A program made the position numbers and the translations under genes. Below, piece after piece: positions 1-64,000 of a stretch of DNA of 64,000 nt. The notes under the pieces are model-generated. The model saw nothing but the letters and a program-made list of their open reading frames with translations, did not search any database and was not told the origin of the DNA. The DNA is from Octopus vulgaris (taxonomy: Eukaryota), in contig OX597817.1 in the NCBI GenBank assembly GCA_951406725.2, positions 25,544,001 through 25,608,000 of the forward strand. The letters run 5' to 3'. Position 1 is the first letter of the stretch. Each line of letters begins with the position of its first letter.

Positions 1-212
1 TGAAGTACAGGTACAACAGAAACAGGAAGTAAGAGTGAGAGAAAGTTGTGGTGAAAGAGTACAGCAGGAATCACCACCACCCCCTGCCGGAGCCTCGTGG
101 AGCTTTTAGGTGTTTTCGCTCAATAAACACTCACAACGCCCGGTCTGGGAATCGAAACCGCGATCCTATGACCGCGAGTCCGCTGCCCTAACCACTGGGC
201 CATTGCACCTCC
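1..212 (-). mobile_element. tRNA-derived SINE (family C), 3' part runs off the window start
   Basis: Minus strand begins GAGGTGCAATGGCCCAGTGGTTAGGGCAGCGGACTCGCGGTCATAGGATCGCGGTTTCGATTCCC, with an A-box (TGGCCCAGTGG) and B-box (GTTTCGATTCC), followed by a non-tRNA body. Confidence 0.75.
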
Positions 213-1285
213 TCTATAATAGAACATTGAAAGCAACAAATACATTGAAGAATTTCATCAATGACTCAATGAATTTTAAGTAAATTTGAACTGAATGATT
301 CACAAGAAAGCCAAATGCATTTCTGCTGTCTTTGGCCTTGTTTATGAGGCTCGAGAAAGCTGAACTGCTTCTAGAATTCTCGTAAATCCCTGCCGGGATG
401 ACTTATAGCTTTGGTTCCATATATATTGAGTATTTAAAATACTGTATTTATGAAAAAAGCATCGTGCCTATCAACACTATATATACATTGAGTATGATGT
501 ATATGTGACTACATACCTCCTTTTATACATACATACGTACATACACACACACACATATGTATGTATATATATGCATAGGATAAGTAAACAAATATAGTAT
601 AAATAAAAGAAAATTTTTGAGTGCTCAATAAAGATGTAGAGTAACTTATACTTGTTAGGAGTTATAATGTGCACAAATAGTTATTCCGAGTTCCATGATC
701 CTGACCTTTTGACATCAGCAATGAATAAAATTAGAAAAAAGATATACAAGACCGGAGAAGAAGAAAAAAGGTTGGTCATTCCTCTAAAATCCTTATAGAC
801 AATTATGATTTCTGATGTACTTTTGACAAAGCAATACATGCTTTCTCCTATCAAATACTGTCTAAAATTTCTTTCTGTATATATGCTAATACACAGTTAT
901 GATTTCTGATGAACTTATAAACAATTATGAATTTATTTTACTGCCAATGTTGAATACTTTTATGTAAACTGATTAAACACAAAGCTTCTCGTAACATTTT
1001 CTTACCATTGTCAATGACTCTATCACTGTATTTTAATACATCTATGTTAACTAATTTTTAACACCGCAGTGGCTACATGAAGCCTTGCACTTCACTTTTA
1101 AAAATCCTTTTTTTTAAAAAAGTGAAACCGCTCAAGTCAATAATCTTCTTTAAAAGACCTCTGCATTCTTCACTATATATATATATATATATAAAATATT
1201 ATTAGAGACAAAACCACTATTTTGCAAAATAATCCTAAATCTGATTTTTTTCCCTGTAAAGTTGGATTTATTCCCTAATATTTAT

Positions 1286-1327
<42 letters not shown>

Positions 1328-1355
1328 TTACTTGGAAATGGATGCATGCCAGTCA

Positions 1356-1388
<33 letters not shown>

Positions 1389-1394
<6 letters not shown>

Positions 1395-1720
1395 GGATGA
1401 AACTTTTAAAAAAATTTATCAGTAGCCAGCATATTAAAAAATACCTTTAAAGGTTAAATTTATAAACAACTTATAAACAAGGGCAAAGGAAAAAAATTAC
1501 AATGCCAAATATGCCGAAAATAGACTTAAATCGTCAACAACCACATATAATTCATCACTATAAGCATGTGTCCCTAAGCAAGCCGACAGAAATTTCTAAA
1601 AAAGTTCGGGACACGTGCTTATAGTGATGAATTATATGTAGTTATTGATGATTTAAGTCTATTTTCGGCATATTTGGCATTGGAATTTTTTCTTTTGCCC
1701 TCGTTTATAAGTTGTTTATA
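1389..1720. mobile_element. Fold-back element between (TA)n tracts with ~113-bp inverted arms (1461-1574 / 1608-1720); possible Penelope-like pLTR remnant
   Basis: TATAAACAACTTATAAAC...CATGTGTCCC is the near-exact reverse complement of GGGACACGTG...TAAGTTGTTTATA; 33-bp spacer; (TA)n on both sides. Confidence 0.7.
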
Positions 1721-2212
1721 TATATATACCCAAAAGGAAAAAAGTCCTCATTTCCAAAGGTAGTGTATATATAATTTTTTTCTGGATAAATCTTTAAGGG
1801 TTATAGTGTTAATATGGATTATGGGGTTTGAAATTTGAGTACTAAAACAGATATTGAAAAATAAGTATCAAAGTTCAATGAATCTATAGGATATGGTGAA
1901 AGCAAATAATTTACTCAGAGAGTTCTTTAACACATCTATAGCACGCTAGTACTAAAGCCTGTGACATCTATATTTCTTAGTGAACGTCCACGAGAATTAT
2001 TATATGCACGGAACCTATACTTGTCTTTATGTACAGCTGGGAATAATATATATTAACATGTAAAGTATTTATGGAGGAGGATAATTGCATCTGAAATTAA
2101 TGTATCATAACATAAGTAAATACATAATATATAATGAATAATAGATACAAGCAGTTCCATGGCATAATATATTACTATCATCATCATTATCATCATCATC
2201 AGCGGCAGCAGC

Positions 2213-2243
<31 letters not shown>

Positions 2244-2444
2244 TACCATCTTGCATTTTCATGTAGTTTACCATTCAAATCTTCATCCATTTCATTATGC
2301 AAAGTGCTTATGTCATGCATGTGCACTAGGTTTCTAAACATACTTGCGAGCTGTGCAAACATGCTGTTTAACTAAGATGGTATACGTACTTCTGTAGTGT
2401 TTCCATAATCGTACACATATTAAATTGTAAATATATTAGTATAT

Positions 2445-2828
2445 TACTCTTTTACTTGTTTCAGTCATTTGACTGCGGCCATGCTGGAGCACCGCCTTTA
2501 GTCGAGCAACTCGACCTCGGGACTTATTCTTTTTGTAAGCCCAGTACTTATTCTATCGGTCTCTTTTTGCCGAACCGCTAAGTGACGGGGACGTAAACAC
2601 ACCAGCATCGGTTGTCAAGCAATGCTAAGGGGACAAACACAGACACACAAACACACACACATACATATATATATATATACATATATACGACAGGCTTCTT
2701 TCAGTTTCCGTCTACCAAATTCACTCACAAGGCATTGGTCGGCCCGGGGCTATAGCAGAAGACACTTGCCCAAGATGCCACGCAGTGGGACTGAACCCGG
2801 AACCATGTGGTTGGTTAGCAAGCTACTT
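2445..2828 (-). mobile_element. SINE family A (tRNA head, CORE-like motif), 3' part of the copy split by the Tx1 LINE
   Basis: Matches the ~400-bp repeat present about 20 times in the window; has CTTGGGCAAGT (CORE-like), a central (TA)/(TG) tract and an AAAAGAGT tail; head continues at 8538-8577. Confidence 0.9.
2813..2828. repeat. Left target-site duplication of the LINE (GGTTAGCAAGCTACTT)
   Basis: Identical 16-mer at 8538-8553; removing 2829-8553 restores the SINE consensus ...TTGGTTAGCAAGCTACTTACCACACAGCC... Confidence 0.95.
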
Positions 2829-3038
2829 TATTTCATGAAAGATTCGCCATTAAGGCGTTACATAGAGGGGACATACAATTACAGACAAACATATAGGGTG
2901 TAGTAGCTTAAAACGTTGGTGATTACAATAAAATATATATAATATTTACAATATAAAGTTTTTAAAATTAGGTATTATACAGTAGGGCACGGATCCCAGC
3001 CATCTGGGTAGAACCTTTACTTCTTGATCCGGCCACAC

Positions 3039-6000
3039 TTACCTGGTGCCAGATATACGCAGCTTGCATGCTACAGACTTCCATCTTTTCGCAAACATGT
3101 CTCGTGACAGACACCTCTTCTCCAGCCTGATCTTACTACCGAGGTGGTAACTGAAAAAGTTAACCAACCCCTGGCCGGATACAAAGGTCCCTGTCACTAT
3201 ACCTTTCGTACGCGTCTTCCATACTGTTTCTTTCAGTATGGCTACTACGCAGGAAAAACAAGCCTTCCTTTCCCTGCTGAGGAAAGGAGGTGGCACAATC
3301 TCAATGATAGACTCCGCTGATAGCTGTACTCTTCCATTCACTGACAACAGTTGTTCGGCGAAAGCAATCAGTCCCGATAACTCCGGACACTCCACGAATG
3401 CGTGCAAGACGGTTTCCCTATCCTGCTCACATCGCGGACATGTCGGCGAGACGGCACTTCCGTGCCTTGACAGCTTGTCGCGAACAGGTAACGCCGCACG
3501 GAAACACTGCCAGGCCAGGGATTTCTGGTAATTATCCAGGTACCCCGGCCCGAACGTTCTCCGGAACAGGTTGGTCAACTGATTTTCATCGTAGCCCAGG
3601 GTCTCCCCCAAGGCGTCTTCGGACTTAAACTCCACTAACCCGCTATAGAAATCCGCGGTGGAACTCCTGTTGCCGGCATTGCCCGCCCGAGAGAGTAGTT
3701 GAAGTGCCTGACGGCACTCCAATTGCCAGTCCCCCAGCCTAGGTCTCTGCTTGATCCAATTACCAATGTCCGTTAAGGACGTTAATCGCGGAAAGTAGAA
3801 CCGAACGTGCGGTGACCACACCTGTTCTCCATCCAAGTAAAGCCAGAGGTGCCTCAACCTTAACGCGACCTTTCGCATCTTCAGCCAAGGCATCCCTAGC
3901 CCACCCTTTAGCGGTTTCTGGCAGCAGACAGAGCGCTTTACAAGTGGCTTCCCTCCTTTCCACAAAAAGTGGAAAAGGATTCTCTCCAACTTGTTCAGCC
4001 ACAAATCGGGGCAAGGCACCACGGTCAGGCGGTAGGTGACTACTGATGCTATGAACATCTGCACCACCTCCGCCCTCCCTAGCAAGGATAACGCCCGTCC
4101 AGACCAGGTCTGGGTTAGAGCGGTCACCTTGCCGGCTACCTCACTCCAATTTTTCTCTATCTGGAGGTCTGGCCCGAACCAGACTCCGAGCAGCTTAACA
4201 GGACCTTCCGTCCAACGCCCCACTACGTTATTGGACGGTATCAGCTTGCCCCTCCAGGTGCCGAGTTGCAAACCGACCGACTTGTCCTTGTTCACCTTTG
4301 CTCCTGCCACCGCCTCGTAGCTTTTGATGGCCTCTTCCACCACTGGAAGCTGGTCCTCAACTGCCACGATGATTGAGATGTCATCCGCGTACACCGTAGC
4401 TCCTCTTCCACACCATAGATCATGCGGTGCGCCCCCTATTGCCTCCAACTTCCGTAGCAAAGGCTCAAGAGCCAACACATATAGAAGCGGGGACAGGGGA
4501 CACCCCTGACGGACTGAACGCTCGATCCTGAACGGCTTCGAAAGAGAGCCGTTCACCTTGACCACAGACTCGATGTCGCTATACAAAGCAGCGATCCAAC
4601 CTCGAAAGATCGGGCCCAGGCCAGCCTCCCCGAGGACCGCCGCCAAGTACCGATGGTCGACCCTATCAAATGCCTTAGACTGGTCTAAATGTACCAGTGC
4701 CCCTCCTGCGCCAGAAAGCTTCCCGACCCGCTCTAAGGAATAGCGTATAAGGTGGAGATTGTCGTGTATCGTCCTGCCCGGGATAGCGCACGTTTGCGCT
4801 TCTCCGACAAGTTTATCCACGACCCGCGCCAACCTTTTCGCCAGCACCTTTGCCAAAATCTTTAACTCTGTGTTCAGCAGAGTTATGGGCCTGAAGTTGC
4901 CTATCTCGTCCCCCTTGCTCGGGTCCTTCCTGATTAACGTCACCACACCCCGGCTCGCAGACTTGGGAATTTTCCCATTCTGCTGCCAGTTGGTGAAGAC
5001 GCCAGCCAGCAGGTGTCCGAACAAGTCTGGCATACTTTTAAAAAACTCATAGGGCAGACCATCGAGACCCGGCGACTTCTCCCCGGGGCACTCGCCCAAC
5101 GCCTCGATTACTTCCTCGGTTGTGATTGGCCCCTCACAGCACTCAGCCTCTCGTGCCGAGAGACGCGGGCCACCAGACAGGAAGTCCCTAAGGGCCTCAC
5201 CATGATCCAGCGTCCCGCACCTCCCGAACAACTCGGCGAAGTGCTTGTAAAGTGCCTCACACATCTCGTCCCGCTCCTTCACCGTGCATCCGTTTCCGTC
5301 AACAAGAGACCTAATTGTGGAATTGTTGCCACGCTGGGTTTCTACCGTACGGGCCCATCCAGCAACATTAATTCCCTCGCGGCCCAATGTTCGTACTTTA
5401 GCCCGGATTCTACACCCCTCATGTTTGGTTTTGAGGTGACGGTCTAATGCCGTTCTCACCGCCAAAATGTGAGATGCAGAGCCCAACCTCAACGCCTCCT
5501 CTAACTTCTTTGCAAATTACTCTTCTATTCTAGCCCTATCTAGTCTTAGTTGCTTACTAAACCTAATGGACTCGAATCGAATGGCTCTTTTCAGGGCGAA
5601 CCACCACCGGTTGTTAACCACTCCTCCGGTTAACGCCCTCTGCACTAACTCCTTAATCCGACTGCGGTATGCCTCACAAGTCAAAATAGACTTGTTTAGC
5701 TTCCAGTAGCCGTTTCCTATCTTTAGTGTGCTATCTATGTCCAGTCTACACTTGACCATTCTATGGTCCGTATAGGGTACCTGGACAAGCTGTGGACAAC
5801 TAAAACTAGATTTATCTCTAGTTCTTATCACTATCCTGTCTAGATAAGACTTGAACCTTCCGTCGCCACTCATCCAGGTCCACTCTGGGACGTTCGGATG
5901 GTCAAGTCTGTAACGATCTGCCAGCTGAAACCGCTTAAGCAGGTCCACGAGACGTGAGTTCACTTTCCTATGGATCGAGCCAACACTATCGATGTGTACG

Positions 6001-6440
6001 TCAACGATAGCATTAAAGTCTCCTAATACTACTAAAGTCTTCGACGTCACGAGAAAGTTCTCTAGGCGCCGATAAAAATCAGTTTGGAAGCCTCTAGCAC
6101 AAGGTGCATAGAGTCCGATCAACCTGAAGGCCTTACTGCTGTGTGTCACATCAAGGACGACCAGCCCACCTTCAGGGTCCACATAGACTGTACTTGTCTG
6201 CAGAGCCAAGCTTTTACGGATCAGTACCACTACGCCCCCTCGTCCTCCGGTCTGACCGGGAGACATGATTTTCTCGTAGTCATTCAGGAGAGGCGAGAAG
6301 GCTTGTAGACCGTCCAGCTTGGTCTCTGTAGCAACCATCACATGCATATCATGTGATCTGAGATCGTCGAGGAAACACGCCTGCTTCCACTTCGAACTCA
6401 AACCACGCACATTCAAACAACCAAGGTTAAGAGATGCCAT
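3039..6440 (-). pseudogene. LINE ORF2 (APE endonuclease + reverse transcriptase + zf-RVT), ~1133 codons, with one in-frame TAA at 5517-5519
   Basis: APE motifs LNVRGL, ETK, GDFN, YLDRI, TDH; RT motifs KSPGLDG, NFRPITLLN, DQSKAFDRV, VRQGCPLSP, YADD; CPRC..ETVLH..VEC. The track ORFs 5517-6440 and 3039-5492 share a frame and join as ...RARIEE*FAKKLEEALRLGSA... Confidence 0.93.
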
Positions 6441-6705
6441 TACAAAAAGTAAAGGTTCTACTTACATTTCTTTGAAGATGTGGGGCATGACCTCACCACA
6501 CGTGGATCCGTCCCCTTCTTCTCCTCTCTCTCTTCGCGTAATTCGGTAAATCCGCGATCTTCCATATGGCCTTCTGGTTCCTGTCCTTTAGTTCCCGGTA
6601 TAGGGGTTCTTCTATCATTGCACTCATGGTGTTGGATGTTCAGTGTAGTATTTTTGTGTTTTACAGTCTCGTCATTTGTATACGTGTCTGTCGTATCGTG
6701 TTCTA

Positions 6706-7872
6706 TTAACATAGCATTTTTGTTTTCTTCCGGGACAGATGGGCAGGGTTTCTTTTTTGTTGTCTGTGGTGCGTTTTTTCTGTTTTGTGTGGGGGATATG
6801 GTCTACGGGAACGTTTCTTTCCCACTGGTGTGAATCCACCCTCTGAAACCTCCATGGTGTTATCTGAGGGGCTGGTGGCAGTTTCTTTCGGCGCAGTGTT
6901 TTCCGTTGGTGCCGGGTCTTCCGAGGGGGTTGGGTCATTTTGTTTATGTAGGGACTTGTGCGTGCCGGGGCTGGGTTTTTCTGTGCTTTGTTTGGGGACT
7001 AGCACCTCAACAACGGGGGTGGGAGTTTTTGTGTTTGTGGGGGCTGGTGTGTTTGCGGGGGCGGGGTTTTTTTGGTTATTTGAGGGGCCTGGTGTTTGCA
7101 ACAACTTTTTTTTTTCTTCACAGTCAGCTCGAATGTGGCCCTTTTTTCCGCAATGGTAACAAGTGGGCTTACGGCCTTCCACATGTACCCTAAGAGCCAC
7201 ATTCTCCCCAACGAGTACTCTCTCTGGTAGGGCCTTAATGTCCTCCTGTTTTCCTTGTATTAAAACCGTTATGTTCCGCCCTAACCACAGCCGTTGGGCG
7301 GAACATGTGGTCTGTAATATGTTTATCCGGTCCGTCCTATTAAACAACAGGCCGGCCACCACCTCTTTCGGGTCTACTTTGGGTGGGATTTCATTAATCC
7401 TTACACGGGATGTTCGTCGCCCCATGTACGTTGGAAAAAGTACCACTTCCTTGGTCTTCAGGGGGGACACGGAGTGCCCGCGAGCCACCTTTTCCTCTGC
7501 GAATTGAACCTCAACGGATCCGTATGCCCGTCCCCTCGAGATATACACTATATCCTTCCATATCGGAGCTAGGCATATTTCTATAGTTTCCTTCCCGAAG
7601 TGCTTAAACCTTTTGTCTTGTGGGCAGAAGGTTTTAAACACCACGGTCCTCTTTTCCGTTTCTAGCACGGTGGAGGAGGGCGATATCACAACATCACCTC
7701 CCTCCTCCTTCATTCTTTTAAAATATCTCTGCAGCATGTCTGCAGAGATATCTATATTTTCGGTTGCTACTTCTGCAACTGCCGAAAACTTTTTAACAGC
7801 GTTGGCGCAATTGCCAACATCAACATTGCTCTCTTCAAGAGTAGATTTCTCATGTATTATTTCAACCGACAT
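6706..7872 (-). CDS. LINE ORF1 gag-like nucleic-acid-binding protein with CX2CX4HX4C zinc knuckle (C-terminus possibly frameshifted)
   Basis: First ATG at 7872 in ACCATG context (the track start at 7899 is TTG); CYHCGKKGHIRADC knuckle; RRM-like segment; P/T-rich tail and GFTPVGKKRSRR basic motif typical of Tx1 ORF1. Confidence 0.85.
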   Translation of the reverse strand: MSVEIIHEKSTLEESNVDVGNCANAVKKFSAVAEVATENIDISADMLQRYFKRMKEEGGDVVISPSSTVLETEKRTVVFKTFCPQDKRFKHFGKETIEICLAPIWKDIVYISRGRAYGSVEVQFAEEKVARGHSVSPLKTKEVVLFPTYMGRRTSRVRINEIPPKVDPKEVVAGLLFNRTDRINILQTTCSAQRLWLGRNITVLIQGKQEDIKALPERVLVGENVALRVHVEGRKPTCYHCGKKGHIRADCEEKKKLLQTPGPSNNQKNPAPANTPAPTNTKTPTPVVEVLVPKQSTEKPSPGTHKSLHKQNDPTPSEDPAPTENTAPKETATSPSDNTMEVSEGGFTPVGKKRSRRPYPPHKTEKTHHRQQKRNPAHLSRKKTKMLC

Positions 7873-8537
7873 GGTTGAAAAGTAATTGGTTTCCCACAAA
7901 ACTGGGAGACCTTTCGAAAAAAAGAAATTATCCTCTCACAGAGGACAAAAGTAATTAATTTTTTTTTTTTTTTTTTTTTTTTTAATGTTCGCAGTCCCAC
8001 GTTCAAATCCCACCCCCGCTGGGGGGTGAGACGTAGCAACAAAGTCTACGACGATTTGAAATTAATATTTCCACCAAAGCGAAATCCCCAAAAAGGGAAA
8101 CCTATATTTTTTCCAAAACACGACGACGACAGTTCAAATCTCGCCCGTGCTACGGGCGGATGTCACAATAGAGCCTACAATGGCTAAAGTTTAATTTTTT
8201 CACAACAGTTTGCTATCCCAAAAACGGAAAGCCTATAATATTTTTTTTTTTTTTTCTTCTTAATAAGGATAACAGTTCAAATGCCACCCCCGCCGGGGGG
8301 GGAGGGCACGACAATAAAGCCTACAACGGCTTTAACAAGTTCAACAATATTAATAAATTCAATATTAATCACTTCAGTCTTACAACAATTACTTTTTCCC
8401 GTCACCGGGAAAAAAGTACAAAAATTCACAGAGTTCACAAAAATATTCAACAACAAACGTTGAACAGCAGAAAAATTATCCACGTGCGATAACACGTGTG
8501 ACTCACCGCCAAAAAAAACACGTCCGACTTCGACGAA
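7873..8537 (-). promoter_or_regulatory. LINE 5' UTR with three diverged ~130-143-bp monomers (putative internal promoter)
   Basis: GTTCAAAT plus a GC hairpin plus an AAGCCTACAA-like motif recur at 8001, 8132 and 8275, separated by T-runs. Confidence 0.6.
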
Positions 8538-8577
8538 GGTTAGCAAGCTACTTACCACACAGCCACTCCTGCGCCTA
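8538..8577 (-). mobile_element. 5' head of the split family-A SINE (right TSD 8538-8553 plus A-box)
   Basis: Minus strand TAGGCGCAGGAGTGGCTGTGTGGTAAGTAGCTTGCTAACC matches the family-A head. Confidence 0.93.
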
Positions 8578-9059
8578 TATTGTTTTCTTTTGTAGTTTCC
8601 TTTCATCAGTCTCCCATGTATTTATCCAGGCATTTGGGCAGGAACCTCGTTTTTATTCTCTAGCATTTGTGCTTGTTGAGAGACTTGTATTCTATAATAA
8701 TTTTCCCAGATAATTACACAGAGATTACATAAAGTAAAATAAAATAGAATGAGATCAAATGAGAGGGATACAGACTGTTGTAAAGGGTTAAATGTGGTTA
8801 TACTACACTGTTTCTTTGATTAATTTAAAGGACACTCCAACAGGGATGCAAAAACACTGCAAAGGCACTTCAAATATTCCTTGTGGCATCAAATACCTAA
8901 ACATGATTGCTACCACTTCTGTGATTGCAAGGGAGCATACAAATGGAATGCCATAGAGGATTATGTTTAAAATGTCTCTAAAATGCAATGGCCACTATGT
9001 ATTCTGTGAGGCATACTTAGTACTTTCAGCTGTTCTTCACAAAACCAGTGTGTGAAATG

Positions 9060-10818
<1,759 letters not shown>

Positions 10819-10820
<2 letters not shown>

Positions 10821-11020
10821 CCTCATGTGTACCGTTGGCGATTTTTTTCCCTCTGTCTTCCCTTCTCTGGATTTTTCCTTCTCCTATGTTTTCGACGAAG
10901 AGCTCCGCTCAAAACGATGAACCCTCCTTCTTTCCTCCTTTCCTGAGCGTCCAATAATACTATATTTGTTCCACGTCCTCGCGTTGTTGTGTTTTTTTTT
11001 GTCCTTTCTTGTTTGGATTA

Positions 11021-11026
<6 letters not shown>
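10819..11026 (+). mobile_element. Penelope-like pLTR fragment with degenerate minimal hammerhead; second copy at 48903-49108
   Basis: The two copies are highly similar and both end at (TA)n; hammerhead-like consensus GTTT-CTGACGA-A-GAGCTCCGCTC-GAAACG-TT-AAAC. Confidence 0.6.
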
Positions 11027-11080
<54 letters not shown>

Positions 11081-12169
11081 CACATATTCATATAGATGTG
11101 TGTTGTGTGTATTTGTATATGTGCATTTTTTTCCTTTTTAATGAGTTCAAGCCATTGTAAATCTGACCATTAATATTATGACTGAATTCAAAGTTCACTA
11201 TAATAAATGTGCTATGTTCCTGGCCAAAGAATATAACTGCACTGGTCATGGTATGACTGACATCATTCAACTGTTAGATACACTGCAGGAAAATGATCTA
11301 TAAAAACTCCTTGCACTGACAGTTAGCCAACAATGGAGGCTCTGGGTGGCTGCCCTCTCTGCAAGAAAAACCAGTTTAATGTCTCTCAAATTGTCCTCCG
11401 AAATATTTATAAAAGAAAGGACTCATTGGATAATGTTTTGATTCCATTGTTTGAAATAGAATGGGATGGTCATAGTTTGATCATATCTAACATGGAACAA
11501 AATACCAACACTAGCTCTAAAAGATATTTAACAGGGGAAATACAGTAGATGTTAAACAAAATAACCTGTTCACTCAAAGACACACACACACGTAATATAG
11601 AAAACAGAAGGTGTAAAGGAATTTAGAGAAGTAATCAAAAATTCTATCCATACACTCTCTATATAATTGGATGTTCATATTGATTAGTTTATAAATTGGA
11701 TGCACTGAATAAAGGCTGGAGTGATGTTTGGGGTGTGAGGTCATATGATATGGAATACAAGAGTTATTAGCAATTCACATTAGCTTTTAGTCAGTTATTG
11801 ATCACAACTAACTAGTACAGATTGGAAATTAATGGAATATACCATTTGTAATGTAATAAAAGATTCTAAAATGAATAAGAAATCTTTATTAAAAAGAAAT
11901 AATAATACTAATCAATATACCATTGTAAATTTATTGATTCTATATGCATATACAAAGTCTTAAATATCTAGAAAAAAACAATGTGTTGTGATCTTCATGC
12001 ATTTTTGAAATAAGTAATTGTGAATAAATAAATGCAAATGAAATGAGAAGCAAAAGCAGAAAGTCTTTGTTTGCTTTGACATTCCAGAAATTTGTTTCCA
12101 TGACAACCCCACCATCACAACCATAATTAAATTTATTAGAATAAAACATAGTAGATGTTATTATTATTC

Positions 12170-12380
12170 TTTTCTACTCTAGGCACAAGGCCTGAAATTT
12201 TTGGAGAGGGAGTCAGTTAATTAGATCGACCCCAGTATGCAATCGGTACTTAATTTATCAAACCTGAAAGAATGAAAAGCAAAGTCGACATCAGCAGAAG
12301 TTGAACTCAGAACTTAAAGACAGGCGAATACCGCTAAGCATTTCACACAACATGCTAACGTTTCTGCAAGCTCGCTGCTT
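12170..12380 (-). mobile_element. SINE family B (tRNA head plus Meta-domain-like core)
   Basis: Contains a diverged reverse complement of the TTTGCCTTTCATCCTTTCGGGGTCGATAAATTAAGTACC core shared with other copies. Confidence 0.7.
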
Positions 12381-12443
12381 TAGACATTATTAATATTATA
12401 CTCTCTTCAGGCAATAAGCTGTATGTCTGTATGCATATATGTA

Positions 12444-12524
<81 letters not shown>

Positions 12525-12679
12525 ATTTATATACATATATATATGTATATCATTAGCACATCAGGTGAACTGCTTTAGTGGTATTTCGTCTGTGTTTATG
12601 TTCTGAGTTCAAAATCTACCGAGTTGGCTTTGCCTTTCATCTTTTCGGAGTTGATAAAATAAGTACCAGATATCTCCTT

Positions 12680-13043
12680 CGGGTAAAAACCACCAATAGA
12701 AGAGAATATGACCAAAAACTGTGTGTACTCCATCCCGTGCAGCTGTGATAGGTTATATAAAGGCGAAACATGCCACCCCCTCAAAATAAGGGTAGAGGTA
12801 CATAGCAAAGCTGTGACACAAGATATTGATAAATTGGGTATAGCTGATCATGTATGGAAAAATGGAGATCACCTTCCCCTGTGGGATGAAATTATAGACA
12901 GAGGACACCACTGGAAAATACGGAAACTAGAAGAAGCAGCACATATGCTAGGACACAACTACCTCCTAAGCAGACCAAATGCAGATATGAATAGCATATG
13001 GGAACCAGTATTAAGGAAGGATAGGAAAATATTAGATTTATAA
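12680..13043 (+). pseudogene. Penelope-like element GIY-YIG endonuclease C-terminal fragment
   Basis: CVYSIPCSCDRLYKGET..PLKIR..VH...GIADH...H..LW...RKLEEA matches the PLE GIY-YIG pattern; no upstream RT, so 5'-truncated. Confidence 0.8.
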
Positions 13044-13071
13044 GCCCTAAAAATTCACTCCATAATTGCCC

Positions 13072-13146
13072 GTGGACATATAGTATAGTAGTTAAGAGTG
13101 TGGGCTACTAACGCCAAGATTCCAAGTTCGATTCCAGGCAGTGATC
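13072..13146 (+). other. Degenerate tRNA-like sequence in the PLE 3' region
   Basis: TAGTATAGTAGTTAAGAG (A-box/D-arm-like), GGCTACTAAC (anticodon-loop-like), AGTTCGATTCC (B-box), then (TAA)n. Confidence 0.55.
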
Positions 13147-13236
13147 TGAATAATAATAATAATAATAATAACACCAACATTAACAACATCGAAAAATACC
13201 TTAGGGATGAGAACCCAGGTTCAAAATTTCCCCAAG

Positions 13237-13280
13237 ACACCAGATGAAAGCTAGAGGATATATCAGCTGAAATGTTGTGT
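13237..13280 (+). ncRNA. Degenerate minimal hammerhead of the PLE pLTR
   Basis: ACAC-CAGATGA-A-AGCT..AGCT-GAAATG-TT-GTGT; core substitutions, so probably inactive. Confidence 0.55.
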
Positions 13281-14689
13281 TAACAACAAACAAAATGAGG
13301 ACAAATATCCATCAAATGTAAATAATATACATTGCTTTTGTTTCTTTTGTCTACCAGTTTAATGCGGGATTTATGATTTATGTGCTGACTTGAAAAACCT
13401 TCATAATTTCCAATATATGATTAAGGAAATGTCTCTGTGAGCTGAGAAAGAGGACTCACAAACTGTGAATGTACACACACAAATATGTATCCAACCTAAG
13501 CTGACATAGAAAAATAAACGTTAGAAAATGAAAAGATGATGTTTTACATCAACACATATATAGACACATTTATATGGATATTTGCATAAACAGATCTTCA
13601 TACATTGAATGAAAACACATTTATCTATTTGAGAGGGTATACTTGGTATATACAGGACGTGCAGGATGTGTTATATCAGTATGCATGAACAATGGAACGC
13701 AGTAAGATGAGAGACTCATAGGTGTGAGAGGAAGCATCTGTTATGTGCAAAATAGAAAACTGTATTGATGATTGATGTTAAGCATGTGATGTATACGAAA
13801 GATGATAATTGGGAGAATTGTCAATCAATCTTGGAAGCAACTTGCAAAAACAAGAAAGATGAGGCAGCATGTGTGAAGAACTGGTGATAACTGATCACAG
13901 GATGTGAAAATTATGCATGAGATGATGAAATGATGAGGTGATGTGGGACTATAACAAGCAGGTGTTGAATAGTGTTGGAGCAGACCCATTTGATACGTGA
14001 TGGCTCCAAAAAATGGATTTTGACAATGACGATAACGACGACGATGATGATGACAGAGACAATAATGACTTCTTTCTCACAACTTCCCTTCAATTGTTTA
14101 CACACATTTGCACACACATACCCCATACATACCATTATTTTAAAAGCCCAAACATAAATCAAGTACAAGCTCATTCTACAGTAATCTCCAATAACACAAG
14201 AAGATATATAGCTATACACACATACACACACATATACATATATATATGTATGCATATGAATGTATATCTGTATATATATATGTGTGTATATATATGTATA
14301 TATATATTCATATATACATATATATATATGTATGTAAATATAAATACATATATATATATATACACACACATACATATATGCATACAGACATACAGTCATG
14401 TATGTTTCTCAATGTATGTGTGTGTATGTTTGTGTGTTTGTCACTACATATCATTATCTCTCCTACAAGTCTATTGGCCATAAATATTAATGCAAACCAC
14501 ATAATCTTATTGTAGCTTCAATTATTTTTTCCAGTTGATATTTCTACCAACATTTGCATCTCAATAAAATAAAACAGAAAAAGTAACGCAAAGGAAAAAT
14601 ACCACAAATGTTGATACTGTTTGTAATTAATTAAACCTTAATTATCATTATTATCATCATCATTATTATTATTATTATTATTATTATTT

Positions 14690-15285
14690 TCAATTTTGTT
14701 TCCATTTCTTACCAAGTATCTTCCCAACACCTAGAGCAGAAAAACTCAATGTTCTGAATTTCTGCTATTATTGAATTTCCTGAGAGCTAGGTGCCAATCA
14801 GCTCCTTTTGCTATCATGCCTAGGGTACCTCTAACAACAGGTATTGTTTTAGTCTTAAGGTTCCAGATTTTGCCAGTTTCTATTTCAAGATCTTTATACT
14901 TGCTCAGTTTTTGGTAGGTCTTCACAGATACATTTATGTCAATTGTGACAGTCATACCAATTAGGAGGCAGGATTTTGTCTGAAGTCTTTTAATATAATG
15001 TCTAGCCTATTCACATCTATTTTTCAGTCAGTTTGAATGGTGAAGTTCCAGAGGAGTGTGATGTTGTCATTTTCAAGCACTGGAGGTGGTTTGTGTTCCC
15101 ATCAGTTTTTATCACGGGGCAGATCCAAGTTTTTGCAAATTACTCAGTGAAGATACTGTGCTGCTCATCATGCCTGATAAAAATACTCTGTAGGTTCAAG
15201 AAGACTGTACATGGAGACAACATGATGATCAATGGTTTCATTTTGTTGTTTACATACACAAAATGTTGGGCTACTGCCAATCATT
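14690..15285 (-). mobile_element. Degenerate R4/Dong-like non-LTR retrotransposon 3' end (restriction-like endonuclease)
   Basis: ..KLSKYKDLEIETGKIWNLKTKTIPVV.GTLG.. RLE C-terminal motif; ends next to an (ATT)n tract. Confidence 0.65.
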
Positions 15286-15290
15286 ATTAT

Positions 15291-15507
15291 TAAGGTGGTG
15301 TGCTGGCAGAATCATTATTATGCTGGACGAAATGCTTAGCGGTATTTTGCCCATCATTACGTTCTGAGTTCAAATTCCACTGAGGCTGACTTTGCCTTTC
15401 ATCCTTTCGGGCTCAATAATTTAAGTACCAGTGAAACACTGGGGTTGATGTAATTGACTAGCTCCCTCCCGCAAAATTTCAGGTCTTGCACCTATTGTAG
15501 AAAGGAT
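15291..15507 (+). mobile_element. SINE family B
   Basis: AAGGTGGTGTGCTGGCAGAA head and TTTGCCTTTCATCCTTTCGGG core. Confidence 0.8.
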
Positions 15508-15517
15508 TATTATTATT

Positions 15518-16850
15518 GTGAAAGTTCTTTTCTTCAGTAGTCTAATGCAAATTTTAACTGATTCACCTAGTGCACTTCAATGCCCCACAATTTGAGCATG
15601 TCTATTTCAAGTCTTAGTATTTTGATAGCTTTGCTATTTCCTTTTGGGCAATATTTTCCTCAGAAAGGATTGCAACGTCTATCAGTGAGTGTGTGCTTGT
15701 TTTTCTGTCTTTATATTATTATATTTGAAAGGTTTACTTTGAACTCTTTGTTAGTTGGGATGGACATGTCCCATATTATTGTGGCCAGGTCATTCTCATG
15801 TACCATATTCAGCACCCACTAGTAGCACTTCTTTGTTTTCACACTGGAGTGTTAGCACTTTCCCCATTGAATATAACTGCTAACACAATCTTGCCTAGGG
15901 ACTGGCAACTGGAGACGATGTGGTCAACTGCTTCTTTGTGCTAGCTGCACATCCTACATTTGGTGATAATATTCATTCTTATGCTTTATCTTTATAATTG
16001 TTTGTGGCCAGACATTAGTCCTGTGCAGTAAAAGTCAGTTCTTCTGTTTCTACTTTTAAACCAGAGGTTTTGTGCCATTGTAGACTTCCATTTTAGGTTA
16101 CATCTCTATCAAGCTTTGCAGAGTATTGGCCAAGGAGTGGTTTTTTTCTCTCCGTTTCTTTTTCATGTCTTGTAATTTTGTTTTCATGTAGATTTAACTA
16201 TTTCTGTTATGTTCTTAACTAAATTTATTCTTCCAATATAGTTTGTTTCTTCCTTGTTTTTTATTGCTTCCTTGTGTCTAGAGAGGATTGATTGTGTTTT
16301 TGTTTTTGCTTCTTTATTACATTTATGTGTCTTTCATTCTTTGTTTCTAAGTAAATTTTTAGTCTAAATGTTTTTTGTAGAAGTTTTCTTTGTGTCTGGC
16401 CACACTCACCTTGTGCGTCTGTGCTAGATATATTCTGTCTATATCTGCTTTGAAATGGTAGCTTTGGCATGTTGTTAGTAGTTTCCTGGTTTCTCTATCT
16501 AATTTGTTTTAGTTCATTTAAGTTCCAGTTTCTTATATCAAGTTTATGATTGGTATGGCTAGCTTATTTATAACTATTATCATATTTCTAACATTGAGTT
16601 CAGATTTTTTTAATATTAGTCTACCCCTTCTATGATATTCTTTCCTTAATTTCTTTTTAATTTCTGTGTTGTATTTTAGCTTTCTTGTCTATTCCTAGAT
16701 ATTTTTAAGGTTAATTATGAACTAGTTTTCTACATTTAGTGTCTGTGTTTTGTGCAATATTTTCAGTGCTGGTGAATTTGGCAGTCCTTAATATTGCATC
16801 GACACATTTACTTGATCCCACTGTCATCACCAATTTTTAGAAAGTTTTTC
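15518..16850 (-). mobile_element. Highly degenerate R4/Dong-like RT / zinc-finger relic
   Basis: Broken minus-strand reading includes GLK.ETE, KCRMC...E.VDHI.S.C and IDMLKLWG..; many stops. Confidence 0.5.
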
Positions 16851-19194
16851 TACTTCACTACTTCATTATTACTGCTTGTGAAGATTTTTATCTTGTCTGC
16901 AACACATGTTTCCCTTTGTGTTTTCATTTAGCAAGTTTGTTGGTGGGATCAGAGCAAGGCAGAGAACAAGTGGAGAAGGTGAGTTACGTTGGAAGATTTC
17001 CCTTCATATAAATATAGGGCTAGTTTGGATCGTAGCTTTCTGGGAGTTTTTTGGTAGGATCAGAGCAAGGCAGAGAAAAAGTGGAGAAGGTGAGTTATGT
17101 TGGAAGATTACACTTTATGTAAATATAGGGCTAGTTTGGATCGTAGTTTTCTGTTTTTCAGTGATATAATGGTTTTCCATCTAATGTGTTTATTAGCAAT
17201 ATGTTCGTTGACAGTGGAAGAGTGAGTACTTCAGGCAAAATTAACTCTAGATAAGTCAATAGATGTATACACAAATAAACTTGTGGAAGCTAAACACTAG
17301 AATTTATAATATTAAGCAAAAAGAATTGATTAAACTTTTACTGTTTGTTATCATGATGTGTATATTCATTATCACATTCCAGCAAACTTGGCCATGAATA
17401 TGCTTTATACTCTTAAGTTTAATATTTACTCTCACTTTACAATAGATCATATTTCTATTGTTTTCTTGACAGAAAATATCTCTAGTTAAATATATACAGG
17501 TTTACTAAGGTGAATAAAAACATTGTAATTATTTTAACTGACACTTCTTGAAGTTGTAGTTTAGCAGAAAGTCGTTTCTGATACAGTAGACTTCTGACCA
17601 AAGGCTTTCCAGTCCTGACCATGCTGCTTTTTGCTTGTCTTGTCAGACCTTACCATGTTGATTGTACTCATTTTTTAAATGTAAATATTGCTTTTATTAG
17701 TAAAAGTATGTTATTAGAGGAAAATTTGATCTACTAGTCAATCATGTCAAAAGTTTCAAAGAACTTTTAGGCTAATGTTACAAATGTTAATAATTGTAAG
17801 GTTACTCGAAATAAATGTTTATGCAATTGGCAGTTAAACTGTAGCTATTCATACTATCTAAGAGCCATTTAATAGCAATGGTGCTTCACAGATGTGTAGC
17901 AAGGTCTCTCAGTATCTGGAGATAAAGACCATTTTAGCACCAATCTTAATTAATTGGCATGATAAGAAAGAAATGATTTAAGGTGGTGAAATCACAAAAT
18001 CATTAGATCATTAGTTAAAATACTTTGAGTATTTATTCTAACTTCTTGTGCTCTGACTTAAAATCTTACCATAATCAACTTTGCCTCTAATCCTTTTGGG
18101 GTTGATATAATATCTTCAGTCTAAGATGGTGGATTGCCAGAACTATTAGTGCTACTGAAGATGCTTTATAGTATCTGTTCTACATCTTAGTACACTGACA
18201 GCAATACGTATGACAAAATAGTGCCAAATTGCATCAGCTCAGCTCAGATGTTATTTCCTTTGAGAAAATCAGTGAAGAGAGGACTTTAAAGACTGGGCCA
18301 CTGCTAGTCTTCTCAAAAAACACTGCCCAAACCTGCACAAAGATGTTGCACAAATGCATAGCCAGCCTTGACCAACAGAGACCTTAACAAAAATCATGAA
18401 AAAATTTTGCCCCTTTTCAACTGCTCACCTGTGTCTTGCTTGCTTTGTCTTTTGTTGATCAACTCCTCTTGCATATTAGAAATTCTTTTGTGAAATTCGT
18501 TGTGAAATATTCAATGTGAAATTAGCTTCAAGTTGACCACATCCAAAATGTAAGGTAGTCCAAATATGACTATCACATTTTTTTTTTTTTTTTGATAGGG
18601 AGTACCTTGGCTTAAATTATCCAGTTTCTTCTTTTTGAGATGGTAGTTGTTAATCTGAGGGAAATTATGTTTCTATCTCTAAGCAATCAAACAGAAGGGT
18701 TCTTTGTTGGCTCAAAGACTATATAGATTATATCCTCTTTTACTCTACAAGTACTTAGTTAAGAACGGCATTATATCTTCTTTAAGTATTATATCTTGTC
18801 TTTTTATTCTGTGAATTATTTTCTTACATTGTGGTTCTTTGTGATGTAACAATCTTTAGATGTATAACTGTAGCCAATGTGTTTTGCGAATTTTTTACTG
18901 AATTGCTGGTGAAAACTGTGGCTTCTAAGAAGGAAAGATGTCTCATTATGCATTAATATCACTGCAGATTGTATCCGATTATATCTTCACTTATGGATTT
19001 GCAATTCTACTTAACACATTTGGATACACCAACTTCTACACATGCTCACCACAAATATTTCTATGTTCTTATGCAGAAAATAAGTACACCATCCATGATT
19101 GTGTTAGTATGTGTATGAAGGTGTGTGCATGTGTACATGTGTGTGTGTGTGTGTGTGCATTTACGATTTTTAAAAATAGATTGTGAATATAAAT

Positions 19195-19607
19195 AGGCGC
19201 AGGAGTGGCTGTGTGGTAAGTAGCTTGCATACCAACCACATGGTTCTGGGTTCAGTCCCACTGTGTGGCATCTTGGGCAAGTGTCTTCTGCTATAGCCCC
19301 GGGCTGACCAATGCCTTGTGAGTGGATTTGTTAGACGGAAACTGAAAGAAGCCTGTCGTATGTATGTATATATATGTATAGGTATGTGTCTTTATGTGTT
19401 TGTGTGTCTGTGTTTGTACCCCTAGCATTGCTTGACAACCGATGCTGGTGTGTTTACGTCCCCGTCACTTAGTGGTTCGGCAAAAGAGACTGATAGAATA
19501 AGTACTGGGCTTAAAAAGAATAAGTCCCGGGGTCAATTTGCTCGACTAAAGGCGGTGCTCCAGCATGGCCACAGTCAAATGACTGAAACAAGTAAAAGAA
19601 TAAAAGA
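19195..19607 (+). mobile_element. SINE family A, full length
   Basis: TAGGCGCAGGAGTGGCTGTGTGG (A-box) ... GGTTCAGTCCC (B-box) ... CTTGGGCAAGT ... AAAAGAATAAAAG tail. Confidence 0.9.
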
Positions 19608-20190
19608 AATACCATTTATGATTGTGTATATGTATGTGTGTGTGTGAGTGTGTGTGCATTTATAGATTTACACTTTAATAGGAAATATATACAACATTAT
19701 GATTATGTGTGTGTTTGCCTCTGCATGTGTTCATGGGTTTGTGTCTGTTTGTGTATGTGTGTGGTGACTGAGGAATGGGTGTGTACTACATTAAATAAAT
19801 TGACTCATAAGTATTTCGAATGCCAGAATCCGAGAATATGCCACATTTTCTTTAAGAATTCCCTTGAAAATACCAAAAGTCTATATTTCACAGCTTAAAG
19901 AATTATTTGCTTTAAACATTTTCTTTTTCCTCATCATTCAAAGAACAGTAAAAACATGTTTAAAATGCTAATATTGACTCATAATTTCATTAAAGGAAAA
20001 TGATACATAATATAAATATCTTAATATAACTGAAAGTAATCAATTCATCCACATGTTTAATTGTTTGCAATACAACCTGTTAATGTTATATTAAACTTGC
20101 CTTCTGGGAAAAAAGAGAAAGAATGATTAAGATTGGGAGAAATAGTATATTGGCATTATTATTAACATTTATCAATATATATTAACATAC

Positions 20191-20787
20191 AGGTGCAGGA
20201 GTGGCTGTGTGGTAAGTAGATTGCTTACCAACCACATGGTTCTGTGTTCAGTCCCACTGTATGGCACCTTGGGCAAGTGTCTTCTACTATAGCCTCAGGC
20301 TGACCAAAGCCTTGTGAGTGGATTTCGTAGACGGAAACTGAAAGAAGCCTGTCGTATTTATATATACATGTTTGTGTGTCTGTGTTTGTCCCCCACCATC
20401 ACTTGACATCCGATGTTAGTGTGTTAAACACACTAGCATCTTTAGTAGCACTAATAGTTTTGGCAATCCACCATCTTAGACTGAAAATATTTTATTGACC
20501 CCAAAAGAATAAAAGGCAAAGTTGATAATGGTAAGATTTTAAGTCAGAGCACAAGAAGTTAGAATAAATACACAAAAGCATGTTAACTAATGATCAAATC
20601 ATTTTGCGATTTCACCACCTTAAATCATTTCTTTCTTATCATGCCCCTGTAACTTAGCGGTTCAGCAAAAGTGACTGATAGAATAAGTACTAGGCTTACA
20701 AAGAATAAGTCCTGGGGTTGATTTGTTCAGCTAAAGGTGGTGTTCTAGCATAGATGGAGTCAAATGACTGAAACAAATAAAAGAATA
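20191..20787 (+). mobile_element. SINE family A interrupted by a templated insertion (20426-20645)
   Basis: Consensus breaks after GTGTGTT and resumes at CCTGTAACTTAGC. Confidence 0.85.
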
Positions 20788-21041
20788 AATGAATATAGGT
20801 ATATATTAATATGTTTATTAATACCTTCTTTCGTAGTTTCAAAAGGCACAGATAATTCTAAATGGTTCTGAAAGCAGAAACTAAAGTAGTAATATATGAG
20901 ATTGTGTAAGTGTGTTTATGTTTCAGTGTATGTATGTATGTATGTATCTATCTATCTATCTATATGTATGTATATATATATATACATACATATAGATAGA
21001 TACATACATATATATATATACATACATATATATATACATAC

Positions 21042-21119
<78 letters not shown>

Positions 21120-21230
21120 CACACACACACAGACATGTAGGAAGTAAATAGACACCGTTACTTTTCAAAATCTTTTATTTGATATGCAAAACGAACAATT
21201 GACATTTAATCGATAGTTAGGATTACATAC

Positions 21231-21500
21231 TTTAGTATTTAGTTGACATTCCCTCTGCAGTTTTTAATTCAGAAACTCCTTTTGGCATGGAACTGATGAA
21301 CTTTGTGATTATTTCTTGGGGAATTTCTGCCCACTTTTCATGCAACAATCAAAGCAATTCATCTTTAGATTTAAGCTTCTGCTGAGTTTTTCCAGTAGCT
21401 CTATCTAGTATGCTCCAAAGATTTTTCAATTGGGTTCGTGTCAGGAGATTGGCTTAGCCAAGGAAGCTTTTTGATCCCATTTTCAGTAATTTCTGGTTGT
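21231..21500 (-). mobile_element. Tc1-like (DD34E) transposase C-terminal relic
   Basis: PWLSQSPDTNPIE/NLWSILDR...KWAEIPQEII.KFISSMP, frameshifted. Confidence 0.7.
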
Positions 21501-21540
21501 TTACATCGTTACATGAAGAAGAATGAATGTGCCACTAATA

Positions 21541-21943
21541 TACTCTTTACTCTTACTCTTTTACTTGTTTCAGTCATTTGACTGTGGCCATGCTGGAGCA
21601 CCACCTTTTAATTAAGCAACTCGACCCCGGGACTTATTCTTTTTGTAAGCCCAGTATTTATTCTATCGGTCTCTTTTGCCGAACCGCTAAGTAACGGGGA
21701 CATAAACACACCAGCATCGGTTGTCAAGCAATGCTAGGGAGACAAACACAGACACACAAACACACACACGCATATATATATACATATATACGACAGGCCT
21801 CTTTTCAGTTTCCGTCTACCAAATCCACTCACAAGGCTTTGGTCGGCCCGAGGCTATAGCAGAAGACACTTGCCGAAGGTGCCACGCAGTGGGACTGAAC
21901 CCGGAACCATGTGGTTGGTAAACAAGCTACTTACCACACAGCC
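21541..21943 (-). mobile_element. SINE family A
   Basis: Match to the family consensus. Confidence 0.9.
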
Positions 21944-22467
21944 GGCTAAATTAGTAACAATGTAGATTCGTAAAGCATAAAAATATCAGAATTTAGTGGA
22001 ATAAGATATCCCAAATTTATATAATCTAGTTTGAGAAAATCTGTGGCTTCCACTACTACATAAAAACGTCCAAGAAATGTATCACTCTGTATTGAAACAC
22101 ATCTTAAAAGAATATTAATTTTGACATGATAATATTTTATTCAGTTGGTTACCTCTAGAACTGCTTGAAATTTCTTTTCTATCCCTTTCTTTTTATCACA
22201 AATATAGGTGAAAGAATTTCCTTAAAAGTTTATAAAAAAAAATATTTTTCATTTCTGGCAATATTCTTATGTAACCATATTATTTTGTTTGTATTTGATA
22301 ATTTTTATTATTGAAAGTAACTTTATTAGAATGATAATAATATTTAAAATAACTAAAATTTAAAAACAATATCTGTTGGGTTTGTGAGAGTGAATGATAG
22401 TTTCTTGATATTTCTTAAGGTTGTGTTCTTAAAAGAGTATCATTCGTATTCCAATACAGCATTTTAA

Positions 22468-22795
22468 ACCTCGCCTGGCCCCCATGCCGGTGGCACGTAA
22501 AAAGCACCATCCGTCCGTGGCCGTCTACAAGCCTTGCCTGGCCCCCGTGCCAGTGGCATGTAAAAAGCACCATCCGATCATGGCCGTTTGCCAGCTCCGT
22601 CTGGCACCTGTGCAGGTAGCACGTAAAAAGCACCCACTACACTCACCGAGTGGTTAGCGTTAGGAAGGGCATCCAGCCGTAGAAACACTGCCAGATCAGT
22701 CTGGGCCTGATGCAGCCTTCTGGCTTCACAGACCCCAGTTGAACCGTCCAACCCATGCTAGCATGGAAAGCGGACATTAAATGATGATGATGATG
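22468..22795 (+). mobile_element. Retroposon family D: internal ~55-60-bp tandem units plus GTTGGCGTTAGGAAGGGCATCC body and (GAT)n tail; other copies at ~28236-28617(-), 41338-41543(-), 43200-43300, 45945-46230, 53480-53910(-), 55801-55960, 57411-57711
   Basis: Repeated GGTGGCACGTAAAAAGCACC units and shared 3' end CCATGCTAGCATGGAAAGCGGAC(G/A)TTAAA(C/T)GATGATGAT. Confidence 0.75.
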
Positions 22796-22999
22796 TAGTG
22801 ATAACAAATTTCTGCATCCCTTCAAAACTTGTTTGTTGCAAGTGCTATATTTTAGTGTGTACAAGCACAAGTGTGTTGCTATGTGGTTAAAAAGCTTGGT
22901 TCCTAACTATGCAGTCTTGTGTTCAGTCTTACTGTGCAACACTTTTGGCATGTGTTTTCTACTATAGCTCCTGACTGACCAAAGCCTTGTAACAGGACA

Positions 23000-23382
23000 T
23001 ACTCTTTATTCTTTTACTTGTTTCAGTCATTTGACTGTGGCCATGCTGGAGCACCGCCTTTAGTCGAGCAAATCAACCCCAGAACTTATTCTTTGTAAGC
23101 CTAGTACTTATTCTATTAGTCTTTTTCGCCGAACCGCTAAGTTACGGGGACATGAACACACCAGCATCGGTTGTCAAGCAATATTGGGAGGACAAACACA
23201 CACACATATATATATACATATATACGACAGGCTTCTTTCAGTTTCTGTCTACCAAATCCACTCACAAGGCTTTGGTCGGCCCGAGGCTATAGTAGAAGAC
23301 GCTTGCCCAAAGTGCCACACAATGGGACTGAACCCGAACCATGCGGTTGGTAAGCAAGCTACTTACCACACAGCCACTCCTG
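23000..23382 (-). mobile_element. SINE family A
   Basis: Match to consensus; a degenerate plus-strand head lies at 22866-22991. Confidence 0.85.
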
Positions 23383-23701
23383 CTGTCAGAAAAAAACTGA
23401 AAGGAGCCTGTTGCACACATGTGCATGTGTACTGCATGTGAGTATAACCTTTTCCTAACATCACACAATGATTGCATATGAGTATTCCCATCATACCAGT
23501 TTTCTGTGGCAAAAATTGTCTGGTCATGAGGAATATTATCTTGCTTGGAAACAAGTGTAGGTTGGCAATAAGAAGGGAAACGGGTCATAGAAAATCTGCT
23601 TTGATGAATTCTGTCTGACTCATGCAGGCATGGAATCATGGGCATCAGATGATGATGATGATGAGGATTGATGACGATGATGACAACAATGACAACGACG
23701 A

Positions 23702-24114
23702 TACTCTTTACTCTTTTACTAGTTTCAGTCATTTGACTGCGGCCATGCTGGAGCACCGCCTTTAATCGAGCAACACGACCCCGGTACTTATTCTTTTGTA
23801 AGCCCAGTACTTATTCTATCGGTCTCTTTTGCCGAACCGCTAGGTGACGGGGACATAAACACACCAGCATTGGTTGTCAAGCAATGCTAGAGGGACAAAC
23901 ACAGACACACAAACACACATGCGCATATATATATATATATACATATATACGACAGGTTTCTTTCAGTTTCCGTCTACCAAATCCACTCACAAGGCTTTGG
24001 TCGGCCCGAGGCTATAGCAGAAAACACTTGCCCAAGGTGCCACGCAGTGGGACTGAACACGGAACCATGTGGTTGGTAAACAAGCTACTTACCACACAGC
24101 CACTCCTGCGCCTA
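23702..24114 (-). mobile_element. SINE family A, full length, inserted in a (GAT/GAC)n tract
   Basis: Match to consensus. Confidence 0.9.
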
Positions 24115-24289
24115 TACGATGATGATGATTGCATAGAAAATCATTTGACATTAGTCCCAGCGAAGAATTCCTATAAATACTCTCTGCTAAAAATGATATC
24201 CTGCTAGTCTATGAACAGCAAACTTCTATATTCCTGTAGAAAACTCTTAATCATTAGTGCCATATTCTAAATTTTACTAGATTTCATGA

Positions 24290-24747
24290 CCATGTGGCAT
24301 GTCAAGACTGTTACAATACCAGCAATTGTAGAAGCACTTGGAATGATCAAAAAAGAAACTGAAAATTATTTAAGAATGATCCCTGGCTTACCATCCATGC
24401 AGGAAATACAAAAGATTGTCTGAACTGCCATGTCACATGTATTGAGAAGCGCTTCATCACAGTGAATTTTCTTTCCTTTTTTCCCTTTAATTTTTTTTTT
24501 TGCTTTTGTATTTTTTATTTTTCCTTTTTCACTCTGTCTTTCTTCCCCTTTTTCTCTAACATAACACTTTGTAAATGAACAATTTCATGTGTTTATTTTA
24601 ATGGCCTACCAATGTATACAGTGCCCTAGGTATCAGGAAGACACTCAGGATGAAATAGAAACAGAATTGAAAGAAGATGATAATGAAAATAATAATATTT
24701 ATTCAAAATAAAACTACTGAATAATAATAATAATAATGATAATAATA

Positions 24748-24794
<47 letters not shown>

Positions 24795-24863
24795 AATGAT
24801 GATAATAATAATAATGATAATAATAATAATAATGATAATAATAATAATAATAATAATAATGAA

Positions 24864-24907
<44 letters not shown>

Positions 24908-24921
24908 TAATAATAATAATA
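24290..24921 (+). mobile_element. R4/Dong-like LINE 3' end followed by a long (TAA/TGA)n tract
   Basis: MWHVKTVTIPAIVEALGMIKK..ENYLRMIPGLPSMQEIQKIV, T-rich 3' UTR, (TAA)n at 24718-24921. Confidence 0.6.
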
Positions 24922-25472
24922 AAAACTTTGTTGATAGAGAAATATTAGCTGCAAGGTAATTGTGTAACTTGAACTAACAGATTCAATGTAATAATCTTTA
25001 ATTTTCTTGAATCAGAGCTTGTGCATTGCTTTGTATTGTCTTTGTATAGTGATTATGCTGTGCTTTTACTGTGTTTGCACAGTGCTTTTATAGCAATTAT
25101 ACACCATAACTGGTATTTGCCAATACCAAAGGAAGTTAGCTATGGAAGTAACATTTTCTGGCTCAAGCTGCTTTCCTTTGGCTTCCGTGGAAGGAAATTC
25201 AAACACTTGGAGAATCCTGAATCTATAGACCATTCTTAAAGCTGAAACAAAGATTAACCAGCAGCAAGATAAACCCCATTTTTGTTGGTTGTAACAGGAT
25301 TACAGCTACAACTATTGCAGTTTCAGAGGTTATTACATGTTATACAACCTTTGAAAAAGATTGCTGCACAACACTTTAGTCAGATGCAGCAATTTACAAC
25401 CTGATCCACTCCAGCTACATTAGACACTACATGTTGAAAATCCTTCAGTGAGATACACATGCACCCCTTTAA

Positions 25473-25693
25473 CCCTTTCGTTACCAACCCGGTTGAAACC
25501 GGCTCTGGCTCTGTAGTACAAATGTCTTGTTTTCATAAATTTTGAAATAAAATCTTCCACCAAACTTTAGTCACAATTTATGTTCCTAACGCTAGCTTAA
25601 TGATAACGAAGTTATTTTACTAAATTCTTTGTTACATCTAAAATAATTGAGAGAATCGCAGAGCATCTCAAAATAAATACGGTAATGAAAGGG
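25473..25693. mobile_element. piggyBac-type MITE; partial second copy at 42585-42792
   Basis: TTAA|CCCTTTCGTTACC ... GGTAATGAAAGGG|TTAA: TTAA TSD and 13-bp TIR. Confidence 0.85.
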
Positions 25694-25950
25694 TTAATCT
25701 AATACAAGAACTTAACAGCTACAGAACCTATTACAAGTGAAGCCTTTTCCAACAGGTTGTTATACTACTAATATTTCTCTATCGACTAACTTTATATACC
25801 AGTTGCCTTAGGATTATCAAGGCAGTGGTTGCTTCATTGCATTCTTTAAAAGAAATCAGTACCACAAGGACCAATAGAATCTTATAGTCTTCATTTGGAA
25901 CACATTTATTCAGTTGATTTAAAATGTTAGGCATGGTTACTCTAAACAGA

Positions 25951-26632
25951 TTTTTATGGAAAATTGACAAACCATGAAATATGTATTGATTATCCATTTA
26001 AGTTAAGTTAAGTTAATTATTTGGCTCAAAAAGCAAAAAGCAAGGCCATGTAGGGGGACATGGAGTTATGTACAGGGTGGTGTTCATGCAAAGAGTTCAG
26101 GCCATTTGTGGTCAAGGGAGACTTTGAACCGAGCGGTCGTTGGCATCTTCACTATCTCGTCCGGCAGCTTATTCCACGGATCTGCAACCCGGACGGAGAA
26201 AGCCCCTCTCTATTCTCTAGAAAAACGACGACGCCGTGGTGATCTCATTCTTGCTCACAACATCATAAGCGGAAAGTGTAACCTCTCAAAAGAGCTGTTC
26301 TTCACTCCTGCTCCAGAGCGTCGGCTGCGGGGTCACTCTGAAAAGCTCTATCTGTGACGATTTCATCTCAATCAAAGGAGAGGGGCTTTCTCCGTCCGGG
26401 TTGCAGATCCGTGGAATAAGCTGCCAGACGAGATAGTGAAGATGCTGACAACCGCTCGGTTCAAAGTCTCGCTTGACCACAAATGGCCTGAACTCTTTGC
26501 ATGAACACCACCCTGTACATAACTCCATGTCCCCCTACATGGCCTTGCTTTTTGCTCTTTGAGCCAAATAATTAACTTAACTTAAATGGATAATCAATAC
26601 ATATTTCATGGTTTGTCAATTTTCCATAAAAA
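25951..26632. repeat. Large palindrome (arms 25951-26210 and 26378-26632) built from a CR1-like LINE 3' end plus flank
   Basis: Arms are reverse complements with a few substitutions; 167-bp spacer. Confidence 0.9.
26208..26585 (+). mobile_element. 5'-truncated CR1-clade LINE 3' end with (AACTT)n tail
   Basis: LYSLEKRRRRGDLI...RGHSEKL...R.AFSVRV..PWNKLP.EIV...FKVSLD matches the CR1 ORF2 C-terminal signature. Confidence 0.8.
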
Positions 26633-26736
26633 AATTTTCTCTTTGTCTCCAGAGTGATATTATCTACTCTAACCAATGTGTCACTCAAATTTCATTGTTA
26701 ACAAATCATTAATAAATGCAAATTTTATTTTAATGT

Positions 26737-27063
26737 TTCGTTTTGGGATTTGGTTTGCAAGATTCTTTATATGAGTTCGTGTGTTGAAGCATATTCTGTT
26801 GTGTCTGAGGAGAGTCATTTTCTTTTTGTGCCTTATAATGTAACACACTCACTGGTAAAATTTCCACTTATTTCTTATTTTTATTTTCCTAAAATTTTCG
26901 TTGCATCTTGCAACCTTTTCAATAGTCAAGAATATTTAAAAGGTTGCAAGATGCAACGAAAATTTTAGGAAAATAAATATAAGAAATAAGTGGAAATTTT
27001 ACCAGTGAGTGTGTTACATTGTAAGGCACAAAAAGAAAATGACTCTCCCCAGACACAACAGAA
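26737..27063. mobile_element. Element with terminal fold-back (arms 26793-26919 / 26938-27064) and 12-bp TSD; Penelope-like architecture
   Basis: TTATTTTAATGT at 26725-26736 and 27064-27075; 127-bp inverted arms with an 18-bp loop. Confidence 0.7.
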
Positions 27064-27784
27064 TTATTTTAATGTATTTGTAATGTCAATTTGAGTAACT
27101 GCATCTAAAGAGTACCATAAATGGTGCATCTTAATTAAAGTTCTTTTAGTGTCACGCAGGTTAGAGAGGATTACGTAGGTTTGGAAGAAAAGAGAGAAAC
27201 TAAATAATCATTTTACAGAAACTGAGAAAAATTGGATAATAGGAATTGATTATCACTCAGCTTAAACGTGCCTAAAATTTTAGATCACCTAAAGGTAAAG
27301 TTTTGCATGACAAAGAAATTATATTGAATCCCTTCATACTGACTTCTGCCAAAGAAAGGAAAGAGTAAAGGAAAAGATATTGCTAACTGCTTAAGGCTTG
27401 CTAATTCTTCATCAATTCACTTCATTGTTTATTATGGGAATGCATGTAAAACAATTCAATAGGGAAGTATAATCAGAAAATCTACTCTAACAGCCTAATT
27501 AGATTGTATATGGTAGAGTTCATTATTTAGTCTATTCATTTCTGATGAATAAACTACAAATTTCAGTGAGGTAATGTTAAGGAATCTGCTAAGTTGATCT
27601 GGAGCATAGCCTCAGTAACAAACAAGTTGCCAAACAAATTCAGGAATTTGTTGTTACTGGACTTATAGAAAATAATGTTCAATAGAGAGTAGACATGGAA
27701 CCATAGGCACCAGCATTACTGCATCATTTTTTGAGACCATGCTGTAGTTTGTTTAGTAGATGGAAACTGAAAAAAAACTCATCA

Positions 27785-28205
27785 TAGGCGCAGGAGTGGC
27801 TGTGGGGTAAGTAGCTTGCTAACCAACCACATGGTTCCGGGTTCAGTCCCACTGTGTGGCACCTTGGGCAAGTGTCTTCTGCTATAGCCCTGGGCCGACC
27901 AAAGCCTTGTGAGTGGATTTTGTAGACGGAAACTGAAAGAAGCCCATCGTATATATGTATATATATATGTGTGTGCATGTATCTTTGTGTGTCTGTGTTT
28001 GTCCCCCTAGCATTGCTTGACAACCGATGCTGGTGTGTTTACATCCCCGTTACTTAGCGGTTCGGCAAAAGAGACCGATAGAAAAGAGACCGATAGAATA
28101 AAGGCTTACGAAAGAATAAGTCCCAAGGTCGAGTTGCTCGATTAAAGGCGGTGCTCCAGCATGGCTGCAGTCAAATGACTGAAACAAGTAATAGAGTAAA
28201 AGAGT
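27785..28205 (+). mobile_element. SINE family A, full length
   Basis: Match to consensus. Confidence 0.9.
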
Positions 28206-28615
28206 ATATATACATGTGTATGTACATGTATTTTTTTATGGCTTGATGCCCTTCCTAATGCCAACCACTCTGAGAGTGTAATGGATGTCATTTGTGTAAC
28301 ACCAGTATCTGCCACAACTGCAATTTTACTTGGCTTAATGGGTCTTCTTCTCAAGCATGCCATAATGTCAAAGGTCTTGGTCATTCGTCAATATCTCCAT
28401 GAAGCCCAACATTTGAAAGGTGCTTTTCACATGCCACCGACATTGGTCACTTTGCTTCCATGAGGTCCAACACTCAAAGGTGCCTTTTACGTGCCACAAG
28501 TATGGGTGCCAATTACATGACACCTGCATCGGGCATAACTATGATTCCACTTGGCTTGAAGGGTCTTCTCAAGCACTGCATATCAACAAAGGTCTTGGTC
28601 ACCAGTCATTGCCTC

Positions 28616-28652
<37 letters not shown>

Positions 28653-28656
<4 letters not shown>

Positions 28657-29048
28657 CGCAGGAGTGGCTGTGTGGTAAGTAGCTTGCCTACCAACCACAT
28701 GCTTCTGAGTTCAGTCCCACTGCGTGGCATCTTGGGCAAGTGTCTTCTGCTATAGCCTCGAGCTGACCAATGCCTTTTGAGTGGATTTGGTAGACGGAAA
28801 CTGAAAGAAGCCTGTCATATATATGTATATATATGTATGTATGTGTATGTATATGTTTGTGTGTTTGTCCCTCTAGCATTGCTTGACAACCGATGCTGGT
28901 GTGTTTACATCCCCGTCACTTAGTGGTTCAGCAAAAGAGACTGGGCTTACAAAGAATAAGTCCCGGGGTTGATTTGCTCGACTAAAGGCGGTGCTCCAGC
29001 ATGGCCACAGTCAAATGACTAAAACAAGTAAAAGAGTAAAAGAGTAAA
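28653..29048 (+). mobile_element. SINE family A, full length
   Basis: Match to consensus. Confidence 0.9.
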
Positions 29049-29059
29049 TATATATATAT

Positions 29060-29423
29060 ATATAGTTGAAATTTACAGTAAAACAAAGTACGAAGACAGG
29101 TGTATAAAACAACAAACAGGTATATTATTTAATGCTCGGGAATGTGAGAAAGTCTTTTACATTTCCAGCTAATGTTCTTTAACAGAAAGGAGCACGAGAA
29201 AATAAACAGAGAATAAGATAACATATATATATATATAGGTAACTTAATACAGATTGATTTTCGTAATTTCTTTCTCTTTTGCCTGCGTCATTTGTTTTTT
29301 AAGTGCTTTGGTTTTACTGGGATCTCCCTTTTAAGTAGAAAGAATAGCCAAAACTTTTTGACTGCTACTTCTAAATTCGGTGTGTGGTGAGGCAAATCGT
29401 TGCTGAACCCTTAATTAATTAGT
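29060..29423. mobile_element. Two PLE-like fragments separated by (TA)n: 29060-29224 (minus, degenerate hammerhead) and 29237-29423 (related to the 9281 family)
   Basis: TTTGACTGCTA.TTCTAAATTCGGTGTGTGGT.AGGCAA.TCGTTGCT.AACCCTTAATT is shared with 9407-9467; the first piece is related to 30640-30780. Confidence 0.6.
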
Positions 29424-29449
29424 ATATATATATATATATATATATAATA

Positions 29450-30101
29450 TGTTGTGAATTTATGGAAAGGAATCCCATAAAACTCAACAATTCACTAAAA
29501 AATGGAGAAATTGTTAAAATATGTAAGAGAATTTTGATTTGTGCAGACGATCGTTTTGTACAGAGATATAAATATTATACAAATTCATGATTGAATTGAA
29601 CTCAATTAAATTAATTAAATTAATTATATATCGCTGTACTTTTCAGTGCAAAAGTATAAACAAAATTTTTATAAAGAACTTGAGAAAAGAAAAAGCAGAA
29701 TAGAATCTAAGAGATTTATATTTATCCTTATGAGATAAAGAGATATGAGTCCAGTTAGATATTTACTATGTACTTAATTATTATATTTGATACCTAATTG
29801 GACTCACATCTTTTTTTCTCATAGGGATAAATATGAATCTCCTAGATTCTATTCTGCTATTTCCTTTTTCAAGTCCTTTGTAAAAATTTTGTTTATACTT
29901 TTGCACTGAAGAGAACATTGATATATAATTAATTTATTTAATTTAATTGAGTTCAATTCAATCAGGAATTTGTAATATTTTTATATCTCTGTATGAAAAG
30001 ATCATCTGCATGAATTAAAATTCTCTTACATATTTTAACAACTTCGGCATTTTTAACTAAATTGTTGAGTTTTATGGGATTTTTTCCATGAATTCACAAC
30101 A
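29450..30101. repeat. Old ~650-bp imperfect palindrome inside a (TA)-flanked element (29447-30250)
   Basis: TGTTGTGAATTTATGGAAA...GAGTCCAGTTAG pairs with CTAATTGGACTC...TTTCCATGAATTCACAACA, with many substitutions. Confidence 0.85.
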
Positions 30102-30245
30102 CATCATATACAAGTATTATTTTCATAGTCGTAAATTTATACCTGTAAACTACCAGCAAAATATGAAGAATCAATATTAGAAATCTTATTTTTGGGAAAC
30201 CTCCAAATTAAAGGACGAATCTAAATTCAACCTTTTTACACCTAT

Positions 30246-30295
<50 letters not shown>

Positions 30296-30782
30296 GGGAA
30301 TGTTACCTATGGTTGGTTCATAAGGTTAACCAGGGTTTCATGTCCATAAAGTGCGTAGCTTTACAGGTTTCGTCAGGCACTAATGGCCGGGGGCCTATAA
30401 CCGCTCTTCAAATTGAAAGGAGGAAAGGTCCTGCGGCTAGTTTTCAAACACACAAAAAGAAAGGTCAAGTCCAAGGCATATCTATATATCTATATATATA
30501 TATATATATAAATATATTATTTTTATACTTTCTAAACTTTCCTGTATATCTCCCCTACTTCTTCGCTCTCCTGTGTGACCCTTCTCTCTGGCACTCGCCA
30601 TGATGAATCAGTAGCCACTACACATATCTTTTTTTGTCTCCTTGCATTTTTTTTCTCTGTGTCCCTTTCTGTAGAAGAGCGTAGGCTTGAAATGTAAAAG
30701 ACTTTTTCTGAGCGTTATACTAATACATCTGTTTGTTTTCTACACCACCCGTCTTCGTCTTTTTTTTTTCGTGAACTCTCCA

Positions 30783-30823
<41 letters not shown>

Positions 30824-31116
30824 TATGTGTATAAATGTCTGTACACATGCGCATTAATATATGTGTTTAGATTTGCACATCTATGAAAATTGTTGAGTTA
30901 CAAACAAAAATGTTGCTGTCATTTTCCCTATCAACAAATAGCTTGCTTGCATTTTGCCTTTGAAGACATGTGAAATAAGAGCTCCTTTATTTGAAAAACA
31001 GACAAGGGCCGGTGACAGGGAGGACATCCTACTGAGAAACAATGCTTGGATATCATATGTCTAATCCATGTTAATGTGTGAAAATGGACGTAAATACAGG
31101 CTGAAAAGAACAAAAT

Positions 31117-31350
31117 AAGGCGGCGAGCTGGCAGAAACGTTAGCACGCCGGGAGAAATGCTTAGCAGAATTACGTCCGCTGTTACATTCTGAGTTCAAAT
31201 TCTGCCGAGGCCGACTTTGCCTTTCATGCATTCGGGGTCAATAAATTAAGTACCAGTTTTGCACAGGGGTCGATGTAATCGACTTAATCCCTTTCTCTGT
31301 CCTTGTTTGTCCCCTCTATGTTTAGCCCCTTGTGGGCAATAAAGAAATAC
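31117..31350 (+). mobile_element. SINE family B
   Basis: AAGGCGGCGAGCTGGCAGAAACGTTAGC head, GAGTTCAAATTC B-box, Meta-like core, CCCCTTGTGGG..AAAGAAATA tail. Confidence 0.85.
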
Positions 31351-32202
31351 GAAATAAGAAATGGACAAAATAGTCATTATTGTTTTCATATATGTACTAA
31401 GAAAAAAAAAAAAAAATACAAAATAATGCACAAATGAAATAGTAGTACGTCTGAATATTTCTCAGGATATGTGCAAGCATACTAAAGTCTGTAACTTACA
31501 GAGATCTGTAGATATGTATATATATGTGTTATAATTCTGAATTCATCACTAGATATTCTATACTGCTCTAGCTTGAGATATTAGTATTACAGAATCAAAT
31601 GGTAATATATCTCAGTTTAAGATATTAAATTCCAGATATCAAGTATTATCAGCAGAAATTGAGATGGTTTTATCACAGCTTGAAATATCATCTCGGAGCT
31701 AGGGAAAATATTAGTTTTAGATTATATTTATTATGTATATAATATATATGAGGATATTATCTGAATTTTAAATGCAAGAATAACTTTTCTTCTGTTTTAT
31801 AACCAGATAACTAGTTGTTTCTGCTTTCTTTAAAAGCCATCATGCTATTTTGTTTCATTCTTAGTTTTCTATTATAAATCTATTCATACATAGGATATGT
31901 CTTGTTACTTGGCTGGATCTTTTGTTATTGACAACTCAAGGAATGAAAGGAACACCTGATCTTGGTGGGGTTCATTAATTTATATTTACTTATCTAATTG
32001 GTAAATATTAGTGTTATCAGAAACAGGCTTCCAATGTTCTATTACTGGTTCATAACAGTCTGAAATAGCAAGATCAGCAAGGGTGTATTTGTAACATGGT
32101 GCTGAACACATATCATGGACTTTGTTCAAAGAACATTTGTTTTCCTTTGACATTTCCAAATGTTACGATAAACAGATAAACATTTGTGCACGATATACCC
32201 AT

Positions 32203-32234
<32 letters not shown>

Positions 32235-32265
32235 AAATACCTGTTTTCTCTTTCTTTCTCTCTTC

Positions 32266-32323
<58 letters not shown>

Positions 32324-33191
32324 CGTCTAAATATAATTTGTAGTCCTCCGACATTTTAAAGTATGCTGGCCACTGGTTTAAATTAATATTATTTAATATT
32401 AATTTCTACTCTCATTATTTAATTATATATATATATGATTACACACACACACATGCATGCATGCACATGCACACACACACACACATGCATGCATGCACAT
32501 GCACACACACACACACACACATACACACAAATACATATGTACATACATACATGCATGCATGCATATATATGTACATACATACATACATACATACATCTTT
32601 AGAACTGCAACAAGATACTTCCAAAACTGGAATAATCATATAGTATGCAAAGATCTGAAGCACCACCAAAGATACAATTAGCAAACAGGCTGTGCATAAT
32701 TCCAGTACCATTTGAGAAACAAGCAAGTTAGAACTTGGTGCTGTGTACTTAGTACAAGTAATGAACATATAGAAAAGTGAAAAAGGTTTTTATGAGAGTG
32801 ACTGAAAACCAAGACTTTATGTGTAATAAATGTATATGAGTGGGTAACAAATTATTTAGATAGTTCAGCATTGATGGTAGACAGTTAAATTTAGATTCAA
32901 AGCCTAGAGATGGTGGAAATTCAGTTGCCAGATTTAAACAGTGAAATTTAATTAAATATTGATGCCACATTTTTGCACAATGCCAACAATTTAAAGGAAG
33001 ATTATAATTCAATTACATCAACCCAGTGTTTAACTGGTATTTATTTTATTGACTCTGAATGAATGAAAGACAAAGTGAACCTTAGAAAAAATTTGAACTC
33101 AGAATGTAAAGACAAAATGCCACTAAACATTTTACCTGGCATGCTAAAATCTCTACCTGCTCACCACCTTTTAAATAATGTTTGGTGAAAT

Positions 33192-33276
33192 AGTTACGGG
33201 GATGTAAACACACCAGCATCGGTTGTCAAGCGATGTTGGGGGGGACAAACACAGACACACAAGCATATACACACAC

Positions 33277-33315
<39 letters not shown>

Positions 33316-33620
33316 TATATATGATGGGCTTCTTTAGTTCAGTTTCTGTCGTCTACCAAATCCATCACAAGACTTTGGTCGGCCCGAGGCTATAGTAGAA
33401 GACACTTGCCCAAGGTGCCACGCAGTGGGACTGAACCCAGAACGATGTGGTTCATTTGCAAGCTACTTACCACACAGCCACTCCTTAGTGGTTCAGCAAA
33501 AGAGGCCGATAGAATAAGTACTAGGCTTACAAAGAATAAGTCCTGAGGTCGATTTGCTCGACTAAAGGTGCACCAGCATGGCCACAGTCAAATGACTGAA
33601 ACAAATAAAAGAATAAAAAG
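33192..33620. mobile_element. SINE family A with inverted 5' portion
   Basis: 33192-33484 is head-to-middle on the minus strand; 33484-33620 is the remaining 3' part on the plus strand. Confidence 0.85.
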
Positions 33621-34118
33621 AGACTAATACAGGGAGCTTCTGTGCACTCACTCAGTTTGACAGAAATAATAGCCACTTGACTCTCACTCTCATCTTACCT
33701 CTTGAAACACTAACAGAATGTTCTACAATGTAACACGTGATATGCAGATTGAGAAGGAAGCTTGTATAATCATAGCCGGAATTTTTTTAATTTTTGTTTT
33801 TGGTATCATGCTTGCTTGATCAGAAATGGCTAGAGGGCAAACAACAATCACAAATAATTTGGGAGTATAAAAGTCTGAGATAAGTCAAGAGTAAGATCAT
33901 AATTTTCCAAACTGTTAACTAGAGATTTCAAGAGTCTATTAACATCAATAATATCTTCCTTACTTTTCTATTACTTTGATCTTGAACCATCATCAAATGA
34001 CTTATTCTTGAAATGTAAATTGTCTAGAGTGGATTCATATTTTATAAATTAATTCATATTTGATTCATTGCATTCCTTTTCATTGCAAAAACAAAATCAA
34101 CATTAAACACAATTCTTA

Positions 34119-34503
34119 TCTCTCTATATATAAACGGCAGTTTGTCTGTGCGTGTTTCTGTGTGTCTGTTTGCTTGTACCCTCACCCTGACCACGGCTTT
34201 CAACCGATTCTGATGAAACTTGACACACACATAGCCCAATGTCATAATTCAAAACTAACGCAGCGAAAATTTTGAAAAGTTCCCCCAGTTCTGAAAAGAA
34301 TCGATAAATTCCACATAGGGTCGAGAATCAGAAACATGAACCACAAACTGTCTAGGGGACGCAACTCCACCTTTTTTAAATCTCAAAAAAAAATTTACCA
34401 TAATTTTTTTCCATTTTTTTGCTATTTTTTGGCTATAACTCTCTAAAAATGCTTTATAGTTATTTCCCTTACAAACCTGAGCAACGCCGGGCGATACTGC
34501 TAG
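34119..34503 (+). mobile_element. Non-autonomous Helitron-like element
   Basis: A|TC start, (TG)-type microsatellite near the 5' end, subterminal GC hairpin CCTGAGCAACGCCGGG and CTAG|T end, no TSD. Confidence 0.8.
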
Positions 34504-35324
34504 TACCTTATATTTTGTAAATTAAAAGCTTTTTTTCTATATGTAAAAATTTTCATTAACTGGACATTTAGGGTTGTGGTTATGCAATGCCGATGAGATT
34601 TAGTAGACTGAAACATGTTCGTAGTTGTTCCTTGCCTTCAAATGTCAGACTTTTTCCTGAGTAAATAAATTAACTTGGAGTAATTATTTCTCAATTCCCT
34701 GGAATTAGCTCTCTTTTTCTTTGAAATTCTCTAACAAGTGTTGCCAGTTGTTGTTTCTTTTTACCAACTAATAGGGGAAATTTCAATTAAGACACTCTGT
34801 GTGCTTAGCATTTAGTACATCACCTATAACATTATTTGTCTTGCAAACAACTTGCACATGCAAGTGCTACCAGTCAAAAACTCCGCATACCAGAAGCCAG
34901 CAAGTGTATGGGGTCATCAGGAGAGAATGTGCACCGTTTCGGAGCCTACCTCTTGATGGCATCAATATGTACCAGCCCCCATTCACTGATATGAGGCCCC
35001 GCTTGCTAGATCAACTGGTTATCAAATAAAGCTCAATATTCTTCTAGCCATCGCTCATCATCTCTTTTTAACCTAACCCAGTGGCTAGCCTCCTCCACTG
35101 TAGTTTGGATATCGGTCATGGTGGTATTGACTTTACGATGAGTTAGGCCTAACGATAACAAACAGTCGTCTTCACACAAAATGACTGTAAAGCTATTTTG
35201 TGGAGATAAATAATAGAGTTAAAATAAAGAAGTAAATTATTATTATTTGAGAAATCCAAATGGCATGTGCTCTGCAGAGTTAGTAGTAACAGAGCTCTCC
35301 ATATACAAATGCATATGTGCACAT

Positions 35325-35735
35325 GTGGCTGTGTGGTAAGTAGCTTGCTAACCAATCACATGGTTCCGGGTTCAGTCCCACTGCGTGGCATCTTGGGCAA
35401 GTGTCTTCTGCTATAGCCCCAGGCCGACCAATGCCTTGTGAGTGGATTTGGTAGACGGAAACTGGAAGAAGCCTGTCGTATATATGTATATATATATATA
35501 TAAGAGTGTGTGTATATGTTTGTGTGTCTGTGTTTGTCCCCCTAGCATTGCTTGACAACCGATGCTGGTGTGTTTACGTCCCTGTCACTTAGCGGTTCGG
35601 CAAAAGAGACCGATAGAATAAGTACTGGGCTTATAAAGAATAAGTCCCAGGGTCGATTTGCTCGACTAAAAGGCGGTGCTCCAGCATGGCCGCAGTCAAA
35701 TGACTGAAACAATGAAAGAGTAAAAGAGTAAAGAG
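35325..35735 (+). mobile_element. SINE family A
   Basis: Match to consensus. Confidence 0.9.
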
Positions 35736-35960
35736 TGTGCCTGTGTGTGTGATATGTGTATGTGTGTTTGTATGTATATATAATTGTGAATGCCTATGTA
35801 TTATCATTGTTTTAACATTCACTTTTCCATATGTACATGGATTGGACAAAGTTAATCGAGGCTGATTTTCTAGTCAAATACCTTCCTGTTTCCAACACTC
35901 AGCTGATTCTAAGCAAGGTAATATTTCCCCATAGCTCTCTTTACTCTTTACTCTTTTACT

Positions 35961-36308
35961 TATATAGTTGAAATTTACAGTAAAACAAAGTACGAAGACA
36001 GGTGTATAAAACAACAAACTGGTATATTAGTTTAATGCTCGGGAAGGTGAGAAAGACTTTTACATTTCCAGCCAATGCTCTTTAACAGAAAGGAGCACGA
36101 GAAAATAAACAGAAAATAAGATAACATATATATATATATATAATATGTTGTGAATTTGTGGAAAGGAATCCCATAAAACTCAACAATTCACTAAAAAATG
36201 GAGAAGTTGTTAAAATATGTAAGAGAATTTTGATTTGTGCAGACGATCGTTTTGTACAGAGATATAAAAATAATACAAATTCATGATTGAATTGAACTCA
36301 ATTAAATT
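35961..36308 (+). repeat. Local duplicate of 29058-29236 plus 29436-29612, inserted in a SINE tail
   Basis: Near-identical sequence, flanked on both sides by TACTCTTTTACT. Confidence 0.85.
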
Positions 36309-36524
36309 ACTCTTTTACTCTTTTACTTGTTTTAGTCATTTGACTGTGGCCATGCTGGAGCACCGCCTTTAGTCGATCAAATCGACCCCGGGACTTATTC
36401 TTTGTAAGCCCAGTACTTATTCTATCGGTCTCTTTAGCCGAACTGCTAAGTGACGGGGACGTAAACACACCAGCATCAGTTGTCAAGCAATGCTAGGGGG
36501 ACAAACACAGACACACAAACACAT

Positions 36525-36567
<43 letters not shown>

Positions 36568-36734
36568 TACGACAGGCTTCTTTCAGTTTCCATCTACCAA
36601 ATCCACTCACAAGGCATTGGTCGGCCCGAGGCTATAGTAGAAGACACTTGCCCAAGATGAAACGCAGTGGGACTGAACCCGGAACCATGTGGTTGGTTAG
36701 CAAGCTACTTACCACACAGCCACTCCTGTGCCTA
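36308..36734 (-). mobile_element. SINE family A, full length
   Basis: Match to consensus. Confidence 0.9.
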
Positions 36735-37432
36735 TGTGTTTTCATGGCTGGATGTGTTTTCATAGGAAATTGGAAACAAATAATACTATCAAGACAACCA
36801 CCCACTCTGCACACACATGCAAGCACACACACGTACACGTACACACACACACACACACGTACACATGTTTATGAATCCCTCTAAATATCTGTCATTTTCT
36901 CTTTCTTAGCTACAATCACTGGCTGTGTGGTAAGAAGTTTGATCCCCAACCACATGTTCCTGCGTTCACTCACACTGAGTGTTTTCCGGTCAAGTGTATT
37001 CTTCTGTAGCCTTGGGCCTACCAAAACAACATGAATGAAAGAACACCATCTAATGACTGAAACAAGTAAAAGTTAAATGAACCTTGGGCAAGTGTCTTCT
37101 ACTATAGCCTCATGCCAAGCAAAGACTTGTGAGTTGATTTGGTGGAAGGAAACTGAAAGAAGCCTGTTGTATATGTGTGTATGTGTGTGTGCGTGTGTTT
37201 GTGCGTGTGTGTTTGTATGTTTGCGTTTGTTCCCCTACCATCACTTGACAACCAACGGTGACATGTCTACATACCTGTAACTTAGCAGTTCGGAAAAAGA
37301 GACAAATAGAATAAGTACAAGACTTGCAAAGAATAAGTCCTAGGGTCAGTTTGTTCGAGCAAAGGCAGTGCTCCAGCATGGCCTCAGTGAAATGACTGAA
37401 CTGAATAAAAGAAAGAATAAAAAAACTACATA

Positions 37433-37816
37433 TCTTTATATATAAAAGTGAGGTTGTGTGCTGTCTGTCTCCTACTATTTAGATTCCTAACTACTCCCAC
37501 ATTTTGCAGTGCAGTTTAACCAAAACCGGGTATCTTATAGTCGTGATTCATATCGAGCCCTTCTGGGTATTAGTGCGCGTCTACAATTTAAAAAAAAATT
37601 TACCATCACTTTTTCCCATTTTTAATGCATTTTTGGCATATATAAGGAAGTAACTCTCTAAAAATTTATTATTAAATCTCAGAACGTAAAAAGTTACAGT
37701 AACACCCCCCCTTTGTGGTTAGCCATATTGAGATGGCTATTATACTTTACATCTCTAAAAATGCTTATATAGTTATTTCCCTTACAAACCCGAGCAACGC
37801 CGGGCGATACTGCTAG
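37433..37816 (+). mobile_element. Non-autonomous Helitron-like element (same 3' end as 34119-34503); 5' fragment of a relative at 43305-43545
   Basis: A|TCTTTATATATAAAAG start; CCCGAGCAACGCCGGGCGATACTGCTAG|T end. Confidence 0.8.
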
Positions 37817-37825
37817 TATATATAA

Positions 37826-37864
<39 letters not shown>

Positions 37865-38924
37865 CACACACTCACACTTATATGTACATATATGCATACA
37901 TATATACATACATTTATACTTACATGCATACGTGCATATGATTTGAATCTCATCAGTATCTGTTGATTATTTTCCTTTTCAAATTTACCCCTGAACCTAT
38001 CTCCAATAACTGCTACTTCTAAAATATAATAGTTAAATACACAATATCATTTATTGTTTTAGATACCTGGTGGTAATATAAATTTCAGGAGTAAAATCCT
38101 CTGGAGGTTTGAATAGATGTTTGTCATGAAGCTAAAAGTATTAAATCTATTATGTCTGGTGGGGAGAGCTCTCAATACCCCCATTCCTCATAGTTTAGTT
38201 TTTTTTAAACTTTTGAACTACTGAAATAGTTTTTTCTCTGAAATTTGCTGACTTTTTCAAAAATTTATCACAAGACAGAAATTTATCACAAATGCTCACT
38301 CAGATAACTGATTTTGAAAAGAGTTTTCTCTGTTGCCATGGAAACAACAGAAGTTGAACAGATGGTATAACATGATGATATTTTTTCGATTTTTCTTGCT
38401 AAAAATTTGATTATACAGCTTTTGCTACTGAAACAAGCATCATTACCAATCTAATGTATGTGTTTTCAGTAGCATGACAACAATTGTTATGGTAACCACT
38501 TCATTTCCATGGCAACAATTCTCTAATAGAACAAATTTGGGTAAAATTGATGATGTCAGCAGATATATGCTGACATCAGCTAACATTTTTTATCTATCAA
38601 AGAACTGTATCTATACCAAGTTTCATTGTCATAGCATTAGTGGTTCAAGAGTAATTTCAAGCAATAAAAAGTAAAACAAAAATCAAAACATCTTTGGTTA
38701 AAGTGATGACGTCATCGGAAAACTGTTTACATCAGAAAAGTTTTCATTACAGAAAGATATTTGTCTACTAATGAAGTATATTCCTGTCAAGTTTTAGAAT
38801 CATAACATAAATAGTTCTTGAAAAAGTTTGGGAAATAAAAAGCTCAAATCATTTTTAATTGGGTATATTTTATGACATCACAAAAATGATGATATCAGCT
38901 GATATTTTTAAATATTTCTCTCCT

Positions 38925-39313
38925 TTCTCTTTTACTTGTTTCAGTCATTTGACTGTGGCTATGCTGGAGCACCGCCTTTAGTCGAGCAAATCGACCCCGG
39001 GACTTATTCTTTGTAAGCCCAGTACTTATTCTATCGGTTTTTTTTTTTGCCGAACCGCTAAGTTACAGGGACGTAAACACACCACCATCTGTTGTCAAGC
39101 GATGTTGGGGGGACAAGCACAGACACACAAATATACACACACACATACATATATATATGACGGGCTTCTTTCAGTTTCTGTCTACCAAACCCACTCACAA
39201 GGTTTTGGTTGGCCCGAGGCTATAGTAGAAGACACTTGCCCAAGCTGCCATGCAGTGGGATTGAACCCGGAACCATGTGGTTGGTAAGCAAGCTACTTGC
39301 CACACAGCCACTT
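38925..39313 (-). mobile_element. SINE family A
   Basis: Match to consensus. Confidence 0.9.
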
Positions 39314-40122
39314 CTATTTTTAAATATATTAAACATTTTTTCCTTTGTAGTACCTATATTTCAGCAAAGTTTCATAGTCATAGCCTAAGTGGTTCTGGAA
39401 TAATTGGGAATACTATAGAAGTGTATGCATATTACTCCACTTGACAGTGGGTAAACAAGCTGGCTGTACAGAGATAGAGGGTGTTACACAACATTCAGGT
39501 TTAGACACATGACCTCATCTCTTCCTCTTTTCTGCATGGACATGCAAGCTATGAGGATGCAGCTTGACTGGCTCTATCTTATGCCACAGGCCAGCTTGCA
39601 AATAGGTGCATAGGACAGAAGACCATGGCTTTTACACACCAACTATTCTAATTATCATTCCATTGTGTATATATATGTGGCCACAATAAATGTGTTTGAA
39701 GTTACAACCTTTCCTATATATGTTTTTCATTCAGGTTTTCTACCAGCGAGATTACAGCTTTCTGGGAGTCATATTAGGTGGCCCAATAAAGACCTGCACC
39801 ATCTAAAGAAGTATCAAATTTTAACACATCTGGGTACAACTGATTATGATGATATCACCAGAAAAATGCTGACGTCAGCAACAGTTTTTGTAAAACAGAC
39901 TAGTTTGCCTATCAATGGTCTATATATGTGCCAAGTTTCATTGTCACAGTATTGGTGGTTGAGGAATAAAGTAGGAGTCTCGCAGAGGAATAAAGTAGGA
40001 GTCCCCCATCATCAGGCTTACAGACCCCTAAACCCACCTGGTTTTATAGGGTTAAAATCATGCATCTTCAGGAGAAATTATTGCACTAATATGAAGCTGT
40101 AATGTAAGAAGGTCATGAATCT

Positions 40123-40357
40123 AAGGCAGCGAGCTGGCAGAAACGTTAGCATGCCGGGCGAAATGCGTAGCCGTATTTCGTCTGCCGTTACGTTCTGAGT
40201 TCAAATTCCGCCGAGGTCGACTTTGCCTTTCATCCTTTCGGGGTCGATAAATTAAGTACCAGTTGCACAATGGGTTTGATGTAATTGACTTAATCTGTTT
40301 GTCTGTCCGTGTTTGTCCCCTCTGTGTTTATCCCCTTGTGGGTGGTAAAGAAATAGG
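40123..40357 (+). mobile_element. SINE family B, young copy with TSD AGGTCATGAAT
   Basis: TSD at 40110-40120 and 40355-40365. Confidence 0.9.
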
Positions 40358-41891
40358 TCATGAATGTATGGGGAAGTGCTGTTTGCTGACCATGGAATAT
40401 AGAATATACTCATATCAGAAGAAAGAGACTGAAGCAAGACATCAGAATGTTTGGTTGCACTAGATGAGATGACAAATGGTTCTTCTAATGTTGACATGCT
40501 GCTCAAGTAACCCCATCCAACTCATACTATTATTATAAAATGGATATCAAAACAACATCATTATGATTTATGTTCATTTGAGAATTGTACATAGTTTACT
40601 TTAGACTAACCAAATATAATTTTGTGTGTTTAGTATTTGTCAAATGTATGCATACAGCCTAAAAGAAATATTGTTTTAAGAAATTATATAAAGTACTCCT
40701 AGTAAATTTCAAAATAGATATGTTTTTAAGGATGTTTATGAATGCAATTTTAGAACTGTATATAGAAATTCAAGTAAAATATTTTCATTTAATTTTAAAA
40801 TAAACTGTATATATATATATATATAAATGGAAAACAGTTCAAATTTATTTCTACTGGAAAATTTTATATGTGGCAAGAGAATGGCACTTAACAACACAAT
40901 TTAAACTGAGATGGAAATTTTCAAGTAGTGAGAAGCAAAATATGAGATGACAAGGAGTTACAAACTAATGCAGTTATGTGGAAAATGAATTAAGAAAAAT
41001 ATTTAGTAAATGGACTGTGGTGTGTGATGAGAAAAAGAAGAGAAGAAATGAATTGAGATAGTTTTTGATAAAAGTGGTAGGTAATCAGCAAATTAAAAGA
41101 CACTTGTTGTAGAAGAGAGATACAGAGGATATCTCAGCTTGGCACCAGTGATTATTTTTTCTACTGTTAAACAGTTTCAACAAAATTTTGTTCAAACCAA
41201 ACTATGATTTAAAGTATTCCATTCTAGACTTTCTACCAGTCAGGGTTGACCATCTATCTGTACCTGCAAGCGTCGGCGTGGGCAAGGCATTTTATAAAGC
41301 TCCAGAATTTCCATGCATCCATGCCACTCCTCTTCACATCATCATCATCATCATCATCGTTTAACGTCCGCTTTCCATGCTAGCATGGGTTGGACGGTTC
41401 AACTGGGGTCTGGGAAGCCAGAAGGCTGCACCATGCCCAGTCTGATCTGGCAGTGTTTCTACAGCTGGATGCCCTTCCTAACGCCAACCACTCCGTGAGT
41501 GTAGTGAGTGCTTTTTACGTGCCACCAGTCTTTACGTGCCACCAATCTTTTTTCTATTGTTCAATATTGCTTGGCATTAGTGTTGTTTTAGGTATTTTTC
41601 TCAGAATGCAATGAGCTGATACAGGTACCACAAGGCAGCTTATCCAGTGTTGTAACATTTTTTTCAGTAACATTTCCTTCATCCTGGATTAATTTTATCG
41701 ACTTCAAAAGGACAAAATGCAAAGTGGATTCGATGGAATTTGAACTCAGAGCTCAATGATTTTGGTACAAACAGTGTGAAACATTCTATTCAGTATTCTA
41801 ACAGTTTTAGTAATCCACTGCTCTAAATACATTCCTGCTGTAACTGAATAATCTCTTTGCATATTAAGACAGATGCAATAACTGAGTTATG

Positions 41892-42215
41892 CTTCTTAAG
41901 GCAGGAATTCACCACAAATTCCAGCAGGAGAAGTGACAAGTGATAGAAAACTTTGTTATTAACAAAACTGAATTGTAAGACCATAATAATTGATGGTACC
42001 CCTTCTGTTAAAAGGAAAAAAACCCAAAGAAACCTTTAACTTTACAAATTCAAAGAAACTTCTTAGGGCAGGAATTCACCACTAATTCCAGCAGGAGAAG
42101 TGACAAGTGATAGAAAACTTTGTTATTAACAAAACTGAATTGCAAGATCATAATAATTGATGTTAAAAGGAAAAAAAAAAAACAAAGAAATATTTAACTT
42201 TACAAATTCACAGAA
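41892..42215. repeat. ~165-bp direct tandem duplication
   Basis: GGCAGGAATTCACCAC.AATTCCAGCAGGAGAAGTGACAAG... occurs twice in tandem. Confidence 0.9.
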
Positions 42216-43966
42216 ATGTAACTTTTATAGAATAACATTTTTCTTCTTAAGGCATAAAAAATTTTCTTTTCATTTATATATGTTCCTAGAGATCTTATTT
42301 AGTGCAGGAGAAATTTTACCCATAAGGAAAAGATGCTCTTCTTGGCATAGTTTGTATCTCATCCCCCCACTGCCTGCAGTATTTATAAAGTGGTTAATAA
42401 ACAAACAGATATGACATAAGGTTCCTGAGATATTTAGTATTGCTGAGTGCATGGCAATTTCTTTTGTGGTGGCTCCCAACAGACTTTGTAACGTGTTTAG
42501 TGAACAAAGAGAGAGAAGATTGGGTTGAGAACGATTCTGAGTCTAATGTCTTACTAATGACAGCCAGTATACTGTAAAGTACTAAACCCGGCTGAAACCG
42601 GCTGTGGCTCTGTAATACAAATATCTTGTTTTCATAAGTTTTGAATTAAAATCTTCCACCAAACTTTAGTCACAATTTATGTTCCCAACATTAGCTTAAT
42701 GATGACTAACTTATTTTACTAAATTCTTTGTTATATTTAAAATAATTGAAAGAAACACAGAGCATCTCAAAATAAATACAGTAACGAAAGGGTTAACAAA
42801 CAGACAGCTTGTATTACTTAATATCCATTAGCAACAGTTGTAACCAATTGAAGACATATCTGGAAGGCTAACTATGCCCTCTTTGCAACATCAGCAAAGC
42901 TAGATTTGAATGTTTTCCCAATGGGATTCTTCAGTATAGTGCTTTGTTTGCAAAATGTCACATTGGCCTTGCCCTGAATAATAACCAATATGCACAAGAG
43001 TTACATGGATTCAAATTTGTTGAGTTAAAAAAAAAAAAAAACTTCCTTGGGTCTGAACTTGATCAAGTATTTTCCAATAATCTATTATGAAATGTGATGT
43101 AATCAAACATCATTACTAAGGTTAAGTTTTTGTTCAGTGAATCTGTAAGATTTTTCAAAGCATCAGTTGTCAAGCGATGTTGGGGGGACAAACACAGACT
43201 GAGCCTGGTGCAGCTTTCTGGCTTCCCAGACCCCAGTTGAACAGTCCAACCCATGCTAGCATGGAAAGCGGACGTTAAACGATGATGATGATGATGATGA
43301 TATATCTTTATATATATAAAACTGAGAATGTGTGTCTGTCTGTGTGTTTCCCTAAAACTTGAGAACTACACAACCAATTTCATTCAAATTTTACACATGC
43401 CTTACTTAGGGTCCGGGGAGTGTCATCGGTAAAAAATTTTTAACTTTTTGCCTAGGGCGAGCCCACAGCAATATCATATCTTCTCCACTACAATTCCCTA
43501 AAACTTGAGAACTACACAACCAATTTCATTCAAATTTTCATTCAAAGAAAAATAACCCTGTTGCTAAGGCCATCAATAACTTGGTAGGTTATTAATTTTT
43601 TCTGCTGATAAGAACTGTCACTTCCCTTCAATGCATTTCAGACTCTAGGAAGTTTGGAGTTATCATGGGTCTAATAGGTTTCAAATCTACTGTGAGAATG
43701 CTTTAACACTTTTAAATCTATGATTTCATACTAAAATCCCTTTAAAGAACCCTAACTACCACCTTCCAGATCATATTATATATATAAATATATATATATA
43801 TAGGCGCAGGAGTAGCTGTGTGGTAAGTAGCTTGCTAACCAACCACATAGTTCCGGGTTCAGTCCCACTGTGTGGCATCTTGGGCAAGTGTCTTCCGCTA
43901 TAGCCCCGGCCGACCAGTGCCTTGTGAGTGGATTTGGTAGATGGAAACTGAAAGAAGCCTGTCGTA

Positions 43967-43999
<33 letters not shown>

Positions 44000-44018
44000 C
44001 AACACACATATATATATT

Positions 44019-44061
<43 letters not shown>

Positions 44062-44076
44062 ACACACATATATATA

Positions 44077-44112
<36 letters not shown>

Positions 44113-44150
44113 AACACACATATATATATGTGTATATATATATATATATC

Positions 44151-44197
<47 letters not shown>

Positions 44198-44920
44198 ACT
44201 GAGGAGTTTCAAATATGTATTGTGCAAGTCTGACACTTGTATTACTACCACAGGATCCTCTATGGCCAGCAATATTGTATTCAACATTTGTCTGTGGGGT
44301 ATAAAAAGTGACTCAAAGACTTACTAAAGACTACTTAGAAAGGAAATATCAACATTTTTAAGAGCTTTGTTGTTTATCATGTTCTTAGCCCACCTCCTTT
44401 ATTTTCATTTTGTTGCAATGCTGTCTGTTTTATGAATGGAGAGCGATTTCTGACAGTGTTTTGAAAGTTAATGTTATTTGTTCTCCTAATATACATTCTA
44501 TTATTCACTTTCTCGCTTTCTCATCTAGTTACTTAGTTTCTTTTTCAATATTGTAGAGTTTCCTAGCATACGAGTGTGAATGATGTCTTCTGAATGGTGT
44601 AAAATAACTGCAAACAATATGATTGAATGATGCCATAATTTATTTACTTTAGTTTTGTTCATTTTTTTTTTAATTTGCTTTTGTAGTTGATTTTTATCTT
44701 TGAATATGATCCAATCAAATGCTTTTATATATTTGAGTTTGTCTTCACACATGCAGCCAATCAACTGCTCCCTTTTTCTTTACTTTTGATGTCTGAATAT
44801 ACTTATTAACAGGTTCCTGTTTCATGACACAAATTTTGTACATACGTACATAGAAGTGAAGTTTAGGTCACAAAATTAGAAGATCTAGTTTCAATATACA
44901 TACATTCATTTATATCTAAA

Positions 44921-45240
44921 GACTCCGCCGGTTACGACGACGAGGGTCCCAGCTGATACGATCAACGGAACAGCTTGCTCGTGAAATTAACGTGCAAATG
45001 GCTGAGCATTGCACAGACACGTGTACACTTAACGTAGTTCTCGGGGATAATCAGCGTGACACAGAGAGTGACAAGGCTGACCCTTTGAAATACAAGTACA
45101 ACTCATTTTTGCCAGCTGAGTGGACTGGAGCAACGTGAAATAAAGTGTCTTGCTCAAGGACACAACGCGTCGCCGGGAATCGAACTCACAACCTTACGAT
45201 CATGAGCCGAATGCCCTAACCACTAAGCCACGCGCCCTCA
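44921..45240 (-). mobile_element. tRNA-derived SINE family E (CORE-like); related head at 51640-51870(-)
   Basis: GGCGCGTGGCTTAGTGGTTAGGG...GAGTTCGATTCCC head, then CCTTGAGCAAGACACTT. Confidence 0.8.
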
Positions 45241-45386
45241 CTTCATTTATATATGTATATATACATACACACATATATAAAGATGCATATACATACACAA
45301 CCATATGTACACACACACATACATACACATTTAGTGTTGACTGTTGGGATAAAAATGTACTGTATACCATAAGAAAACTAATAATA

Positions 45387-45791
45387 TAGGCGCAGGAGTG
45401 GCTGTGTAGTAAGTAGCTTGCTTACAAACCACATGGTTCTGGGTTCATTCCCACTGCGTGACACCTTGGGCAAGTATCTTCTACTATAGCCTCGGGCTGA
45501 CCAAAGCCTTGTGAGTGGATTTGGCAGACGGAAACTGAAAGAAGCCTGTCGTATATATGTATATATATATATATGTATGTGTGTGTATGTATTTGTCCCC
45601 CGACATCGCTTGACAACTGATGCTGGTGTGTTTACGTCCTCGTAACTTAGCGGTTCAGCAAGCGAGACTGATAGAATAAGTACTAAGCTTACAAAGAATA
45701 AGTCCTGGGGTCGATTTGCTTGACGAAGGGTGGTGCTTTAGCGTGGCCACAGTCAAATGACTGAAACAAATAAAAAAAGTAAAAAGAGTAA
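45387..45791 (+). mobile_element. SINE family A
   Basis: Match to consensus. Confidence 0.9.
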
Positions 45792-46354
45792 ACATTTAAT
45801 TTGGTCAAGCCAGTCCCTTGCTTTCCTTGAGTCTCCCCAGTGGGTGCACAGGATTTCCATGCAAGTTACAGCTTGTAATCTGCCTGAAGACTGTGCACTT
45901 ACAAGAAAATTACTCATCTAAAGTAAAATGAAAAAACAACATCTGTTCGTGGCCATTGCCAGCCTCGTCTGGCCTCCGTGCCGGTGGCACGTAAAAAGCA
46001 CCGTCTGATTATGGTCGTTTGCCAGCCCCGTCTAGCACCTGTGCCGGTGTCACGAAAAAAGCACCCACTACACTCACGGAGTGGTTGGCGTTAGAAGGGC
46101 ATCCAGCTGTAGAAACACTGCTAGATCAGACTGGGCCTAGTGCAGCTTTCTGGCTTCCCAGACCCCAGTTGAACAGTCCAACCCATGCTAGCATGGAAAG
46201 CGGACGTTAAACTATGATGATGATGATGATATATATATATAATATAAAATATATAAAATATATATTTATATATTTATATTGTGAAAATTGATTTAATACT
46301 GTAATAAATTGAATTTTTTCCTGTAAGTTTGGAGTTATATTCCATAATATTATA

Positions 46355-46395
<41 letters not shown>

Positions 46396-46398
<3 letters not shown>

Positions 46399-46895
46399 GA
46401 GGGTGCAATGAATATATTGTCAGCTAAATTATGCAAAAATGAAAATAACACTGACATCTCATTTTAACAGATATATTTATTAAAATATCTTGAAATACTA
46501 AAGAGAAAATTTATTCAATAAAATCGCCATTGGCTTCAACCACAGCTTCCAGACGACTTTGGAATCTCCTGCAAATCTTCTGGATGGTCTCCTTGTTTAA
46601 GCTGGTGTATGCTGTCATAATCCTTGCCTTCAGTTCATCGTTGGTGTTACAAGGAGTTTTGTTGGTCTCTCGCCCAACTGCACCGCACATATAATGATCA
46701 AGGGAGTTGCATTTTGGGGAGTTAGGTGGCCAGATGTTAGGGGTGATGTGGTCACAAATATTCTCTGACAGCCATGACTGGGTTCACCTGCTTGTATGGC
46801 ATGGTGCAGTGTCCTGTTGCCAGACATAGGTCTTCCAGCAGCCATCCTCTTCACCCAGTGCAGTAGTACCTCCTTCAGTCACTTGATGTAGGCCT
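46396..46895 (-). mobile_element. Tc1/mariner-superfamily (maT/DD37D-like) transposase 3' relic ending at (TA)n
   Basis: WQQDTAPCHTS...NIWPPNSPKCNSLDHY...ELKARI...CRRFQSRLEAVVEANGDFIE*. Confidence 0.75.
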
Positions 46896-47128
46896 CTATT
46901 TTCTTATCTATCTCCAGATTTGTTATACTTCTACTAGCACTTATCAACTCCTTATGAGCAATTCCTTTTTCTTTAACCATCCTTCCATGCTGATATTTAC
47001 CATCAGATACATATGAACCCTAATTCCATTACTTACATTCACCCCTACTCCCATCTCTAAACATCTGTTATGATTCTCTCAACACTGATGTTCTTATCTA
47101 CCCATCCTTCCTGTCTATATATTTTCTT

Positions 47129-47738
47129 GTAAGGCGAGCTGGCGGACACGTTAGCACGCCGGGCGAAATGCTTAGCGGTATTTCGTCTGCCGTTACGTTC
47201 TGAGTTCAAGTTCCACCGAAGTCAACTTTGTCTTTCATCCTTTCGGAGTCGATAAATTAAGTACCAGTTACGCACTGGGGTCGATGTAATTGACTTAATA
47301 CCTATGTCTGTCCTTGTTTGTCCACTCTGTGTTTAGCCCCTTGTGGGTAATAAAGAAATAGGTATTTCGTCTGACGTTACATTCTGAGTTCAAGTTCCGC
47401 CAAGGTCAACTTTGCCTTTCATCCTTTCGGGGTCGATAAATTAAGTACCAGTTACGCACTGGGGTCGATGTAATCGACTTAATACCTATGTCTGTCCTTG
47501 TTTGTCCGCTCTGTGTCTAGCCCCTTGTGGGTAATAAAGAAATAGGTATTTTGTCTGTCGTTACATTCTGAGTTCAAGTTCCACCGAGGTCAACTTTGCC
47601 TTTCATCCTTTCGGGGTCGATAAATTAAGTACCAGTTATGCACTGGGGTCGATGTAATCATGTAATCGACTTAATCCGTTTGTCTGTCCTTGTTTGTCCC
47701 CTCTGTATGTAGCCCCTTGTGGGTAGTAAAGAAATAGG
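47129..47738 (+). mobile_element. SINE family B with three tandem ~184-bp bodies inside one 13-bp TSD
   Basis: Units start GGTATTT(C/T)GTCTG at ~47177, 47361 and 47545; TSD TATATATTTTCTT at 47116-47128 and 47739-47751. Confidence 0.9.
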
Positions 47739-48156
47739 TATATATTTTCTTATTTGCTCCTTCTGGTATACTGAGAGTATATTTTGGACATCAGCACCAC
47801 CATCATAGGCCTCTTACCAGCTACTTCTACCCACCCTTTTATAATGCAAGGTAGCCATATACAGTGGCAGATAGGGTCTGAAAAAATATTGGTTGCCAGG
47901 AAACTACGGGGCCAACACACAACTCAAGGGGGCCCACCTGCAACTACAATGCTATCACTCATTTTCTTTTCTTTATTAAAAGTATTCTTTTCAACTGTCT
48001 ACAAATACAGCTGGGCTGAAATAATGAATGCATTCTTCCAGAAGTCAATAAAAAATTCTCAAATTTGAGGGGATGGGCTCCTTAGATACTAACATAAGCC
48101 CCAACATATAGATTCTAATGGTGCAGGGGCCCACTTGCCATCGGGCAAACTGGCCA

Positions 48157-48359
48157 TACTCTTTTACTTGTTTCAATCATTTGACTGCGGCCATGCTGGA
48201 GCACCGCCTTTAGTCGAGAAAATCGACCCCGGGACTTATTCTTTGTAAGCCCAGTACTTATTCTATCGGTCTCTTTTGCTGAACCGCTAAGTGACGGGGA
48301 CATAAACACACCAGCATCGGTTGTCAAGCAATGCTAGGAGGACAAACACAGACTCACAA

Positions 48360-48396
<37 letters not shown>

Positions 48397-48561
48397 CAAC
48401 AGGCTTCTTTCAGTTTCCGTCTACCAAATCCACTCACAAGGCATTGGTCGGCCCGGGGCTATAGCAGAAGACACTTGCCCAAGATGCCACGCAGTGGGAC
48501 TGAACCCGGAACCATGTGGTCGGTTAGCAAGCTACTTACCACACAGCCACTCCTGCACCTA
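48157..48561 (-). mobile_element. SINE family A, full length
   Basis: Match to consensus. Confidence 0.9.
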
Positions 48562-49102
48562 TATATACTTCTTTATACTAAAACATCCTTGTCTCACTTT
48601 CTATCATACTTCAGTGTCTCAACATTAGGCATAAAACCTCTCTCTACTACAAAACTATTCAGCTGAGAGGTCTTACACTCTTCCTCGCATGTTACCTTTG
48701 TGATATTATTGGTTCTGGTGTCATAAAAAGGCACGTAGTACACTATGTAAAGTGGCTGGCTTTAGGAAAGGTATCTAGCTGCAGAAACTATACCAAAATT
48801 GACATTAGAGCACAACATAGTTTTCCAGCTTCTTGGATTCTGTTAAACCATCCAACCCATTCATGCCCATATGGAAGATGAATATCATGTTATGATGACA
48901 GTGACCTCGTGTGTACCGTTGGCGATTTTTTTCCCTCTGTCTTCCCTTCTCTGGATCTTTCCTTCTCCTATGTTTCTGACAAAGAGCTCCACTCGAAACG
49001 TTAAACCTTCCTTCTTTCCTTCTTTCCTGAGCGTCCAATAATACTATATTTGTTCCACGTCCTCGCGTTGTTGTGTTTTTTTGTGCTTTCTTGTTTGGAT
49101 TA

Positions 49103-49142
<40 letters not shown>

Positions 49143-50188
49143 GAGAGAAGAAAAATTCAGTTGTCACTAAATGTGACTAAGGGTGCTGAAGCTCCTACAT
49201 TGCTAGAAATAAGAGTTAAAATACTCTTAATGAGTGCAAATATATACATATACTGTCAGGAAAGATGACTGCACTAAGACCATCTCAACGATCAACCAGA
49301 CTAAGACTAGCTTCACCTATACTGTAGTCAGTGGTGCTCAAATGGCTCATGGTTGGCTAATTCCATCTGCCAGCATTTATATAGTTACCATAAAAATTCA
49401 TGGATGATTTAATGAAATGCTAATGAATATACTAAAAATTAACATAAACAGCCAAGCACAATGTGATATCATAAAGGGAAAATTCAGTTATCACTAAATG
49501 TGACTAAGGGTACCGATGCATCTACATTGCTAGAAATAAGAGTTAAAATGCTTTTAATGCAGAAAGAGAACAAATATATACATATACTGACAGGGAAGGT
49601 AACTGCCCCACGCACATAAATATTGAACAATGAGAATGTCTGCTCAACACCTTGAGCTTGTGTATGCATGTGTAAGTTTGCGTGTGTCTGTGTGAGTGTG
49701 TGTGTGTGTGTGTATGTGTGTGTGCGTGTGTGTGTGTGTGTGTGTATGTGTGTGTGTGTGTGGGGGGTGAGTGTGTCTTTTGAAAATATTAGACAATACA
49801 TGTATGACTATAATTTTACTTTGATGCCCTAGAAATTTTAAAATAGAACTTCTTGAAATCTTAAATTCTTGCAAATGAATCACTTGAAAAATCTTTAAAT
49901 ATTTTAATTATATGACACTTTGAAATTACAAACCGATTATCTGCTTAAAGGCAAAGCGAAATTGAATGTGAAAGAGTAGATGGTGTAGTGGGTGGGTGGG
50001 TGGAGGGGTCAGTACTGAGATTTAGACAAACCAAATCATGATTTAAAAGAAAAGAAAAGAAAAGCCTATATAAAATGGCAAAAAGGAAAACTTCAATAAA
50101 ATACAAAGGCAAAGTTAAATAAGAGGAAGTTTTGAAGTATGAGAAAGAGAAGGAATAACAGAGGAAAAAGACAAACACAGACACACAA

Positions 50189-50219
<31 letters not shown>

Positions 50220-50607
50220 CATATACATGATGGGCTTCTTTCAGGTTCTGTCTACCAAATCCACTCACAAGACTTGCCCAAGGTGCCACATAGTGGGACT
50301 GAACCCGGAACCATGTGGTTGGTAAGCAAGCTACTTACCACACAGTCGCTCCTACTACTACTCGTTCATTTTCATCTTAATAGTGAAGTGTTGGTGGTAG
50401 ACTAATAACACATGATGTGGTTGGTGTGATGCCTCTTCTAGGAGACTTAAGTTCAATGGTAGTCAAGTTATGAACTTCCATGAATTTTAAAAAGTTTCTT
50501 TGATACAATTTATTTAAGATGGTAGGCTGGGATTTATGAGAAATTAAGTTGCTATTTCTAGTAGATCAAATGATCACACAGAAACAGTGTTGTCATCACA
50601 GTCATAT

Positions 50608-51164
50608 AGCGGCAGCAGTGGCAGTGGCAGCAGTGGCAGTGGTAGCTGCGGTAGTGGTAGTGGTAGCAGCAGCAGTGGCAGTGGTGGCAGTGGCAGCAAT
50701 GGCAGTGGTAGTAGAGGCAGACGTGGCAGTAGCAGTGGCAGCAGCAGCAGTGGTGGCAGTAGTAGTGGTGGCAGTGGCAGCAACAGCAGTGGTGGCAGTG
50801 GCAGTGGTGGCAGTAGCAGTGGTGGCAGCAGCAGTGGTAGGCAGTGGCAGTGGTGGCAGTGGCAGTGGTGGCAGTAGCAGTGGTGGCAGTGGCAGTGGTG
50901 GCAGTAGCAGTGGTGGCAGTGGTGGCAGTAGCAGTGGTGGCAGTAGCAGTGGTGGCAGTGGTAGTAGTGGCAGTGGTAGTAGTGGCAGCAGCAGCATTGG
51001 TGGCAGTGGCAGTGGTGGCAGTAGCAGTGGTGGCAGTGGCAGCGGCTGCAGTGGCAGTAGTGGCAGCAGTGGCAGTGGTAGCAGCGGTAGCAGTAGTTAA
51101 AGTGCTAGCAGCAATGGCAGTGGCGGCAGCAGTGGTGGTGGTGGTGGTGGTAGAGGTGGTGGTT

Positions 51165-51203
<39 letters not shown>

Positions 51204-51216
51204 CTAGTAGTAGTAG
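50608..51216. repeat. Compound (GGCAGT)/(GCA)/(GGT)/(GTA)n low-complexity repeat
   Basis: Direct reading. Confidence 0.9.
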
Positions 51217-52965
51217 TTTTTTCAGTGTTAGGTTCATTAATTAAAGTAGTAGGGATGTAGTTGTGGTAAAGGGAGTAGCATTAATGGTAATGATAGAAGT
51301 AGTGGTGGTGGTTGTTGTAACAGTGCTGTTGCTGTTTTTTTTTGTTCTCATGTTTTTATTCGTAGTGGTATAGTTACAATGTGTAGGCATGTAATCTAGC
51401 AGTTAGCAAATTCCATACAATAACCACAATGTGGTAGATTCAATTCCAAAGCAGCTGAGTGGTCTATTGTACCCTTGAGCAAGGCACTTTATTTCCTGCG
51501 GTGCCACTCTACTCAGATGTAATTAGAACCAGTTTGGTTGTAGTGAAGCCCCCTTTCCCTCTGTCTGTTACATCTTCAACCTTCAACTGGATCAATGGTG
51601 AAGCAATTAAGAAAGAAAAAAGAAGCTAAAGTTACCTTTAGCTTCTTATAAGGGCTGGTTTCCCAGTTTCAGTGGTATATATATTGCCCACCCGGATGGG
51701 ACGCCAGTCCTTCACAGGATTACTCGTTTTTGCCAGGATGAGTGGACTGGAGCAATGTGAAATGAAGTGTTTTGCTCAAGTACACAGGTTACCCAGTCCA
51801 GGAATTGAAACCACAATCTTGCGATCATGAGTCCAACACCCTTAACCATTAAGCTCTGTGCCTCCACAAGCAGTTTAACAGAGTCTCTGTGTTTGGATAG
51901 AACTACATAGGACACGTAAATCAATTAATGAAAGCATGGTATGTGTCACCAAGCCATACTTACTTACAATTGATAGTTGGCTGCATTGAAACACTCGTTT
52001 ATAACATGTGATGTGTGGTAGTGTTAGAACCAGCAACAATTTGGATAAAGCCAATTCTTTATCAATTTAGCCATCATTGAGTCATAAAACGGGAGGAGAT
52101 TTATAATATTTCAGAAGCAGAAAGGATAACATGATAATTAGCTGACCATTGGAAATTTACAGGCAAGATTTATTTTCAATGTAATCTATGTTGATAATGA
52201 AGTAGATTTAGTGAATTTCCCTGTGTTCCTATATTTATGGACATTCTTTCTACAACCATTTATTAGATATTTTCTCATGCCGGAACATATTAAGCAATAC
52301 ATATTAAGATTCCCCTACTGCGTTCCTAGATACAATTATATACTCCAACTGTGATTACAAGAATATTATACAATTATCTTCCGTCTTTCTTCTTCAATTT
52401 GATTTCTGTCTAACTTGTTTCATCATGGAAATTTCATAAGATTGATTTCTTGAACATTGCTACCAAAGCAGAGCTAACTAGCAGAAAATCTAATAAAAAT
52501 ATGTACACAGTTTCAGTAAATTTACTTTGTCATAACCACCACAATAACAATCTTTACACATCATCCTGACATCCGCGATCATGACGACCACTATCATCGC
52601 ATATTGTAAAGGCATTGCCCCATCATCATCATCATTATCATCATTATTAATATCATCTTCATTGCTGCCAATATTAATAAATAGCAAATACAACAAAATA
52701 AAAAAAATAAATGATAGATTAAAATAAAATGCAACAAAAAAGGACATTGATCTTATTTGTCATCGCAAAATCAGATGAAGCAAACATCTTATTTATTTAT
52801 TTATTTATTTATATATTAAGTTATTCATTTATGTGTTAGATTAGTAAAACATGTTGGGATAAATTCCAAGCAGTTTTAGTCTGCAAAGTTTTCCTCTTAG
52901 CATTGCCTTCTCTGGTTAAAAGGCATCATCTTGCTGCAGCTTCTTGGTATTTTAAGTCATTGCAT

Positions 52966-53354
52966 TACTCTTTACTCTTTCTCTTTTACTTGTTTCAGTC
53001 ATTTGACTGCAGCCATGCTGGAGCACTGCCTTTAGTCGAGCAAATCGACCCCAGTACTTATTCTATCGGTCTCTTTCACCGAACCGCTAAGTGACGGCGA
53101 CGTAAACACACCAGCATCAGTTGTCAAGCAATGCTAGGGGGCAAACACACACACACAAACATACACACATATATATACATACATATATACGATGGGCTTC
53201 TTTCAATTTCCGTCTACCAAATCCACTCACAAGGCTTTGGTCAGCCCGAGGCTATAGTAGAAGACACTTGCCCAAGATGCCACGCAGTGTGTCTGAACCC
53301 GGAACCATGTGGTTGGTAAGCAAGCCACTTGCCACACAGCCACTCCTGCGCCTA
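52966..53354 (-). mobile_element. SINE family A
   Basis: Match to consensus. Confidence 0.9.
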
Positions 53355-54251
53355 TGATGTGATCTGGTATTATAAGCTAAATTCTTACTATCATCTAGTT
53401 GTCATATTGAATTATAAGCTATATCTTGGCGACATTTGATGTTGTACAGTATCTTCTTGCAATCATCTGGTATTCATCATCATCATTATCGTTTAACATC
53501 AGCTTTCCATGCTAGCATGGGTTGGACGATTTTGACTGAGGGCTGGCGAACCAGATGTTTCTACAGCTGGATGCCCTTCCTAGCGCCAACCACTCTGAGA
53601 GTGTAGTGGGTGCTTTTTACACGCCACTGGCATGGGGGCCAGTCAGGCAGTACTGGCAATGACCTCGCTCGAATCTTTTTACACATGCCACCGGCACAGG
53701 TGCCAGTAAGGCAATGCTGGTAACGATCACACTCGAATGGTGCCTTTTACGTGCCACAGGCATGGAAGCCAGCTAGCCGCTCTGGCAATGATCATACTCG
53801 GATGGTGCTCTTAGCACCCTACTAGCATGGGCACAAGTGCCAATAAGGCAACGCTGGTAATGATCACACTCGAATAGAGCCTTTTATGTGCCACTGTCAT
53901 GGAAGCCAATTATACATTATAATTTTTTGTTACCCTTTATTATAATAACTAGTCGTAATTTTCTCTTCTTCTACTATAAGTCATCATATTTTTGTCATTT
54001 ACTATCATAATTCATCAGTTCCCTTATATCACTATAAGATTTGACATTCCAATTCCCCAAAACAAATGGTTGCTGTTTTCTGGATCTTCAACATTTGTGC
54101 TTCCACCTTACACTTTCTAGAACAACTTATAAGCTTATTGCTGGCAGTTCTGGTATTAGGTGGAGACTGCAACATATCCTTTAAATTGATCGCTCTACCA
54201 AAGGGCTGAATGTGTCCCTTGCTAACCCAGATGACAGACCAATGTGTCTCT

Positions 54252-54653
54252 CTTACTCTTTTTACTCTTTTACTTGTTTCAGTCATTTGACTGCGGCCAT
54301 GCTGGAGCACCGCCTTCAGTCGAGCAAATCAACCCCGGGACTTATTCTTTGTAAGCCCAGTACTTATTCTATCGGTCTATTTTGCTGAACCGCTAAGTGA
54401 CGGGGACGCAAACACACCAGCATCGGTTGTCAAACAACGCTAGGGGGACAAACACAGATACACAAACACACACACGCATATATACATATATACGATGGGC
54501 TTCTTTTCAGTTTCCGTCTACCAAATCCACTCACAAGGCTTTGGTCGGCCCGAGGCTATAGTAGAAGACACTTGCCCAAGGTGTCATGCAGTGGGACTGA
54601 ACCCGGAACCATGTGGTTGGTAAACAAGCTACTTACTGCACAGCCACTCCTGC
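54252..54653 (-). mobile_element. SINE family A
   Basis: Match to consensus. Confidence 0.9.
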
Positions 54654-54769
54654 AACTGTGACATGATTATTTTTTTCTAAACTGTTTCATATTGCAAATT
54701 GTAGTGGTCCTATTCACACCAGACACAAAACTGCCATTTGTATATAACTTGTACAGACTAGCCTTATTT

Positions 54770-54950
54770 GGAACTTGACTAAGACAAGTGAAAAACAATG
54801 GGACAATATTCATGAGTGATGGGATGCAGAAGGCTGAACTGGATGCAAGAATTGGAGGTGCTGTCACAATAATGTGCTAGCTTCAGCATTCGATCCTCAG
54901 AAGAAGAGAGTTTGATGAAAAAGCCCAGTTTTCATATCTATCCTCTCCTA
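54770..54950 (+). mobile_element. Degenerate LINE RT (RTE-like) fragment
   Basis: ..QVK..GTIFMSDG..KAELDARIG.A.. resembles the post-YADD YLG.....DG....E...RI region. Confidence 0.4.
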
Positions 54951-55117
54951 TAGTCATCATGAATGTTGGGTATATCCAACCTTAGAAACCACACCATAAC
55001 AGAAAGCAGAGCTTGGTGCTGTCTTCTGACTTTCCAGTTGGTGACAAACTCTCCTACCTATGCCAGGATAGAAAATGGAAATTAAATGATGATGATGATG
55101 ATGGTGGTGATGGTGAT

Positions 55118-55345
55118 GGTGAGCTGGCAGAAAGGTTAGCACACCAGGCGAAATGCGTAGCCGTATTTCGTCTGCCGTTACGTTCTGAGTTCAAATTCTG
55201 CCGAGGTTGACTTTGCCTTTCATCCTTTCGGGGTTGATAAATAAAGTACCAGTTACGCACTGGGGTCGATGTAATCGACTTAATCCGTTTGTCTATCCTT
55301 GTTTGTCCCCTCGGTGTGTAGCCCCTTGTGGGTAGTAAAGAAACA
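55118..55345 (+). mobile_element. SINE family B
   Basis: Match to consensus. Confidence 0.85.
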
Positions 55346-56685
55346 GATGTTGATGGTGATGATGATAATCTCGGATATTATTTGAGGGAGATGTAGCTGC
55401 TCTCTTAGCTGCCAAGAATCTTCCAACCTGATTTGTGCTAGTTTGTAATAAAGCAAAAAATTGGTTCTATGTTGTTATGGAAACTGTAGAGACCTATCAG
55501 AAATGGCAGCCAATTTTCCTTCAAATCATACTCTATTGTCTAGAGAGGACACATTTAGATAATATAATCCTAAATGTACTAAAATATAAAAGAATGGTCA
55601 CAGCTGGAATTTCTCTTTGTACAAAAAATCTTCTGATTCAGAACTGATCCAGTGATAAGCACCAGTCAGCTCTACATGATAAAGTTCATAGTAAAACCAT
55701 TGAGAGTCTTTTGACGCTGAAGACTTTTTCTTTAGTTAGCAGTATTATGTTCAAAAGTTAGCAAATTGACAGAGTTATTGGCATGTCTGAATATTTTGTG
55801 GTGGTTGGCGTTAGGAAGGGCATCCAGCTGTCGAAACACTGCCAGATCCGACTGGAACCTGGTGCAGACTGGGAAGCCTTCTGGCTTCCCAGACCCTGGT
55901 CAAACCATCCAGCCCAGGCTAGCATGGAAAACGGACATTAAATGATGATGATGATGATGATTAGTTCTAGGTATCTTAAATCTGAAATCAAATCTTGCCG
56001 AGGTGCTGAGGTTAGCTTTACCTTTTATCCATTTGATGTTTATAAATAGAGTACAGGACATTATGGGGCGTGGGGGGGGGGGGAAATAAACTTCTTAACC
56101 ACTTGAACATATTTACCGCCACACTGCTAGTACTTAATAAATGTACTTGAAATTCTTTAGTTTCTTCTTTCATTTCTCAACCATTACTCTGCCCTAATAA
56201 CAACATGTTTCCCTACTTTAAAATCAAACTTTAACATTCACCACATTTACAGAGTCATCGGACTTACTCATTCACCCAATTCCGATAGGTTTTTCTAGGC
56301 TTGCTTCAGTAAGCATTCCAGTGAAAGCTTTCATCATCACGTAAGACGTATTCTTTTGGTTGTTTCAACAATCTGTCATTGGATTTCTTGCTTTTCTTAT
56401 TCAATTCTTTTTGTTTTTATTTATTTATTTTATTTATTTTATTTATTTATTTTTTCATTTCATTTTCTTCTTGGTGTTTCATGTCAGAGAATATTTCCTG
56501 ATGCGCACATTTTAATTCTTAGTCTTTTGGTTTCTCTTATCTTACCGAAACTATGAAGTGCTCGTTACCTCCTTCATCATGGCAAAAATATACATTTTGT
56601 TACTCTCTGACAGCACTGACAGCTTCGAACAGAGCTGTTGTTGGTTTTCATAAAGAAAATGACTTTGATTAGCTTTTCCACCACT

Positions 56686-57075
56686 TTACTACTACTACTA
56701 CTACTACTACAACTACTACTACTACTCATCACTATTACTACTAACCATCAACACCACTGCCGCCACTAAACTATTACTACAATCACTGCCACCACAACTT
56801 TCATTGATATTGCTGCTGCTGCTGCTACCGCACCGCCTCCTCTCTTCCTCCTCCCCTATCTACTACTACTACTACTACTACTCACCACTATTACTATTAA
56901 CCACCACCACCACTAAACAATTACTACAATCACTGCTACCACTGCTGCTGCCACCAACACTGCCATTGATATTGCTGCTGCTGCTACTGCTGCTGCTACC
57001 ACTCCTCCTCTTCCCCACTCTACTACTACTAATACTACTAACGTCACTACTACCATGACCATCATGACTACTGTA
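56686..57075. repeat. (CTA)/(CCA)/(CTG) compound microsatellite with an internal ~150-bp duplication
   Basis: CCACTAAAC.ATTACTACAATCACTGC...CATTGATATTGCTGCTGCTGCT occurs twice. Confidence 0.85.
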
Positions 57076-57854
57076 ACAGTCTGCCTCCTCTGTAATAGAA
57101 GAAAGAACCAGTAAATTCCAACATGGAATACGGACATAATTTACAGTTATGAATCCTGAAAGATCTAGATACGAAATACTAGAAACACTTCTTCAAGCAC
57201 CAATTACACAACACCCTATCACTCTAAACTGCAGTATGCTACACAATACGCTATGCTCCTACACCAAATTAAAGTACATGGTACACCACAAAACCACATA
57301 AACCATTTAGCATTCAGATTGATTTACCAAAGGCAATGCTTATTTATTTTAAAATCAGTCATGTAAAATCTTGGAGCTTCAAGATTTTGAAGATGTGATT
57401 GTTTATATACCCTGGCACTTGTGTCGATGCCAGTGCCACCTTGATTGGCTTCCGTGCTGGTGGCACATAAAAAGCACCAACCGATTATGGCAGTTGCCAA
57501 CCTCCCCTAGCACCTGTGCCGGTGGCACGTAGAAAGCACCCACTACACTCACGGAGTGGTTGGCGTTAGGAAGGGCATCTGGCTGTAGAAACACTGCCAG
57601 GTCAGACTGGAGCCTGGTGCAGCCTCCTGGCTTCCCAGACCCCGGTCAAACCATCCAACCCATGCTAGTATGGAAAACGAACATTAAACGATGATGATGA
57701 TGATGATGATGAATGACATTGTAGAGTAGGTGTGAGAAGCTGGATCTGGCCAGTTTCAATATCAGTTAGAATACTTGGGCCAGATATGCATTAATTCTGT
57801 TCAGTATACCTCTTCACTACATAACACTATTCACTATATTTGCACACTATACTA

Positions 57855-58350
57855 AGGTTGTGAGCTGGCAGAATCATTAGCACACCAGACGAAATGCTGC
57901 TAATCATTACATCCTTCTTTACAGTCTGAGTTCAAATTCCATTTAGGTTGACTTTACCTTTCATCCTTTCAGGGTCAATAAAATAAGTACCAGGTGGTGG
58001 TGGTGGTGGCTCCGAAAGGGGTCTCAGGGAGTAGTGTCCTGCCTTCCTGAGCTAGTTTGCCACCACATTTCTTAAAAATCGTGGTAGAGGCCTTGGTCTA
58101 GGGGCAACTCATATCTAGAAACTGAGATTGGGGGTAAGCAAGGGCATGCTCCCCGTAGAAAATCCAGCTCCAAAAAAGGCTCAGGATAGCAAAGGAAAAT
58201 GGGCACCAGCTAGCCAACACAAAGTTTGGGGTGGGCTACCTACCTCAGTTACTATGGCATTGAGGTAATGGGGACAAAACTCAGATTTAAAACACTGGAT
58301 GATGATGATGATGAGCACATGGGGTATATATGTAATCAATTTGCCCTTTT
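57855..58350 (+). mobile_element. Family-B SINE interrupted by a ~320-bp (GAT)n-tailed retroposon (57993-58313)
   Basis: SINE breaks after AAGTACCAG and resumes at GAGCACATGGGG. Confidence 0.6.
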
Positions 58351-59699
58351 AAGATAGTAGGATGTTATTTGAAGAAGATTTGGTTGCTATTTCTAAAATG
58401 ATCAAATCCCTGTGAATAGTTTCTCTTTTTGGACATTCTGTGGTTAATGGTCATTTATATCTATCCATTTTTCCATAAAAAGCTAAAATGGAAAACAAAA
58501 TTTAATTAATGATTTAATTAATAACAGTTTAAATGTGTTAACTTCAACTGTATAATAATACAAACACTTGAAGCATAATAAATTCACCAAATTGACTGAA
58601 ATGAAGCAGAAATGTTTAAAATTACTTACCAAAACACTGTTATATCATTAGTGTTTATCAAGCAGAAGATACAAACTGAACAATAGCTCCAAATGAAAAA
58701 TTTATAATTTCGAAAAAAATTTTGAAGTTTAACCGAAATAATTTACTCAAATTTTTTATCAGGATTAAAAAAAGACAATGAGCATCTTTCAGTTCTATAT
58801 AAAAGGGATCCATTCATGGGTTTGTGTATTGAGTGAGAAACATTTATAATATGCTACAAGTGTTAACTTCATAGATACTAGAGTTATGAAAAACAAAATC
58901 AAAATAAATCGAATTTGCACACTTGAATATAACAATAGGTATTAAAATATCTAGTGAAAGAATATTTAATAACAAAACACTTATTTATACATTCAAAAAA
59001 CAAATATTTTTAAGTATCTAAAATAAAATAATATAAAACAGGACAGAACATCTATATACTCTAAGTTCAGCTAAGCAAACTAATATGGAAATTGTTATTT
59101 TATTAAAATAATGAAGTTGCACTTTTATTGTTTTCAAACTTAGTATAAATAAATCATCATCATCATTAGGCTTATACAATGAAAATAATAACATTTTTCC
59201 CTTATACTTAAACATGCTTTGAATTTTTAAAATAATTCTGGAGACATCAGTATATATCTATGTATGCTGGAGTGGAATTGAAGAAAAAAGCTTAAAATGA
59301 CAATTTCCCATCAATCTAATCAACAAATAAAACAGAAAAAAGGGAAAAAGTGAAAATATATGAAAAAATATTTATGAATAAAAAAAAAACCGAAAATTTG
59401 CATGAAAATATTAAAACCAGAACTGGAATCCTCACTAGAGTTTTATTTCTTTGGCCATTAAACTGCAGAATGTTTTTCAAAAGCATAGTAATCAAGTAGT
59501 AATAATCTTAGAAAATGCTGAACTAGCAATTTTCATTTGTCCCATGGAAGCAATTCTCCTTGATAGGTTTTCAGGAAATGACAATTATTCAATTAGCACC
59601 ATTGTTTTGTCAGTATCACTCTATCGCTTCATCTTGGATTAAATTTTACGTTGCATTCTTTATGCTCTTTTGGGATACTCTTACTCTCATTCTTCATTT

Positions 59700-59907
59700 A
59701 ATCTTTTACTTGTTTCAGTCATTTGACCGTGGCCATGCTGGAGTACTGCCTTTAGTCGAGCAAATCGATCCCAGGACTTATTCTTTGGAAGCCTAGTACT
59801 TATTCTATCGGTCTCTTTTGCTGAACCACTAAAACACAGGGACGTAAACACACCAGCATCGGTTGTCAAGCAATGTTGGGGGGACAAACATAGACACACA
59901 AACACAT

Positions 59908-59955
<48 letters not shown>

Positions 59956-60140
59956 TATATATATATACATATTTATGATGGGCTTCTTTCAGTTTCCGTC
60001 TACCAAATCCACTCACAAGGATTTGGTCGGCCTGTGGCTATAGTAGAAGACACTTGCCCAAGGTGCCATGCAGTGGGACTGAACCTGGAATCATGTGGTT
60101 GGTAAGCAAGCTACTTACCACACAGCCACTCCTGTGCCTA
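59700..60140 (-). mobile_element. SINE family A
   Basis: Match to consensus. Confidence 0.9.
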
Positions 60141-60810
60141 TATAAATATATTATTATTGCTATTGTTATTCATATCATCATTATGCTTTTTATTATTAAG
60201 GTGGTGAGTTGGCAGCATTGTTCCTGCACTGAACAAAATACTAAGCAGCATTTTGTCTGTCTGTATATCCTGTGTTCAAATTCCACCGAGGTCAACTTTA
60301 CTTTTCATCCCCTCAGAGTTGATAAAATAAGTACCAATTCAACACTGAGGTTGATGAAATCAACTTATCACCTTCCCTGAACTTGCTGGCCTTGCACCAA
60401 AATTTGAAACCATTATTATTATTATTAGTAGTAGTAGTAGTAGTTAGTAGTAGTAGTAGAGTGAGAGAGCAATGCATGTCATCAAAGTGGCACTGAAGTA
60501 AAATATACGAAGCTCAGTATACCCCTCATGACTACTTGTCTGATTAGAACACACTAGGCACATGCATCACAACCATATGTGCGTGACATAGTGATCTTAT
60601 ATCAAGATAAACAGTGCATAACCTTGTAGGTAGGGCCCAGTTAGAAATTTAATAATAATAATAATGAAATTATTGTATACAGTGCTCGGGTGCACCACAA
60701 CTTGTCAAAAGTGCGTATAAAGCATATTGTCAAAAGTGCATATAAAGCATATTCTTCAGGTTGAGTAGCCTATCCCACTCAAAAGGTCCCTGAATCATTA
60801 TTATTATTAT

Positions 60811-60878
<68 letters not shown>

Positions 60879-61156
60879 ACTTGATAGGAACTCTTGAAAT
60901 TTCAGTTAATTGTCTAATATCAAACTGAATTAAAAAAATTTTAGCACAAGGCTAGTAATTTTGAGGAGGGGTTAGTCAATTTCATCAACTCCAGTACTTA
61001 ACTTGTGCTTATTTCATCTACTTCAAGAGGATAAAAGGTAAAGTTGAACATGATGGAATTTGAACTCAGAACATAAAGATGGACAAAATGCCACTAAACA
61101 TTTTGTGTAACTTGCTTATGATTCTGCCAGCTTGCCACCAATTGCAAAATATCATA

Positions 61157-61556
61157 TTCTTTTCTACTCTTGGCACAAGGTCCAAAATTTTTGAGGAGGG
61201 GGTCAGTCAATTAGATTGACTCCAGTATGCAACTAGTACTTAATTTATTGACTCTGAAAGGATGAAAGGCAAAGTCCACCTCAGTGGAATTTGAACTCAG
61301 AAAGTAAAGAGAGACGAAATACCTATTTCTTTACTACCCACAAGGGGCTAAACACAGAGGCGACAAAACAAGGACAGACAAACGGATTTAGTCGATTATA
61401 TCGACCCCAGTGTGAAACTAGTAATTATTTAATTGACGCCGAAAGGATGAAAGGCAAAGTCGACCTTGGCAGAATTTGAACTCAGAATGTAGCGGCAGAC
61501 AAAATACCGCAAAGCATTTCACCCGGCATGCTAACATTTCTGCCAGCTCACTACCT
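61157..61556 (-). mobile_element. Dimeric family-B SINE; further degenerate copies at 60198-60412(+) and 60945-61140(-)
   Basis: Two Meta-like cores joined at AAAGAAATAGGTATTTCGTC. Confidence 0.8.
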
Positions 61557-62483
61557 TTGCCAAATATCACATTGATTTTAGAATCAATGAGTTCATTTTC
61601 TCAGAATCCTCCAGTTTTCTTTCTCTAATCTTTTGGTATGTTTTAATGATTTGGTGCACTGTTAATGCAGGTTTCATCACCCATAAGTACTGAGCTCAGG
61701 AAAATAACCTTCAAGTACTGAGTTGCTTTAAAGATAGTATATAACAGCATATTATTTTGGCATCTGTATTAAAATAATTTTGATAAAAAACGGTTTTAGA
61801 ACAACTTATACAAGTTACATCATTATGATTATGATTATCATTGAATTGCTCTTTGCATGGTCTGGCTACATCTTATTTGCCCAATATAAGGTGTAATGAC
61901 ATTATTTGAGTTCTTATTCTGGAAGAATTATAACTTAGAGAAGTATATCTTTTGAAGTCAATACTTAGTGCAAGTATCTTCTACCAAAGACTTCTGAGTG
62001 AAATTTGGTAAATAGAAATTGTAGGGGGAAACCAATCAGATCAACAAAGGATATTGAAATAATGTAGCTAATAACACTAATCCATTATTGGTATATACAT
62101 TAAACTTCATTTATTGCAACTAGTCTATATCATTTCCATTATACAGATCCCTGTCTCATGTTTCTATATTCATGTTGTGATAGACTTCGTCTTTCTAAAT
62201 TTTGTTGTTTTAACACCACATTTATTAACTGGTGGAGCAGTTTTCATATTTAACATCCCTCCTCCCCTAAAATTTGTAGAAAGACAGATCCCACCTCCAC
62301 CACCAACGATTTTTTTTTCCACTTCATGGGGCTGAAGGAAGAAGTAGTGCCCATGACCTTTGTAGGCTCCCCAAGAATTTTGAGACTGATGTTATTAATG
62401 TTCAATTTAAACTGCCGCAAGTGAACACCTGCAGGAAAGGCATGATCAAAGAGGAGGTTCTAATGTGGGATATTCTGAAGAAG

Positions 62484-62577
62484 AAGAGGGCGCCACAGAT
62501 TGCATGGAAGCCGTGGATGTGAGCCTGGGTGAAGCCGACCGCAAGTGCAGATCTCGGTGGTAGTAGCAAATATTTGA
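62484..62577 (+). pseudogene. Short 28S (LSU) rRNA-derived fragment
   Basis: GTGAGCCTGGGTGAAGCC..CCGCAAGTGCAGATCTCGGTGGTAGTAGCAAATATT closely matches the conserved LSU motif GTGCAGATCTTGGTGGTAGTAGCAAATATT. Confidence 0.75.
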
Positions 62578-64000
62578 TAGCACCTACAGTAGTTACTGCA
62601 GAGACTAAACTGAAGGCACAGTATGGGTGGTGAGAGGAGACACAAGTGGGTTGCAAGTGCCTGATTGGAAGAGATACAAAACCAGCTAACTCTGAGGAAC
62701 AAAAGTCATCGTAGTAGTAGAAATAGAAAGGGTAGAGAAAAGAGAAGCTCACCAGCATGTCAAAAACCAAAGTATATATGTAAATGAAATTGCATGCTTG
62801 TGGGTTAAAGAGAGCAGTATGTTAATGAACAAAATTCTAGTCCAAATATTCACGAAGGATGGTTTCTATTAAAAGCACTAATAGATTCTCTGGTTGTGTT
62901 AAAGCAGGCTTAGTTCAACCAAAATATGCTATGTAGCTTATAATATAGATTTTGCCTCATTATGTGTTAGTATTTACTTCACTATTTATTTTCCAAATAG
63001 TGTGGTACCCTTGGATACTAGCTTTTGTTTATTATTTTTTACTGTCACCCCTTAGTTGTGTGCTTTTCACTGTAAGGATATTGTAACCCATCATTACAAA
63101 TCTGGTATGTTTACCAAACACAATCCTTCACATATTCTTGTTTGTTGTTTTATCCAGAGGGTTGCAATGAAAAGATTGATGATGCTATGATTTGAGCACT
63201 CACTTTTTTTGGCCCCTTTCTCATTGCTGATCTTAAGGAAGAGAAAGAGGAAAAAAGAGAAATCACTCTCAGTATTTGACTGGAACTTTAATTCAACATC
63301 TCTGAGAGGAAAGAAATCAAATATTGGCCTGAATAGAATTTGAATTGAGGGCATAGGAAGTGAGAAAAACTACTACAAGGCACTCAAACAACTTGACTAA
63401 TTCATTTCCCTTTAACTTTTGCTGAAGAGCCCTAATGAGACTGAAACAAAACCGAAACTACTATTTGCCAAAGATCAGCTTTATCTTTTTACACCCTAAC
63501 CTCACCTGTCTACCATTGCATGTTTCGAATTTTGAAGTTGTCAACCCATTTTGACTAAGACCTAGGGTTATTGCACTTATGTATCATGAGTAACTTTAGA
63601 TACAGATCAACGTTTTACTTCTTCTTAGTCTAGTTTAGAGACTTCATTTATTAATGTTTCTGTGACTGCCATATTCAATGATTCAGTTCCTAATTTACAG
63701 TTTACATTTTTTAGCTTCTTTTCTCTCATCTCTCTGTCTTTAAATAAAGCTGTCATTTACTGTTCCCGCATGTATCATATACAATTCCATGATGGGGCAA
63801 TGCAACTATTAACTAATCTATACTAAATTATTTTCATGCTCATGAAAAAAAAATCTCTTCTTACATTAAATTTATTTTTCCAATAAAACTCATGAAAATC
63901 CCATATAGACTCTTACCTTATCTAAATAGCATTAATACAACTTTATTGTAGATATTTTCTAAAGCCTTTAAGACATTGAAGAATTGTCAAATTCCTTTTA

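Follow-up and report, generated by a model that had tools for sequence, protein, structure and literature searches.

A LINE Lineage of Octopus vulgaris with High Specificity for One Position in a tRNA-Like SINE

Introduction

Among the LINEs of the Tx1 clade, Dewa and Mutsu are elements with a multicopy target, and ORF1 of this clade typically carries a CCHC knuckle; in mammalian L1, the 3′ joint typically has a poly(A) tail. In the consulted portions of the literature, on which the citations here and below rest, Tx1 elements are described as targeting DNA transposons, LTR elements, U2, and microsatellites, and a target preference is attributed to elements of which more than 20% of copies share a type of flank (PMC4494074). 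For R1Bm, SART1, and R2, downstream target sequence aids accurate priming, and target-like sequence is known from a 3′ UTR (PMC7265360, PMC5035012). The 2026 repeat annotation of Octopus vulgaris reports 13 recently active L1-Tx1 families, and the words "target" and "nested" are absent from the consulted portion of that paper (PMC13282606). We did not find a SINE-targeting LINE in a literature search that covered the main texts of mostly open-access papers. Here, we describe a LINE nested in a SINE of O. vulgaris, identified in a window of 64,000 nucleotides (the whole stretch of DNA that was analyzed), and its relatives in the 2.8 Gb, 227-contig genome that was searched. The system is a real target variant of a known strategy that has probably gone unpublished so far.

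Results

The window contains a full-length, Tx1-like LINE of the L1 group (2829..8537; 5,709 bp) that has no poly(A) and a 3′ end in ...GAAATA; this element, its target SINE, and their parts described below all lie on the minus strand. ORF1 (6706..7872) encodes a gag-like protein of 388 aa in which the CCHC knuckle typical for Tx1 ORF1 is present as a zf-CCHC domain match. ORF2 (3039..6440) encodes an AP endonuclease, a reverse transcriptase with YADD, and a zf-RVT (Pfam: Exo_endo_phos, RVT_1, and zf-RVT) and contains one in-frame TAA at 5517-5519; a copy on C2 that is 99.1% identical to the window LINE has an open frame of 1133 aa. The best solved match of ORF2 is L1 ORF2p (E 8e-66), with R2 at only 8e-22. 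By its domains, the window LINE belongs to the L1 group of APE-type non-LTR retrotransposons, and copies of the lineage show the 5′ truncation and target-site duplications that define this group; no poly(A) is present at the 3′ joint in the lineage tails displayed. Assignment to the Tx1 clade is plausible. No Tx1-named relative was returned by the protein atlas, the cluster names, or the homolog search, and the sole named relative is an Argonauta hians protein (60% identical). The 5′ UTR (7873..8537) contains three units (8001-8030, 8132-8161, and 8275-8304; starts spaced 131 and 143 bp), each composed of a B-box-like motif on the plus strand, antisense to the LINE, and then a GC-rich hairpin. 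A role as TFIIIC sites or as promoter monomers is conceivable for these units.

The LINE splits the SINE in the same orientation, as originally noted: excising 2829-8553 rejoins a 5′ head (8554-8577) with a body (approximately 2443-2828). The head, recognized by sequence, contains an A-box-like 11-mer (8555-8565), and the insertion point is one base past this 11-mer. The body (2443..2828) contains a B-box-like motif (2787-2797), a (TA)n/(TG)n middle, and a short repeat tail and is a member of the youngest SINE subfamily. The likeness of the head to a tRNA-Lys locus of the same genome is weak (alignment 13.5, shuffle maximum 11.5); A and B boxes are recognizable, yet ARAGORN and Rfam call no tRNA. 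Approximately 20 intact heads are present in the window, and BLAST matches to the SINE cover 13% of it, microsatellite hits included; the share estimated originally was about one-eighth. The SINE subfamilies are diverged by 13.3%, 5.1%, and 2.6% (12, 53, and 23 copies, respectively) and differ at target positions +4, +13, and +14. The tails of the target SINE finish in short AAAAGAGT-type repeats, and 0 of 110 scorable tails were followed by the target, a result that lends no support to mobilization of this SINE by the LINE through a shared tail and target. Self-targeting by the SINE was likewise absent from these 110 tails and from 74 regex-matched heads. By eye, loci L056 and L077 have a second SINE head beside a LINE.

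A search of the genome with the LINE 3′ end, followed by tabulation of the flanks, reveals that the lineage is specific for the SINE and that its flanks are not an unrelated assortment. AAG(A/T)AG directly follows 604 of 780 lineage tails genome-wide (4 and 0 in the reversed control). Exact AAGTAG directly follows the 3′ end in 36 of the best 40 of 284 candidates; among 39 non-window copies, 29 enter the SINE body, eight are on-site stacks or have a head upstream, one is off-target, and one is ambiguous, and the 5′ ends of these copies adjoin a SINE head (33/39) or a stacked tail (1/39). Loci found via the LINE 5′ end, which are partly the same loci, adjoin a head or stacked tail in 26 of 30 cases. 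A sample independent of the 3′ end was taken by endonuclease search (60 sequences fetched from 150 scored of 8,558 candidates); 19 of these are broken or outgroup sequences and 41 have a lineage tail, which is followed by the SINE body in 40 copies and by the target and another copy in one. A single flank type is thus present in far more than 20% of copies, including all 41 tail-bearing copies of the independent sample. The junction 16-mer occurs 1,299 times genome-wide versus 62 times reversed. Seventeen of the first 100 tails listed are misses: eight are decayed on-site copies, seven lie at non-SINE sites, one is in mid-SINE, and one is in reverse orientation in the head. Locus L203 is a reverse-orientation insertion at the quasi-palindromic SINE site.

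By chance, an insertion would fall on the exact base and strand with a probability of approximately 1.6e-4 or less, and high specificity of the lineage for one base and one orientation in the SINE is strongly supported. Chance nesting of the LINE in the SINE, a caveat raised originally, is refuted. Elements of the sister lineage (approximately 60% ORF2 identity), which end in AATAAAGAAA, were at the SINE site in 0 of 30 cases and have varied flanks. Subsets of these elements share other repeated flanks (L237, L239, L240, L243, and L245; L241 and L244; L251 and L263), perhaps reflecting weak preferences for other repeats.

We counted at least 71,120 intact empty SINE sites and approximately 1,300 exact filled junctions, an occupancy of approximately 2% or less. 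Inactivation of the SINE Pol III promoter had been proposed as a consequence of insertion; the A-box and B-box are indeed parted in each filled copy, but family-wide silencing is excluded because filled junctions are so few relative to empty sites. The abundant SINE may serve the LINE as a "safe harbor".

The absence of poly(A) at the LINE terminus stands, and the position of the terminus can be refined. Off-target copies run directly from GAAATA into ATGT, GAGT, or CAGT, flanks that open with an NWGT-like core; because the off-target flanks start there, we conclude that the element ends at GAAATA and that the final AA of AATAAA belongs to the target. Off-target and truncated copies (L211, L212, L213, L215, L220, and L229) have true duplications of 14-17 bp, among them some with variants particular to the locus in both flanks; in other truncated copies the duplication is shorter or up to approximately 20 bp of the head is deleted.

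Full-length copies differ from this pattern. Six of 27 full-length family-B copies are informative in that the 3′ target copy differs from the element type; in five of them the 5′ copy is of the element type (differences at +11 to +16), and the remaining one has a +8 variant on both sides. Recurrent 17-nt 5′ forms common to several loci point in the same direction. The 5′ "duplication" of full-length copies is, then, partly carried by the element. This bears on the two 16-mers that flank the window LINE (2813-2828 and 8538-8553), which are perfectly alike and extendable on neither side: the exact match noted originally is confirmed, but since full-length copies carry an element-type 5′ target it is not readable alone as a true duplication, and it fits either origin. 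The 3′ 16-mer (2813..2828; target bases +1 to +16) is genuine SINE sequence, and at the position of the 5′ 16-mer (8538..8553) sister full-length copies are element-type from position 11 onward. The 3′ target copies match the SINE subfamily of the body downstream. We found no RNA-templated target base in the 3′ copy (discordance 8/42 in filled vs. 3/18 in empty sites), and two copies with a rare +8 base, considered as candidates for such templating, are not sisters (one shared variant). Among short read contigs, one covers the LINE 3′ UTR with one difference, in a run that is only guessed to be RNA, and none bridges the junction in the three organisms sampled.

The tail of the window LINE contains a motif (2902..2909) that is the complement of positions +2 to +9 of the target. 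In the lineage, this motif is AGCT(A/T)C and the complementarity extends over target bases 1-9; it is present in 99 of 115 lineage tails, versus 3.5% in shuffles, and in 0 of 30 tails of the sister lineage (outgroup). Its position, 25-75 nt from the end, is kept in otherwise unrelated tails. Among 305 passenger tails, the first 100 were tallied by hand for motif and site, with a result of 74 TAC/AAGTAG, 14 TTC/AAGAAG, 1 TTC/AAGTAG, and 11 TAC/AAGAAG pairs. A set of 15 AAGAAG-site copies, selected with another pattern, has 12 AGCTTC motifs, two decayed T forms, one truncated tail, and no AGCTAC; the 15 copies represent 11 independent loci, given that five are one duplicated locus (C14). This filled SINE locus (L306-L310) is present in five near-identical copies, a segmental duplication. 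Autonomous-type T tails are at AAGAAG in four of four cases. The 11 discordant AGCTAC/AAGAAG cases all belong to one passenger family, and five loci of the same kind were found in another sample; because this family keeps AGCTAC at AAGAAG sites, perfect pairing is not required. With the exception of this family, the tail motif covaries with target base +4, a covariation among copies that are not independent and behind which there are perhaps two or three evolutionary switches. Given that the motif changed when the site changed, there is a hint in these sequences of RNA-assisted targeting via the tail. A fold of the tail with 20 nt of read-through predicts a 9-bp stem that is not more stable than those of shuffles (z -1.15).

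The site is common to family A (the family of the window LINE), family B, older families, and ORF1-only passengers, which form head-to-tail stacks. Family B is larger and young, most of its copies differing by less than 1% from the column majority, and its tail pattern is also present in a passenger family. The passengers are 1.2-3 kb in length and have no ORF2; in L231, L232, L224, L300, and L302-L304, ORF1 is 25-35% identical. Passenger L231 opens with the 5′ end of the window LINE family. Older families are found at the old SINE variant (AAGAAG) and young families at AAGTAG; family B is on the youngest variant in 29 of 36 copies versus 18 of 67 local empty sites. In the endonuclease tree, the order is nonspecific relatives, AAGAAG-site copies, and AAGTAG-site copies, which agrees with the divergence of the SINE subfamilies. 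The SINE-targeting group has a support of 0.96 and several internal supports are below 0.85, in a query-anchored tree of 240 columns with unnamed relatives and target labels taken from few, decayed copies. The endonucleases are 60-96% identical across the nonspecific and SINE-specific families.

The window also contains a second SINE (47135-47745) that is stacked head to tail three times, the stacking site lying within its own head, and that has a tail closely like that of the nonspecific sister LINE and part of the window LINE 3′ UTR. This SINE, which is distinct from the target SINE, is likely LINE-tailed and self-nesting. A MITE-like unit of approximately 130 bp is present as inverted and direct repeats beside (TA)n runs (9190-9480 and 9870-10000), and short open frames at 12687-13043 and 26007-26357 are reminiscent of fragments of other retroelements.

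Discussion

We consider it probable that an APE/RT LINE lineage and its ORF1-only passengers insert at one base of the SINE by means of an endonuclease nick and pairing between RNA and target. The most likely mechanism is target-primed reverse transcription at the nick with RNA-target pairing at both ends, in which the RNA steps are modeled by analogy on R1Bm and SART1 (PMC7265360) and R2 (PMC5035012). The APE domain would nick the bottom strand between GGT and AAG(T/A) and the top strand approximately 16 nt downstream. If the AA of the target completes the AATAAA signal, transcripts would end in target sequence that can pair with the primer, and priming from this paired read-through end could yield the precise, poly(A)-free 3′ joints. 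The tail motif may find its pairing partner in this read-through end or in the displaced top strand. At the other end, full-length cDNA would end in target-like sequence and anneal to the overhang, by which the site would be regenerated and stacks made possible. The lineage appears to have followed the SINE in this way through the turnover of its subfamilies.

Recognition may be by protein only, in which case the site is read by the endonuclease, to which other domains perhaps contribute, and the tail motif is protein-binding or structural, its match to the target being historical or incidental. We regard this as a tentative but serious possibility: nicking by Tx1L-EN in vitro is almost entirely confined to its target, so protein alone can be specific (PMC1950540), and in the octopus elements the hairpin-loop region differs between nonspecific and SINE-specific families, a short NWGT core is common to off-target sites, one copy is reversed at the quasi-palindrome, and motif-site complementarity is broken in one family. 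Against protein-only recognition, the motif is absent from all 30 nonspecific relatives, recurs at a constrained distance in tails that are otherwise unrelated, and changes together with the site in autonomous and passenger families alike. The converse proposal, that target choice is partly written in RNA through the antisense motif of 8-9 nt, the poly(A) signal completed by the site, rebuilding of the site at the 5′ end, and re-aiming of the lineage through RNA changes that matched the turnover of the SINE, is, in our estimation, rather doubtful. If it is true, only correctly placed copies would breed true.

An arms race, in which new SINE subfamilies escaped the LINE and the LINE readapted, is improbable. 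Three of nine subfamily-diagnostic SINE changes fall within the 16-bp target and the young family B prefers the youngest variant, but the excess of change at the target is not significant (p 0.06), occupancy is low, and the order of families is explained by plain tracking of abundant new sequence. That the true target is a tRNA gene, with the SINE as by-catch, was an alternative named originally and has fared badly enough for us to consider it very improbable: the SINE head is weakly like tRNA-Lys loci and tRNA-specific non-LTR elements exist (PMC4640811), but none of the examined junctions is a tRNA gene, the flanks are SINE bodies, the target changes with the SINE subfamily, and the tRNA loci in a small sample (30 loci of eight anticodon types, from 34 matches among 63 scored candidates) have 3-6 mismatches to the target 12-mer. 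An inherited junction, by which the SINE body is the LINE 3′ end or else duplication or 3′ transduction dispersed joint LINE-SINE units, would account for the lack of intervening poly(A) and for the five copies of the C14 unit but is refuted by the 5′ junctions, at which 5′-truncated copies of many lengths meet the head of the SINE through duplications or small deletions of their own, and is the least credible reading given that flanks beyond the SINE are unrelated, sister LINE copies lie in different SINE subfamilies, and lineage tails are also found at non-SINE sites with true duplications.

Ordinarily, SINEs exploit LINEs; in a LINE lineage that targets a SINE, this relation is turned around. 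One genome holds a dated series of nonspecific relatives, old-variant families, and new-variant families with nearly the same endonuclease, which makes testable how AP endonuclease retrotransposons gain and change specificity and how much of it is contributed by protein or RNA. Should targeting be guided by the tail motif, the motif would offer a compact means of inserting genes at specific sites. For work on octopus genomes, the consequence is that the number of LINEs, their nesting, and the ages of SINEs are bound up with one another at a single site.

The closest parallels are Tx1L in Tx1D of Xenopus and the crocodilian Tx1-Mar, Tx1-8_Crp, Tx1-4_AMi, and Tx1-9_AMi, which, like the octopus LINE, are APE-type LINEs that prefer another transposon (PMC4494074, PMC1950540). 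Nonautonomous passengers that share the target are also common to both, as exemplified by SINEU in the Tx1 systems (PMC4494074). However, the targets of Tx1L and the crocodilian elements are DNA transposons or LTR elements and that of the octopus lineage is a tRNA-like SINE; Tx1-Mar uses two regions of Mariner-N4, whereas the octopus lineage uses one base and one orientation (PMC4494074). ORF1-only passengers and a target-complementary tail motif further distinguish the octopus lineage from these systems. Annealing between RNA and target has been proposed for R1Bm, SART1, and 28S-tailed fish R2, as we propose for the octopus lineage (PMC7265360, PMC5035012); these elements belong to other clades, and their sequences are target-sense and pair with the primer strand, whereas the octopus motif has an antisense orientation relative to the top strand and shows covariation with a target base. 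Dada elements insert into Pol III genes at the A-box or close to it, much as the octopus LINE lies next to the A-box-like sequence of its target, but are DNA transposons in real tRNA genes rather than a LINE in a SINE (PMC8869645). Finally, Keno (U2 snRNA) and Kibi and Koshi (microsatellites) share with the octopus lineage the use of a multicopy target (PMC4494074); they insert into conserved genes of the host or into simple repeats, in contrast to the octopus target, which is itself mobile and turning over and whose variants are followed by the LINE.
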